The position numbers and the translations under genes were made by a program. Below are positions 1 through 64,000 of a stretch of DNA of 64,000 bases, piece after piece; position 1 is the first letter of the stretch, and the number at the start of each line of letters is the position of its first letter. Source of the DNA: an uncultured Nitrososphaerales archaeon (lineage in GTDB: Archaea; Thermoproteota; Nitrososphaeria; Nitrososphaerales; Nitrososphaeraceae). The notes below the pieces were generated by a model. It did no database searches and had not been told where the DNA came from. It worked only from the letters and a program-made list of their open reading frames with translations. The stretch covers positions 256,001-320,000 of the forward strand of contig CAVPXM010000055.1 of NCBI GenBank assembly GCA_963709405.1, in the 5' to 3' direction.

Positions 1-524
1 ATATTGACGGCAACGGACAAGCTGCGGTCAAAACAGATCTCAATTTCCTTGATCATCTTGTTACGACAATAGTGAGGCATAGTATGATAAACCTCAACCT
101 CACCGCGAAATCTAACGATCAGATTATTCACCATGTTATTGAAGATACAGCTATTGCTCTTTCGCAAACCCTTGACAAAGCGCTTTCAGATCGAAGGAAT
201 ATTAAACGATTTGGATACGCGTCTATTGCGATGGATGATTCTCTTGCATTTGTCAGTATTGACCTTGTTAGGCGACAATTCCATAAGATTGAATTACATT
301 TAATGAATAACATGACAGAAGGAATTCAAAAGGAAGATCTGGAACACTTTGTGAGATCGTTAGTACAGAATTTGAATGCCTGCACTCACATTGAAGTTAG
401 ATATGGAGATAATGATCACCACAAAATAGAGGCGGCTTTAAAGGCGTTTGCCGTTGCTTTTCGGATGGCGGCTTCTATCGATCACCGGGCTACAGGCGTA
501 CCTAGTACCAAGGGTGAAATGTAA
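1..524 (+). CDS. hisB: Imidazoleglycerol-phosphate dehydratase (5'-truncated by window edge)
   Basis: HHVIED and NDHHKIEA metal motifs, C-terminal GVPSTKG; first gene of his cluster. Confidence 0.95.
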   Translation, partial: IDGNGQAAVKTDLNFLDHLVTTIVRHSMINLNLTAKSNDQIIHHVIEDTAIALSQTLDKALSDRRNIKRFGYASIAMDDSLAFVSIDLVRRQFHKIELHLMNNMTEGIQKEDLEHFVRSLVQNLNACTHIEVRYGDNDHHKIEAALKAFAVAFRMAASIDHRATGVPSTKGEM

Positions 525-525
525 A

Positions 526-1146
526 ATGCTTAGGATAGCAATATTTGACTACGGTGCAGGGAATTTGTACAGTCTAAAAGCAGCTGTCGAAAGAGTTGCC
601 GGTACTCAAGTATCAATAATAAATAATATGAAGAATATTCATAGGTACAACGGACTAATTCTACCGGGTGTCGGAAATTTTGATCCTGCGATCGTTTCAA
701 TTGGAGATGATAAGGAGTCGTTTACCAAAGCAGTAAGTGACAAGATCCCAATCCTTGGAATATGTCTCGGTATGGAAATGTTATTTAATAGGAGCGAAGA
801 GGGAAAACTTGACGGGTTGGGCATACTAGATGGTGAAGTTCTTATGCTGAATAGAGAGCTCACGAAGATCCCTCATATGGGATGGAATAACCTAAGTCTA
901 GTAAGAAACGGAGGTAAGCTTTTGAAAGGTATTCCAGATGGCTCATGGGTCTATTTTGTTCATTCTTACCGTGTATCGCCGCACAATATGGACTTGGTAA
1001 TCGCCAGTTCCGAATATGGAATCACTATACCTGCTGCAATAGAAATTGAAAATTTGTTTGGCACCCAATTTCACCCCGAAAAATCCGGAAAGACTGGGGG
1101 TACGATAATTAAGAATTTCTTGAGTATATGCAGTGAAAATTTATGA
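526..1146 (+). CDS. hisH: Imidazole glycerol phosphate synthase glutaminase subunit
   Basis: DYGAGNL, LPGVG, GICLGM, PHMGWN, YFVHSY, QFHPEKS; ATG at 526 just after hisB stop. Confidence 0.96.
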   Translation: MLRIAIFDYGAGNLYSLKAAVERVAGTQVSIINNMKNIHRYNGLILPGVGNFDPAIVSIGDDKESFTKAVSDKIPILGICLGMEMLFNRSEEGKLDGLGILDGEVLMLNRELTKIPHMGWNNLSLVRNGGKLLKGIPDGSWVYFVHSYRVSPHNMDLVIASSEYGITIPAAIEIENLFGTQFHPEKSGKTGGTIIKNFLSICSENL

Positions 1147-1853
1147 GAATAATTGCATCTATTGATCTTCTAGGAGGCAATGTTGTTAGGCTCATTAGAG
1201 GTAAAATAGAGGAAAGAATAATTTACAGCGATGACCCTGTCAGAATCGCAAAAAAATGGGAAGAACAAGGTGCAGATTCGTTGCATATTGTGGACCTTGA
1301 TTCAGCGTTACATACAGGTAATAACAACATCGACCTGATTTCAAATGTAGTTGATATCGTGCAAATTCCTGTTCAAATTGGTGGAGGTATCAGGTCTATA
1401 GATTCGATCAACGATATGCTAGCCAAAGGTGTTTCTAAAGTAGTCCTAGGTACAATCGCATTCAAGGATCCTAGTTCTTTAAAACGTCTGGCTAAAACAC
1501 TATCCTCTAGGATCATCATCTCAATAGATCAGTTTAATGGAATGATCATGATAGACGGTTGGAGAGAGACATCTGGCTATGATATCTCTCAAGGTATCAA
1601 TTTGTTTATGAATATGGGATTAAATGAATTTCTATTAACTAGCATCGATCGCGATGGAACGTTGGCTGGGCCAGATGTTGAAACCTTATCATCAGCTGCT
1701 GCCATAAAAGGAACTAATATTATCGCAAGTGGGGGCATATCTTCAATTGTAGATCTGATTAAAATCAGAAATACGGGGTGTTCATCGGCAATTCTAGGAC
1801 GTGCCATCTACGAAGAAAAATTTAACGTTTCTCAGGCAAAGGCGTTAGCATAA
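1143..1853 (+). CDS. hisA: ProFAR isomerase
   Basis: [39 protein letters not shown]; overlaps hisH stop. Confidence 0.96.
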
Positions 1854-1855
1854 GA

Positions 1856-2674
1856 ATGCCGCTATCTAAACGAATTATTCCATGTTTAGATGTCGACAAT
1901 GGTCTTGTGGTCAAAGGTGTACAGTTTTCAGACGTGAAAAGAGCGGGCGATCCCGTAAAATTGGCCGAAAAATATACAGAGCAAGGAGCAGATGAACTAG
2001 TATTTCTGGATATCACGGCATCTCAACAAGAAAGAGACATAATGAAGGCAGTAGTCAGAAATGTAGCTAGCGTAGTGAATATTCCATTTACGGTAGGAGG
2101 TGGGATACGAAACCTCCAGGATGGCAGAGATATCCTACGTAGCGGCGCAGATAAGGTTTCTATCAACACTGCCGCTGTAAAGAACCCATCTCTAGTAACA
2201 GAACTGATGGAGATCTTTGGAAAACAATGTGTAGTCGTTGCAATAGATGCAAAACTGAGGGACGGAAAGCATGAAATGAAGAGTGAGTTAGGAACGTTCG
2301 CATCTGATACACAACAGATGGATCGCAGATACGAAGTAATGATCTACGGAGGGAAACAGGAAACGCATATTGATGCTATCGAGTGGGCTAAGGAAGTAGA
2401 ACGTCTAGGAGCTGGAGAAATTCTATTAACAAGCGTTGATGCTGACGGTACTGAAAATGGTTATAGTATTGAATTGACAGGATTGATTTCAAATGCAGTT
2501 CGTATCCCAGTAATAGCTTCTGGAGGGTGTGGTAGCCCAGAACATATCCTTAAGCTATTCAAAGAAACTGACGCTGATGCAGCGTTGGCTGCATTGATTT
2601 TTCATTACGAGAAATACTCCGTAGATAAGGTGAAGTCATTCTTACGTGCAAACGGAATTACTGTCAGAATTTGA
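1856..2674 (+). CDS. hisF: Imidazole glycerol phosphate synthase cyclase subunit
   Basis: [44 protein letters not shown]. Confidence 0.97.
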
Positions 2675-3069
2675 CAGTCTAGTCCGTATGATAACGTAGT
2701 TACCGAGCAAATAGGTGATTTGTTTTACTCGTGAAAACCCATAAGAGGCCTAATTTGATTGAGTATGCAATATTTTATGTCGCACAGTAATCATGTTTCA
2801 TCATTGATTACTATGATTATTTTTTTGGTAGATTACCTGTTTTTCATACTCTGGTTTTCTGTTAATGGCTCTTGAATAAGATGAGTCTATCAAATCGATC
2901 GATCCGTAGACATGCTATAACTCAATTCTAGAATATTGTATTATATTGTGTTCCGCAAATTTAATCATATCAGGAATAATGATAAACTCAGGATTCAATA
3001 GAATCCTTCACTGCGTTACATTTTCCTTTGAATTATCGGTACATACTGAACACCAATATAAGTAGTCAA

Positions 3070-3169
3070 GGCTAGGAGTTAGAACCATACAGGGGAGCGG
3101 ATCACATCCAAGACTAAAGCCGACATAACACGATCATCAGCCTGCATAGCAAAGCTCCTAGAGGCGGCC
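3070..3169 (-). ncRNA. Candidate rod-like structured small RNA (copy A of a two-copy family)
   Basis: Nested stems CUAGGAG/CUCCUAG, GCUAUGCAGG/CCUGUAUGGU, GAUCGUGUU/GAUGUGAUC; G-U pairs form only on the minus strand; TTTTAAAA box at 3194-3187; 20/24 nt match to 29304-29327. Confidence 0.55.
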
Positions 3170-3363
3170 AATTAATGTCTGGAATATTTTAAAAGCTAAT
3201 ATTCTCTTTTTTTCGTGTTATTGCTGAAACCAACGTTCACTTAAAAGCCGATTAGTCTCCTACTAAGTTAGAAAGATGTTATACCGAATCATCGTTCGTT
3301 GTCTTATCAAGAGTTAAATTACCTGCAGAATACATGAGTTGAATATAAACGGTGCTATAAAAA

Positions 3364-4706
3364 TTGAGCGAAACAATTGAAGAAGTAGAACTGGATCAAT
3401 GGAGAAGAACCCATTTATCGTCTGATATTCGATTCTGTTCTGAGAATGATGATGTGATAATAATGGGTTGGATTTCAAGTATTCGCGATCACGGCAATTT
3501 GCATTTTATTATGGTAAGAGACAGAATCGGTGAGACTCAAGTTGTTGCTAAAAAAGGAGAATGTCCAGATTTAGTTTTCAGCCAGATACGGTATTTAAAA
3601 GAACATACATCTTTGGCAATTAAGGGAAGGATAAAGTATCAATCAAAATCTCCAAGTGGAGTGGAGGTAGTACCTCTTGAAATAAGGGTTTTTTCACTCG
3701 TAACAACTGCTGCTCCTTTTATGATCCAAGGAAACAGAAGTTCGATAGGCATCGACACGCGATTAGATCTGAGGGCTGTAGACCTACGCCGTAAAATTCT
3801 ACAGAGTATCTTCCGCATTCGTTATACTTCGTTAAATTCGGTAAGAGAATTTCTCGCAAAAGAAGGATTTTTGGAAGTAAACACCCCTAAAATGATCGCG
3901 ACCGCAACTGAGGGTGGTGCTGCGTCTCTTCCCGATTTTCTACTACGACAGAGAAGCCTTTTTGGCCCAGAGCCCTCAATTGTACAAAGAACAGCTTACA
4001 ATGTCCTTCGAAAACGTATATGAAATTGGTCCAATCTTTAGAGCAGAGCCTTCACGAACAAACCGACACCTTTCAGAGGCGATTTCAATTGATGTTGAGA
4101 TGGCATTTTCAGACTATCATGATGCTATGCAGTTACTTGAAAAAATGATATCTCACATCGTTAATGCAATTAAAACTAAGAATAAAGATGAAATAGAATC
4201 GTCCGACCTTGTGCTACCAGATATTGACGTCCCTTTACCAAAATATTCATATGATGAAATCCTAGAATCTCTAAATGTCAATGATGGTAAGATCAGATGG
4301 GGCGACGACCTTTCGCCCCAAGCACTAAAATCTGTAGCATCAAGATTGGATCTGAACAATTACTATTTCATTACCGACTGGCCTGCATCTATAAAACCAT
4401 TTTATGTCAAGCCGGATTCAAAAAATGAAGCAAAATCCGAATCTTTTGATCTTATGTTTGGACCTCTGGAAGATCTCCTCAGGTAGCACAAGAATAAATA
4501 GGAAGACCGAATTGGTAAATAGAATGCGAAGACAAGGTCTGAATATTCAAAAATTTGACTATCATTTAAAAGCGTTTGACTACGGCGTTCCTCCTCACTC
4601 AGGCTTTGGAGTTGGATTAGAGCGTTTCCTCATGTCTATAACAAAATTGGAGAATATACGTGATGCTTCTCTGTATCCGCGCGACATAGACAGGCTGACA
4701 CCTTAG
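3364..4706 (+). CDS. aspS: Aspartyl-tRNA synthetase, probably non-discriminating; two +1 frameshifts (~3925, ~4470), likely read errors
   Basis: OB-fold, [18 protein letters not shown] motif 2, [12 protein letters not shown] motif 3, YPRD; ORF pieces 3364-4023, 3914-4486, 4404-4706; directly upstream of gatCAB. Confidence 0.93.
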
Positions 4707-4733
4707 CAGATTTGGATTATTAATTGATAAGAT

Positions 4734-5006
4734 ATGGTAACTGTTGAACACGTGAGACATCTTGCATGGCTTTCTAGACTAAACCTGACCGATAATGAGC
4801 TAGAAAAATATTATCACGAAATTGAGAAAATAATAGAATATTTGGATAAACTCGATGGTATCTCCCTAACTGAAATCGAACCAAGGTATAATGAAAAAAG
4901 TGTATCAGAATTTAGAAATGATATCGTCTACGATACCCAAACAGAATTATCAAAGCTCACCAAGAACCTAAAGGATGGATATGTGAAGGGTCCTAGGATG
5001 AGATAA
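4734..5006 (+). CDS. gatC: Asp/Glu-tRNA amidotransferase subunit C
   Basis: [18 protein letters not shown]; position between aspS and gatA. Confidence 0.9.
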
Positions 5007-5007
5007 T

Positions 5008-6460
5008 ATGAACAAGTTATGTACTCTATCTGCAGAAGAGATTACCTGCGGGATAAGAAATCAAGATTTTACAATAGAGGATTACATAATTCAACTTCTC
5101 GAACGAATAAAAGACATTGATGATGTAATAAGGTCATATATTACCATAAATGATAAAGATGCCCTCAGGACTGCGCAGAAGTTAGATAGAAAGGTAAAAA
5201 ACCAAGAAAGTCTGGGGCCCCTAGCTGGAATAGCTATTGGAGTCAAGGACAACATATGTACTAAGGGTATCAGGACGACATGTGCATCTAAATTGCTACA
5301 GGACTACAGTCCGCCTTACGACGCTACGGTCATTCATCGGCTGAAGCAATGCGATGCAATTATCATAGGAAAAGTAAACTTGGATGAATTTGCTATGGGT
5401 TCTACGACCGAATTTGGGAGCTGATGGACCTACGTATAATCCTTGGAATAGGGATTGTGTGGTAGGTGGATCTTCAGGAGGTAGTGGAGCTAGCGTTGCA
5501 GCATCAGAGTGCACAGTTTCACTGGGCTCAGATACTGGCGGTTCTATTAGGTGCCCTGCAAGCTTTTGTTCTGTAGTAGGATTTAAACCGACTTATGGTC
5601 TAGTTAGCAGGTTTGGTCTTATTTCTTACGCGAACAGCTTGGAACAGATAGGACCACTCGGCAGAACCGTTTCTGATGTAGTAATGGTTATGAACGCCAT
5701 AGCGGGCTTCGATGAAAATGATAATACGACAGTCTCTGAAAATCGAGCTAGATTTGAACTCGCCTCTCATGTCAAAAGGCCGGTTCGTATAGGACTAATA
5801 AAAGAATTAGTAAATGGAGTGGATCCAGCTATTTCTAAACTTGTGTATTCTTCTGTGGACCAATTGTCTGCAGCAGATTGTATCTGTGAGGAAGTTTCTT
5901 TGAAATCTGTGGATTATGCGCTTGCTTCATATTACACAATTGCGATGGCTGAGGCGAGCAGCAATTTAGCTAGATATGATAACTTAAGATATGGATTTGA
6001 TTCCAATCCTGAAGGTTATGAATGGAACTCCTATTTTTCGAAAATTCGAAATAATTTCGGAGAAGAGGTAAAGAGAAGAATAATGATCGGATCTCATGTC
6101 CTACTCTCAGGCTATTCTGCAAGATATTATCTTAAAGCACAAAAAGTCAGGTCCATTTTAAGGCGGGAAATTAAGGAATTATATAAACATGTCGACGTCT
6201 TGATCTCTCCTACGATGCCTGTACTGCCATTTAAGATCGGAGAAACTATAGATGACCCGATTAAAAGATATCTTATGGACGTAAATACGGTCATTGCGAA
6301 TCTCGCCGGGACCCCTGCAATATCCTTGCCGGCCGGATTTAGTGATGGCCTCCCTATAGGTTTGCAATTGATGACCGATGAAATGCAAGAACAATTGCTC
6401 TTTGATGTTTCAAAGTTGTACGAAGGCATTGCAGGTATTAGCAGGAGGCCTGATATATGA
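5008..6460 (+). CDS. gatA: Amidotransferase subunit A; one +1 frameshift near 5417
   Basis: [34 protein letters not shown] amidase signature, SSNLARYD. Confidence 0.94.
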
Positions 6461-7900
6461 TGGCTAAACAAGTACGAATAGGTATTGAAATACACTGTCA
6501 ATTAACTGGACTTAACACCAAGCTGTTTTGCAAATGCAAAGGTGACTATCGCAACGATCCTCCAAATAGAAACATTTGTCCGATCTGCTCTGGGCAACCT
6601 GGAAGCCTACCACTCTTAAACAGTAAAGCAGTAGATTATGCATGTATGATAGCATTTGCTTTGAGTTGTATAATCCCTCCTAGAATGGCATTCTATCGTA
6701 AGAACTATTTTTACCCTGATCTTCCTAAAAACTATCAAATTACACAGTATGACTCCGGCGGAGTGGGTAGTCTAGGTTCGAAGGGGAAGCTTGAATATGG
6801 AAAAAATACCGCAAGAGTTCGCAGGATTCAGTTAGAGGAGGATCCCGGTAGGTTAGTATATGAGGGGAATGACATGGACACGAGCTCATATACCCTGATA
6901 GACTATAATCGGGCAGGAACTGCACTTGTGGAGATCGTCACCGAACCCGATTTTAAAAGCGCGGCTGAAGTCAGGGCCTTCTTGAATAAGTTGACGTCGA
7001 TTTTGGAGCATTTAGGAGTCTGCAACACTAAATTGGAGGGATCAGTAAGATGTGATGCGAATATTTCCATATCAGATGGGAAAAGAGTAGAAATCAAGAA
7101 TGTGGGATCGTTCAGAGAAGTTGAGAAAGCATTAAACTTCGAGATTACAAGACAAGAGTCACTTTCGTCACACAATATAGAAATAAAGTCAGAAACGCGA
7201 CATTGGGATAGCGAAAGAAAGGTAACTAAGCAATCAAGAACTAAGGAAGAGGAGCAAGATTACAGATATTTTCTCGAACCAGACATACCGATAGTTCTCC
7301 TATCTGAAAAATATTTGTCATCAATACAACAAAAAATGCCGGAATTGCCAGACAGTAGAAAAAGCCGATTTATTATAGACTTTCACCTTTCTGATCATGT
7401 TTCCCAAGTATTGATTAATAACAAAGAGATGGCAGACTTCTTTGAAGCCGCCACGAAGATATATTCATCTCCCAAGGAAATTGCGAATTGGTTGGTGTCT
7501 GACTTGATGGGTTTCATTGGAAATTCAAAGACTGATGAAGCTATTTCTGGAGGATTCAAAATCGAACCAAAACATATTGCTGATTTAGCAAGACTCGTTG
7601 ATGAGAATGCAATTAGTAGACATACTGCAAAATCGATGTTGAGTCGAATCATGGTAACAGGTGAGATGCCTTCTACGATAGCACACCAGGCAGATTTCTC
7701 AAAGATAGACAATAAGGAGATACTGTTAAGGGCCGTAGAAGCTACATTCGAATCAGAAAAAGCTGCGGTTACTGACGCTAATGTCAACCCCAGTGTGGTT
7801 AACTTTCTGCTTGGAAAAGTTTTAGGACTTACCAAAGGAAGGGCCGATCCACAGCTGAGCTTTGGCCTTAATTAAAAGCAAGCTAACGGATAGAAAGTAG
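6457..7900 (+). CDS. gatB: Amidotransferase subunit B; +1 frameshift near 7857 (corrected end ...ALIKSKLTDRK*)
   Basis: IGIEIHCQL, RKNYFYPDLPKNYQITQY, DYNRAG, RCDANIS, DYRYF. Confidence 0.95.
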
Positions 7901-8089
7901 TAGGTTAGCATTATTCGTATTTGGTTTCAGATAACTAACCCTCGTCTACGCAAGCTAGGGACAAATGAATGAAACGTTTACTTAATTCACTCTTAAAGTA
8001 TGTTCTCTGTAACTCATTGAATATTTATTGGTGTCCGGACTTAGGTATCAGACTTTAAATACGGATAATCAATGCCGCAGACAGAAAGT

Positions 8090-8587
8090 CTATTCTGGGT
8101 CATGGGAAGCAAACAATCTCCGTGTCCCTAGATAGTCTGCAGTCACACGCCTATGACAGCTTTTACATACAGTCCTTAGGTTGTCATGGCTGTGCAAGAA
8201 CTCAAGCACGGCTCGAACCCTATTTTCAAACGTATCATAAGTATAGCCATACTTGGTACCCAAAGACCTTGGCACTATATGATCGCATTCCAATCTCCTC
8301 GATCGAACGAATCTTCTATATCTATATTGATATTTATGTTTACATATCTGACACGTGTAGTCGTCGCGCCTAAATATATCAGATCTCACACGATCCCAAT
8401 AAAATTTATGATAGTACCAACTTTTGAATTTCGTGCTGCATTTTTTTGAACAATATTTTCTATAAGGAGGCTTTGGATAGTTTAAACATGATGTATTTCG
8501 GCACAGCATCTTACCATCAAAATCGTATCTATCAAATTCTCCGATGTAGACTATGATCTTAGAATTTTTATTGGCTACGGTAGTCAT
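8090..8587 (-). CDS. HNH endonuclease family protein with N-terminal Cys cluster
   Basis: RDDYTCQIC...LECDHIVP...NLRTVCKSCH motif; extra CxxxxC..CxxxC at the N-terminus. Confidence 0.85.
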   Translation of the reverse strand: MTTVANKNSKIIVYIGEFDRYDFDGKMLCRNTSCLNYPKPPYRKYCSKKCSTKFKSWYYHKFYWDRVRSDIFRRDDYTCQICKHKYQYRYRRFVRSRRLECDHIVPRSLGTKYGYTYDTFENRVRAVLEFLHSHDNLRTVCKSCHRRVTADYLGTRRLFASHDPE

Positions 8588-9260
8588 ATAACAGTATTAC
8601 GATAGGTCATGTAATACAAATATAGATACTTACCTCCGAAAATGCTCGTGGCTCCACAGAGATAAGTTAGATTATGACAACTATAATAAAAGATGAGTTC
8701 CTCTTACTAAACGAGGGCGGTTCAACCGTAAATAGTTTAGTGCAAATCAAAAATGTTATTGGTTCCAGGAATTTTAAAAAGGATTTGTGATTAATTGCTA
8801 CTAATATTCCTACGGGCCCACCTTAACCAGTCACCATTTTATTACAGATATTATATTATATGTCATGATCACGATTTCAAGATCCTCAAATCCGCAACTT
8901 GAGTGAATCCAGATCCAAATTATCTTTAGTGACCGCTATCCGTTCCAAAGATTGTCTTATTGATTCGTCATCTATTTAGTGAAGAAATCATCCCCACAGC
9001 ATTCAATCTTTACAACTTTCTCACATGTGTAGTAGATTAATAGAAGATGCAAGATAATATTCCCCGTATTCCCAAAACTACTGAAATATGCCGTCATTTA
9101 TTTAAATTGTTTTATGCATTAATCAACGCCGCTAAAATAGACCTTCCTCACGAGCGACAAACTACGGTTTGAGAAGCTTAGAAGAAATCGTGAAAAAATA
9201 AGGCAATGAGAAGATTTGTCTCGCAGTGGCCTATGGTGCTGAGTTCTATATTGAACGAAA

Positions 9261-9704
9261 TTAGGTTCGATACTTTGATTTGATTTTAGAAGCGGCTTCC
9301 TTCAAGGTTTCGGTTGTATTTGGAGCGGAATCACTTGCTTGCCTAGCAACATCTCTTACAACATCAACGGTTTCCCGAGCGGCATTGGTTGTCTCTTCTA
9401 TTGCACTAGCAGTCCTTACTATAATACCGTTTTCCTTCAATTCCTTGGTAGCAGTATTAACCTCTCTTGTTACCTCTCTCGCAGCTATCGTTGCTTCATG
9501 TACTGCTTGGGTTAATTCATTAATAGCGCCACTCTGACGAAGGATTCGCACTGTATCTCGTATTCTACTAGATGCGTCCTTGATATTTTTAGCAATATTC
9601 TTTATGGATTCAATTGTTCTTTGAGTGTCGGGGTCGATCACTGAATCCTTTGAATCCATGGATGGAGGCTTGTCAGCCGTCTCAATATCTCTAGTTGATG
9701 GCAT
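9261..9704 (-). CDS. Hypothetical amphipathic-helical protein (apolipoprotein/LEA/phasin-like)
   Basis: 147 aa ORF rich in A/T/E/K with repeating helical pattern; TATA-like upstream. Confidence 0.7.
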   Translation of the reverse strand: MPSTRDIETADKPPSMDSKDSVIDPDTQRTIESIKNIAKNIKDASSRIRDTVRILRQSGAINELTQAVHEATIAAREVTREVNTATKELKENGIIVRTASAIEETTNAARETVDVVRDVARQASDSAPNTTETLKEAASKIKSKYRT

Positions 9705-10659
9705 TGCATATTATATAACATAATAGTATAAAAGCAATAAAAATGTCTTATTGGAAGATTGCGGGAGGTGTGCTCATTAGTTGTTAATTTGCTTGAAATT
9801 ATGCCAAACTTCTTATGATTTACAGGGCTGAGTATACTTGACAGATTTATTTGAGTTCGAAGTAAAAATTATTCAAATCGTGGCGAGCGAGCATATAACA
9901 ACCAGTCTTTTATATCTCACATCTGTTCCAACTATCCAAATTGTAATATCCAAATGGATCTAATCTATAATATTGAATGTGACTATTCATCTGGTCTAGC
10001 ATTCCGTATGGCAACATTGTGTTTAAAGAGATCGGCTGTACTGCTCAAGTATTGCACAAAATAAACAGTAATAACATAAAATCTCGTTTCCATCCATTTT
10101 TTCAGCCTCTGGCATCTCAATTGCCATCAGCGATATATTTGATTGAAGCCGACGGACGGGATAGAGCGCGTGACCTGGCACTAGGACCGAATTCGCCAGT
10201 TCGACGATGTTAGATTAATCTTGAAACTCACGAGACGCAGCTAGGACAACAAAAAGAAATTGTGCATATTGCGGGGGAAGTTTATATAATATCTGGACGT
10301 AAACCTGGTTTCATATGCAGGGGTTCAACAGTGTCTTTTCATGGCTACAACGCCATGATACCGCATAATTTATAGATGCAAATAGGCCGAAATAAAATTC
10401 TCTCGCACTAACATTCTCATCATATCTATTAGTTCATTGCATATTGCTAAATCGCTACTTGAAAACGCGGTTTTGTGACAATCAAAGTAGCAGCTACCCA
10501 AGTATTTGATGTAATCCCCATAGCACTTGTTGATGCTAACGATTTATTATAGCGTTTTTATTTTACCATAGGTTCAACGCATTTGTTCGAACCAAGAGCG
10601 ATTTAAGACCAAAAAGAGCAAGGGCAATCGAGATGTGATATCAAAAATATTTGGATTAA

Positions 10660-11301
10660 CTACGTAGATCGAACATTATTTCTTATGTCATGTACGATCC
10701 TCTTAAGATCGTGAACTTCTTTCAAGATAGAGTCGAATTCATCCCTTGTGGGAAGGTTCAACATTTTAAGATTTCTTTCTACCAATGTATCTTGCATTAG
10801 TTTGACTAACTCGGATTGATTAATGAATAGTCTATTCCAGAGGAGAGCGAATTCTTTAGATTCGAAAAGCCGAGTAAAGCATTCCTCAAATGCATCAATA
10901 ACTACCTTTCTAAATTCTTCAAAATCTTCCTTATTCTTATACTGCCTCTTAGGCGATCTATCGTAGACTAGACTGATAGCATCTAAACTAGCTTTGTTTG
11001 TTTGCATGAGGTATTCGTTGACGTCTCCCTGTAATATGGTGCTTATTTCCGCTATCTTCAGAATATCCTCGAATCCCAAATAGAAACCTTGAGTGAACGC
11101 ATGAAATGGACCAACGGCTGGAGTTTTTAAAATTTCCAACCATCCTTGATATGCCTTTGTTAAAGTTTGGTTTTCAGTCTCAATTTGATTTCTATCTTTG
11201 TCGTTCACTTCGTCAAGATTCATAATAAGGTCCTCTCGTACAACCCCACTTTTATTTTCAACGTCCTCTTGACCATTTAGATCGGACCTGCTAACATTCA
11301 T
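10660..11301 (-). CDS. phaE: Class III PHA synthase subunit PhaE
   Basis: PAVGP motif and C-terminal LNLPTRDEFDSILKEVHDLKR coiled coil typical of PhaE. Confidence 0.8.
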   Translation of the reverse strand: MNVSRSDLNGQEDVENKSGVVREDLIMNLDEVNDKDRNQIETENQTLTKAYQGWLEILKTPAVGPFHAFTQGFYLGFEDILKIAEISTILQGDVNEYLMQTNKASLDAISLVYDRSPKRQYKNKEDFEEFRKVVIDAFEECFTRLFESKEFALLWNRLFINQSELVKLMQDTLVERNLKMLNLPTRDEFDSILKEVHDLKRIVHDIRNNVRST

Positions 11302-11700
11302 AGCATTCTTGATGGCTTATCTATTAAATGTGTTTCAGTAGGCCGGCTGCTACCTGCTATCGACATTCACAATTCAAGATTATTGGTCCGACTTCGTAAG
11401 ATGATTTATACGCTAAAGCCAGATAATGTTTCAAAGCAGTGCAAGATTGAAAATCGACCATATTGATGATATACCTACAGATAGTATAATGTTGGCGATT
11501 ACACCTGTAAACCCTAAGGAATTATCGTGAGAGTTTTTTAAAAAAATGGAGTCATCTCAAATTTACCTCTTGGTATTCGACGTCGATATTTTCATCTTTA
11601 CCAACGGATAGAAGATGTGATTTTTGGTTCAAAATTGGTTAATGAACAGGCACCAGGATCTGAAGTTAATTAGTCTCAAATTGTAACGCTTAAGGAAATC

Positions 11701-11747
11701 AAGCCCCAGAGTAGCCCAGAGGCAGCCAGAGTAACTTAGAGTGACTC
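11701..11747. repeat. Degenerate 10-bp tandem repeat
   Basis: AAGCCCCAGA GTAGCCCAGA GGCAGCCAGA GTAACTTAGA GTGACTC. Confidence 0.4.
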
Positions 11748-12207
11748 TTTTAACCGATCCCTCTTGCAAATTGCACTCAAGTAAAAAATCATTCAACAAA
11801 ATTGTTTCAGAAGAAGCGAGTTGCCATAATACGGATGGAGCATTGCCAATGAATTCATAGGCACCTCAAGAAAATTGAACCAGGATGAATCTATCCCGGC
11901 CAACCCACGTGGTGGTAGATTCTACGCTCAGATTCAAATTGGTGGAGAAATATAACTTATGGCGAAGCCTAAGATAACTACTACATATTTGAAATCAAAG
12001 TGAGGAGAGAAATGGAAAAAATACTGGATTTAGCCAGATAATTGCATGAGATCCACCAAGATAAAGCAGTACTACAAGATAGCTAATGGAATAATGTACG
12101 TTTTTAATCTGACACCACCTCAGTCTATCAAATTCAAAACAGGTTTAGCCAAATTCAGATGGTCAGCCAACAAATGAGTTCTGTGAAATAAGTTGATAGG
12201 AAATTTT

Positions 12208-12252
12208 TGTAGAGCCGATGCTTCACGGCTTGCGCCCCGCAGCCCACCGACT
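12208..12252 (-). ncRNA. Candidate GC-rich hairpin small RNA
   Basis: AGUCGGUG/CAUCGGCU outer stem and GGCUGCG/CGCAAGCC inner stem in AT-rich intergenic DNA; G-U pairs favour the minus strand; followed by CUACA. Confidence 0.35.
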
Positions 12253-12341
12253 GATTCATTTTCAATTCACTTATGAAAATTGCTCTTAGATTCGCTCTTA
12301 TACAAAATATATATGTCAGACTGATGGATAAATAGAGGATT

Positions 12342-12566
12342 GTGTCGCCTATTCTCATTGCCATTATTGCAGTAGGTATAAATATACCTCTAATAGTGCT
12401 CCTTATTCAGCTACTTTTACTCAGAACTTGGCATCTGGGAGACCAGCCGTATTCTAATTTACTAATGTTCTTGGGACTCATACCATTATCTTTTGGAATA
12501 GGACTGATGACCGTGGCTTTCGAGGTGCGTAAACAGAATCAAAAGAAAAATAGCAAGTCAGCTTAG
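12342..12566 (+). CDS. Small membrane protein (2 TM)
   Basis: Two hydrophobic stretches and a basic C-terminal tail; TATA-like at ~12308. Confidence 0.6.
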   Translation: MSPILIAIIAVGINIPLIVLLIQLLLLRTWHLGDQPYSNLLMFLGLIPLSFGIGLMTVAFEVRKQNQKKNSKSA

Positions 12567-12693
12567 AGCCACGAAGATTTCGCACTTCGCAGTCCTGTTA
12601 GCTGAATTTCGATATCAGATCCCTTGCTCGCTCCCGATATCGTAAATGTTCGGTTTTTGATCGTTGAAAATATGAAATTCTGGATCTTTATAA

Positions 12694-13236
12694 TTATCCG
12701 TAACCTGAATACCTATATCTCAAATTATCCCGCAATTGCAGCGCCAGTTTCTTAGAAATTTGTTTCTGTGCTTCATCAATATCAACAGGGTTATTGCCGG
12801 CAAATACAATTGGGCCGTATACGTAATTTTTCCCACTTACCGGCTTTACAGTCTCGAGAGAACTAAGTATCGAATTAACTGCGGTACTATTTGTAATCAT
12901 ATCATTAACTGAATGGTGGTCCTGAGTTAGCTTGTCCAATAAGTTCATAATAATCGGTGGATCAAACGTTCTATAGCCGAATGGTATAGTCGAATAACCT
13001 ATCCGTTTATCGAATTTTGCAGAATCAACGTCAACTTTGGTTCCAAGCACGGTTGGAAGTGGCTTGTAAATTGAATCAATCTTGAGTTGCCAAACTTCAT
13101 CTCGATTCGACACCGTAGCATCAAAGAACCCATCGTCAAATGATGATTTTGATATTATGAATTTCCAATCCTTAGGGTTCGACGCGTATCTTTCAAAGAG
13201 GTATTTTGCGAGGACTTTATCTTTAAGAATTTCCAT
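12694..13236 (-). CDS. Hypothetical protein
   Basis: 180 aa ORF with protein-like composition. Confidence 0.75.
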   Translation of the reverse strand: MEILKDKVLAKYLFERYASNPKDWKFIISKSSFDDGFFDATVSNRDEVWQLKIDSIYKPLPTVLGTKVDVDSAKFDKRIGYSTIPFGYRTFDPPIIMNLLDKLTQDHHSVNDMITNSTAVNSILSSLETVKPVSGKNYVYGPIVFAGNNPVDIDEAQKQISKKLALQLRDNLRYRYSGYG

Positions 13237-14040
13237 GCTACGACAGTCGAATAGAGACAGAATGATAATATGAATTTTTGGAGATGCTCCATAAAGTATT
13301 TCTACGCGGACAGAAAAAAGGGTTTATGAAATATGATGCCTTTGACTAAGGTGGAACTATCATTTTTTGAATGATACGAAACGTTTACCATTTCTAATTA
13401 TCTATATCGAGACATGACTTACCTGCGACTTCAAGAATCCCCACACTGACGATTCTCCAAATCAATATTGCTTTGAAAGATTTAATTGATATCTCTTAAA
13501 ATCAAGATTGCAATGTACTTGCTGACTAGCAAGCACCAAAGAGGTTAACATCAATACTAGTGTAAGACGTATTATTGTGATTCTATGATTTGTACAATTA
13601 GAAGGCCTGATCCACATACACATGGATAAACACGGTAAAAAATTTTCCAATAGCATTCTTTCGAGATCTCCCTTGACGCTAAGATTTCTATTTCAAAATG
13701 TGAAAGAGGAATAATTGGGACACGACCTCTTCAATGTAGCATTAACATAACCCGTATGATCATACAATTGCAAAGGCGGCGGATCTAACAATGAACTGAT
13801 TGTGAGAAAATTTATTAGGTAAATGAACCAAAATCTGGTTCCATGTTATCAACCAAAAACAGGAATAAACCTGAATTCAAACCTGACCGGATTTGGATCT
13901 AATACTAGGTGATTAGCCGATTTATCGTGCACTTTTGGAAGGTAGAATAGAATCTAGTTTTGAGATAATTTGCATACAATTATTTGTTTGTAATGGTTGC
14001 CGTGCCTACACTAACACATTAGAAGTAGATGAAGAGCCGT

Positions 14041-14433
14041 TTACTTCGTTCTAGCCATATGTACTTCGACGTCAGGTTCTACATTAACTACTGTCGGGTC
14101 ACCTCTTATTTCTGCAATAGTGCGATTGGCCGATACTTCGGGGAGAGTCACCGAGAACCCTTTTATCGCATGTTTGTATATTTGAAGCACGTGACCGCCT
14201 TTCTCCTCCACAAATTTTATCATATGTTCAATGTCAGATGCAGTTGCATTCTCTTTCATAGTAACAATGTACTGATTGGATAGCTGCAGACTCTTCTTGC
14301 TCATTATAGTGGAGTTTCCGAAAGACGCTCCTGTATTATTGAGTTGTGATTCGGCAGAAGCAAAGTTCGAATATAGGCTAATGACCGGGTAAGAAATTAT
14401 AATGATAATTATTATAATAGTCGTTCTTTTCAT
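14041..14433 (-). CDS. Secreted subtilisin-propeptide-like inhibitor (I9 family), stand-alone
   Basis: Signal peptide; QYIVTMKE...IYKHAIKGFSVTL...DPTVVNVEPDVEVH is the I9 pattern. Confidence 0.82.
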   Translation of the reverse strand: MKRTTIIIIIIIISYPVISLYSNFASAESQLNNTGASFGNSTIMSKKSLQLSNQYIVTMKENATASDIEHMIKFVEEKGGHVLQIYKHAIKGFSVTLPEVSANRTIAEIRGDPTVVNVEPDVEVHMARTK

Positions 14434-14849
14434 TAATCTGTTTACATGTTTTGTGTATTATATATCATTTGCCCAGGTAATGAAACTATGTTCAAACTAA
14501 AAGACCTTCACCTAATATTTTTTAGCTTTTTGCCAGGATCGTATTCATAGTTAATAAACTTGAATTAAGGCTTCGAATCAAAATGCACTTGACGGTTCAT
14601 CTTAAATCCAAGGCAAGAGTCCACACAATCTTAACTGCATCAATCAAACCCTCAGATATATCGAGTGTTATCGTCAGCGATGAATTATATACAATTCAGA
14701 GTACATGACTATGGGTATGATAATTGCACTGCCGTTCCCTGATCTAATGCTAGATAACCATCTGGGGGAATCGTTCTAATGTTGAAAATGAGAATAAACG
14801 GCTCACTTTCTCAGCGAAGTAAGGTAATTTCACGTTAGGTGTTGCTGGA

Positions 14850-15422
14850 ATGAACTTTTCGTGGCTCAAAAGGAAAAGGAACAAGAGCAGAGATGACTCT
14901 GACATCATATTTACTCTTTCAGGAGCACGTATTACTCTGGAGACTAGATTAGGGGTCAAGACTACTGGTAGATGTGGGATAAGTTTCAAAAGTACAACTG
15001 GAATGCAGTTTAATGAATTGCAGAACGAGATAAAGAACTTCTTAGATCAGAGCATAACTGAATTTAATATATCTTACGAAACAACGACGGATTCTTTTGG
15101 TTACCTGTGGATAATACTCAACGCTAGAGATATGGAAGATGAGCTAGCAGCCTTAACTGCTGTTCGTGATACAGTTGAAGACTCTGGTTATTTATCCCAG
15201 CTACTTGCTTCTGTGTTTCAGTTTAACGATATAGAAAGGCCAGAGGTTATAGTTTATTTGATCTATAACCACAAGAGAAAAAATTTTTACCCTTTCGTAC
15301 CTAAAGCTACGCAAGAAAGAAACACTGAGTACGAATTAAAAATTATGGCAATATTATCAGAGGAAATACCCATTGAAAGTAATATGTCTTTATGGTATCC
15401 GATGTGGGATATCCCAGTTTGA
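14850..15422 (+). CDS. PspA-associated protein PspAB-like
   Basis: IFTLSGARITLE..LG...TGRCGISFK, DSFGYLWIIL, YLIYNHKRKNFYPFVP, ELKI...WYPMW match the remembered family pattern. Confidence 0.72.
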   Translation: MNFSWLKRKRNKSRDDSDIIFTLSGARITLETRLGVKTTGRCGISFKSTTGMQFNELQNEIKNFLDQSITEFNISYETTTDSFGYLWIILNARDMEDELAALTAVRDTVEDSGYLSQLLASVFQFNDIERPEVIVYLIYNHKRKNFYPFVPKATQERNTEYELKIMAILSEEIPIESNMSLWYPMWDIPV

Positions 15423-15666
15423 ATCTGAACGACAAATTATGGTAATAAACTTGTATCGAATTGTGCAAATGGAAAATTAGCCATGTACTTTTGAATATCT
15501 ATTATCCTCTGTTCGACACAAGAATTAAAGTTTCTATTGAGACTAGACTAAAGCCAGATTCGCATGAGATCAGGTCTTGACACTCATTCAAAATTGCTGA
15601 CGCTGAATCGCTTATTTCTAACGTATTCCAACAACCATATGACTCATTTATCAATCCAATAGGAAC

Positions 15667-15753
15667 GTTACTCCCGGGATGAGACTCGTGACACCACAGT
15701 CATTTCTAGGTGCTTCGAATGGTGAGCAAACCTTAGAGTAACTTAAATCTTGT
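15667..15753 (+). ncRNA. Candidate multibranch RNA with UGAGA loop and possible pseudoknot
   Basis: GUUACUC/GAGUAAC closing stem, two internal hairpins, AUGAGA can pair with downstream UCUUGU; architecture similar to 29369-29437. Confidence 0.3.
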
Positions 15754-15758
15754 GAGCA

Positions 15759-16055
15759 TCAGTAGTTATACCTACGCCGATCATGTTCGTCTGGAGGACC
15801 GTAGTCTTCCTTCTTTTTGAAATATCCCCACCATATCAAGATCGAACCCCCTATTATCATTGCTATCACAAATTTTTCATTTGTAATTTCGGGATTTGTA
15901 TATCGTGCTAACGCAGATTCAACCGAAATGTTAGTGGTGATGAAATAGAAGTTCCTAAGAGCTATAACAGCTGCCATCAGTATAAACAATACACCCATAG
16001 CTGTCATCCAGTTCTTACGCTGATGTACATCCCTATCACCCCGATCGAATCTCAT
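15759..16055 (-). CDS. Small membrane protein (2 TM)
   Basis: 98 aa ORF, two hydrophobic helices, starts 3 nt after the npdG stop. Confidence 0.75.
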   Translation of the reverse strand: MRFDRGDRDVHQRKNWMTAMGVLFILMAAVIALRNFYFITTNISVESALARYTNPEITNEKFVIAMIIGGSILIWWGYFKKKEDYGPPDEHDRRRYNY

Positions 16056-16058
16056 TGG

Positions 16059-16736
16059 CTATTCCACCAATTTCAATCCGGGGTTTTTTAACTTATTTTT
16101 CTTAGCTGCATTAAGTAACATAGGTGTCAGGATTTCGGCTTGGTAGGTCATAGATAATGGTCCCAAATAGATTAGTCTCAAACCATTAATTTCCGATACT
16201 AACCTACTTAGAATTGCCACGCTTTTATCATCATCTCCACAAACGAATGTATCTGCATCCAGACTCATTCCAATTTTCTTCAATTTAACTTCAGAGATTG
16301 TGTGAAATGCTGAAAGCACTCTACCTCTGGGAGGAAGATTATCTGCTACTAATTCAGCTGCGGGTTTTAAATTTTGTTCTATAGGAATATATATGAATCC
16401 CGAGTCTGTTCTAGTCATCGGTACGATAGGCGATACGACTATACAATTGTCATTTATAGTATCCTTCAGCTTCCCGCATGTTTCGACGATTGAATCGTAA
16501 GGAATTGAGAGCAATAGAATATCTGAACGCTTTGACAGTGAAATATTGTCATCCCCACTGATAGAGCCTTTAAAATTGTTACCGTATTTGGTATTGGCAA
16601 TGTCTGTGTAAGTCTTAGCCGATTCAGAAGCCCTGGCGGCATCTCTCGAGCCTATAATGATATTATGCGTCGGGCACCATCTGAGAGCAAATCCTTCCCC
16701 CATTCCGCCGGTTCCGCCTATTATACCGATCCTCAT
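16059..16736 (-). CDS. npdG: NADPH-dependent F420 reductase
   Basis: IGIIGGTGGMGEG Rossmann motif, IIGSR, SAFHTIS, VCGDD. Confidence 0.9.
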   Translation of the reverse strand: MRIGIIGGTGGMGEGFALRWCPTHNIIIGSRDAARASESAKTYTDIANTKYGNNFKGSISGDDNISLSKRSDILLLSIPYDSIVETCGKLKDTINDNCIVVSPIVPMTRTDSGFIYIPIEQNLKPAAELVADNLPPRGRVLSAFHTISEVKLKKIGMSLDADTFVCGDDDKSVAILSRLVSEINGLRLIYLGPLSMTYQAEILTPMLLNAAKKNKLKNPGLKLVE

Positions 16737-17281
16737 ATAGTGATCCAGCTGGCGAAGAAATCGTTATTAAGCTTTTTGAGGGACAACCCAGGACATTACT
16801 ATCTCATCCAAATTAATTAAAGCGAGGCCTAAATTTTTTTAGGAAGCCACGCGCGAGTCTACCTAGTAATAACATACATCAAATGGACTTTTGTTAACAA
16901 TACTTAAAACGCCGAGTGTTATGGATTCGAGACAGGTCTGCAAAAGGAAAGTTTCTGCCTCGTCTTGTCAACTATTATGAGCCTTGCATAATCAGTCCTG
17001 TCTTGTGGGTATTACCTTCATGAGCTCTTTATTCTAGCTTGGAAAAAATTGCAGAAATATTCTTTGGTTTATTGATTTACTCAACGGCTTTTGGTTGACT
17101 GACGTATCGCTAACGAATTGGTATTAGCTGAATTGTCATGAAATCTGAATCGAATGAATCAAAGTATTAGCACAACTGAAATATCTGCGACCTTGGTATC
17201 AATCCGATCATATCAGAAGTTAATAATAATGATAACTTTGAATTTCAGACGATACCTCAAATAAGTAAGTACGAATTACCG

Positions 17282-17305
17282 CCAAGATTACTACCAAGAT
17301 TACTA
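17282..17305. repeat. 12-bp tandem duplication CCAAGATTACTA x2 with degenerate flanks
   Basis: Direct inspection. Confidence 0.6.
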
Positions 17306-17343
17306 ACCATACCACGGTAGATCTTTCCAACGACTCAAGAACA

Positions 17344-18295
17344 TCATACTAAGGGGTTGGAATTTACGATTTCATCTAGACATTTAACAATGTCTTGTTT
17401 AGTCACAGCTATAGGATTATTATCCAGATGTCCTTTATCTGGCATAATTACGTCAGCAGCTTCATCAAGATTCAATTTTAGCTTGAGTGGATCGAACTGA
17501 AGCTTCTGACAGATTTTCTTGAATCGCTCATAATATATGGACTTGTCAAATTTGTGAGCTACTGTCGTACATGCTGAAAGTGCATAACCATGTGGAGTGC
17601 CTTCGTTTGAGAATACATAGGACAAGGCGTGTCCAAGTGTAGTGGATGAGTTACCAAATCCAATTCCAGATAACATAGCCCCGTAGGGAAGCAGATTATG
17701 TTTGTCATGAAGAATTGCATCTTCGAGAACATCAAACGCTTCTTTGCAAAATAATTTGGTGAATGGATTACTGAGCTTGCTATCGTATGCTTCGGACGCC
17801 TGAGCTGCGGCATCGCATGCAGAATTTCTCATGATAGGGTATGGAGTCCCAGGCAAAAAATAAGGATCAACGATCGCAGCGTCTGCGAGAAATGCTTCAT
17901 CTTGGAGCAGCTTCTTTTTATGGTCAAAACTGACTACAGCGTATGTGGTCATCTCTGCTCCTGTACCAAACGTTGTTGGTATAAGGATTTTAGGAATTGA
18001 TGTCAATTTTCCAAGATATTTACATACGTCCATGGAGTCTGCCCCCGCCCAATCCAATGTAAGCAGAAATATCTCTTCCTTCAAACTCCTTTCGTACCTT
18101 TTCTATGACTTCAATTGACGGATCGGGGGTTACTTTATCATATACTTCATAGTTTTTGATTCCCATGTAGCCGATCCATTTGTTGTAGATATCTGGTGTA
18201 GTAGTAGTGATAATTAGAGATTTATCGGGGTATTCAAAGTGTTGAGCTGCATTTTCACCAAAAACAATTTTTCGTGGTGTCAAAACTTTCCACAT
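17344..18295 (-). CDS. Fe-containing alcohol dehydrogenase family, malonic semialdehyde reductase (3HP/4HB carbon fixation cycle); +1 frameshift near 18038
   Basis: GLGGG, IPTTFGTGAEMTTY, GFGNSSTTLGHALSYVFSNEG.PHG; closely resembles the Nitrosopumilus enzyme as remembered. Confidence 0.85.
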
Positions 18296-18524
18296 AGAGA
18301 ACTGAGATATTACACGACAGTATATATTTTGCGGACATAATTAGACCTATCCTCAAACTTTAGCTGGATATGCTTCAATATGTAAATTGGGAACGGTTAA
18401 ATCTGTAAGCTAACTAATCTCATTGTCAAAGCAATAACGGATTCAAAGAAGATTTGTCAGATTCTTACAAATCCAATAATTAGAAATATTTGTGATTTGA
18501 CAGGTCAAGGACGAGTCGATGCAA

Positions 18525-19049
18525 TCAAGCCTTACCGAATCTTCCATGATTAGATGAGTTATCTCTTGAATTGAGAATTTTACCTGTACGACTCGGTGAG
18601 GTGGATGAATTTATGACGGTGTCCGACCCAATCACCCCGTATGCGTATAACACAGTCATCAACGTCATTGAAAAAAGTGCTAGACCTACTCCCAGGTGAA
18701 CGGTTACTAATATAGCATGCAATTTCTCTACGATTACAATTCCACCTAGGCTTACCTGGGCTAAGGCCAAGATTGTTGCAATAACTGATGATAGTTGTAT
18801 AGATCTAGGTAAAGCGCTGCGATACTTCATTATAGATATCATGGTTAAGAATATAAGCACAGAAGTAGTTATGGCGACAGTTCGGTGAAAGTATTCTATA
18901 ATAAATTCCTTCATAGGGATCAATCCCTTGGGACATAGTGGCCATTTAGGGCAGGTTAATCCGACACCAGATGCACTTACGTACCCACCAATAAACATTA
19001 GAGTGAACAGGGATACTATGCTAGATAAAGAAAGAATCTTTACGAGCAA
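18525..19049 (-). CDS. ctaA: Heme A synthase (short COX15/CtaA type)
   Basis: G.GLTCPKWPLC, IEYFHR, QVSLGG, VHL; last gene of cox operon. Confidence 0.88.
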   Translation of the reverse strand: MLVKILSLSSIVSLFTLMFIGGYVSASGVGLTCPKWPLCPKGLIPMKEFIIEYFHRTVAITTSVLIFLTMISIMKYRSALPRSIQLSSVIATILALAQVSLGGIVIVEKLHAILVTVHLGVGLALFSMTLMTVLYAYGVIGSDTVINSSTSPSRTGKILNSRDNSSNHGRFGKA

Positions 19050-19070
19050 AGAAATTCAGACCATGTTAGA

Positions 19071-19989
19071 TCACGTGGCTTTTAATATTCCAGTCATGTA
19101 AGGATGTACAGTACAGTGAAATGGATATTGTTGTCCAGATGATAACTTTGACGTATCGACTTTGGCTGATTCACCTGCGTTAATTATACTTGTATCAAAT
19201 AACTTGCCAGAGTTTGGATCATCAGGTCCCTTCCCATTTGTAACAGTATGAGGTACAGAATCTTTATTTACTACTTGTACAACATTGCCCTTTTTGACAC
19301 TAATTGGATCGGGGCTATAGGCTGGGTTTCCTTGTATTGAAGCGCCTTGAAGAATGGATAGTGAGGGTCCAGAAACAGCAACAGTTTTTCCAGCTGCTCC
19401 GCCTGCTCCAGACGCAGGAGTTACAGTAAGTTCAGCAGTCATGTACGGATGGATCATGACAATAGTAGGGAATTATATCGCCAACCTTAGCTCCTTTAAG
19501 AGTTTGTGGCGTTGAACTTTCACCATTATTAATAATCTTCGTGTCAAAGATTTTTCCTGAATTTGGATCTGAGGGGCCTTTACCCGAAGTAGCAGTATGT
19601 GGTACGTTGTCCTTATTTTGCCATACTATTTTTGCGTCGATTGGTACTTTCGTGTTTACTGGGCTAAAGGCAGGATTACCTTGTGTAGAAGCGCCCTGCA
19701 ATATCGTGATAGTTGTGGCTCCAGCGACCGGAGCAGAAGGTGCTGGTTTGGATTGTTGTGGAGCATTAGTTAGCAGAGGATTATTAATTGATGTAACTGT
19801 GCCTGTACCCTCGAGGTTGCCCGACTTCTGTTGTATGGATGATGCGGCAGGTGGGTTTTTAGCCATATTATGCCAATTTGGAATAGCTATAGCTGCGCCA
19901 ATTGCCATAACAATCACTACTATGGCAATACCTTGCGCCATGCGTTTGCCAGTGGTTCTAATGATGTGGTTCTCGTCTTCTGTAGTCAT
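19071..19989 (-). CDS. Membrane-anchored two-domain blue (type-1) copper protein; +1 frameshift near 19456
   Basis: N-terminal TM; two cupredoxin domains with PHT and C..HPYM ligands. Confidence 0.88.
19073..19349. repeat. Direct repeat copy 1 (cupredoxin module)
   Basis: ~277 bp, about 6 mismatches versus 21651-21927. Confidence 0.95.
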
Positions 19990-21482
19990 AGTATTCTTCA
20001 CCTATTGCAAATGGATCCTTCATGTCCGCATGCTTACCACTAGGCAGCGCTTTTCACCAGATTAACTATCATTATTATGTACGAGGGTCCGACAAGAAAT
20101 GCTCCAATTGTTGCAAGCTGATTCATTATGATGTATTGAGGTATAGGCAGATAGTCAAATACCCTCCTTGGCATGCCATACAGTCCTAATAGATGTTGCA
20201 CCATAAAAACCAAAATGATGCCTACGAAAGCCAATATGAAGTGTATCTGCGCCCACTTTTCATTGTACATTCTACCTGTAATGAGCGGGAATAGATAGTA
20301 GATAAAACCAGTGAAGGTAAGTGAAACAGTGCCCATTAGCAGCAAATGAAAATGACCAACCACAAAATAGCTGTCATGTGTTATAAAATCAAGCGGCATA
20401 GCAGTGTTTACCACGCCACCTGCTCCAGAGGCAAAAAATAACATAATTCCACCCACTCCAAAAAGCATAGGCGCAGCAAACTTGATTCTTCCTCCCCACA
20501 TTGTAGCAATCCAATTAAAAACGTGCATTGATGATGCAGGGACGGCAGCAAGGGTTCCGACCATGAAAACTGTCTTCTCAGTAAAACTCATTCCTGTCGC
20601 AAACATGTGATGAGCCCAAGATGCGAAGCCTATCGTACCTAGCAATACGAAAGCTACCACTGCTGATTGATAGCTGAATATCGGCTTTCTTGAGAATTTC
20701 GGGATAAATTCATAAAGCATCCCCACAGCTGGAATCAGGAATATGTACACTTCTGGGTGGAACGTGAACCAGAACATATGTTGATAAGCAATTGGATCTC
20801 CCCCTAAAGCCGGATTAAAGAAGCCAGATATTCCTAGTCTATCAGTATACATCATGATAAGTGCAGCAGCCACTGTTGGCATAGATACTATTATCATAAA
20901 TGAAGTAACCAAAATGGCCCAGACGAACAGCGACACCTTCATAAGCGGAAGGTCTGGATGTTTCATCTTCAAAATGGTGACTATAAAGTTTATCGAGCCC
21001 AATATTGATGAAATGCCCAATATCTTAGCTCCAAAGATCCACATATCTGCAGCTGGTCCGGGAGCACGAATCACCGAATAAGGTGCATATGCAGTCCATC
21101 CAGTGTCGGAAAAACCTAGCCATATTAGGGCAGCTGCTACAGGTATCATCCAAAAAGCCACAGCATTGAGCTTAGGCCATGCCATATCTTTGTACCTCAC
21201 CATTACTGGGATGAGGTAGTTCCCAACACCTGCAGCAAATGGAATAACCCAAAGCAAAAGCATATTTGTTCCATGAACTGTGAAGAATCTTTCGAAATCA
21301 CTAGCATTTGGGAAAATTTGTGCTCCGGGTAGCCACAATTCTGCCCTTATAACAAGGGCTAGAGCCCCACCCATCATTAGAAACGCAATGGATGAAATTA
21401 TGTAGAGTAACCCAATATCAGTATGGTGAGTCGAGAACAGGATTTCCCACATTGGTCTTGGTTTCCTAACTTCTAATACCAA
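19958..21482 (-). CDS. coxA: Heme-copper oxidase subunit I; +1 frameshift near 20043 (corrected C-terminus ...ASGKHADMKDPFAIGEEYYDYRRREPHH*)
   Basis: HTDIG, HG, FHPEVY, WAHHM, VVGHFH, GMPRR. Confidence 0.95.
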
Positions 21483-21648
21483 CTCAACAATCCACCTATT
21501 TTATTATACATTGAAAACATATCAATAAAAGGATTTTGGTTTATAATTATGAGATTTTCAATTGATGAGCAAATTATGATTCCGCAAAATTAGTTCCTTT
21601 ATATATCGTGTCACTCAGTCCATCTTACAACGTAGCAAAAAAATGGTT

Positions 21649-22479
21649 TTACGTGGCTTTTAATATTCCAGTCATGTAAGGATGTACAGTACAGTGAAAT
21701 GGATATTGTTGTCCAGATGATAGCTTTGACGTATCGACTTTGGCTGATTCACCTGCGTTAATTATACTTGTATCAAATAACTTGCCAGCGTTTGCATCAT
21801 CAGGTCCCTTCCCATTTGTAACAGTATGAGGTACAGAATCTTTATTTACTACTTGCACAACATTGCCCTTTTTGACACTAATTGGATCGGGGTTATAGGC
21901 TGGGTTTCCTTGTATTGAAGCACCTTGCATAACAGTAAGGGTTGCACCAACAGGTCCACTAACGTTAGTAGTGGATACATTACCGGCTGCTCCACCACTT
22001 GCTGGTGAAGCTCCTTCCGAAGATGCTGATTTCGCTTGTCCAGCAGTCGCACTGGCCGCGTTAGGAGGCTCTACAAAAAGTTTTGCACGCATATTATAAT
22101 GCAACAAGCCACAATATTCCCTACACTGTATAAGGTACTGCCCAGGCACGTCAAACATGTTCCATACTGTATTTACTCTACCAGGAACGGCATCCATTAA
22201 TACAGTAAAATCTGGAATATTAAAGCTGTGAATCACATCCTTTGAAACTACTTCAAACCTGTAAGGAATGCCTTGTTTCACATGCAACTCGCCGATCTCT
22301 TTCGTTCCGTCGGCATGTTCAAATGTCCAAAACCATTGTTGTCCTGTAACCTTAATTATTTGAGAATTAGGCGGTATTGCCTCTATTTGGTGTTCAATGT
22401 TCCAGGCATCTGCACCAACCCAAACCAATAGAGCAACGACGGCGCCGATGTACACCCATTCATATATTGCATGACTCAT
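21649..22479 (-). CDS. coxB: Heme-copper oxidase subunit II with fused C-terminal cupredoxin
   Basis: GQQWFW, DVIHSF, DAVPG, CREYCGLLHYNM CuA motif; then linker and type-1 Cu domain (PHT..CTVHPYM). Confidence 0.95.
   Translation of the reverse strand: MSHAIYEWVYIGAVVALLVWVGADAWNIEHQIEAIPPNSQIIKVTGQQWFWTFEHADGTKEIGELHVKQGIPYRFEVVSKDVIHSFNIPDFTVLMDAVPGRVNTVWNMFDVPGQYLIQCREYCGLLHYNMRAKLFVEPPNAASATAGQAKSASSEGASPASGGAAGNVSTTNVSGPVGATLTVMQGASIQGNPAYNPDPISVKKGNVVQVVNKDSVPHTVTNGKGPDDANAGKLFDTSIINAGESAKVDTSKLSSGQQYPFHCTVHPYMTGILKAT
21651..21927. repeat. Direct repeat copy 2 (cupredoxin module)
   Basis: Near-identical to 19073-19349. Confidence 0.95.
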
Positions 22480-22767
22480 CTAGCGATGAGCACCCTCCAT
22501 AGATGTTCTAGGTTGATTCTTCTTGTTAGATTCTCTAAACCTCCAAGCGACGTAAACAATAGCTCCTTGGACCAAAGCACCTACAACGAATGCTGCTACC
22601 ATACCTCGATAGAACAAAGCCCAGATCTCTACCCTCCTATCAATGATGAAACTCGATGGTGATTGTTGGGCAAAGGCGTGACCAACTGTTATGCTGAGGA
22701 GTAATGCGACTAAGGGAAACATTATTAGTACTATGAGCCATAGATGAGCATTTGATTTTGATATCAT
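22480..22767 (-). CDS. Small membrane protein at head of cox operon (resembles CoxII N-terminal TM segment)
   Basis: Signal-like helix plus WALFYRGMVAAFVVGALVQGAIVYVAWRFRE; abuts coxB start. Confidence 0.8.
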   Translation of the reverse strand: MISKSNAHLWLIVLIMFPLVALLLSITVGHAFAQQSPSSFIIDRRVEIWALFYRGMVAAFVVGALVQGAIVYVAWRFRESNKKNQPRTSMEGAHR

Positions 22768-22809
22768 TATCTAATCCTCTTTGTCTTGCCTCATAAAGCT
22801 TTGTAAATG

Positions 22810-22827
22810 ATATTTAAGGTTTTTCAT
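22810..22827 (-). promoter_or_regulatory. BRE/TATA promoter of cox operon
   Basis: Minus strand ATGAAAAAC-CTTAAATA about 45 nt upstream of first ATG. Confidence 0.55.
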
Positions 22828-22832
22828 AAGAT

Positions 22833-23822
22833 GGATCTGTAGAAACCATCTTTTGAATACGGTTAGAGATTTGTAGAAGCATAATCCAATATGGATGTTG
22901 AAAGAATCAAGATATGTTAGGCTGGCTGGCAAATACTATGTAGCGTATTTTAAGAAATTCAAGGATATCGTTCTTTCTTCGCAGGAAGAGCAACCATGTC
23001 TTCACGATGTGGAAGCATCCAGTATTGCCCACAATAAGACAGTACGAAGGTAAGAAAGAGGTATAGTATGTTTATCAAATGGCTGGTTAGTTGAAGCGCA
23101 TTACCTAAGATTATTTCTACGATTATCACGTATTGCCCACTTTACAACATTTCAGAAGTTTACAGACAGAATTAACTATTCATTACTCGAAAAGATAATT
23201 TCGTCATTTATTGTAATTAGCGGTACCAAGCGTATCTTTGTAGGAATAGATAGACTCGACAGGATTCAAGAAAGAATGATAACTCATGCTTCGCTGCACT
23301 ATTATTCTGCGCGAACAGGAAGGAGAAGAAAATATGCGAAATTATCTAATGGAGCTGACGTATTACAGCAAATTATATGTAACATAAGGATAAGAAGAGC
23401 TCCAACAAGACATGATAATAATATAGATTTTAAACCAATTGTAAAGAGGATTGCAAATACCCTTCCATTATCTATGGTTACAGGTGACGAGAGTTACGAT
23501 AGGAGTGAAGACAATCATCTTTTGGTAAGAGATGACTTATGCATTCCGTATAATCCCAGCTCGATATGAACATGTACCAATATGGAGAACACATGGTAAA
23601 TATATATAGGAAACAGATGAAGCGCGGCTATTCCAAATTATTGTAGAATCAACGAAACAAGAAGGATGAAACCATAATGTCAGTTATAAAACGACTGTCT
23701 GGAGATCATCTTATGTTTAGATTGACTAGAACACAGAACAGGGGATTTTCATTAAGATGCATAACCTACAACATGCATAGACTGACTAATCTTATAAAAT
23801 TGATGATGTTTTCTACAAAGCC
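22833..23822 (+). mobile_element. Degenerate IS5-type insertion sequence (~990 bp) with fragmented DDE transposase
   Basis: Imperfect 18-bp terminal inverted repeats GGATCTGTAGAAACCATC / revcomp GGCTTTGTAGAAAACATC; remnants HFTTFQKF, VGID-STGF, GDESYD, ETIMSVIKR; many stops and shifts. Confidence 0.85.
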
Positions 23823-23987
23823 CATAGAATATGAACTTCGCCAAAATGAAGTGATGACGACTCAGAGATTTGTAGAGGTAGACATCTATTTAGTAGAACA
23901 AGAGATTGATTGAATGGATAGGTAGTAGTAAGGTTGCATGGCACTACTACTTGTTCGAGATCGATCGACAATGACTTCCTGAACAAC

Positions 23988-25101
23988 TCAAGTAACATGG
24001 ACTAAATGTGCCTGTAATTGCTTTTTCTCCCACCTCATAAGATATATAATTCCTACAACCAGGCACGCTTCTAATACCTTATCCAAGATTCCACCCAGGT
24101 CAATGTCTTCAGGGGAATTATTTGGTGACAAGGGAGGTGGTAATACGATTGAATAAATATATAGGCCAAGTAAGACACCCGTACCGAGTAATCCAAAAAG
24201 GTTCAAGACTAAGGTCTTCCTGTAATATGCCACGGCGAAATGAACGCTAGTGATGCCTAAGCTGCCGACTGCTGACAGTAAGAAGAGTGTACAACATACC
24301 ATATGCAAATTGACAGCCACCTGCAACGAGTAGAAAAATACTGTACTCTATCCTCAACGATCCATGATCCGCGTAGACAGCCAAATGGACAAAGCCTGCT
24401 GCTATAGCTAGCAGCATGATAATGTATTTTAATACATATTTATTCTCAGGCTCGCCTAGGGTACCCGTTTTACTCTTTCGGTTCCTGTAGGCTAAACCCA
24501 AAATGATCCCGAAGACAACTATGATACCTACTACTCCCACGGAGACCGCCCCGACAAAAATATCTCCGAATGTATTCGTCACCGAAATATTGAATACGCC
24601 TCTATCGCAATTGCAACCTTGATTACTACTCAGGATATCTCTCGGAGGACTAGTTGTTCCGATCTGAGGTTCAGTCTTATCTTGATTGTCGGAAATACTC
24701 AAGACTAATTGGTAATTGCCTACCTGTCTAAATGTATGATAAAGGTCAAAGTCACCAGACGTCCTCATGGTCCAAGGATAAGCTGCAATCCTCTCACCAG
24801 TCCTCTCGGAATATATTTCAACCATTGTCAAAATACGATGCCTTACGTCATTCCCATTATAATCTTGAATGCTAAAGCTCATCCTAGCAGGTTGATTAGT
24901 AGGCGTATATTCGGGATCAATTGCCTGGTACACGTAATAATTCCCTATCCCCAAACCGCTGCCATTGTAATGCGGGAGGTGCGCGAAGTGAGCAAAGGCG
25001 GTTTTAATTAGCGGCGTCGGCAACAAGAAACATATGAGCATGATCGAGAGTGATAAACTTAGAAGGAATTTATTGCCAAAAATATATGATATTCTGGCCA
25101 T
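23988..25101 (-). CDS. Secreted/multi-pass membrane protein with His-rich mature N-terminus; +1 frameshift near 24270
   Basis: Signal peptide ending AFA, HFAHLPHY, extracellular domain with CNC, then ~5 TM helices with HLAVYADH; ORFs 24247-25167 and 23988-24326. Confidence 0.7.
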
Positions 25102-25262
25102 TACGAATGTAATCCTTCCACCTAATATAATTTGTAATGGGATAAATGTAGGGTTACACTCCATCACATTAAACTTGAACTCTAATACTTTGGCTTATTA
25201 AAGAAACGTGACAATTTGAACGACCAAGGCTCAGTGGGCGTTGCTTATTTATCAAAATTGAA

Positions 25263-25886
25263 CTAGTCTTTGATGTACCGATCCATGTTCATCACATTCA
25301 CTCCGAATAAAGAGTAGAGATTACCTTCGTTTTTTAATATCGTGAGAGAAGCATTCCTGATATGCCATCGATATAGTACTTCAGGGGTTAGATCAAGTAA
25401 CGTTGATATCGCTGCCTTAATGGGATCCAAATGAGTGACCATTAAAATATTCTCATCTGTATAATTCACCCTGATCTCGTTTAAAAGACTGTTCACGCGT
25501 TCCTTTACCGATGTAAAAGTCTCAACGCCACACTTAACCAAAAATGGATCCTGTTCCGCATAAAATTTAAGAAACAAGTTTCCATATTTATTAATAATCT
25601 CTTCGTAATTCATCCCCACCAATATTCCAAGGTCTATTTCATACAAACGTTCGTCGATTTCATAAGAAGTCCCAAGGATTTTAGAGACGATCTCCGCAGT
25701 TTCTATTGTTCGAATGACTGGGCTAGCATATATTTTTTCGATTGGAACATCTTGAAAAAATCTAGCCGCTTCGGCAACCTGTTGTCTGCCGTAAGAAGTC
25801 AAGTGGGATTCTAAGTGTCTGCCCACCAGTACTCTATTAACATTGTTTTCAGCTTCTCCATGTCGCATAAGTATCGCCAAAGCCAA
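25263..25886 (-). CDS. Histidine phosphatase (phosphoglycerate mutase family)
   Basis: MRHGE, ASPVIRTIETA, LYEIDLG, VTH. Confidence 0.9.
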   Translation of the reverse strand: MALAILMRHGEAENNVNRVLVGRHLESHLTSYGRQQVAEAARFFQDVPIEKIYASPVIRTIETAEIVSKILGTSYEIDERLYEIDLGILVGMNYEEIINKYGNLFLKFYAEQDPFLVKCGVETFTSVKERVNSLLNEIRVNYTDENILMVTHLDPIKAAISTLLDLTPEVLYRWHIRNASLTILKNEGNLYSLFGVNVMNMDRYIKD

Positions 25887-26571
25887 GCCGTATTCTCTGT
25901 TAAATAAATATCTATGAGTATTAATATCCTATGTAAATTCTCGTGATCTACCTTCTACCGAACAATCTCTTGCCTATGAGCGAGCCATAAATTCGACAAA
26001 ATATCATTGTCATTACAGTGTAAGAGATTAGTTGCATGTTAAAGTGTCATTTTAGCCCCAGGCAGATAAATCCAAATCCTCCCGCGGAATATTAAACCCC
26101 TACCAACTAAAGATGATGAGCGGATGAACAATATTTAGTAACCCAATTTGACCTTATTGAGCCTCCACATAATGCTAATGTCGTTGAATTACCACTAGAC
26201 TGCATTACGACCAACGCCTAAGCTTCACGGTCTTTGATTACTCTCCCCGACCATGCCATCTTGGTCCAGACCCTAGTATCAAGTTACAAATCTTCTGATT
26301 CTAATTTTTCATTCCATTCCATTATCATTGATGACAATCTGTCTTGTTTACTGAATCGAGACCCGCCAGGAAAGGTAGCAGGAAATTATAACAAGAAGCA
26401 TAAAACTATTAATTCAATCTTTGGGTATATTGGGTATGTTATTTCAAACCCATTCAAATAGAAGATAGTGTGTCCCGAGTTTACATTATGGCTTATTTGA
26501 GGCGATACATTGTTATCATCCTTGACCGTGTTAGTAATACTAAAATAGGATAGCTTCTGTAATCCTATCAA

Positions 26572-26712
26572 TTAGAAGCCGCCAAATGGGTTTGGATTCG
26601 ATTGACTATCACTTTCACCTCTTTCGCTGTGTGCTTTCCTTTCGTGTCTTTTTAATCTATCCTTTCCCTCAAATTTCATATTGCAGTATTTGCATTTGAT
26701 TAGCGCGTTCAT
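26572..26712 (-). CDS. Small C2H2 zinc-finger protein (46 aa)
   Basis: CKYC-x12-HERKAH. Confidence 0.75.
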   Translation of the reverse strand: MNALIKCKYCNMKFEGKDRLKRHERKAHSERGESDSQSNPNPFGGF

Positions 26713-26853
26713 ATCCTTATCATTTCGTTTGAATAGAATCATACTAATCCTTATGAAATACCATGGCACATTAAAGTTACGGACAGCTTCGCCATCCAAA
26801 TAACCATTCGTGTGTTTAAGAAATCAACTGTCAAGATGAAAAAGGCTCATACT

Positions 26854-27084
26854 TTAGTCCATTACAATCATCGTCAAAGTCGATTTAACGCCATTCAGTT
26901 TTCTCAACTTCCAAGTAATTGTCTCCTTTACCCTTTCCATGGTATTCGATTCTACTTGAGCTACTATATCATAAACCCCGTAAACCTGATATACTTGCGT
27001 TACACCTTCGATTTTTTTAAGCTCGTTCACAATCGAGTCTTCGCTTCCTAACTCAGCATTCATCAATACGAACGCTTGTGGCAT
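26854..27084 (-). CDS. Stand-alone Lrp/AsnC ligand-binding (RAM) domain protein
   Basis: AFVLMNAELGSE...VYGVYDIVAQVE...LRKLNGVKSTLTMIV. Confidence 0.9.
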   Translation of the reverse strand: MPQAFVLMNAELGSEDSIVNELKKIEGVTQVYQVYGVYDIVAQVESNTMERVKETITWKLRKLNGVKSTLTMIVMD

Positions 27085-27649
27085 AAACCTAATGGTATAA
27101 GTACAATCGTGTATAAAAACATGCGGAAGCCTCGCGTAGTTGCCTATCAAAGGTTCATACAATTCAATGTATTCTCAATAATGCCTAACATCGCATTCTT
27201 GGCTCAGGATAAGATCTAGACTGGGATCATGAAGATCGATCTGCATTAGAACAAACTATCATTAAAGAACAGCTAGCACAAACTTGAGGATTTTAACCTT
27301 TTGAATTCGTTGTTTTGTAATGAATTTTTTGTTTCAATTGGAAACAGACATCAATCTAATACGTCGTTTGTAGAACGTACCATTTAGCAAAGTGTGTAGG
27401 TTGATAATCTCGAATTGTATCAGATAGTAATTATATATCTATGCACTTTAGCAGCCATCGAATTTGCTAGTTCTTATACTCCATTAAATATTAAATTGGT
27501 TACGTGGGAACGAGCAGAATTTTATAAAACATCTGCTATTTACGGCACTTGACTGGACTTCAAAACTGCTCCATAGAAGATTTTTACCAGGTTAGGTAAA
27601 GACTTTATAAAATCAATAACCTAAATAAGGCAACCAGTCATCAAACCCC

Positions 27650-27796
27650 ATGGTAAAATTTGATGGAATCAAGGGACAGGAACTATTGGACGTTGAAGAA
27701 ATTGGTGGTGAGCTAACCCTGATCTTCAAGGATAACAGATACCTCTTTGTCAAAGTGATCGACTGCAAATTGGTATGTGATTCTGTTCCCGAATAA
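27650..27796 (+). CDS. Small protein (48 aa) MVKFDGIKGQELLDVEEIGGELTLIFKDNRYLFVKVIDCKLVCDSVPE, below ORF-track cut-off
   Basis: Clean ATG..TAA, TTTATAAA box at ~27604, globular composition; resembles a small AOA protein as remembered. Confidence 0.7.
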   Translation: MVKFDGIKGQELLDVEEIGGELTLIFKDNRYLFVKVIDCKLVCDSVPE

Positions 27797-27943
27797 GTAT
27801 ACATATCCATCTGCTCTAACGCCCTCTACTGACAACGTAAGATTAAAGGTTTTTACTTCATTGGTTATCTACGTCTATCCAGTATGCCATGTGCTCATCC
27901 AAGCAAGTGGCATAGGTTATTTGTGCTTCATACAAAATCCAAC

Positions 27944-28465
27944 CTATGAAATCTGCTCGCGTAAGATTTGTATTTCATTAGATTTTGCATGTAGCTTACT
28001 TGGCTCGGAAAAGTAGTGTTTCCCCCAAGACACGTTGATATCTGCTTGGAAAATATTTTTTCCTGGTTTAAGATCACTACCGTTAATTTCAATAATCTTG
28101 TCAACGTCGAAAAGTAGGGCCTTTGCTTCGTCCACTGTTGTTGGATAGAACGAATTGTCATCCTTAACTATCATTATCCAGATCCTATAAGGAATCTTGG
28201 GACTCCTAGTCCAGAATAATACTCCCTTTCTGACGAACCTTATGGACGACAATACATTTCGGTTTGACACTAGTGCCACTTTTGTAGTCAGTCTGAATAT
28301 ATTGTCGTTCCTGTCATATGCTCTCTCCCAATTACGTTGTTCAAAGACCTCCCTTATCTTACCCTGGATTCTAAATGATAGGCTCAGAGTAAGAAGTTCA
28401 TTCGTTCTTACCCTGTCATGGGATTTGCTTAAAGTAATATTCATGATAGAACTTGTTTTTTCCAA
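27944..28465 (-). CDS. Hypothetical protein
   Basis: 173 aa ORF, beta-rich, divergent from rpoL. Confidence 0.8.
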   Translation of the reverse strand: MEKTSSIMNITLSKSHDRVRTNELLTLSLSFRIQGKIREVFEQRNWERAYDRNDNIFRLTTKVALVSNRNVLSSIRFVRKGVLFWTRSPKIPYRIWIMIVKDDNSFYPTTVDEAKALLFDVDKIIEINGSDLKPGKNIFQADINVSWGKHYFSEPSKLHAKSNEIQILREQIS

Positions 28466-28530
28466 CTATGCCACCAATAAGAGATTCAGCAGGATATGAT
28501 TTATATCCTCAATAAGTAGTTGTCTGTTTA

Positions 28531-28815
28531 ATGCTTGCAGAGATCACGCAGCTTAAGGAAAATGAATTGGAGTTAAAGATTGAAGAGGAGGATATATCCG
28601 TCATGTATATCATTCAATTTGAGCTATTGAAGCAAAAGGCTGTAGAATTTGCAGGCGTGATGCTAAAGCATCCACTAATAAGGGACTATGTGATGAGAGT
28701 TTTAACTAAGGAAATGGATCCTGTTCAAGCACTTAATGAAGCAACTACTTGTGCTTCAGATTACGTTGAAGCCCTGGGGAATACGTTCATTGAAGCATTG
28801 AAGAATAAAGATTAA
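28531..28815 (+). CDS. rpoL: RNA polymerase subunit Rpo11 (L)
   Basis: ELELKIEEED...VEFAGV..KHPL; upstream of TFS. Confidence 0.88.
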   Translation: MLAEITQLKENELELKIEEEDISVMYIIQFELLKQKAVEFAGVMLKHPLIRDYVMRVLTKEMDPVQALNEATTCASDYVEALGNTFIEALKNKD

Positions 28816-28834
28816 GAGAGGGGAATGTGGTTAG

Positions 28835-29191
28835 GTGAAGTTTTGCCCTAAATGCGAAACGAGGATGAAATCTAGGATTGATGAAGGAATTGTATTCTGC
28901 CCGAAGTGTGGTACAAAGTTTGATAATAAGATTGACTTAACCGATAGGACCTTTTCGGCAGTCAACAGGAAAGGAGGATCGATGTACTCTGAACAGGATT
29001 CAACCAGTTCTTTAAAAGTAATTGAAACTGACAAGGGCCCAAGCGCATTGCCTACAACAACTATAGATTGTACCAAGTGTGGAAATGACACGGCTTACTG
29101 GTGGATGCTCCAGACACGATCCGCTGACGAGGCAACGACCCAGTTTTATAGATGTACTAAGTGCAGTCATACGTGGAGAAACTATTCCTAG
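28835..29191 (+). CDS. tfs: Transcription elongation factor TFS (RpoM family)
   Basis: FCPKC..CPKC and CTKC...QTRSADE..TQFYRCTKC. Confidence 0.93.
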   Translation: MKFCPKCETRMKSRIDEGIVFCPKCGTKFDNKIDLTDRTFSAVNRKGGSMYSEQDSTSSLKVIETDKGPSALPTTTIDCTKCGNDTAYWWMLQTRSADEATTQFYRCTKCSHTWRNYS

Positions 29192-29240
29192 GACTGTTTA
29201 GATTTATTTTCTCTCAAGTACTAATAGCGATGATTCGAAA

Positions 29241-29327
29241 CAGGGTTAAAGCTTACAGCTCTTAGTCAAGTATCAAGCGCTCAAACTGACTAAATGACTG
29301 CCAATACCAAAGCTCCTAGGTGCGGAC
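29241..29327 (-). ncRNA. Candidate rod-like structured small RNA (copy B)
   Basis: 5' GUCCGCACCUAGGAGCUUUGGUAU matches copy A; stems GCAGU/GCUGU and UUAGUCAG/UUGACUAA; TTAAAAAA box at the same spacing as copy A. Confidence 0.5.
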
Positions 29328-29368
29328 GGACATGATTACAGAACTTTTTTAAGTGGATAGCTCAATTC

Positions 29369-29437
29369 TTTGATAACGTGAGACACGGGTTCCGTAAGAT
29401 AAGAACCTATTGCGATATCGTAGTTATCAGGCCTCAC
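29369..29437 (+). ncRNA. Candidate multibranch/pseudoknot RNA divergent from copy B
   Basis: UUUGAUAAC/GUUAUCAGG closing stem, GUGAGACAC loop, GGGUUC/GAACCU hairpin, GUGAG/CUCAC pseudoknot. Confidence 0.3.
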
Positions 29438-29548
29438 AAAATCCTGAATTTAGTGTTGAGTATCCTAACGAAGGAAAAAAGTGTTGTTATAAGGAACGCA
29501 TAACAATACATTAAAATCGGTAAATCATCGCCAATCTATTGACGCTAC

Positions 29549-30301
29549 TTGGTATTCATAGCAAAGACGAGATCTACGGAAGAATGGAAGGCTGTAACTT
29601 CGGCAATCTCGACCTTGGTCGACGAGGCAACATTTGAAGCTAACGTTGAAGGTATTTCTTTTAGAGGGATGGATCCATCACATGTTGCGCTGATAGACAT
29701 CCATTGGCCAAATTCAACCTTTGAAAGCTTTGAGTGTGACTCCTCTGTAAAATTTGGTGTTCGTATTGACGAGCTTTTAAAAGTGATTAGAAGAGGAGAC
29801 AAGAAAGACTCGGTAGAAGTTAGACTCGGAGACGATAGCACCTTAGTAATAAAAATGTATAATGGATATCTTAGAGAGTATAAAATGAGGCTTATAGAGA
29901 GCTCTGCTAGCGCCACACCTCTCCCAAAATTAAGTTTCAATACTAAAGTAGTGTTAGTAGCCGGATCTTTCGACCGGATACTTTCAGACATAAATATTGT
30001 TTCAGAATACTTATCCATTGGATCTGAGTCATCGGTCGTTCGTTTCTCTGGAAAAGGAGATTCTGGCGAGGCGGAGATAATTCTTGAACCAAAGAGCGAG
30101 GGGTTAGAAGAACTGAGCGTAAAAGAACCGAGTACAGCTACCTACAGCATAGATTATCTTTCTAAGATTACAAAGGCGATAAGCACCGTTGGCGGATCTA
30201 TAGCTGCTGAATTCTCAAGCAAAATGCCTATTCGATTAGAATTTAGAGTCATAAATATGGGCCGCATTCATTTCTATCTTGCCCCGAGAGTTCAAGATTA
30301 A
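29549..30301 (+). CDS. pcn: PCNA sliding clamp
   Basis: GMDPSHVALID, FSSKMP, FYLAPRV. Confidence 0.97.
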   Translation: MVFIAKTRSTEEWKAVTSAISTLVDEATFEANVEGISFRGMDPSHVALIDIHWPNSTFESFECDSSVKFGVRIDELLKVIRRGDKKDSVEVRLGDDSTLVIKMYNGYLREYKMRLIESSASATPLPKLSFNTKVVLVAGSFDRILSDINIVSEYLSIGSESSVVRFSGKGDSGEAEIILEPKSEGLEELSVKEPSTATYSIDYLSKITKAISTVGGSIAAEFSSKMPIRLEFRVINMGRIHFYLAPRVQD

Positions 30302-30456
30302 GTTGTTCTACATAAGTGTCTCATCGATAGGCTCTTGTAAAGCGATCCCTGCGATTATTCAGTTAAACAAATCGAGTACACTGTCACTATTTGCTTTCAA
30401 CAGCTTTCAACATGAACTGAAACTAAAGCATGCCGAGTTATCAGTTCAGTTAATGC

Positions 30457-31383
30457 ATGAAAAAAGAATCTCGATATTCGAAATATTTTCGTAATTGTGT
30501 TTATCTAGAAGAATCGATCTTGACCAAACCTCTGGACTCTTTTCTTAGATCAAATGTCGATTCCTTTTCTAATGCTGATATTGTCCTATTGAGCGTAGCT
30601 GATGAATCAAAATCTCTCTCTAGACGCAAAGGGGCGAGCAAGGGCCCACATTCTATTCGTATTGCGTCGAATGAATCAGATTTTTTTTTCAGAGATGGAA
30701 AATTAATTCCAATTATGCCGATGCGTGGCAACCTGAATGACAAGAAGATTTATGATCTAGGTTACGTGAGGAGGGAAGAATTATACACTTCCATATATGA
30801 TATTGTCACAAAGAAGAAAATTCCTTTCTTGATAGGAGGAGATCATTCGTTAACGACTATCGCACTGAAAGCAGTCGGGGACGCTTTTGGAAAAGTTAGT
30901 CTTATCTACTTTGACGCGCATCCAGATTTCGTATCGTCGATGTCAGATTATTACGGCTCCGTTTTGAGCGATTCATCTGACTATCTTGATTTTGAGAATA
31001 GCATCCTCATTGGGACCAGGGCCGCCGAGAGAGAGGAACTAGAAAATATAAAGAGAGTAGGACTAGAAATTGTTACTCCGCTAGATATAGCAGAACTTGG
31101 AATTTCAGAAATAGCAAAGAAACTAGATTCTAACTCAACGAGTAAGAAATACATCTCAGTCGATTTAGATTGTGTCGATCCTTGTTTTGCACCTGGCGTT
31201 TCAGTTCCGAGTGCAGGAGGGCTATCAGCCATAGAACTAATTTACCTCATAAAACAAGCCGTTGCAACAGGAATGGTGGGAATGGACTTAAGTGAACTAT
31301 GTCCGGATTTTGATATTAATAACATAACTTCTAATCTGGCCGCTCGGATCATTTCTGAATCAATTGCTTCAATTAGGATCTAG
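30457..31383 (+). CDS. Ureohydrolase (agmatinase/arginase family)
   Basis: GGDHS, FDAHPD, SVDLDCVDP.FAPG, SELCP. Confidence 0.9.
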   Translation: MKKESRYSKYFRNCVYLEESILTKPLDSFLRSNVDSFSNADIVLLSVADESKSLSRRKGASKGPHSIRIASNESDFFFRDGKLIPIMPMRGNLNDKKIYDLGYVRREELYTSIYDIVTKKKIPFLIGGDHSLTTIALKAVGDAFGKVSLIYFDAHPDFVSSMSDYYGSVLSDSSDYLDFENSILIGTRAAEREELENIKRVGLEIVTPLDIAELGISEIAKKLDSNSTSKKYISVDLDCVDPCFAPGVSVPSAGGLSAIELIYLIKQAVATGMVGMDLSELCPDFDINNITSNLAARIISESIASIRI

Positions 31384-31617
31384 ATAATTCTACAGACGTT
31401 TTGAAATGTAGTGATCTGATGGAATTAAATCTATTCGATCGATGCTGTGTCTTTTTTTGTAACAACTAGCATTTTGAATGATTAATGTCATGTATTAATA
31501 CAAGCAGTCCCTATGCTTGAAGGAAAGATCGGATGATTATATTTTTGATTGATTTGACAACTTTTGTCCACCCCGATCCTAATCTTATTTACAACCAATA
31601 TCAGAAAGCTAGAGTGT

Positions 31618-31824
31618 ATGGAAATTTACGAGATACACAAATACGAGGAAGGTATTTTTAAGTATGTTGTCGCGAGAACCAATAGATATCCCGAAGATAA
31701 GGTGAGGGAAGATGTTGAAAAAATGAATCAAATGCTAACTGAAGATCTAAAGTCCCGAGGGACACGCTACGAATTTATGGTGGGATCAACTTCCGATGAG
31801 ACAAGTCATCGTTCTAACAGATGA
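31618..31824 (+). CDS. Small hypothetical protein
   Basis: ATG at 31618 with TATA-like ~25 nt upstream; 68 aa. Confidence 0.6.
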   Translation: MEIYEIHKYEEGIFKYVVARTNRYPEDKVREDVEKMNQMLTEDLKSRGTRYEFMVGSTSDETSHRSNR

Positions 31825-31964
31825 CATTACACAGCTCTATGTAATTTATTCAGCATAACATGTACTTAGGCTACTTCATTTGTATCCTGAGGTGGCCACC
31901 TCTAAATTAGCTGAGGCCCACGCTATGCGGTATCAATAAATGAAAAGATGTGCTGCATAATACT

Positions 31965-32786
31965 ATGAAACTCTTGATGTCTATTGAGAAGCTTAATTCA
32001 ATCCTGTCATGCAGTGTTGACCGGAAGATAAGAAACATTCTGATTGTCGATACCAGACCGTTCAGTGATTATCTTAAGGGCCACATTCCTGGATCAATTA
32101 ATGTAGATTTGATGCAATTTCATTGGATAGACACTTCCGCTGATGGAATCAGAGAATTTATTCGACAATCAAGATATCTTCTTTCAAATGTCGGAGTAAG
32201 GGAGAAAGATCTAGTTATCTTTTATGACGATACGACTGGGCCTAGTGCTGCGCGGGGTCTATGGCTTTTGCTTTATTTCTCCCACAAGAGAGTCGCAATA
32301 CTGAATGGAGGATTTAACAAATGGAAAGAAAAAGGACATGACATTCAGAAGTCGACTAATCAATTTAGGTATTCTAGATTTTACGGGAAGGTAAACCCCG
32401 AACTCCTAGCAACCGCAAAAGACATTCTTTCTGGCTTGGGATCTCGAAAATCGTTAAGGGCCAACGTTATTGACTCTAGATCGAAACCAGAATTCGACGG
32501 TACAATCGTGCGTGGAGGAAGAAGAGGTCATATCCCGACCGCCGTCCACATAGATTGGAAGATGAACTTGACAGGTGGATTTTTTAAGACGTGTAAGGAA
32601 TTGGCCAAGCTCTATTGCACTTTACCAAAGGATAAACAAATAATAACGTATTGTCAAGGAGGATATAGAGCGGCAAACACTTTTTTAGCGTTAAGGCTAT
32701 TAGGATATGACAAAGTAAAAGTTTATCTAGGCTCATGGGGAGAATGGAGTAGTCGTCATGATTTGCCAGTAGAATATCGAAAGTGA
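31965..32786 (+). CDS. Thiosulfate/3-mercaptopyruvate sulfurtransferase (tandem rhodanese)
   Basis: GHIPGS, AARGLW, GHIPTA, TYCQGGYRAA, YLGSWGEW. Confidence 0.93.
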   Translation: MKLLMSIEKLNSILSCSVDRKIRNILIVDTRPFSDYLKGHIPGSINVDLMQFHWIDTSADGIREFIRQSRYLLSNVGVREKDLVIFYDDTTGPSAARGLWLLLYFSHKRVAILNGGFNKWKEKGHDIQKSTNQFRYSRFYGKVNPELLATAKDILSGLGSRKSLRANVIDSRSKPEFDGTIVRGGRRGHIPTAVHIDWKMNLTGGFFKTCKELAKLYCTLPKDKQIITYCQGGYRAANTFLALRLLGYDKVKVYLGSWGEWSSRHDLPVEYRK

Positions 32787-33273
32787 ATTTATTCTCTAGT
32801 ATCTTATTTTAGGTAATTAGGTGATGAACACTTTCTAGCTGGAGGGCAAGGCTTTTTCATGCACTAATGTCGATTTGCAACTAGGAATGGTAGCATGCTG
32901 ATTGGCCTTGATCTTATAAAGGCAGTCATCGGTTTGTATATTGCAATAACCAAACGTTCAACCGGGCATTATTCGTCTACGTGACAATCGAGACCTTGAA
33001 TGCACGTTTGGTTTATTGTCACTAGTCTGCGTAATAAGTTCAAATCTGCACATAATAGTTCTAACAAAGTCGGAAGGGTATTTCGAATAAGAAATGCTAC
33101 GAATAATTTCAACGTTAATTTTATCGAAAACCGATCGGTTTCTACGTTCTGGAATTTATTATAAATTATAGTCGAATGAATTTTTGAGTGGACTCAATAA
33201 TTTCACTTTCATTTGTATGTGCGACACGGAAAGTATAAGAATCCGGGTTAGCAGATAAATACATTGGTCCTTT

Positions 33274-33699
33274 ATGAAGGGATTTTTTCTCGAACTGTGT
33301 AATAAAATATTATCATTAGATCCTGCAATTAGATTTATAGGGATAGCTGATGAACATGGTACGCTATTAGCAACAGCGGAGCGCGATGGTCTTGTTCCTT
33401 TATTGAATAGGGAGGAAACCATACAATACGCGATAACTGCCGCGACTAGACAATATACAAGGATTAGATGGCAGGCAATATTGGGTAAGATCGATTATAC
33501 TTGTTCTCACTACGACAAGCTCTTGCGTGTGACTATCCCATTAACAGACCGATCTAACAGATTATCATTCGTTCTAATATTTACATTCGAAGTGAACACC
33601 AATAACTTCCACCAAATAATAATGGATAGAGTAATCCCGATTGTACGTAAACATACGACGCGTCTATTGCGAGAAAAATCTAAGGGTCAGCTTGCTTAG
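33274..33699 (+). CDS. Roadblock/profilin-like hypothetical protein typical of AOA
   Basis: CNKILSLDPAIRFIGI..G.LL...R.GL.PLL..EE pattern. Confidence 0.75.
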   Translation: MKGFFLELCNKILSLDPAIRFIGIADEHGTLLATAERDGLVPLLNREETIQYAITAATRQYTRIRWQAILGKIDYTCSHYDKLLRVTIPLTDRSNRLSFVLIFTFEVNTNNFHQIIMDRVIPIVRKHTTRLLREKSKGQLA

Positions 33700-33969
33700 C
33701 GTCGGACTTTAAGGTGAAATATATAATGTGAGAACCCCATCTTAATGCTATTCCTTCAAAGATAGGACAGAAATATTTACAACTAGCGCCATTGCGGAGA
33801 GTACCGCTTAACTTATTTACTTTATTGAATGAGCTATTTTGTTTATACATAGTCCCACATTGAATAGACCAAATTTTCGACTCATGTAAGAGTAATAAAA
33901 GATAAATGAGGTTAATTCAGACCTTGTGAGGTCCAAAAGTTTATAGATATGTACCAATTAGGTTCTTTT

Positions 33970-34584
33970 ATGACGCAGCAACCCCCTCCTAATTCCGGGG
34001 GCAAGGTTTCAAGGCGTGATTTTCTAAAGCTTCTTGCAGCTGCAGGAACAGTAATGACATTTGTACCTTTTGTTGACTGGGGAAAATTTCTACCAAATCC
34101 CGCAGGCAAGGTCTCTGCAAAGGCTAAAGTTGAACTGCCCGATGGTTCTCAGGCCAATGTAAAAACGTTTCCGATAAATTCCTCACAGGTTGTACTTTAT
34201 CCTAAAACTAAAGATCCAACCCTGAACAAAGAAGCTTTTAGAACATGGCAATTCATAAGATTACCAGAAGAACTAGGTGGCAAGCAAAATACTGCATCTG
34301 CATTTAGGGCATACAGTGCAGTATGTCTTCATCTTTGGTGTCTGTGGAAATACTGGCCGGATCCAGGGAGGAAAAGGGGAGAATGTCCCTGTCATGGGAG
34401 TATGTACGATCCGTTGACTGGAAAGGCATTTGCTGGCCCTGCATCATTACAATCACCTCCGTCAAATGTTCTTGCAAGATTAGATCTCGAAGTAGATACC
34501 GATGGAAATATATGGATAAAGCCTCCTAACTGGAGTCCAGAGGGTAATGGAGTAGTGGGATTTGGTCGTTTCCTTAAAGAATGA
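33970..34584 (+). CDS. Rieske iron-sulfur protein of complex III
   Basis: Tat signal SRRDFLK; CLHLWC and CPCHGSMY. Confidence 0.95.
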   Translation: MTQQPPPNSGGKVSRRDFLKLLAAAGTVMTFVPFVDWGKFLPNPAGKVSAKAKVELPDGSQANVKTFPINSSQVVLYPKTKDPTLNKEAFRTWQFIRLPEELGGKQNTASAFRAYSAVCLHLWCLWKYWPDPGRKRGECPCHGSMYDPLTGKAFAGPASLQSPPSNVLARLDLEVDTDGNIWIKPPNWSPEGNGVVGFGRFLKE

Positions 34585-36219
34585 AAACAGCCTAGTTGGA
34601 TTCATCAGGTGGATATATGCTGGCTTAGATAGGACCATTTTCATGGGAATGAAGTTTACAGTCCCATCTAGGTTCGTAAGTCCCTTGGGATTTTTGGGTA
34701 TGCTCACATTTGTTATATTTATCATTTTAGGAGTTACAGGAGCTTTCTTGATGCTTTGGTACGAACCGATCTTGGATAGAGCATGGGACAGTGTTAAAAA
34801 CATAAACGACACAATTCCCTATGGATTTCATATCCGAAATATCCATTACCATGCGTCTAACGCCATGGTTATGGTAGCACTCCTTCATATGTATTACCAA
34901 TACTTTAGTGGCAGGTACAAGATCAAAAATGAAATTCTTTGGGTTACTGGGATTATAATAGGAGTGCTTACAATTTTAGAAGCATTTACGGGATATGATA
35001 TCATTTTTAGTGAGCGTGCCGAATTGGCTATATCGATCGCTCGCTTCGTTGACGAATTCAATTCCAGTTATGGGTCCTCAGATGAGGGAGGCGTTCTTTG
35101 GAGGTGGCTTCCATGACTTTGTACTGCGGTTCTACGCTTTTCACGTATTTTTCCTGCCCATATTTCTATTAGGATTAATGGTTGTTCATTTCCCGCGATT
35201 TATGGTTTTTGACATTCCTATGGTGATGGCCATTAGCGGAGCAATAATGATAACTGGAGGAGTATTTCCAGTAGATATGGGTACAAAGTTTGATCCCAAC
35301 ATACCCCCTGGGATCACAGTCCCGGAATGGTATTTGACTGGTCTCTATGCTTTCTTGAGAACGATGTATGATAAGTTCGTGACAGGAGTAGCATGGCCTG
35401 GGCTGTTTATATTTGCCCTACTGGTAGTGCCTTTTATAGACAGATACAAGAAATTTTCCTGGAAAGATAGACCGCTTATAACGGCAATAGGAATCACTAG
35501 TTTGGCTCAAATTATAGTTACGACTTATTGGGGGTTCTATATAGACCCAGACATTAAGAAAGCACTACTAGAAAGGCTTGTCATTGATCCTATATTTTTC
35601 TATCTGGTCATGCTTCTGTTGATCCCGCTATCCTTTGGATTCAGCTATATGATGATAAAATTGGCAAAGAATGCAGAAGCTAATGCTAAGCTAAAGCCCA
35701 AGAAGGCAAGTACAAAGACTTCAATTAGTCTTCCTCTAAGATGGATTTACATATTGATCATTGCGCTGCTTGCATTCCAAATTTATCTTAACATAGGCAG
35801 CATATTATGCAGTCATGAGTGGAATGAAGAATTTCTCGTTATTCGTTGTAGGCATAATAATGTTGGTATTTGCTGGGATGTTCCACCTTTACAGGTATGG
35901 CAGATCGATATCTAGAGCACCGCCGATTATTCCCAAACCAGCTATCCCTCCAAAACCATTTCCTTCTCCAAAAGCTGCACCTTCAATTTCCACCCCAGCA
36001 GATACTACTGCTAGGCAATTAGCCCCTCCTCCAGAAGTACAAAAATCTGCAAGTAGCCCACATTCTCAAGGAGCTTCATCTCCTCACTCAGAACGAGCAA
36101 CAAATGCTGATATATCTAAAGTTGGCAAAAATGCAACGCAATCATCTCCCACACCATCTCGAGACATAGTCGAACCTGCCGCTACCAAAACTGATACCTC
36201 TGAAGGACACACGATGTAA
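34562..36219 (+). CDS. petB: Cytochrome b of complex III with Pro/Ser-rich C-terminal tail; two +1 frameshifts (~35042, ~35795)
   Basis: RNIHYHASN, LLHM, FTGY, RFYAFH, PEWY. Confidence 0.92.
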
Positions 36220-36285
36220 TCTGCGGGACACACCCCTAAAATTTATATGTGAACAAATACGTGCATTATACACTGAACAAGGTCT

Positions 36286-36747
36286 ATGGAAAATCAAGCC
36301 GCTGGTATCAGTATCTTAGCTTTTATCGTGGCTGTTGGGGTAAGCGCAGGGTATTATCAATTTGTGTATCTTCCTCAAGCTAATGCAAAGCCAATTCTAC
36401 CAGCAGAGATTCTGAATCCGCCTCAGATCACAAAAATCACTATTATACCCGGATCCTCTCAGCCGTCGCAGACTAAGAATTTTGTTCCTAAAGAGGGAGA
36501 GGCAACTTTGGGTTCTACCAATAAAGTCGTTTGGACTAATACCGACACGGTTCCCCATTCGGTAACTTCGGATAATGGATACAAGGATCTGATAAATGGA
36601 CAATTTAATTCCATCGCAACAATTGGACTTGTCTTGCCACAAAAGACATACCAGTTCACGTTTACTACAGACGGGCAGTATGCATACCATTGCGAACCAC
36701 ATCCTTGGATGACCGGTAAAATAGTAGTGGGAAAAGGCAAATTCTAA
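36286..36747 (+). CDS. Membrane-anchored plastocyanin-like cupredoxin (putative cytochrome c1 substitute)
   Basis: N-terminal TM; PHSVT and YHCEPHPWM; follows petB. Confidence 0.9.
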   Translation: MENQAAGISILAFIVAVGVSAGYYQFVYLPQANAKPILPAEILNPPQITKITIIPGSSQPSQTKNFVPKEGEATLGSTNKVVWTNTDTVPHSVTSDNGYKDLINGQFNSIATIGLVLPQKTYQFTFTTDGQYAYHCEPHPWMTGKIVVGKGKF

Positions 36748-36789
36748 AAAATCATTTTGAATAATTTCTATGAGTCAATTTTGTCGGGA

Positions 36790-37152
36790 TTATTTTAGAA
36801 TCTTCAAGTATTTAACACTAGAAGCAATTTCTTTATGCTCCTGAATTATGGAAGCTCGAAATTTTACGTTAGATGATCCCTCTTTTGGAACATGATTTGC
36901 TTTTGCTACGAATTCTATGACCTTAGAATCTCCAATATCGCTCCTTAGCATAGACAGTCTGGGATATGGATGATTTATACGCTTTTTGTTTATAATTTCA
37001 ATACTAGCGGTATCATTAGAGTTTTCAATAAGCGAGTTAATTACTAGGGAGTCGAATCTGTCGTTGTAATTTAAAAGAATATTGCCATGAATTTCCTGTC
37101 CACTACTGATTTCTTTATCTCTAAGTGTTATTATTATATCATCATCAGACAT
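36790..37152 (-). CDS. Hypothetical protein (Ig-like/beta-rich)
   Basis: 120 aa ORF with TTTATA box upstream. Confidence 0.75.
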   Translation of the reverse strand: MSDDDIIITLRDKEISSGQEIHGNILLNYNDRFDSLVINSLIENSNDTASIEIINKKRINHPYPRLSMLRSDIGDSKVIEFVAKANHVPKEGSSNVKFRASIIQEHKEIASSVKYLKILK

Positions 37153-37336
37153 TTTCGTGATAGTTCAGGTTGGCATTACTGGATATAAAGATATTTAAAG
37201 AACATAGATTATTTCACAATTCGCAGATGAGGATTTGTCGCATCAATTTTATATGAACTATCAAACAGAGAACTCTCAGTAAGTTTGATGAATAACATAT
37301 TAAATCGGGCAATAATACTATCTTCTTGTAGCATCG

Positions 37337-38164
37337 GTGTCGGATAACCACTTACCTATGAAGATAACTCATTTCAGGGAATACATAGTACGATATCTCG
37401 ATTACGATAACCACCAAGATCACTCAGATAGTAGAGATATTCTTGTACTGCTGCATGGACTTGGAGCTTCGGCTGAGAGATGGATGAGAGTAGTGCCGAC
37501 ACTATCCAAGTACTATAGACTAGTCATACCAGACATAATTGGCTCAGGCTATAGTGACAAACCTACTGTTGAATACACAATTGAGTTTTTTCTCGACTTT
37601 ATGCAGGATTTCTTAGAGGATCTAGACATTCAGCGAATGAATTTAGTTGGATCTTCATTCGGTGGTTATCTAGCGGCTGAATTTGCGATTCGTTTCACGG
37701 ATCGGGTTAAAAAACTGATTCTCGCTGCGCCAGCTGGAATAATGCGTTCCTCAACAAGAGTTCTCGATCAATATATAATGGCTGCACTATACCCAACTCA
37801 CGATAACGCTCTTCGAGCATTCAAAGAAATGGCCTGGGATCCAAATATAGTTTCTGTCGACATCGTTAAAGACTTTGTTAACAGAATGCGTCTGCCAAAT
37901 TCCAAATACGCATTTATGTCTACTCTGCTTGGAATAAGGGATTCGCAAAACTTTCTGCCTAGACTTCATAGAATTGATGCTCCCACGCTCATCATATGGG
38001 GTGATAGTGACAAAATGATACCTCCTCAATATGCTAAAGAACTTGAGGATACAATACCAAACAACGAGCTGGTGTTAATGGAAAACTGCGGACATGCCCC
38101 ATATGTCGAAAAACCTAGAGAATTCAATGAGATCGTTTTGAAATTCCTCTCTTCTAAGAAATGA
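37337..38164 (+). CDS. Alpha/beta hydrolase (candidate PHA depolymerase)
   Basis: LLHGLG, GSSFGG nucleophile elbow, WGDSD, GHAP; next to AbrB regulator and phaC. Confidence 0.88.
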   Translation: MSDNHLPMKITHFREYIVRYLDYDNHQDHSDSRDILVLLHGLGASAERWMRVVPTLSKYYRLVIPDIIGSGYSDKPTVEYTIEFFLDFMQDFLEDLDIQRMNLVGSSFGGYLAAEFAIRFTDRVKKLILAAPAGIMRSSTRVLDQYIMAALYPTHDNALRAFKEMAWDPNIVSVDIVKDFVNRMRLPNSKYAFMSTLLGIRDSQNFLPRLHRIDAPTLIIWGDSDKMIPPQYAKELEDTIPNNELVLMENCGHAPYVEKPREFNEIVLKFLSSKK

Positions 38165-38216
38165 CTTGCTTAGGGTGAGTAATGTTAAATACAGTGATAG
38201 ATAATCGTCTAATTAA

Positions 38217-38525
38217 ATGGAAGATCCCAATGACCCAGTTTCCACATTTAAGAAGGCTGTAGACAAGGGCAGAGAGGCACAAAAAGAATTCCTAAAGCAA
38301 TTTTCTTCAATTCAACAAGACGCAATGCAGAACTTCTTCTCTACCCTCGGAGGTTTGGTTTACTATAATGCAATGTTCAAAACCACAGTTCAAAGCGGTG
38401 GCAGAATTTCTATACCTGAAGCAGAGAGAGAGGCGTTAGACATCGATGATGGGGACCTGGTCCAGGTTATTATAATACCCATAGAGAGAAGGAGGACAAA
38501 GGATAGTCCGCGTAAACAAACATGA
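38217..38525 (+). CDS. AbrB/SpoVT-type DNA-binding protein (PhaR-like)
   Basis: FKTTVQSGGRISIPEAEREALDIDDGDLVQVII resembles haloarchaeal PhaR; basic tail. Confidence 0.82.
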   Translation: MEDPNDPVSTFKKAVDKGREAQKEFLKQFSSIQQDAMQNFFSTLGGLVYYNAMFKTTVQSGGRISIPEAEREALDIDDGDLVQVIIIPIERRRTKDSPRKQT

Positions 38526-38663
38526 TATTATTTGTATTAATCATTTTTGACATACAGCATTTCCACCTAATTACGGAATATAGTGCGTTTATCGTGCTAA
38601 CAATTTAACCTTGTAGTAACGTATTCAAATCGTTGGCGACCAATAATCCAGAACTGTTATTAT

Positions 38664-39788
38664 TTATTGCGAGCGAGTTCTAAACCACTGGCCAACCTTT
38701 GGCAGGACATTATTTTGAGAGTAGCTACTTGCAATGAGACCGACATGCCCAGTATGAAATCTCATCAATCTCTTGTCAGGTACTAGAAACCGAGTCATTT
38801 AGGGCTGCGCTACATTCTGGCGAAACTAAATGATCTTCCTCAGCAACAATATTCAGGAAGGGAATTGTTATCTTTGAAAGATCGATAATATGATCGCCCA
38901 CTTTCATCTCATTCTTATAAAGCAAATTCTTCTGATAGATATCTAAAATCCATTGTCGGAATGTCTCACCTGCGATATCAGGAGTATCATAAAGCCATTT
39001 TTCCACTCGCAAAAAGTTTTGTACGAAGCTGTCGTTGTCTATATTCTCAACCAGGTTTAGATACTTGTTGACACCTTGCTTAAATGGCTTCAGTGCAGAA
39101 TAACATGAATATAGCTCGCTCCTTCGGCATATTTCCGATTGTTGAGAACATCCTATTGGCGTCAAGATGTTTCGAGAAATTTGCTAGTACCTGTGGTATC
39201 CCGACTCGAATCGACTACGGGCGCAATAGTCGCCAGATTTTTCACTTTTTCTTGATGCAAAGTACAATACATTGCTGACATGGTAGCCCCCATACAATAA
39301 CCGTGTAGCGTCACTTGGTCGATTGTCTTTTTTGCTCTGATGAATTCTACACAATCGTCTAGATAGACATTAACGTAGTCGTCGAAGGATGTATATTTAT
39401 CATATTGAGTTGGGGGCTTCCAATCAATTAGATAGACGTCAAAGCCTTGACTAACCAGGCTATGGATCCAGCTTTTATCTGGCTGCAAGTCTAGGATGTA
39501 CGATCTATTTATGAGAGCATAAACTATCAAGATGGGAGTCCTCGCGGTCTTGCTGAGCATTGGTCTGAAATGGGTTAACTTATACGCATTTGTTTCTTGG
39601 ACTATTTCGTGCGGTGTTGTTCCTACCTTGATACTACCCGAAGCATGAAGTACGGATCGGGTCTTTTGTATCTTGCGTAATAATTCCTCTGATTCTTTGG
39701 CAATTGAAAAATGAAGACTTGTCTGAGAGTTTTCGCTATTCCCAGACACCTTTCCAGGGACATTTGGCATCAATGCTTCCCGAGTCAT
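38664..39788 (-). CDS. phaC: Class III PHA synthase PhaC; three +1 frameshifts (~39190, ~39117, ~38779)
   Basis: VGTTP, PILIVYALINRSYILDLQ, GYCMG (Cys), EDHLV (Asp), TGHVG (His) after correction. Confidence 0.92.
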
Positions 39789-40284
39789 CTAATCCGACGC
39801 CTGACCCTGCATGCTATTCGAATCACTTAAGTCTCTACATATGTTAATAGTTCTTTGTAACTGAGTGCTATCGAAGATTGAGAACAATAGATTGACCCCG
39901 TAATGCATTATCAACAATTTATAAAGATGGCCAAGAAGAATGAGTGGCTTGTATGGACTATTAAACTGAATGGCCAAACACAGGCTCCGCACTCCAGAAT
40001 CTGGCTTGAAAAACTCCGCCCTCGCTGTAATGACAGATCTCATTTCATCAGAAACCGATTCAATCGTCTTCACCATATAAATTCTTAATGTTAGGGGACG
40101 TATATAAAACGATTCCATTCTATTTATTCTTCCGTCAGCACAATACCTTTCCTTGCCAATTGCACATATCATTCAATTCTTTTGTTGGCTAACACCTCGG
40201 TTAAACTCTTTATAAAGGACTAAACCTCCATTTTCAAAATGCATAAAGTTTAAAGTAGAAGTAGACTAGAATCGCATATAACCC

Positions 40285-40374
40285 GGGCTCGTAGCTCAGT
40301 ATGGATAGAGCGCCTGCCTTCTAAGTTTTATCGAAGAAAGCCGGAAGTCGTGGGATCGAAGCCCACCGGGCCCG
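40285..40374 (+). tRNA. tRNA-Arg(UCU) with 15-nt canonical 37/38 intron (40324-40338)
   Basis: Acceptor GGGCTCG/CGGGCCC, D and T arms, anticodon TCT 40320-40322, BHB central helix CTTC/GAAG; one U-C mismatch in anticodon stem; TTTAAA promoter ~40250. Confidence 0.93.
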
Positions 40375-40464
40375 CTCGTTCCAAATTTGCCTACAAGTGA
40401 TGACAGCTGAATTTTTGACTTTTCTAAAAGATTTTAAGTAGCTTTCTACGCATTGACTCCACAT

Positions 40465-41130
40465 ATGATAACGGACAGCGAGCTTGGGGAGCTTGTAAAA
40501 CGTGCACGTGAAGGTGCAACTGAAAGGAATTTCGATCAATCGGTGGAATTAACTTTGGTATTAAAGGATATAGATGTAAAGCGGGGATTCAGTATTAATG
40601 ACGTCATCGAGCTACCAAATAAGCCCTCGGATCCGCCTAAGATATGCGTGGTAGGATCTGGAGATCTTAGTACACGGGCAAAGAAAGCCGGAGTGGATAG
40701 AATAATAGAACCAGATGAGTTGGACAGGCTTAGCACAAACAAAAGAGAAGCAAGAAAGGTAGTACGATCTCACGACTTCTTTCTTGCAGATAGTTCTTTA
40801 ATGCCTAACGTAGGTAGATCCCTGGGTCAATTTCTGGGACCTAAAGGAAAGATGCCAGCTCCGTTATCGTATGGAGCACCGATTGAAACCATTTCAGCCA
40901 AGTTCAAAAACTCTGTCCGTGTTAGGACGAAGAATCAATTGAACCTGTCGGCAAAGATTGGTGACGAGAAAATGGAGGACTCGATGTTAATTGCGAACGC
41001 TGAAGCTGTCATTAACGAATTGGAAAAGAAACTCCCACAAGGTAATAAAAATATTCAAAATGCGGTAGTAAAATTCACTATGGGAAAAACGGCAAAACTT
41101 AGTTCGTTGAAGAAGGATAAGGGTGCCTAA
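40465..41130 (+). CDS. rpl1: 50S ribosomal protein L1
   Basis: RNFDQSVEL, LGQFLGPKGKMP, KFTMG. Confidence 0.96.
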   Translation: MITDSELGELVKRAREGATERNFDQSVELTLVLKDIDVKRGFSINDVIELPNKPSDPPKICVVGSGDLSTRAKKAGVDRIIEPDELDRLSTNKREARKVVRSHDFFLADSSLMPNVGRSLGQFLGPKGKMPAPLSYGAPIETISAKFKNSVRVRTKNQLNLSAKIGDEKMEDSMLIANAEAVINELEKKLPQGNKNIQNAVVKFTMGKTAKLSSLKKDKGA

Positions 41131-42025
41131 AGTGATCTCCCAAGAAACTCACTCCGAGCAGATTAAGACATATCCTAAGAAAAAAAGGATGATGTTTGAA
41201 GAGCTCCAGAAATTACCGAGGGATTACAACGTTCTCGCGTTATCAAAAATAACTAAGGTCAGAGCGGCTCAACTTATGATGCTCAGAAAAAAATTTCAAG
41301 GCGTCATCAAGATTAGAGTAATTAAGAATAAAGTTGCTCAAAAAGCGTTTCAAAAAGTACCTGACATCCCAAATCTTCAGGAGTTATCTAAACTTCTCGA
41401 AGGTCAGTGTGCATTGATGTTTTCCAACATAAACCCGTTCCGACTGAACCTCATTTTCGATAGGAACAAGATACTTTTACCTGCTAAAGAAGGTGATATT
41501 GCATCTAGCGAGATCATTATTAATGCCGGAAACACAGGAATCAATCCGGGCCCGGTGTTGTCGGAGTTCAAGGAAGCAAATGTACCAACTAAAATAGACC
41601 AAGGTACGATTTGGGTAGTTAAAGATACCCTTGTTGCGCGACCTGGCGAGAGATTGTCAAGTAAACTCGCATCCCTCATGAGCAAGCTTGGAATAAAGCC
41701 TATTGAGGCAGGCATATCCGTCAATTTTGCAGTTACAGAAGGTCTGCTTCTTCACGACAACGAGCTTCGAATTAATTTGATAGACTATACAAATGGCATT
41801 ACAAAATGTTTACATGAATCCTTTGCTTTAGCGGCAGAGGCTGGTTATGTTACTGCTGAAAATATCAAATCGTTACTCACCAGAGCACAACAGAATTCCA
41901 TAGCATTGGCTGTTGAATCAGGTTATTTGACAGATAGTACAATTGCCATTTCATTATCCAAATGTACAGTTAACGCCCTGGCCCTTGAAGCTGAATTGAT
42001 AAAAAAGGGGTATAAACCTCAGTAA
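41123..42025 (+). CDS. rpl10: 50S ribosomal protein L10 (P0)
   Basis: YPKKK, KNKV, NPF, AGNTGINPGP, LGIKP. Confidence 0.95.
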   Translation: MPKVISQETHSEQIKTYPKKKRMMFEELQKLPRDYNVLALSKITKVRAAQLMMLRKKFQGVIKIRVIKNKVAQKAFQKVPDIPNLQELSKLLEGQCALMFSNINPFRLNLIFDRNKILLPAKEGDIASSEIIINAGNTGINPGPVLSEFKEANVPTKIDQGTIWVVKDTLVARPGERLSSKLASLMSKLGIKPIEAGISVNFAVTEGLLLHDNELRINLIDYTNGITKCLHESFALAAEAGYVTAENIKSLLTRAQQNSIALAVESGYLTDSTIAISLSKCTVNALALEAELIKKGYKPQ

Positions 42026-42049
42026 CGAGCAGTGTATAGAAAAAAGGTT

Positions 42050-42358
42050 CTATCCGAAGAGTGCTGAAAGTCCCTCTAATGCCTCTTCTTCCTTCTTCTC
42101 TTCCTTCTTCTCTTCCTTCTCTGTCGGAATTGCGGATGCAGACGGGGCAGCGCTGGCGCTCATTTGCACTTGTTGTACAGGCATTGATGCATTCTTCAAG
42201 GCTTCGTCAATATTTACCTCACCTATGGCCGCGACAAGTGCCTTGATTCTAATCTCATCTGGTGTTGCGCCAGTTGCCTTAACAACATTCTTTACATTTT
42301 CTTCAGTTATATCTTGTTTTAACTTATGCAATAACAACGCGGCATATAGATATTCCAT
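42050..42358 (-). CDS. rpl12: 50S ribosomal protein L12 (P1)
   Basis: [11 protein letters not shown]...[13 protein letters not shown]. Confidence 0.97.
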
Positions 42359-42402
42359 AATTGTGGATGTTTCACAACTCCTTAATATAAAACTTTCAAG
42401 CC

Positions 42403-42903
42403 TCATAACACTCTTGTGCTTCTTGCCACTGCATACAAATGTTCTTTAAGATCCTTCTCGTAGATAGAGTTCATTTTTTCAAGTAGCATTGCCCTAGCTT
42501 CTAATCTTTCATCTCCGGAAGCGGCCAAAACAGAAGCAAAAATATCCGGAAGATTTTCCTTAAGCCAACCGTCAAGGACAAAATACCGCCTTTCGTTTAT
42601 CCAAATGATTTTGGAAGAATTTTGATTCACCTCTTGACTGAATATTTGTGTCTCCACCCGATCGATTAACATAAAGATACAATTATTAGGGTCTGGGTTT
42701 TCCAGAACTTCTTTAGGCCTGCCTATCGCTCGACCCGCCTTAACCCGCTCTAACAAACCTACTGGTTTAATTACTGTCCCGTTAACCCTTATCCTATCAC
42801 CATCAACAGACTGAACCTTGCCAATAATGATGGTATTCGTTAGCTGATCTTTCTGAACTACAAAGACGTGGTCTCCAGCCTTGATCTTTCCTCTACCGAA
42901 CAT
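42403..42903 (-). CDS. Hypothetical protein upstream of rpl12
   Basis: ATG at 42903 preceded by GAGAGG; 166 aa. Confidence 0.8.
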
Positions 42904-43073
42904 CCTCTCATGATCCCCCACATTAAGAATATAATTTTTACTACTAATTTTATAAAATAACGAAATGCATATAACCCATATATATTTGGTAATTTCGAAT
43001 GTCAATAATATGCCTAAATATTCAAAAAATTACATTTATTAATCAATACTACGATTCATGACATGACAAAAAT

Positions 43074-43535
43074 TTGCAAAGATTTGACGAATTAGATATG
43101 AAGATATTATCTGAACTGACTGTGGACGCCAGTATTTCTGTCCCGCAACTAAGCAAAAAGCTCAATGTCAACGCTTCTGTTCTTTACAGTAGAATCAAGC
43201 GTTTGTCCAAGCGCAATCTGATTGAGCGTTACACAGTTACTGTGAACGAAAGCATGTTGGGCATCAATGTCAAAGCAATCGTAGGAATCAACAGGGATCC
43301 AAAGTTAAAAGAGAAAATACGCTCAGAGCTTTTGAGAATTTCTGAGGTTCGATCCGTATCAGAGGTCACAGGTAGATTTGATATGGTAGTCTCAGTGAAT
43401 TCTCGTACCCTTGAAGAACTGCATAATGTTGTGATAGAGCAAATCGGAAAAATCGAGGGGATACAGAATACCGAAACCTTCGTGGAAATGCAAAGGACTG
43501 AGAAAGAGCCTATCTATGCAGTTAGATTACCCTAA
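43074..43535 (+). CDS. Lrp/AsnC family transcriptional regulator
   Basis: DELDMKIL..L, HTH, VTGRFDM, TETFV. Confidence 0.93.
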   Translation: MQRFDELDMKILSELTVDASISVPQLSKKLNVNASVLYSRIKRLSKRNLIERYTVTVNESMLGINVKAIVGINRDPKLKEKIRSELLRISEVRSVSEVTGRFDMVVSVNSRTLEELHNVVIEQIGKIEGIQNTETFVEMQRTEKEPIYAVRLP

Positions 43536-43624
43536 TATACGTGCACGAGACCTTAGCTGACGCTTCTCATATACGCAAACGTTACCTTCAAATATGACAT
43601 GGAATTAAGATAAGTAGATTTTCA

Positions 43625-43807
43625 TTGTCAGTGGTACAGAGAAAGGTAGTAGAGATTATTCAAACCATGAAACTGGCAAAGAAGACTAGCAAAGATGATT
43701 ACATGACTCACCTGAGGCTTGTTTTGCTCGGAATGGGTGTTGTCGGTGCAATTGGCTTTGTGATAAAATTGATCGCAGAATTTGTAACCTTTGGCGGGAA
43801 AAGATAA
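43625..43807 (+). CDS. secE: Protein translocase SecE/Sec61-gamma
   Basis: MKLAKKTSKDDY..HLRLVLLGMGVVGAIGFVI. Confidence 0.88.
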   Translation: MSVVQRKVVEIIQTMKLAKKTSKDDYMTHLRLVLLGMGVVGAIGFVIKLIAEFVTFGGKR

Positions 43808-44346
43808 AATTACCTCAATCTAACACATGAAATCTCGTTATTTTCTGAGTAGCTAATACAGATGATCCCAATTTTACCCACAGGCTTATATGACCACGTC
43901 TATTTAGAAAGTCTTTCATCTATTCGGCTTAAGGAATCCAACCAAAGGTTTACACTAGCATTATTCTAATATTGCGGGGAAGATTAGTGGTACTTGTATT
44001 GTCTTGTTTTGATTCATTTCATACGATAATTTTTCGCATTATTACGAACGGATTATAACTGGCTAGCATGTTATAGCCAAGGAATCGTCACACTTTCTAC
44101 CTCCTCCTAATGTTCAGTAATGATCTTATTACTCGTATAATTCTTACACGATCATTTCATACAGATATGATTAGATTCATCGACATGATATAATATTCGG
44201 ATATAGATAACATCCAGAAAGTCACAACTTACACAGATCAAAATTTACTTTAAGTAGTTATGATCTCAAATGTACGACCCTGTATATCGAGAACTCTATT
44301 CCTCGGTGCACCCATATATATGGAAGGTACAATTACCGTTCGTAAC

Positions 44347-45385
44347 ATGGCAAGTCGAAATCATACTATTGCAACATTAGGTTCACACTGCGCATTGGCA
44401 GCTACTAAAGGGAGCAAAGGATGAGGGTTTAAGGACTCTTCTGGTATGTGAAAAAAAAAGGATCGATCTCTATAAGCGATTTAGATTCATTGATGATATT
44501 TTTATCATCGAAGACACAAACGAAATAACTAGTAAAAGATGTATTGACTACTTACAAAAGACAAATTCTATCCTAATACCTCATGGAACATTAATCGCCT
44601 ATATGGATTCAGACCAAATCGAACGAATCGACATTCCAATTTTTGGGAATAAATGGATCCTAAGATGGGAAGCAGATAGAGAATTAAAACAAAAGTTAAT
44701 GGAAAGATCCAATTTACTAGTCTCTAGATCTGTAAGGTCAAAAAATGATATTCAGGGGCTATGCATAGTAAAACTACACGGTGCGGCTGGCGGCAGAGGA
44801 TATTTCATAGCATGGAACAGACAAAGCTTCGAACGACATGCGACGAGATTGATCGGAGAGAAGATGATAGGAAGCGAGCAAGATCTATTTATCCAGGAAT
44901 ATGTTTTTGGCGTTCCCGCGTTCTTGCATTATTTTTATTCCCCTATTACTGGTGAAATAGAACTAATGGGAGTAGATAGAAGATACGAGTCTAATGTTGA
45001 CGGAATTGGGAGAATTCCTGCTAGAGAGTAGCTTTGTGCTGATATAGAGATGTCCTATAATGTAGTGGGTAACATCCCAATCGTTCTACGTGAATCGCTC
45101 CTTCTTAAGGCCTATCAAATGGGAGAATCCTTTGTTAACACATCCAAGACTTTAGTGCCCCCCGGCATGAACGGACCATTCTGTCTTGAAGGGGTCTATG
45201 ATAAAGACGGAAATTTTGTGTCTTTCGAATTTTCGGCAAGGATTGTGGCAGGCACTAATCTCTATCCTAGCGGCTCACCTTATTCGGATTTAATTTATGC
45301 TCAACCAATGAGCATGGGAAGGAGGATTGCTCGTGAGATAAAGCTAGCTAACGAAAAGGACATGATCGATAAGGTAACCACATGA
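44347..45385 (+). CDS. purP: PurP-family ATP-grasp formate ligase; +1 frameshift near 44398 and in-frame TAG at 45029-45031
   Basis: IATLGSHCALQ, PHG, FGNK..LRWE, GAAGGRGYF, DRRYESNVDG, GPFCLE, SARIVAGTN. Confidence 0.85.
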
Positions 45386-45628
45386 CTCGGAATTATAACA
45401 TTGTTCTAATTTGATTTGGCAACTGGGTTTCACAACTAGGTCTCGAACCATTTCATTTTAAGCTCATTAATAGCTCTAGGATCGCAATGGAAAAGTTCGT
45501 TATTAAATAGGGACTTTCAAGAAACAAGCTGACTATCTCACCCCTTCGACAGAGATTGAGGGTTCAGATAAAAAAATTACCCTGTGGGAATAAGTTAAAC
45601 TTCGTGGGATTCGATCTTCAACCGAATA

Positions 45629-46012
45629 CTAATATCCCATTTTCTGCCGACTAATATTCTCTGCATGTTTCTGAGAATACTTTTCAACCAAGGCTAGTGG
45701 ATCTAGCTTGAGTTCGATGGATAATTGAATAACAAAATGCCATATATCGATGAGTTCTTCCTGGCAATTTTCCAAAGATACTTTGGATTCGCGTCTCCAC
45801 CATTTCCAATTCGTTTCCCTTTGCAATTCTACCACTTCATGAATTAGAGCTGATGATAACATGAAAATACGGTAGCCCCGAAATATTTCCGGCTTCTGAT
45901 AAATAGAACTCATCTTGTTTTCCGTGTTTCGCATTCGCTTTGTTAACTTTAGTTGTTTCTCAAATAGAAGCTCTAATTTGTCTTCTTTCAATAATCGAGA
46001 TTTTTCAGCCAT
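45629..46012 (-). CDS. All-alpha dimeric dUTPase / MazG-like pyrophosphatase
   Basis: EVVELQRETNWKWW...EELIDIWHF...K..EN..RQ..GY. Confidence 0.85.
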   Translation of the reverse strand: MAEKSRLLKEDKLELLFEKQLKLTKRMRNTENKMSSIYQKPEIFRGYRIFMLSSALIHEVVELQRETNWKWWRRESKVSLENCQEELIDIWHFVIQLSIELKLDPLALVEKYSQKHAENISRQKMGY

Positions 46013-46318
46013 TCTCCCATCTTGAAACGATTGAACGGTGATTAATGAGTTACGATAATACTGAGATCCTATCAATTTGAATTTAGACTTTGCAGATTAG
46101 GCAGATGTTCAGTCGGCATAATCCAGATTTGGATTGTTCGAGGATTGATTTAATTTGGGTAAATATCAATCCTATTTTGCAGGATGAAGACTCCCGTATG
46201 AACCTAAAATTATAGTATTAGACGAACTTGATTAAAGACCGTATTTGATCCTAGGTATATCCAAATTTCGAACTTATAATTTTGTAAGACTAAAATTACC
46301 AGATCAATTAGTCAGCAA

Positions 46319-46891
46319 TTGTTGAAAAGAGATCTGGAAACGGCGTTAGCAAGAAGGGCGTTTGGTGTTCTTTTTATTGCTATATCCGTGGCCTTATTAT
46401 CTGGTACAATATTAATTGAACTGTTTACACCTGGTGGACCTTCACTAATCTTCAACCTTCTTATCTGGATTGCATGTTTTGGGATTACATTTGGTATAAT
46501 ATTTGCTAAATTTCGTTCTTCGTTGTTGCTCATAAGAAAAAGAATGAAGCGAAGCGTGGAATGGCCCATGATTGCAAAAGTCATAAACGGCTTGTGTTGG
46601 ACAGGGCCGTTCCTTGCCATAGGTCTAATTCCGTCAGCGTACCAGTATTTCATCTTGCTTGGGATAGGAATGGGGAATATTTCCACGTTTATATTAATGA
46701 AAACAATCAACAAGCTTGATAATAAAGAGCAGTTGATAGTTGGTTCGATTTCATTAATATCTATACCGTTGGCTGCAGGATTGGATACATCTCTGTTTTC
46801 TTCAAGAAGCGATCTGGCCGTCTTATTTTCAAGAGCATTAATTGCGGTAGCCTACGGAGTCGCCGGAATCTATGCCTATTTTTCTGGTTAA
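46319..46891 (+). CDS. Multi-pass membrane protein
   Basis: 190 aa with ~6 hydrophobic helices. Confidence 0.8.
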   Translation: MLKRDLETALARRAFGVLFIAISVALLSGTILIELFTPGGPSLIFNLLIWIACFGITFGIIFAKFRSSLLLIRKRMKRSVEWPMIAKVINGLCWTGPFLAIGLIPSAYQYFILLGIGMGNISTFILMKTINKLDNKEQLIVGSISLISIPLAAGLDTSLFSSRSDLAVLFSRALIAVAYGVAGIYAYFSG

Positions 46892-46988
46892 TGGAAAGCT
46901 TAGTCCTTATTAAATTGGAACATGCATTTTATTAGTGCCCAAATACCATGAGTTTTTTGGAATGACCCAAGGTTTGTCTTCAGATGCA

Positions 46989-47709
46989 ATGGCTAAGAGC
47001 AATGATAAAAAAGCCATTTGCATAGTCAGCGGTGGGCTGGATTCAATATGCGCCGGCAGCGTATGTCAGTCGTATAAAGAAGTATAATATTTACATGATT
47101 AACTTTTCGTATGGGCAAAGAGCTAAAATGGAATTGTCCATAGCAAGAGACTTTGCAATTGCATTAAAGGCGAAACGTTATCATTCCGTCGACATTAGCT
47201 TCATGAAGAATTTTTATGGGCAAACAAATGCGTTGACTGACGATGCAATAAAGATGCCGTTAAGGTTTCAACACAATATTGTCGTCCCTATAAGGAATGC
47301 TATATTCATAACAATAGCGACGGCTTGGGCTCTGAGTATTAAAGCTCAAATCGTATGTTATGGAGCGCACACCGGGGACAACCACTACCCTGATTGCCGC
47401 CCTTCCTTTGTCAGATCCATAACTAGGACTCTAACCTTAGCAGATTTAGATAGTATCAAGGCAAAGTCGAGAAATAAGGTCAAAATCTGGTGTCCTGCGT
47501 CCTCAGGAATTGATAAGTCTAGTCTATTGAAAATCGGTTACCGGCTCTTAGGCAATGAAATTTTCAAAACGTGGAGTTGTTATTCGAATGGTGTAGACCG
47601 GAAAAATGCTACTAATAGTGTACAATGTGGAATTTGTGAATCATGTGTTAATAGGAAAAATGCGTTTAGAAAAGCAGGAATCGAAGACTTGACTGGGTAC
47701 GATAGATAG
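46989..47709 (+). CDS. queC: 7-cyano-7-deazaguanine synthase; +1 frameshift near 47053
   Basis: SGGLDS, FSYGQR, VPIRN, YPDCRP, TWSCY, CGICESC..R. Confidence 0.92.
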
Positions 47710-47990
47710 AGGTCCGTGATAACGGGCTCTAACGCATGAAAAGGATTTCGTTCTACCACGTGATTAATTTAGTTCTGGATAGTTTAAGCAGTTTGCCATA
47801 TTAACGTTGAGAAAATCACCTATCAACTAATCCTTTTTTGGATAGAAAATAAATGTTGACTCTTTGAGACAATAGAGTTATAATAGAGGCATTAGTCTTA
47901 ATTAATGAGCCAATAGTGAAGCGGCTTTTAATATATTACTATGACATTTACTGCTTAGTGTTTGTCCTACCTTGTACACAAAGAAAGCTA

Positions 47991-48012
47991 GAGGAGCTCG
48001 AGGAGCTCGAGG
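47991..48012. repeat. 9-bp tandem repeat (GAGGAGCTC x2.4) just upstream of folE
   Basis: GAGGAGCTC GAGGAGCTC GAGG, duplicating an SD-like motif. Confidence 0.6.
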
Positions 48013-48020
48013 ATTAGACA

Positions 48021-48629
48021 TTGTATCAGAACTTTGAAAACGAAAACTCGAAGCCATCGAAGAATCCTGTCAATAAAAGGAAGATAGAAAAGTTACTAAG
48101 GGAGCTTTTGATCGAATTAGGTGAGAATCCCGACCGGGAAGGTTTACTTGACACCCCTCGACGAATCGCAGACATGTACGAAGAGATTTTTGGTGGATAT
48201 AGAATTGATGCAGGATTGGATGTAAGTTTTAGTGAGGAAACAGACGCAATAATTGCTAAGGATATTCAGTTCTATAGTATGTGCGAACATCATATGCTTC
48301 CATTTTATGGCAAAATCCATATTGCATATATTCCTAATGGGAAGGTATTTGGCATCTCTAAATTAGTTCGACTGGTAGAAAAGTATTCTAGAAGAATGCA
48401 AATCCAAGAAAGATTAACAAAGGAAATCGCAACTGAGATAATGGAAATGGGAGTAAAGGGGGTGTTAGTTATCACGGAAGGGGAACATCTGTGTATGAAA
48501 ATGAGAGGCGTTCGTAATGATAGTGTAATCCTAACCTTAGCACATCGTGGAATAATGGAGAATAAAGAGATTCGTGAAAGTGCTCTCGTACTTTTATATA
48601 ACACTAAAGCTAAATTGCGAGCTATATGA
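48021..48629 (+). CDS. folE: GTP cyclohydrolase I
   Basis: REGLLDTPRR, SMCEHHMLPF, GISK, QERLT, HLCMKMRG. Confidence 0.96.
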   Translation: MYQNFENENSKPSKNPVNKRKIEKLLRELLIELGENPDREGLLDTPRRIADMYEEIFGGYRIDAGLDVSFSEETDAIIAKDIQFYSMCEHHMLPFYGKIHIAYIPNGKVFGISKLVRLVEKYSRRMQIQERLTKEIATEIMEMGVKGVLVITEGEHLCMKMRGVRNDSVILTLAHRGIMENKEIRESALVLLYNTKAKLRAI

Positions 48630-48883
48630 GACGTGGCACGTCTATTTGTGACGAGAACATATAAAGTGGCAGACAATTTGCAACAATCTGCAGACATTAA
48701 CTGAGATCTTTCACTACGGCGAACAAACCTGTCATTTTTGATAATAATCATAAAGCCTTTACGGTCTACTACACCAATCACCATCTTTCTTTGCAAAATA
48801 ATTTCTCATGGGCGTCTTCAAGTCGCAGATCGAGGGGAAAATACAACGGGTTATTTAGGTCTGATAAAGACCTCTAAAAATGC

Positions 48884-49156
48884 CTAAAAATCCTCCTCAA
48901 ATTCATTATCACCCTCTTCTTCTTCAATCTCGTCGAAATCCTCCTCAAACTCTTCTCGTTCTTCGGCGCTCTTATATGGAAGATCGGCCTCTCCGGGTGC
49001 TCCACATACTGGACATTTGAACTCAATAGTTTGGCCCTCTAGATCAAGTGGGAATTCTTTTGAAAAAACTTCATCACATTTGGAACAAACAAGGGTAGTC
49101 TGAATGTTATCTTGGCTAAATTTATGCGACTGGACTCTAAAGATTGTACTTGCCAT
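48884..49156 (-). CDS. Small Zn-ribbon protein with acidic tail
   Basis: CSKC...CPVC followed by a D/E-rich C-terminus. Confidence 0.8.
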   Translation of the reverse strand: MASTIFRVQSHKFSQDNIQTTLVCSKCDEVFSKEFPLDLEGQTIEFKCPVCGAPGEADLPYKSAEEREEFEEDFDEIEEEEGDNEFEEDF

Positions 49157-49499
49157 TCTTCTTACCTATAGGAAATATTCTTTTTTATAAGCCTTCTCTT
49201 CTATTCCTATAAGTAAATTGTACTGGAAATTAAAGATCCTAATAGGATCTCGACTTTTCAAATAAATGTCTAACAAGTCAGGCTGACAGGCCTATATGGT
49301 TGCTAGGCGGATTTTGATGAAACGCTTGGTTTGGGATGCTTTCGAATGTTAAACTCTGCTGCTCTCAATACCAATAGCATACATGATTTGATATTGTTGG
49401 ATTTTCCACTCCAGTGTACCTCACGCGGAACATTTCGTGTTGCATGATAGAGCTGGGAAATCAAATAAATATGCACGTGACTGCTTCAATGTGTTATCC

Positions 49500-51102
49500 A
49501 TGAATGACGACCGAATGTCTATGGCCGCTAAATGCTATGCGCAGTTGGAACAATCTGGTATCAAGGTAGGCAAAGTGCATCATAATCTGCCACCTGCATC
49601 ATTGATTGAGGTTGCCATTCGTAAGAGGGAGGGAATGCTATCTCTTACTGGAGCTCTGACAGTGAACACCGGAAAGTACACAGGCCGATCACCAGATGAT
49701 AGATTTATAGTAGACGATGAAATTACGCACAGCACCGTAGACTGGGGAAAAGTGAATCATCCTCTATCTCAAGAAAAATACAGTCTAATCTTCAACAGGT
49801 TAAGGGATCAGCTTGACCAGAAGGAATACTTTGTTTTTGATGGGTTTGTAGGAGCTGACAAAAAGGTAAGACTTCCAATAAGAGTGCTTACAGACAAAGC
49901 ATGGCAATGCCTGTTTGCAAACCAGATATTTCTTAGGCCTCATGCTATAGAGCTTCAGACATTCCAGCCTGAATTTAGTTTGATTTCCGTCAATGATTTC
50001 AAGGCCATTCCCGAGATAGATGGAACAAAGAGTGAGACATTTATAATAATAAATTTCTCCAAGAGAATGATAATTATTGGATCTACTTCCTACGCTGGCG
50101 AAATTAAGAAAGCAATGTTCTCAATTATGAGCTATCTTCTTCCACTTAGGGGTATTTTTCCTATGCACTGCTCTGCTAATATCGGGCCTGAAGGAGACAC
50201 TGCATTATTTTTTGGGCTATCTGGTACCGGAAAAACCACCCTTTCAGCTGACAGGGAACGGCATCTCGTCGGAGATGATGAACATGGATGGACTGAAGAT
50301 GGGATATTCAATTTTGAGGGTGGCTCGCTATGCTAAATGTATACATTTAAAAAAAGAACGCGAACCGCAGATATGGAATGCCATTAGGTTCGGAGCTGTG
50401 ATGGAAAATGTAGTTGTAAGCAAAAAGACAAGAGTACCTGACTTTGATGATGGGGCACTCACAGAAAACACTAGAGTCGTATATCCGCTTGAATTCATAC
50501 CCGGTTCTGTCATTCCAAGCTTGGCTACCCATCCTAAGGTGATAATCTTTTTAACTGCCGACGCATTCGGGGTGATGCCTCCAATTTCCAAACTAAGTCG
50601 AGAAGGTGGGATGTATCACTTCATGTCTGGTTATACAAGCAAACTAGCTGGGACAGAGAGAGGCATTACCGAGCCGCAGGAGACGTTTTCTCAATGTTTT
50701 GGAGCTCCATTCATGATGCTTCCGGCCAGTCGCTATGCTCAAATGCTAGGGGAAAAAATACTTGCCCATAATACTAAAGTATACTTGATAAATACTGGTT
50801 GGTATGGAGGGCCATACGGTGTCGGAAAAAGAATAAATCTTGATTATACAAGATCAATGGTAAGAGCCGTCATTAGAGGATTACTTGATAATCAGTCATA
50901 TGAACATCACCCTATTTTTAATCTGGATATTCCGACGGCTTGTCCAGATGTACCTCCTGAGATCTTAAATCCAGTTAATACTTGGCCTGACAAGGAGAAA
51001 TATAATACGGCTGCTCGCAGATTAGCTTCATTATTTGTCAAGAATTTTGAAAAGTTCAATGACATACCCCAAGAAGTAAGGGATGCAGGTCCGATTTTAT
51101 AA
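49500..51102 (+). CDS. pckA: Phosphoenolpyruvate carboxykinase (ATP); +1 frameshift near 50326
   Basis: [55 protein letters not shown]. Confidence 0.95.
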
Positions 51103-51107
51103 AGGAG

Positions 51108-51248
51108 TAGCCCGGAGCAGATTCGAACTGCTGTCTCCAGGTTTCTTTTCTCTTTAGAGATCCAGAGCCTGAAATCCCTAGCCCTACCATGGAGATTGGC
51201 CACTAGATTCGGCACCCGCTTGCTCTACTGTGCAGGTTCGACCGGGCT
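51108..51248 (-). tRNA. tRNA-Gln(CUG) with three introns (51238-51208 at 10/11; 51195-51178 at 21/22; 51161-51143 at 37/38)
   Basis: Removing 31+18+19 nt gives a 73-nt cloverleaf AGCCCGGTCGTCTAGTGGCCAAGGATTTCAGGCTCTGGACCTGGAGACAGCAGTTCGAATCTGCTCCGGGCTA; each junction forms a BHB-like motif. Confidence 0.9.
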
Positions 51249-51292
51249 TCTACCAAGCTACACCAAACTGAAAACACTACCAATATTTGACT

Positions 51293-51647
51293 TTAGCGTT
51301 TTGTATTAATTTCCCTTATAAGCAGGCCGTAACTCTAGGATCACCTTCTTCCGCATGTAAGGAATTAATCGATAATGAATTGAATATATATCATTTTCTC
51401 GGGTCAATATCCCTTTGACTAGTAATGACACAAATCCTCCTGCTACTCTCGATGGAGGCATCCGATGAATCTGACAAAATTCATCTCTTCTTGTGTGGTA
51501 TTCTTTTAACGTAAAATATGACCTGTTTAGGTCCAATATCAATGGCCAGACTACTTTTTCCCAAACCATTCGACGATTTTCGGTAGATGTGGCATGTTTC
51601 CCTTTACCTTTATTCCCATAGTGTGAGTCGAGATCCACATTTATCAT
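51293..51647 (-). CDS. Hypothetical protein (possible winged helix); +1 frameshift near 51331
   Basis: GFVSLLVKGILTREND.YSI wing-like motif; corrected end ..EYGLLIREINTKR*. Confidence 0.65.
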
Positions 51648-52157
51648 TTTATTACGGCGAGGTCCTTTCAATAGTTCGAACCGAGGAACATTTAAACGCC
51701 TTGTTTAAGTAGATTAAAACAGATTTATTATCAGGTGCGACATTCTCCTTGTTTTTAAATGCTATGTATATGATGTTTGCATCAACAATCAAAACAAGCA
51801 TAGCACATGCAATCTTTTCTTCACAGATTACAGTCCAGTAAATCTAACGCAGGAGTAGCACAAATAAAAAACCCAGGTTCCTCAGAACAGTTCCATACCT
51901 AAATCATATTTTAACTGATAATCATCTTACTCTATCTTAGTAAGTGCTGTATTCGCTTCCTCTACATTCAAGACCTATCCCTTGACCCTCTATTTTACCG
52001 ATTTATTACCCATTGATATGCAAGTAGTGTCGAACCGAAACGGTTCTATAGGGTCATTAATTGCAGCCGAGATTTTTCATCCCCTATTCGAATTAATGTA
52101 TAATTCAGTATCGTTTTCCTGGGGCGAGTCTTTACAACTCAATTTCCGAAATTCCCT

Positions 52158-52814
52158 TTATCTGCTCTCGCCCAACTCGGCTCTGATCCTACGTCTTCTC
52201 TTGTACAAAATGAGAGTTAAAACTAATGCCATTGAGGCAGATATCAATATAATCGACAACTGAAAAAGAGATGATGTTCCAGCAGGGGGAAATATAGAGC
52301 AAGGAAATTCATTGTACATACATCCTAACGCAAAAAATATCCCATTCCATAATGAGTGAGCGAGTATCGCAAACCAACCCTTTCCGCTGACCCATGTCCT
52401 TAAACTATAAAAAAAAGAAGGCATTACGAAGAGCCAGTTTGTATATGAAAGACTTGCAGCATCGATGGATTTTGTATTAAAGATGTGTAGTATAACCCAT
52501 GTGATGCCAGATATGACTACAATGAACTGATTTCCGGTAGCGTAAAACGGGATGCCAAAGAAAACTGATTCTTCAATTGGCCCTGCTGCCACTACTGGAG
52601 CCAAGTATCGTGGAATTCTGGGTTCAGCATATCCAGTCATCGAATACTGAAGTACTACTGACCCGACAAGTAATAGTAAAACACCTATTAAATGGTAGAA
52701 CATTAGCATTACAACAAGATGTATAATCGATGTATTACGATACTTAGAAAGCCACCGTTTTGGATTAACATCTAATTTAATATCCAACAGTTCTTTATGC
52801 AACGAAGACACCAT
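52158..52814 (-). CDS. CPBP/CAAX-type intramembrane protease family protein
   Basis: AGPIEESVFFG, ILH, AHSLWN motifs in a multi-TM protein. Confidence 0.82.
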   Translation of the reverse strand: MVSSLHKELLDIKLDVNPKRWLSKYRNTSIIHLVVMLMFYHLIGVLLLLVGSVVLQYSMTGYAEPRIPRYLAPVVAAGPIEESVFFGIPFYATGNQFIVVISGITWVILHIFNTKSIDAASLSYTNWLFVMPSFFYSLRTWVSGKGWFAILAHSLWNGIFFALGCMYNEFPCSIFPPAGTSSLFQLSIILISASMALVLTLILYKRRRRIRAELGESR

Positions 52815-52912
52815 CTATCTACTATGAATAAATTATAGCCTTTAATATAGCAATAGAGGTGTCGCTAGAAAGCTTTTTTTATCCACAACAGGCATTATTA
52901 CAATCAAAGAAA

Positions 52913-53828
52913 CTACGAGATCGGCGTGAGCCACATTGCACTGTATTTATTATCACTTCCTTCAAGTATGTATTGAAATCTAGAAATCAGCCGCATCGTG
53001 AGATCGCCCACTTTCCCGTCGCCAACAACTCTCTGGTCAATTTCAGTTACCGGTTTTATTCCAGCTGCAGTTCCGGTCAAAAAAATCTCATCGGCCAAAT
53101 AAAGATCTTCTCTCCCGAAGTCTGAAACCGTGCAGGTGACTCCAAGCTCTTTTCCCAGAGTGAGAATGCTATCCCTAGTAATGCCACGTAGTGCGCCTGC
53201 AGTGAGTGGCGGTGTTATCATGCAGCCATTTTTTACTATGAAGACATTTTCTGCCGTGGCCTCTGCGACGTTGCCATTTGAATTTAGCATTATAGCTTCG
53301 TCATAACCCAAGTTTATGGCTTCAATTCTTGCCAAAACAGAATTTGCATAGTTAGCCGTCGCCTTAGCCAAAACAGGAAGCGACCTGCTGTCGAACCGAA
53401 TCCATGAGGAGACTACAACTCGAATTCCAATCTCTGAATTGCTATAAACGTTTTCATCCCATATCCATGCGGCTACCGCCATGCAAACCTTATTTGGGAG
53501 CGGATTCACACCCATCTTTCCGTGGCCATAGTATACGATCGGGCGAACGTAATAGCCGTCATTACCATTTGCCTTGACAGTTTCGAATATAGCACTCTTT
53601 ATTTGGTCCGCCGAGTAGCGTAGGTCCATATAGTAGATCTTACAGCTATCTATCAGCCTCTGAACATGATCATCCAACCTAAAAATTGCCAAGCCCTCTG
53701 TAGTTTTGTAGGCAGCGAATACCTTCAAAGACTGCAGTTCCGTAGTGCAAACTGTGAGTCAGGATGTGGATGCTTGCATTATCCCAATCTACAATTGTGC
53801 CATCCATCCAAATCTTTCCTGTGGTCAT
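52913..53828 (-). CDS. ilvE: Branched-chain amino-acid aminotransferase; +1 frameshift near 53714
   Basis: KIWMDG, HSLHYGTAVFEG, AKATANY, EATAENVF, LRGITR, EIFLTGTAA. Confidence 0.93.
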
Positions 53829-55255
53829 AGCCTACCTCCAGTAAGTATTTGTTTGCGTCGAGCATGGATGGCCCTCACTGTATCTCCTACGATTGTATCC
53901 TTGTCCTCAACTATGATTAATATCCTTGAAGTCTCCTCTTGCGCGTCTAAATTCAATATATTAATGGAATGATCTCCGACGGTACTACTAACTGCCGACA
54001 CGATTCCAGGGATCCTCCACATCATGTCCCCGATTAGAGTGACTGCCCCTCTTCTATAAACGATCTTCGTACCGGCATCATACGCTCTGATATGACGCTC
54101 ATGTCTCCTAAGATAATCTGCATCTAGGAATAATAACCGAGTGATCTCAATATCATTCTGTACATATGGAGATAACTTTATGAAATCATGATATGACTTT
54201 TCTTTTTCGAGAGACGCTATAAGATGAGAAGCCGCATTACTCTCCATCCTCACGATTGCGCAATTTCTCTTGCCAGTGATGATTTTTACAAAATTCTCAC
54301 CATCAGTAACAGGGACATCTTTTAGAATAGTCGTTTTTTTGGCCGGATCCTTCATACTGGTCACTACGATTGGAATATCAAGGTTGTTATCGTTGATCTC
54401 TTTTATAGCAACTGGATCTAGGATTTTCATTCCAAACATGCCTGCTAATCGCGCCTCATTATAAGAAAGATAGTCTACAAACTCAAGGTTATTAAAGACG
54501 ATTTTGGGATCCGCACTTAATACCGCGCTATCTTTCCCGAAATCCATACTCACATCATAACGACCGTGTAACAGTATTGCAATATCTGCGGCTGTTCTGT
54601 CTGAACCACCGCGTTCGTATGTAGTTTCCAATCCATCAATGGTTTTTCCGATGAAACCTCCCATAGAAACAACATCATTCTGTTCAATCAAATTTATGAG
54701 ATGGCTAATATGTTGCTTTGATTCTTCAAGTATGAAATTAGCCGCCTCGAAGTTGTCATCGGTTATTATTGGCCAGCTATCAATATCCACATGATCAGAT
54801 TTGATATCATTAGATCGTAAAATAAAATCCATTAAGTATGACATAGTTATTTCGCCTCCATAGGCAAGCGTCCTCGATCGAACCACGTCGACAAATCGTC
54901 TATTTTCCGCAGCCTGCTTTAATGAGACGATTATTCTTTGAGTAAATTTGTCTAGATAGTTCAGGAAATCGTTATAATAGCTATTTTTAAGATAATTTTT
55001 AGCAATCTTCTCATAAATTTGCATCAGAGTATCAATTTCTAAAGGGGCAGAAGAGGCATAGCTCCGACCTATATTTAACGCTACATCAGTCATGGAACTA
55101 ATCCTATTTGCATAAATGGTTAGTGGAGCCGAGAAGACGGCCACTACTTTAGATCCTTTCTTAAGCTGCTTTATTCTATCGATCGTTTGATTTATAGATT
55201 CACCATCCACTCCGAGAGCACTGCCACCGAATTTTGCAACTGTGACTGGAACCAA
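53825..55255 (-). CDS. Aspartate kinase
   Basis: VAKFGGS, VFSAP, ERGGSDRTA, SADPK, SYNEA...GMKIL; C-terminal ACT-like region. Confidence 0.9.
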   Translation of the reverse strand: MVPVTVAKFGGSALGVDGESINQTIDRIKQLKKGSKVVAVFSAPLTIYANRISSMTDVALNIGRSYASSAPLEIDTLMQIYEKIAKNYLKNSYYNDFLNYLDKFTQRIIVSLKQAAENRRFVDVVRSRTLAYGGEITMSYLMDFILRSNDIKSDHVDIDSWPIITDDNFEAANFILEESKQHISHLINLIEQNDVVSMGGFIGKTIDGLETTYERGGSDRTAADIAILLHGRYDVSMDFGKDSAVLSADPKIVFNNLEFVDYLSYNEARLAGMFGMKILDPVAIKEINDNNLDIPIVVTSMKDPAKKTTILKDVPVTDGENFVKIITGKRNCAIVRMESNAASHLIASLEKEKSYHDFIKLSPYVQNDIEITRLLFLDADYLRRHERHIRAYDAGTKIVYRRGAVTLIGDMMWRIPGIVSAVSSTVGDHSINILNLDAQEETSRILIIVEDKDTIVGDTVRAIHARRKQILTGGRL

Positions 55256-55984
55256 CGAAATAGATCGCCTTGGGAGGTAGTATAAATGCCATATATTAGC
55301 TATACTGGCATTGCATGCCAACAGGAACAATTGCACTTCCCTCTTCCCTTTAATGATCGACTATGATGAGACTATCAATTCGTCCAAGCGAAGGACGTCA
55401 AAATATCCCTAATATAGATCAGAAGTTAACGAATGAATTTACACCGAAACAAAGTGAAGTTCATGCGATATCCTGTGAACACATAAAATCTTAGTCATTA
55501 CCTATTCTTTAGCAACAAGCTAATCGGTTCTTACTAGATCCTATTTTTTGCTAGCCGTCCACTTGTGTAACTGAAAACGTAGGCGTAAGAACTTCATTCT
55601 GAATTAGTTAGAATATTTGAGTATGGAGGTATTAGTGTGTGGTACCGAGAGATCTAGTCGAAAAATAATTTGTATTGTAATAACTACATAATAATATCGA
55701 TATGATATTATCGATTAGTAAATACTTCATCTGAATACATCGGGAATAGATATTTAATCTTGATAGTAGAAGGCATTGTACTCTATGAAGACCCTAAAAG
55801 ATTTAATTAAAGGAAATGTTGTTGGATGCGGATCCGATTACATTGTTGTAGAGAAAGCAAAGAAAAGATTCTTTGTACATGTTCCTAACTTTAAAATCCA
55901 TGAATTAAAAAATTCAGTTACCCCCTATTGGTCGGAATTCTAGACTTAGAAAGCTATTTTTAACCTATAAAAAGTTAAATTAAG

Positions 55985-57883
55985 TTGGAGAAATATAAAC
56001 GTCGTTTGAAACAGCCTTCAAGGATTGAAATTACTACTCAGATTAGAGGCCCTCCCACAGCAAATCTCATACCTCGTAATGGTAAAGTGCGTTACGATAG
56101 GAAAGCAGAATCAGAATTTTTCGTTGATAACTCTGCTCTGGCTGGGTTTACTGGCGAACGCATACTGTACATGGCAGTCAGGGAACTTATTGAAAATTCT
56201 CTTGACTCTTGTGAGGTCAATCATATTTTGCCAAATATTTCCCTTTCTTTAAGGATTCATGATTCATTAAACGACATGTGGGTTATTACATGCGAAGATA
56301 ATGGTGTAGGAATACCCACAGACAAAGTACCGGTCGCAGTATGCTCTTTTTTGACCTCTGGTAAATATGTGGAACGACAGCAGCGTGGTCTGTTTGGTGT
56401 CGGTCTTAAAATGATCGCCGCTTTTTCTACAAAGGATACGGATCATCCACTTAGAGTATGGACAAAAACACTTGATGAAATTGGTGAAGCTTATTTTGAG
56501 CTCAGAACTGATATTGGTACTAACAAGCCGATTGTCTTATCGAGGAAGGTGATCAACAAGGAATATTCGATCAGATCAAAATCTGGTTTTAAGATTGAGG
56601 CAATGTTGCGAGCAAGATTGTCTCCCATAACAAAAAATAAGATCTATGATTACATTAGTCAAACTAGTATAGTCAATCCATACGCTGTGATAACCTTTTC
56701 CACCGATGAAGGCAGGGTGGTTTTTGATAGGCGGACAAAGAATATGCCTGAGCCTTCGAGAGAAGTATTGCCGCATCCTTCAGATATGGATCTTAAAACT
56801 CTAAAGAGGGCGATCCTTAACTTTACTAATCAGAAGACGACGTTACATGGAATATTATCTGGTTCGTTTCAGAAAATGTCCGGAGAAAAAGCTAAGGAAA
56901 TCCTAACGAGGGCGGCAGTGGATCTAAAAGTAGCAAGCAAGTATGATGAACACGAATTGATAAAAATAGTAAATGCATGCAGACAAACGAAATTCCAATC
57001 GCCAAATACTGATCATCTGAGTCCAGTCGGTGAGCATATTTTGACTGCAGGGATGATGGAAGAATATTCTATTGTTACTAAAAAGGAGAGCAATAGCCCA
57101 GGTGATCAATCGAATTCTCAATTGTCTGTCAAGGTTTTAAAACCGGCGCTTACGGCTTATTCGTCAAGGACTTGCATAATAAATAACCGAGCAACAATAG
57201 TTGAGTGTGGCGTAGCATACGGCGGGAATATAAATTCATTCAGACTTTACAGATTCGCCAACAAGATTCCACTACTGTATGACGAGGGTTCAGATGTAGC
57301 CCGAGAGGTGGTAGCCGAAGTTGAAATTAATAAAATGGGTATAACTAAAAAGGATGTGAAAGAACAATTCTTCAATCCAGAGGCAAAATCCGACCGTGCT
57401 ATAGAACTACTTCCAATTCACATATTCTTCCATATATGCTCTACCAGGATTCCATACAAAACCGCAGGTAAGGAAAGTATCGCATCTGAAGGAAGCCTCA
57501 AGAAGTACATGAGATTCTGTTTGACTGATCTATATCGAAGGGTAAGCGCCCAAATTCGTAAAGAAATTAGGATCAAAGAGGCTGAAAACAGGCTACGACT
57601 CTATAAGCACTACATACCGTTAATCGTTAGCGCCATTTCCGAATCGATTGATATTGACGCAAATAAACTCTCTGATGGGTTTACAAGCCTAGTAGAAAGG
57701 CATGCTAGCGAGACACACGTGATTCCGGCTCATACGATACACAATGCGAGAGACTATAAAGTCAGGGATGGTGAGGAGGAAGATTCCAAATTAAACTATG
57801 ATTCGATGAATCGTCTTAGGTTAACTGATACCAGAAAAATGAACACGCGAAGAAAGCAGATAGGAAGAGTGAAGAAATATTAG
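55985..57883 (+). CDS. top6B: DNA topoisomerase VI subunit B
   Basis: RELIENSLDS, EDNGVG, SGKY, QQRGLFGVG, RFANKIPLLY, IPYKTAGKESI. Confidence 0.93.
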   Translation: MEKYKRRLKQPSRIEITTQIRGPPTANLIPRNGKVRYDRKAESEFFVDNSALAGFTGERILYMAVRELIENSLDSCEVNHILPNISLSLRIHDSLNDMWVITCEDNGVGIPTDKVPVAVCSFLTSGKYVERQQRGLFGVGLKMIAAFSTKDTDHPLRVWTKTLDEIGEAYFELRTDIGTNKPIVLSRKVINKEYSIRSKSGFKIEAMLRARLSPITKNKIYDYISQTSIVNPYAVITFSTDEGRVVFDRRTKNMPEPSREVLPHPSDMDLKTLKRAILNFTNQKTTLHGILSGSFQKMSGEKAKEILTRAAVDLKVASKYDEHELIKIVNACRQTKFQSPNTDHLSPVGEHILTAGMMEEYSIVTKKESNSPGDQSNSQLSVKVLKPALTAYSSRTCIINNRATIVECGVAYGGNINSFRLYRFANKIPLLYDEGSDVAREVVAEVEINKMGITKKDVKEQFFNPEAKSDRAIELLPIHIFFHICSTRIPYKTAGKESIASEGSLKKYMRFCLTDLYRRVSAQIRKEIRIKEAENRLRLYKHYIPLIVSAISESIDIDANKLSDGFTSLVERHASETHVIPAHTIHNARDYKVRDGEEEDSKLNYDSMNRLRLTDTRKMNTRRKQIGRVKKY

Positions 57884-57961
57884 CAAAATCGAATTAAATA
57901 GAATTAATTTGACATTGAATCGTATCGAGTCTTATGCCAAGAGGAGTCTTCATAGTTAGAT

Positions 57962-59068
57962 ATGCCTGCAAGAGACAAACGACATCAGGAAGTTATTAAG
58001 AAGATTAAGTTAATGATGACAGACATAAGTCGAGACGTCTTACTCGAAAAGATCTTGCCTGTCCTGGACATTATTAAAGTTGGCTACGATAATACGGTGT
58101 GGTCAGATGAGAAAAGGATGCTTACTATTGGTACTAAAACTGTTCAAATTAGTCCTGAGAATACCAAAAAAATTCCTACTTTCTCTCAGTACATAGTAAT
58201 GGCAAATGCTGTCAGGAAGCTGTTGGATGAAGAAATGGAGAGCACAATCCGGGGAATGTATTATGCCACTCTTAGCACGATTGGCGATGAAAAGAATAAG
58301 CAAAAGTTCTGGAACACACAAGATAATTCCGATGATGCAATTAAAGCCATAGAATTACTCACGGGAGTTCCGAGAGAAGAATTCGCTGTTACTTCCAAAC
58401 CGAAAGGTATGATTTCTGGGCCGATTACTTTGCGAGTCGGTGGGGATTTAATCGACTGCAACCTAGGAAGTAGAGCAACCTCTCAGTTAGTCCCAACTAA
58501 TATTCGTGATCTAGAAATAGTTAATGTGAAGGCAGACTTTGTAATGGTGGTAGAGAAAGATACCGTCCTTAACAATATCCGCAAATCGGGGTTCATACAG
58601 AAATATAACGCGATATTGATGACTGGTTCGGGTGAACCGGATCGAGCAACTAGGATGATGGTAAAGACTCTCAATAAAGAATGGAAGAAACCTGTCGTGA
58701 TCTTTGCCGATGCTGACCCTTGGGGGCTGGGGATCGCGTTAAGGTATAAAATCGGAAGTGAGTCATTGAGTTACGATAGTGAAAGACTGGTAACTCCTGA
58801 TGCCATGGTGTTGGGGATGATGTTTTCAGATATTTATGACTACAATATTCCCGAGGTAGCAAGGTTGACAGCTTCTGAAGAAGACCTGAATAGAGCAAAT
58901 GATATGAAAAGAAAACCATGGCTTAAGGATAAGAAATGGCAAAAGGAACTGACTTTATTTATGCAGCGGAAAGAAAAATGTGAATTGGATGCATTCTTTA
59001 AACATGGATTCCGCTATTTGGCGGAAACTTATTTACCTCAGAAACTTCGTGAATCCGGTGTGATATAA
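57962..59068 (+). CDS. top6A: DNA topoisomerase VI subunit A
   Basis: TIRGMYY catalytic Tyr, VVEKD, G.GEPDRATR, DADPWG, KCELDA. Confidence 0.93.
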   Translation: MPARDKRHQEVIKKIKLMMTDISRDVLLEKILPVLDIIKVGYDNTVWSDEKRMLTIGTKTVQISPENTKKIPTFSQYIVMANAVRKLLDEEMESTIRGMYYATLSTIGDEKNKQKFWNTQDNSDDAIKAIELLTGVPREEFAVTSKPKGMISGPITLRVGGDLIDCNLGSRATSQLVPTNIRDLEIVNVKADFVMVVEKDTVLNNIRKSGFIQKYNAILMTGSGEPDRATRMMVKTLNKEWKKPVVIFADADPWGLGIALRYKIGSESLSYDSERLVTPDAMVLGMMFSDIYDYNIPEVARLTASEEDLNRANDMKRKPWLKDKKWQKELTLFMQRKEKCELDAFFKHGFRYLAETYLPQKLRESGVI

Positions 59069-59082
59069 TGCAAAGATACGGT

Positions 59083-59760
59083 TTATGGTGTGCTTGACTC
59101 CATTTTCCTTCTCTCGACGATTGTATTGGACTTGCTTGAGATTAGATGACTTGAAAATTCGGACAAATCCATGACCAATCCGTAGTAGCCTCTTACATTA
59201 TCTAGCGTTGATTCATAATGTTTTTCGTTACTAGAAGCGGTTGCATCGGATATGAGAACTATATCATAACCAATATTAAATGCATCCCTAAGTGACGTTT
59301 CCACGCAAATTGATGTATCGATTCCACAAAAGATAATTGTATTGACACTTAGACTCCTTAGCCAGACAGCGATTTCCGTGTCATGGAATGCAGAATCCCT
59401 TCTTTTTAGTACAATATGATCTGCTTGTGTTGGTTTTATGTCGTCTACGATGTCTGCGTCCCAACTCCCCCTGACGCAAATTGGCCTTTTCTTTATTCGT
59501 TCTTCCCTAGACTTTGGTAAGATCTTGTGGGTTTTTGTAAGAAGATCGATCCCAGATGACTCTCGAACAGCTTGGGTATAAAATATAGGAAGGCCAAACT
59601 CTCTGCATATCTGAATAAGTTGGCGAATTTTGGCAATAACAGCCCTATAGTTTGTTGTATCCATACCTAGCAGATCATAGGAACCACCCTTACTAACAAA
59701 GCCGTTTTGAACATCAATCACGATTAAGGCTGGGTTTACCCTATACTCTCTCAATTTCAT
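59083..59760 (-). CDS. Isochorismatase-family cysteine hydrolase
   Basis: ALIVIDVQNGF, KRRDSAF, CGIDTSICVETSLRDA. Confidence 0.9.
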   Translation of the reverse strand: MKLREYRVNPALIVIDVQNGFVSKGGSYDLLGMDTTNYRAVIAKIRQLIQICREFGLPIFYTQAVRESSGIDLLTKTHKILPKSREERIKKRPICVRGSWDADIVDDIKPTQADHIVLKRRDSAFHDTEIAVWLRSLSVNTIIFCGIDTSICVETSLRDAFNIGYDIVLISDATASSNEKHYESTLDNVRGYYGLVMDLSEFSSHLISSKSNTIVERRKMESSTP

Positions 59761-60112
59761 AGACCAGCATAATATCGATACCTTCATTTATACTGTATAG
59801 GGCCAGTGGGAAGTCGATTGCGAATACTAATGCAGAATTTATACGTAAACACTGTTAACTCAGTTGGATAAGGATCGCGACGGCAAGTCATTATTTTCAT
59901 CGAGCAGCCAGATTCCACTTGCGAATCACATGAACTTATTCAACATTATGTCCTACTCCATTTTATGGAGTCAGGCTTGCGGTTGCTTTCAGTGGGCGTT
60001 TTGGTTTATGATGAATAAAAAAGGCGTGTCTTAAATTGGTCAGGTACGGTTAACAGATTCGGAGGGCTTAATATTGACACTGTCACATTCATCATCCTAG
60101 TGATCCTGAGAA

Positions 60113-60874
60113 ATGGACTACTCGATATACATAGATGAAATAAGCAAATGTAATACAGAAAGACTGACAGAAAAGGAAAGAGTCGTACTTGCGAAAATAA
60201 TTAAATCAGCTTATTCCAGCGGAGGAATATCTCATTATTTAAAACTCAAGCGTCATCGCGTGGATTTCGCTGAAGGACCATACCTCAACAACCTCATAAA
60301 GAAGGGCTTCGTTGAGACACGACGTGGAAATTTCCTACTGGAAGGAACTTCATATGACTTAACTGCATGCTGCTTATTTTATATATTTCTAAATATGCGG
60401 AATTATCCGAATCAGCTCTTACTAAAATATCAAGACAATATCATTTTAAAAACGTTGGTATATCCATATTTCACGCCTAACAGCATAAAGGTCTTCTATC
60501 CTTTATTATCTCGATCCATAACTCACTACCTTAGACTTTGCTGTCGCACTACCTTGAACCTGCTAAAAACTATGGGAAAATCTAGTAATTCATCCCATCG
60601 TGAAAAGTTGAGATTGATTTTAGAATATGAATTGGAATGGCATTCCAGAACCCTGGTTATAGGAGCCGCAATGTTAGCCGATTCTATACCTCAAGAAGAA
60701 AAACAGACTAACAGAGTGGTCTCGTCTCAATTGGTTAAAGATAATCCCATAAAGACTCTGCTTATGAATGATGATCGATTTCTAAGCCTTTTCAGAAGGG
60801 TTAAAAATGAATTTACTGATGGGTATAAAGAGCTATCAGATCTACGCCGAAACTATTCAAGACCAGCAGGGTAA
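60113..60874 (+). CDS. Hypothetical protein (possible N-terminal winged helix)
   Basis: 253 aa ORF; LTEKER.VL..I and NLIKKGFVE pattern. Confidence 0.75.
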   Translation: MDYSIYIDEISKCNTERLTEKERVVLAKIIKSAYSSGGISHYLKLKRHRVDFAEGPYLNNLIKKGFVETRRGNFLLEGTSYDLTACCLFYIFLNMRNYPNQLLLKYQDNIILKTLVYPYFTPNSIKVFYPLLSRSITHYLRLCCRTTLNLLKTMGKSSNSSHREKLRLILEYELEWHSRTLVIGAAMLADSIPQEEKQTNRVVSSQLVKDNPIKTLLMNDDRFLSLFRRVKNEFTDGYKELSDLRRNYSRPAG

Positions 60875-60992
60875 TATTTGTAATAGCAGTGATTATTAGA
60901 CAATGAACTCAGCTTGGATAGAAATTATGTGATCACAAATCGCAGTCCAATAACGAATAATATCAAGGTCTGCTATTTACGGATAGATAAGA

Positions 60993-61605
60993 ATGAAGTG
61001 GAACATTAACGATTTCACAAAGGTCGGATTTTCGACCTTGCTCAAACCTTATGAAAATTCTATTAATGATTTGACAAAAATAACTCGGGCTTTCAGTTTA
61101 GCGATGAAGGCTCATGCCGGCCAATATCGAAATAGTGGAAAGATTGAACCGCATATTAATCATTCATTGAGAGTTGCACTTATTTTGACAGAAGAGATTA
61201 AACTTTTCGATGTGGATTTGATTTGTGCTGCTCTCCTGCATGACATTCTAGAAAAAAAATTGAGCAGACAGGCGGACTGCAATGATATACTGAAGTCAGA
61301 CTTTGGGGATAATGTCTATAACATAATATCTACTGTTACCAGGCCAATCCTACTCGACTCACAAAAGACTAAAGTTGATATTCTTGGTAAGGTACTATCA
61401 AGGTATTGCAAACGGATCCAAATTCATAAGATACATTAAACTTGCGGACCGACTTGATAATATCAGGTCGCTTAAGAGCACTTTCCACAAATATCAAATG
61501 AATAAATATAAAGAAGAGACACTGAAGTATCTGATGCCTATAGCAGAAAACACGGATGAAAAAATGGTATTAAAATTATCGGTAGCGCTGTATGAGCTAA
61601 AGTGA
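60993..61605 (+). CDS. Stand-alone RelA/SpoT-type HD hydrolase (Mesh1/SAH-like); +1 frameshift near 61385
   Basis: AH.GQYR.SG..EP..NH..RVA, AALLHDILE, FG, IKLADRLDN. Confidence 0.85.
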
Positions 61606-61926
61606 ATTAACCCGCTTTATTGTCGCTAGGCGGATGGGGATTTAATGAATCTCAAAGTATAAAACTTGTAATATATTTCAAATATTAGAGTCAATTACGA
61701 TTGAGCTTGGTTAAAATCTAGCTAATATTGTAAGATCAGCCAAGCTTATTCGAAATCGAAACTTGAGCAGAGTGGTTGTGCACTACATTCATTACATGAA
61801 TAGCATATAAAATCTAGAAAGTACATTGCGGAGTTTTTGACAGGACTGAAAGTAAATGAGACAAGAATCAATAAAATGTGACTCATTATTTTTTTAAATT
61901 AAGCACAGCTATCCATTGAGATAAAT

Positions 61927-62634
61927 ATGCACTTCAACTTAAATTATTTGAAGACATTTTTCGTATTTCAAGCAGTATCTCTTATGATTCTACCCCATAT
62001 CTCGTTTGGTGGTACTGCGCAGGCCCAGCTAAGTGGCATTCCAGATAGTTCTGCTGGAGAAACAAACAACAAGTTAAGTCAATCAACCCTGGATTCATTC
62101 GTTTCTCCAAAATCGTTAATGGCATCAGTATTTGGCGAAATTAAGAATAATACAGCAAGGAATACAAATTCAAACAACCTCCAAGATGCAAAGAATCTTG
62201 TCGGAGAGTCGACCACTATCATCCTTTCAAATCAAGTAGTACCTGCTAAGGACTATATTCATATTTATGACAGTTTGCCATATAAAATAGACAACGGCCA
62301 TCTAACAGCTAAGCTTTCGTGCGACATGGATTCTAAACCAGCTCTTAGAATATTTATTGGAAAGATTCCAGTCCTTAAGCCATCTCCATTGCAGGTAGTA
62401 AAGGAGTTGTCCAAGCCCGGATACATGTGTTTGTATTATCTCGATATCCCACCACGATTAGATAAAGATAGTACTCAGGCTAAAAATTCAACTGATACAA
62501 TCACTGATATCGTATTGTATAACCCTACGAGTGTGAAGCAGGTGCTCTTGAATACGAGTAGTATTGTGATAGGAATTAATCAGATTGATCTCGTAGACAC
62601 CTTCTTACCAAGGAACACAACAATGAAATCGTAA
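61927..62634 (+). CDS. Secreted hypothetical protein
   Basis: Signal peptide ending AQA; DYIHIYDSLPY..GH.TAKL.CD and PG.MCLY. Confidence 0.75.
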   Translation: MHFNLNYLKTFFVFQAVSLMILPHISFGGTAQAQLSGIPDSSAGETNNKLSQSTLDSFVSPKSLMASVFGEIKNNTARNTNSNNLQDAKNLVGESTTIILSNQVVPAKDYIHIYDSLPYKIDNGHLTAKLSCDMDSKPALRIFIGKIPVLKPSPLQVVKELSKPGYMCLYYLDIPPRLDKDSTQAKNSTDTITDIVLYNPTSVKQVLLNTSSIVIGINQIDLVDTFLPRNTTMKS

Positions 62635-62679
62635 AATTATATACTGTAACAGACTCAGGTCTCGGTTATTATTGTGCCG

Positions 62680-63459
62680 TTAATATAAGTTACTGAGCTT
62701 GCAAACGACTGGCATTTCTCCTTTGTGTTTATTTTTTTCGATTAGTACTTGAACTCTTCTAACGGCATCAGCTTCGTATAGATTACTATTCACATTCTTA
62801 TTTTCTGATTCTCTTAAGATATTATCCACAACCATGTAGGGAAGGCCAATCTCACCTTCGGCCGTGTGCTCTTCCCACAAGCCGGGCCTACTATCCTTTT
62901 TAATAATTCTTTCAGGTACATCTAAATAGTAAGATAATTCCCTCACTTGAGTTTTATACAAATCGGCGATGGGCAAAATATCAGCCGATCCGTCACCATA
63001 TTTTGTGTAGTATCCAAGCTTTAGTTCGCTTTTGTCTGTCGTTCCTGCTACTAACATACCCTTATATGAAGCGAAGAAATACAGAATGCACATTCTTATT
63101 CTCGCTGCCAGGTTACCCTGAGCTAGGGGATCAGATGGAAGATCTTTCATAATCTCCTGTTTCTTCTTACTTATTTCTATAATTCTGTATGATATTGCTA
63201 ATTTCTTGGCAAGATCTAAAGCATCATCGAAATCTTCTCTTGGTGTAATTCCCTGTTCTGGTAGTAGAAGACCCAACACTGATGAGGATTTAAGAGCTTT
63301 GACAGCTAGGGCGGCAACAACAGATGAATCTAATCCTCCGCTTATTCCAATGACTACACCTTTTGCTTTTCTTTCTCGTACTTGGTTAATCAAAAATTCT
63401 TTTATAAAATCACATATTTTTTGCAATGCCAGATAATAGTGGCAACACATAATATACAT
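62680..63459 (-). CDS. nadE: NH3-dependent NAD+ synthetase
   Basis: GISGGLDS, GNLAARIRM, GTTDKSE, GYYTKYGDG, DLYKTQV. Confidence 0.95.
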   Translation of the reverse strand: MYIMCCHYYLALQKICDFIKEFLINQVRERKAKGVVIGISGGLDSSVVAALAVKALKSSSVLGLLLPEQGITPREDFDDALDLAKKLAISYRIIEISKKKQEIMKDLPSDPLAQGNLAARIRMCILYFFASYKGMLVAGTTDKSELKLGYYTKYGDGSADILPIADLYKTQVRELSYYLDVPERIIKKDSRPGLWEEHTAEGEIGLPYMVVDNILRESENKNVNSNLYEADAVRRVQVLIEKNKHKGEMPVVCKLSNLY

Positions 63460-64000
63460 TTATTATTGAGATCATTCTAATATTTTGGTCGCTATAATTC
63501 ATGTTACAGATCAAAGACCAGTCGAATACAAAGTAAAATATCATTATTCTTTATATATTTCTAATTTTATTCAATGCTAAGATGAGTATAACTGCATTGT
63601 ATAATAACAAAAGGTTTGAGGTTTAGATAGATTTCTTGACCCTTACTCTGCAAAGGCATTTTATTTTCCCCCAAAATTTAGACGATAGCAGAATCTTACG
63701 ATGGCTTGTACGCTCTTGATAGACAATCGTATTGAGCAATTCCATCAAGTTAATTCCTATTCGAGAATGACCAAATAAAGACGAAAATCTTGAACAAGGT
63801 GACGATAGGATAGTCTTAAGGAGATTAATTTATCCATATTCGATTAAAATCAATTAAATAATAAGCCATGGCTGAGAATAACCTTATTAGTTCTCGTCCT
63901 AGTTATGTATTAGCTGGGATGAATGCAGCGAGATGCTGGCGATAGATGAATGCGAGGAGTGGATATGGCATATTTTAGATTGTACCAAAGATTGTGGTTT

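Follow-up and report, generated by a model that had tools for sequence, protein, structure and literature searches.

A tRNA-Gln(CUG) gene with three predicted introns, one of them at position 10/11, in an ammonia-oxidising archaeon of the Nitrososphaerales

The window, i.e., the whole 64,000-nucleotide stretch of DNA analysed here, carries on its minus strand a 141-nt sequence that can be read as a tRNA-Gln(CUG) gene divided into four exons and three introns (Table 1). When the exons were joined by their coordinates in a script, ARAGORN recognised the product as tRNA-Gln(ctg), 73 nt in length. Its acceptor stem is a perfect 7 bp, the D stem has 4 bp and the anticodon stem 5 bp, the variable loop has 4 nt, and the T arm is standard. 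The universal nucleotides U8, A14, G18, G19, U33, G53, T54, T55, C56 and C61 are all found in the joined product, as read from the ARAGORN output; no CCA is encoded. The tRNA-Gln(UUG) paralogue agrees with this product in the acceptor, D-arm and T-arm. In one related genome (G028) the joined CUG product equals, by eye, an uninterrupted UUG gene (61.2 bits with the Rfam model) outside the anticodon stem-loop region. An earlier, sequence-only reading of this DNA had proposed that excising 31, 18 and 19 nt leaves a clean 73-nt tRNA-Gln(CUG). That is what ARAGORN returns from the joined exons of the minus strand and what 30 of 30 orthologues agree with, and the intron sites named in that reading, namely 10/11, 21/22 and 37/38, are supported by the comparative data. 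The host genome yielded no second tRNA-Gln(CUG); because that genome is 91% complete (90.99%), this falls short of proof that the gene is single-copy.

Two motifs lie upstream of the gene. The distal one, AAAGTCAAATAT, is a putative BRE/TATA-like promoter element, and the proximal one, GTAGCT, may mark the transcription start or the leader region. The downstream flank is T-rich and is a candidate terminator. A 102-codon open frame at 50907-51215 (-) spans both the tRNA gene and the end of the convergent PEP carboxykinase frame; it is almost certainly not a gene, and automatic annotation could call it a hypothetical protein.

Table 1. Coordinates of the tRNA-Gln(CUG) gene, its parts and its flanking features, and of the tRNA-Gln(UUG) gene of the same genome. 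Positions are those of the window unless a contig is named; a slash within a bulge marks the predicted cut.
Feature	Coordinates	Strand	Remarks
tRNA-Gln(CUG), complete (141 nt; four exons, three introns)	51108..51248	-	73-nt mature product in 30/30 orthologues
Exon 1, 10 nt; tRNA positions 1-10: acceptor 5' strand, U8, C9, G10	51239..51248 (pre-tRNA 1-10)	-	Family mean pairwise identity 0.991
Intron 1, 31 nt, at 10/11	51208..51238 (pre-tRNA 11-41)	-	Exactly absent in 7/30 orthologues
Exon 2, 12 nt; positions 11-21: D-stem 5' strand and D-loop	51196..51207 (pre-tRNA 42-53)	-	Identity 0.953
Intron 2, 18 nt, at 21/22	51178..51195 (pre-tRNA 54-71)	-	Helix H with 4/4 pairs in 30/30 orthologues
Exon 3, 16 nt; positions 22-37: D-stem 3' strand, anticodon stem 5' strand, anticodon CUG, G37	51162..51177 (pre-tRNA 72-87)	-	Identity 0.989
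Intron 3, 19 nt, at the canonical 37/38	51143..51161 (pre-tRNA 88-106)	-	BHB elements and covariation
Exon 4, 35 nt; positions 38-73: anticodon stem 3' strand, 4-nt variable loop, T arm, acceptor 3' strand, discriminator A	51108..51142 (pre-tRNA 107-141)	-	Identity 0.995
Upstream motif AAAGTCAAATAT	51283..51294 (-46 to -35 from tRNA 5' end)	-	Nearly invariant across family genera; surroundings vary
Upstream motif GTAGCT	51256..51261 (-13 to -8)	-	Conserved across family genera; surroundings vary
Convergent ORF, C-terminal part of ATP-dependent PEP carboxykinase	50212..51102	+	PF01293, 337 bits; stop 6 nt from tRNA 3' end
tRNA-Gln(UUG), 93 nt, one 20-nt intron at 10/11	Host genome (G000) contig C47:91758-91850 (L033/L034), outside the window	-	GCCG strand and AA/U bulge as in the CUG gene

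All three introns share one pairing geometry, that of the archaeal bulge-helix-bulge (BHB) motif. Four bases of the exon, the last of them two bases short of the 5' site, are paired with four bases of the intron that end at the same distance from the 3' site. From this geometry it follows that each cut would fall after the second base of a 3-nt bulge. In intron 1 the resulting helix, H, is formed by CGGU (tRNA positions 5-8) with GCCG, and is flanked by the bulges CG/A and AA/U. The inner helix, h', is ACCUGC/GCGGGU; it has 6 bp in the host genome and 3-9 bp across sequences, with compensatory changes in all of its first five pairs. The outer exon-exon helix, h, was absent in all 23 intron-1 sequences examined, and H was fully paired (4/4) in 22 of these 23 CUG sequences. 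Intron 1 is thus of the relaxed form, i.e., with h' and no h. The elements named in the sequence-only reading (CGGT/GCCG, CG/A, AA/T and ACCTGC/GCGGGT) are all present, but the last of them, taken there for an outer helix, is the intron-internal h'.

The helix H of intron 1, hereafter H1, was kept in the same 22 of 23 CUG sequences and in 23 of 25 UUG sequences, where it shows pair-preserving substitutions only, plus one double change. Opposite U8 stands G or A, and opposite G6 and G7 stands C or U, mostly with pairing preserved; three mismatches were seen opposite C5 among 48 sequences. In G038, exon G6 is replaced by C, and both partner strands have changed accordingly, namely the intron strand of H, which is GCGG instead of GCCG, and the 3' acceptor strand.

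The H of intron 2 is GGCC with GGCU, with the bulges AA/U and AG/G, just as first read. Its inner helix is weak (1-4 bp in most sequences) and its outer helix is not contiguous; in the fold of the whole precursor, the pairs of H have probabilities of 0.77-0.78. Intron 3 is of the full BHB form: the anticodon stem serves as its outer helix, and its inner helix is UCUC/GAGA (4 bp). Its H pairs CUCU with AAAG and contains one mismatch, C34-A, which recurs in 25 of 30 sequences; the remaining five, which come from five less closely related families of the order, have GGGG and 4/4 pairs. Helix 6 of the set, which belongs to intron 3, was 79.2% paired. Introns 1 and 2 are relaxed motifs, and intron 3 is the full canonical form on the anticodon stem. 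With their respective weak points, namely the missing h, the weak h' and the C-A mismatch, all three would rely on a broad-specificity enzyme.

Two EndA paralogues, 202 and 206 aa long and both containing PF02778 and PF01974, are encoded in the genome, and this pair fits a two-subunit enzyme. Such a two-subunit EndA is described for the Thaumarchaeota, where it is linked to relaxed motifs, in the available parts of PMC4090602 and PMC5829648. RtcB is present as well (PF01139, 564.3 and 513 bits). A match to archaeal AmoA (392.7 bits) identifies the host as an ammonia-oxidising archaeon, which had been a guess until then.

A DNA search of 41 related genomes, the host included, found the CUG locus in readable form in 30; weaker matches in eight further genomes were left out, and in G004, G006 and G011 no CUG orthologue was seen in this search. 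All 30 orthologues parse to the same four exons and a 73-nt product, with the anticodon CUG in every case. Among the 22 sequences of the family, the mean pairwise identity of exons 1 to 4 is 99.1, 95.3, 98.9 and 99.5%, respectively. The mature tRNA occurs there in 5 distinct versions, as opposed to 22, 19 and 22 for introns 1, 2 and 3, and the intron lengths are 0-37, 16-26 and 14-26 nt. In the 30-sequence alignment the proposed pairs are standard in 96.1% of cells, versus 31-48% after the partners have been shifted by one to three columns. Compensatory double changes were found at ten pairs; shuffling gave 4.4 +/- 1.3, and the observed value was not attained in any of 500 shuffles. The one-contig genomes G007, G088 and G105 also carry this locus. 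Introns 2 and 3 occur in all 30 CUG orthologues, and are therefore at least as old as the order.

Intron 1 has a different history. In the seven orthologues that lack it, G10 runs straight into U11, and these natural intron-1-less genes fix the intron 1 junction at 10/11. The corresponding two-intron pattern was found in 15 of 21 genomes of a single genus, g14, versus none of 129 in the other 17 genera; in the host genome itself it had no match. In that genus (e.g., locus L019 of G019) the loss is precise, other members retain the intron, and the UUG gene retains its own 10/11 intron. Intron 2 has a variant position in one orthologue, L025 of G027, where it stands at 24/25 instead of 21/22, i.e., three bases further on. 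The shifted intron has a perfect 4-bp helix of its own, CAAG/CUUG, and has retained the GGGCTAG string typical of intron 2, which suggests intron sliding.

The 10/11 site is also occupied in the tRNA-Gln(UUG) gene of the host. Thirty UUG orthologues were fetched and 29 were parsed, G038 being the one that could not be. An intron of 17-32 nt at 10/11 is present in 25 of the 29, including all 23 family orthologues fetched; G019, whose CUG gene has none, carries it too. The other four UUG orthologues are uninterrupted, at 73 nt, and score 59.6-62.2 bits as full-length tRNAs with the Rfam model. In G092, of family f9, the 15-nt 10/11 introns of the CUG and UUG genes are identical at 11 of 15 positions by eye, which hints at a possible exchange between the two paralogues.

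Pattern searches extended the survey to 401 genomes of the order. A Gln gene of either kind with a 12-42-nt insert at 10/11 was found in 162 of them: in 107 of 111 genomes of the family, and in at least one genome in 14 of 19 further families. The strict three-intron CUG pattern was found in 67 of the 401, several of which consist of one contig. Within the family it occurs in 65 of 111 genomes and in all 14 genera sampled; in a second family it occurs in 1 of 9 genomes, and in the other 18 families of the order it had no matches. The reversed-pattern control gave no match in the 401 genomes for either pattern. These counts include genomes flagged as unpublished, namely G272 (both patterns) and G283 (10/11-insert pattern). 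In other orders of the phylum, a looser 10/11 pattern matched 9 of 257 genomes, 8 of the 9 with a GCCGA-type end, against a nonzero background of 3 genomes matched by its reversed-pattern control. The three-intron layout is the norm for the whole family, not a rarity. The initial doubt that 10/11 is a common site does not hold, in that the site is family-wide, is shared by both Gln genes, and extends beyond the order. From the sequences compared, 10/11 appears to be a deeply conserved, glutamine-specific intron site common to both isoacceptors.

The interrupted genes are poorly served by standard scanners. ARAGORN reported no genes in the untouched window, and its intron mode also found nothing at the locus; Rfam gave no match there at its gathering threshold, and with the cutoff relaxed to E up to 10 its one match was tmRNA-like, scored 12.8 bits and covered the T-arm and acceptor end. 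The warning that scanners could miss this gene is thus confirmed by direct scans with ARAGORN and the Rfam tRNA model. With introns 1 and 2 removed, ARAGORN in intron mode set intron 3 two bases off, giving a 19-nt intron and a 73-nt Pyl(cta). The UUG gene of the host is labelled tRNA-His(gtg) with a long extra arm by ARAGORN, and has a partial 34.8-bit match only with Rfam. That is, the two tools miss or mislabel both Gln genes of this genome, the reading of Gln(UUG) as His having been seen in this genome only. Since the layout is family-wide, annotations built on ARAGORN or Rfam could show a false Gln gap and a false extra His tRNA.

Other tRNA genes gave related observations. The default ARAGORN scan of the window also misses a tRNA at 40285-40374 (+), which scores 44.4 bits with Rfam; in intron mode it comes out as tRNA-Arg(tct), with an intron of 15 nt in the anticodon loop. 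Ten or more other tRNA-like genes of the host genome, 94-146 nt in length, are mislabelled or given odd introns by ARAGORN, e.g., those at C63:93134-93256, C55:124902-125007, C55:81696-81803, C21:112710-112828 and C47:84932-85077. These long genes probably carry non-canonical introns, some near positions 8-13. On contigs C31, C69 and C55, intron mode also produced obvious false positives (Pyl, Stop and Gln) with 'introns' of 840-1900 nt. A brute-force excision guided by BHB motifs and followed by ARAGORN was applied to 20 long tRNA candidates, and many mutually exclusive solutions were accepted. As an intron census this approach was dropped, because it left too many alternatives to assign introns without comparative data. 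Because so many of its solutions were spurious, a scanner call obtained after chosen deletions is, taken by itself, weak evidence.

Six RNA-library runs contain part of the stretch, and four of them (X15-X18), all in the form of assembled contigs, were examined. Their contigs cover the locus unspliced, with no joints; such contigs cannot show absence, strand or level, and they speak neither for splicing nor against it. In one X15 contig, exon 2 is joined directly to exon 1, introns 2 and 3 are kept, and the upstream flank is different. Given that flank and the two remaining introns, this contig derives from a relative without intron 1, and not from spliced RNA.

Three other explanations of the locus have to be weighed. 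The least probable, to the point of being negligible, is that the cloverleaf is a chance product of deleting three chosen segments from 141 nt. Brute-force excision does readily yield spurious ARAGORN calls in other genes; here, however, the exact exon set is common to orthologues in 30 genomes, the reversed-pattern controls gave 0 matches versus 67 real ones in 401 genomes, and the covariation statistics (96.1% paired, 0 of 500 shuffles) point the same way; together these results refute it. The locus could also be a decaying tRNA pseudogene with insertions, the functional tRNA-Gln(CUG) being hidden in the 9% of the genome that is missing from the assembly, or tRNA-Gln(UUG) reading CAG. The genome completeness of 90.99% leaves room for this, the standard models fail to recognise the gene, and no splicing was seen at the RNA level, where assembled contigs were the only material. 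A pseudogene would nevertheless not be expected to keep its exons near-invariant across at least 14 genera while its introns diverge freely yet keep their pairing by compensation. Nor does decay fit with the same locus in three one-contig genomes, the conserved promoter-like motifs upstream, or a joined product in which every universal tRNA nucleotide is intact. We consider this explanation very improbable.

Equally improbable, in our judgement, is that the gene is real but is to be parsed differently, i.e., with intron 3 two bases upstream (anticodon CUA), with intron 1 cut in the minimum-energy conformer, or with one insert retained. The intron-3 variant is what ARAGORN proposes in intron mode, as the 73-nt Pyl(cta) with a 19-nt intron. 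It offers no 4-bp helix flanked by bulges, and in a hand parse it leads to different anticodons in the orthologues of distant families, as opposed to CUG in 30 of 30. This placement was rejected, there being no BHB motif for it and no single anticodon across the order. A cut in the minimum-energy conformer would draw on the full-length fold, in which positions 8-10 pair with intron positions 38-40 and H1 is not formed. That pairing is broken in G038 and in UUG genes with A or G at position 9, whereas H1 is kept in 22 of 23 CUG and 23 of 25 UUG sequences, and the natural intron-1-less genes fix the junction at 10/11. We conclude that 51248-51108 (-) is very probably a functional tRNA-Gln(CUG) gene, and apparently the only one, with three introns excised by EndA and with exons joined by RtcB into a 73-nt tRNA. 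Cleavage and ligation of the precursor are here predicted from the gene sequence.

According to the proposed route, the gene would be transcribed as a precursor of 141 nt plus its ends. EndA would excise the three introns at the BHB-type motifs at 10/11, 21/22 and 37/38, and RtcB would join the four exons into the 73-nt tRNA. Intron 1 would be cut before the 3' acceptor strand exists, or else EndA would capture a minor conformer; in either case the acceptor stem would form afterwards.

The folding of the precursor was assessed by thermodynamic prediction at 37 C, with the leader, the trailer and any proteins left out. At full length the precursor has a predicted energy of -51.8 kcal/mol (z = -2.17), in a cloverleaf-like fold that keeps the whole 7-bp acceptor stem and pairs U8-C9-G10 with the intron 1 CGA (positions 38-40). 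H1 has a probability of 0.00 in this fold, and enforcing it costs 6.4 kcal/mol (-45.4 versus -51.8). In nascent 5' fragments of 41, 45, 87, 106, 120 and 133 nt, H1 is the minimum-energy pairing; its pairs have probabilities of 0.85-0.96 in the 41-45-nt fragments and about 0.3-0.7 in the longer ones of this set. A rival pairing beats it at 53 and 71 nt, and H1 is gone once the last eight bases, i.e., the 3' acceptor strand, are added. The competition between intron 1 and the acceptor stem, which had been suspected from the sequence, is thus real in silico. Because H borrows acceptor positions 5-8, the intron 1 motif would be favoured only as long as the 3' acceptor strand is still lacking, or as a minor conformer. 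From these predictions we tentatively propose, at somewhat below an even chance, that intron 1 is recognised while the transcript is still growing, or else through a minor conformer captured by EndA. The ordered splicing once thought possible does not follow as an obligation: each motif has a segment of its own, with no overlap, so that all three can be present together and no fixed order is required.

A more far-reaching idea is that the 10/11 intron is an ancient glutamine-specific intron kept in both isoacceptors for a function, namely as a checkpoint on end-processing, CCA addition and charging. Pairing with positions 5-8 would then hold the precursor in a shape unlike that of a tRNA until excision, which would probably be co-transcriptional. 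Archaeal tRNA-Gln is first charged with glutamate, so that premature use of the tRNA would be costly. We regard such a function as unlikely; if it were real, the precise loss in one genus would mark a lineage with relaxed control.

Multi-intron tRNA genes with relaxed motifs are textbook knowledge for the Thermoproteales. Up to three introns per tRNA gene, strict or relaxed BHB motifs and a two-subunit EndA are described there, in the available parts of PMC4090602 and PMC4033280. As far as these partial texts go, the Gln(CUG) gene resembles the Thermoproteales genes in having three introns, one at 37/38 and two non-canonical, with strict or relaxed motifs. The Thermoproteales hosts are hyperthermophiles, in contrast to the mesophilic soil ammonia oxidiser studied here; that is, the genes are of the same kind, in a different clade. 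The gene also differs from them in having an intron at 10/11 whose central helix is built on the acceptor 5' strand, at a site that both Gln isoacceptors share and that is conserved order-wide. The view that multi-intron tRNA genes are known mainly from the Thermoproteales holds in that this order is well known for them, but such genes are already documented for the Thaumarchaeota in the accessible portion of the tRNAscan-SE 2.0 report (PMC8450103). It describes multi-intron, non-canonical tRNA genes in this group, a dedicated BHB model trained for them, and 107 non-canonical introns, i.e., the same phenomenon as in the Gln(CUG) gene, in the same lineage. Its supplement includes tRNA genes of 137-163 nt in Nitrososphaera. 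Its file of differences between program versions has long Nitrososphaera Tyr, Trp, Leu, Asn and Glu genes and, among the rows listed, no Gln; the Gln genes were therefore either found by both versions or missed by both (PMC8450103). In Asgard archaea, too, tRNA genes have several introns, with D-arm inserts overlooked by annotators (bioRxiv 10.64898/2026.10.13.758758, available in part). That study concerns a different phylum, and its available text has 0 occurrences of words beginning with Nitrososphaer or Thaumarchae. No text describing these Gln genes or a 10/11 site was found in searches, for which positions written with a slash are not usable as terms.

The Gln(CUG) gene leaves the picture of archaeal tRNA splicing unchanged, as a well-supported and fairly ordinary example of it. 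Within that picture, intron 1 clearly exemplifies a splicing motif in competition with the acceptor stem of its own tRNA. The locus as a whole is a natural series for the retention, movement and loss of archaeal tRNA introns, consisting of three-intron forms, two-intron forms that arose by precise loss in one genus, a three-base shift in one genome, and the same site in two paralogues.
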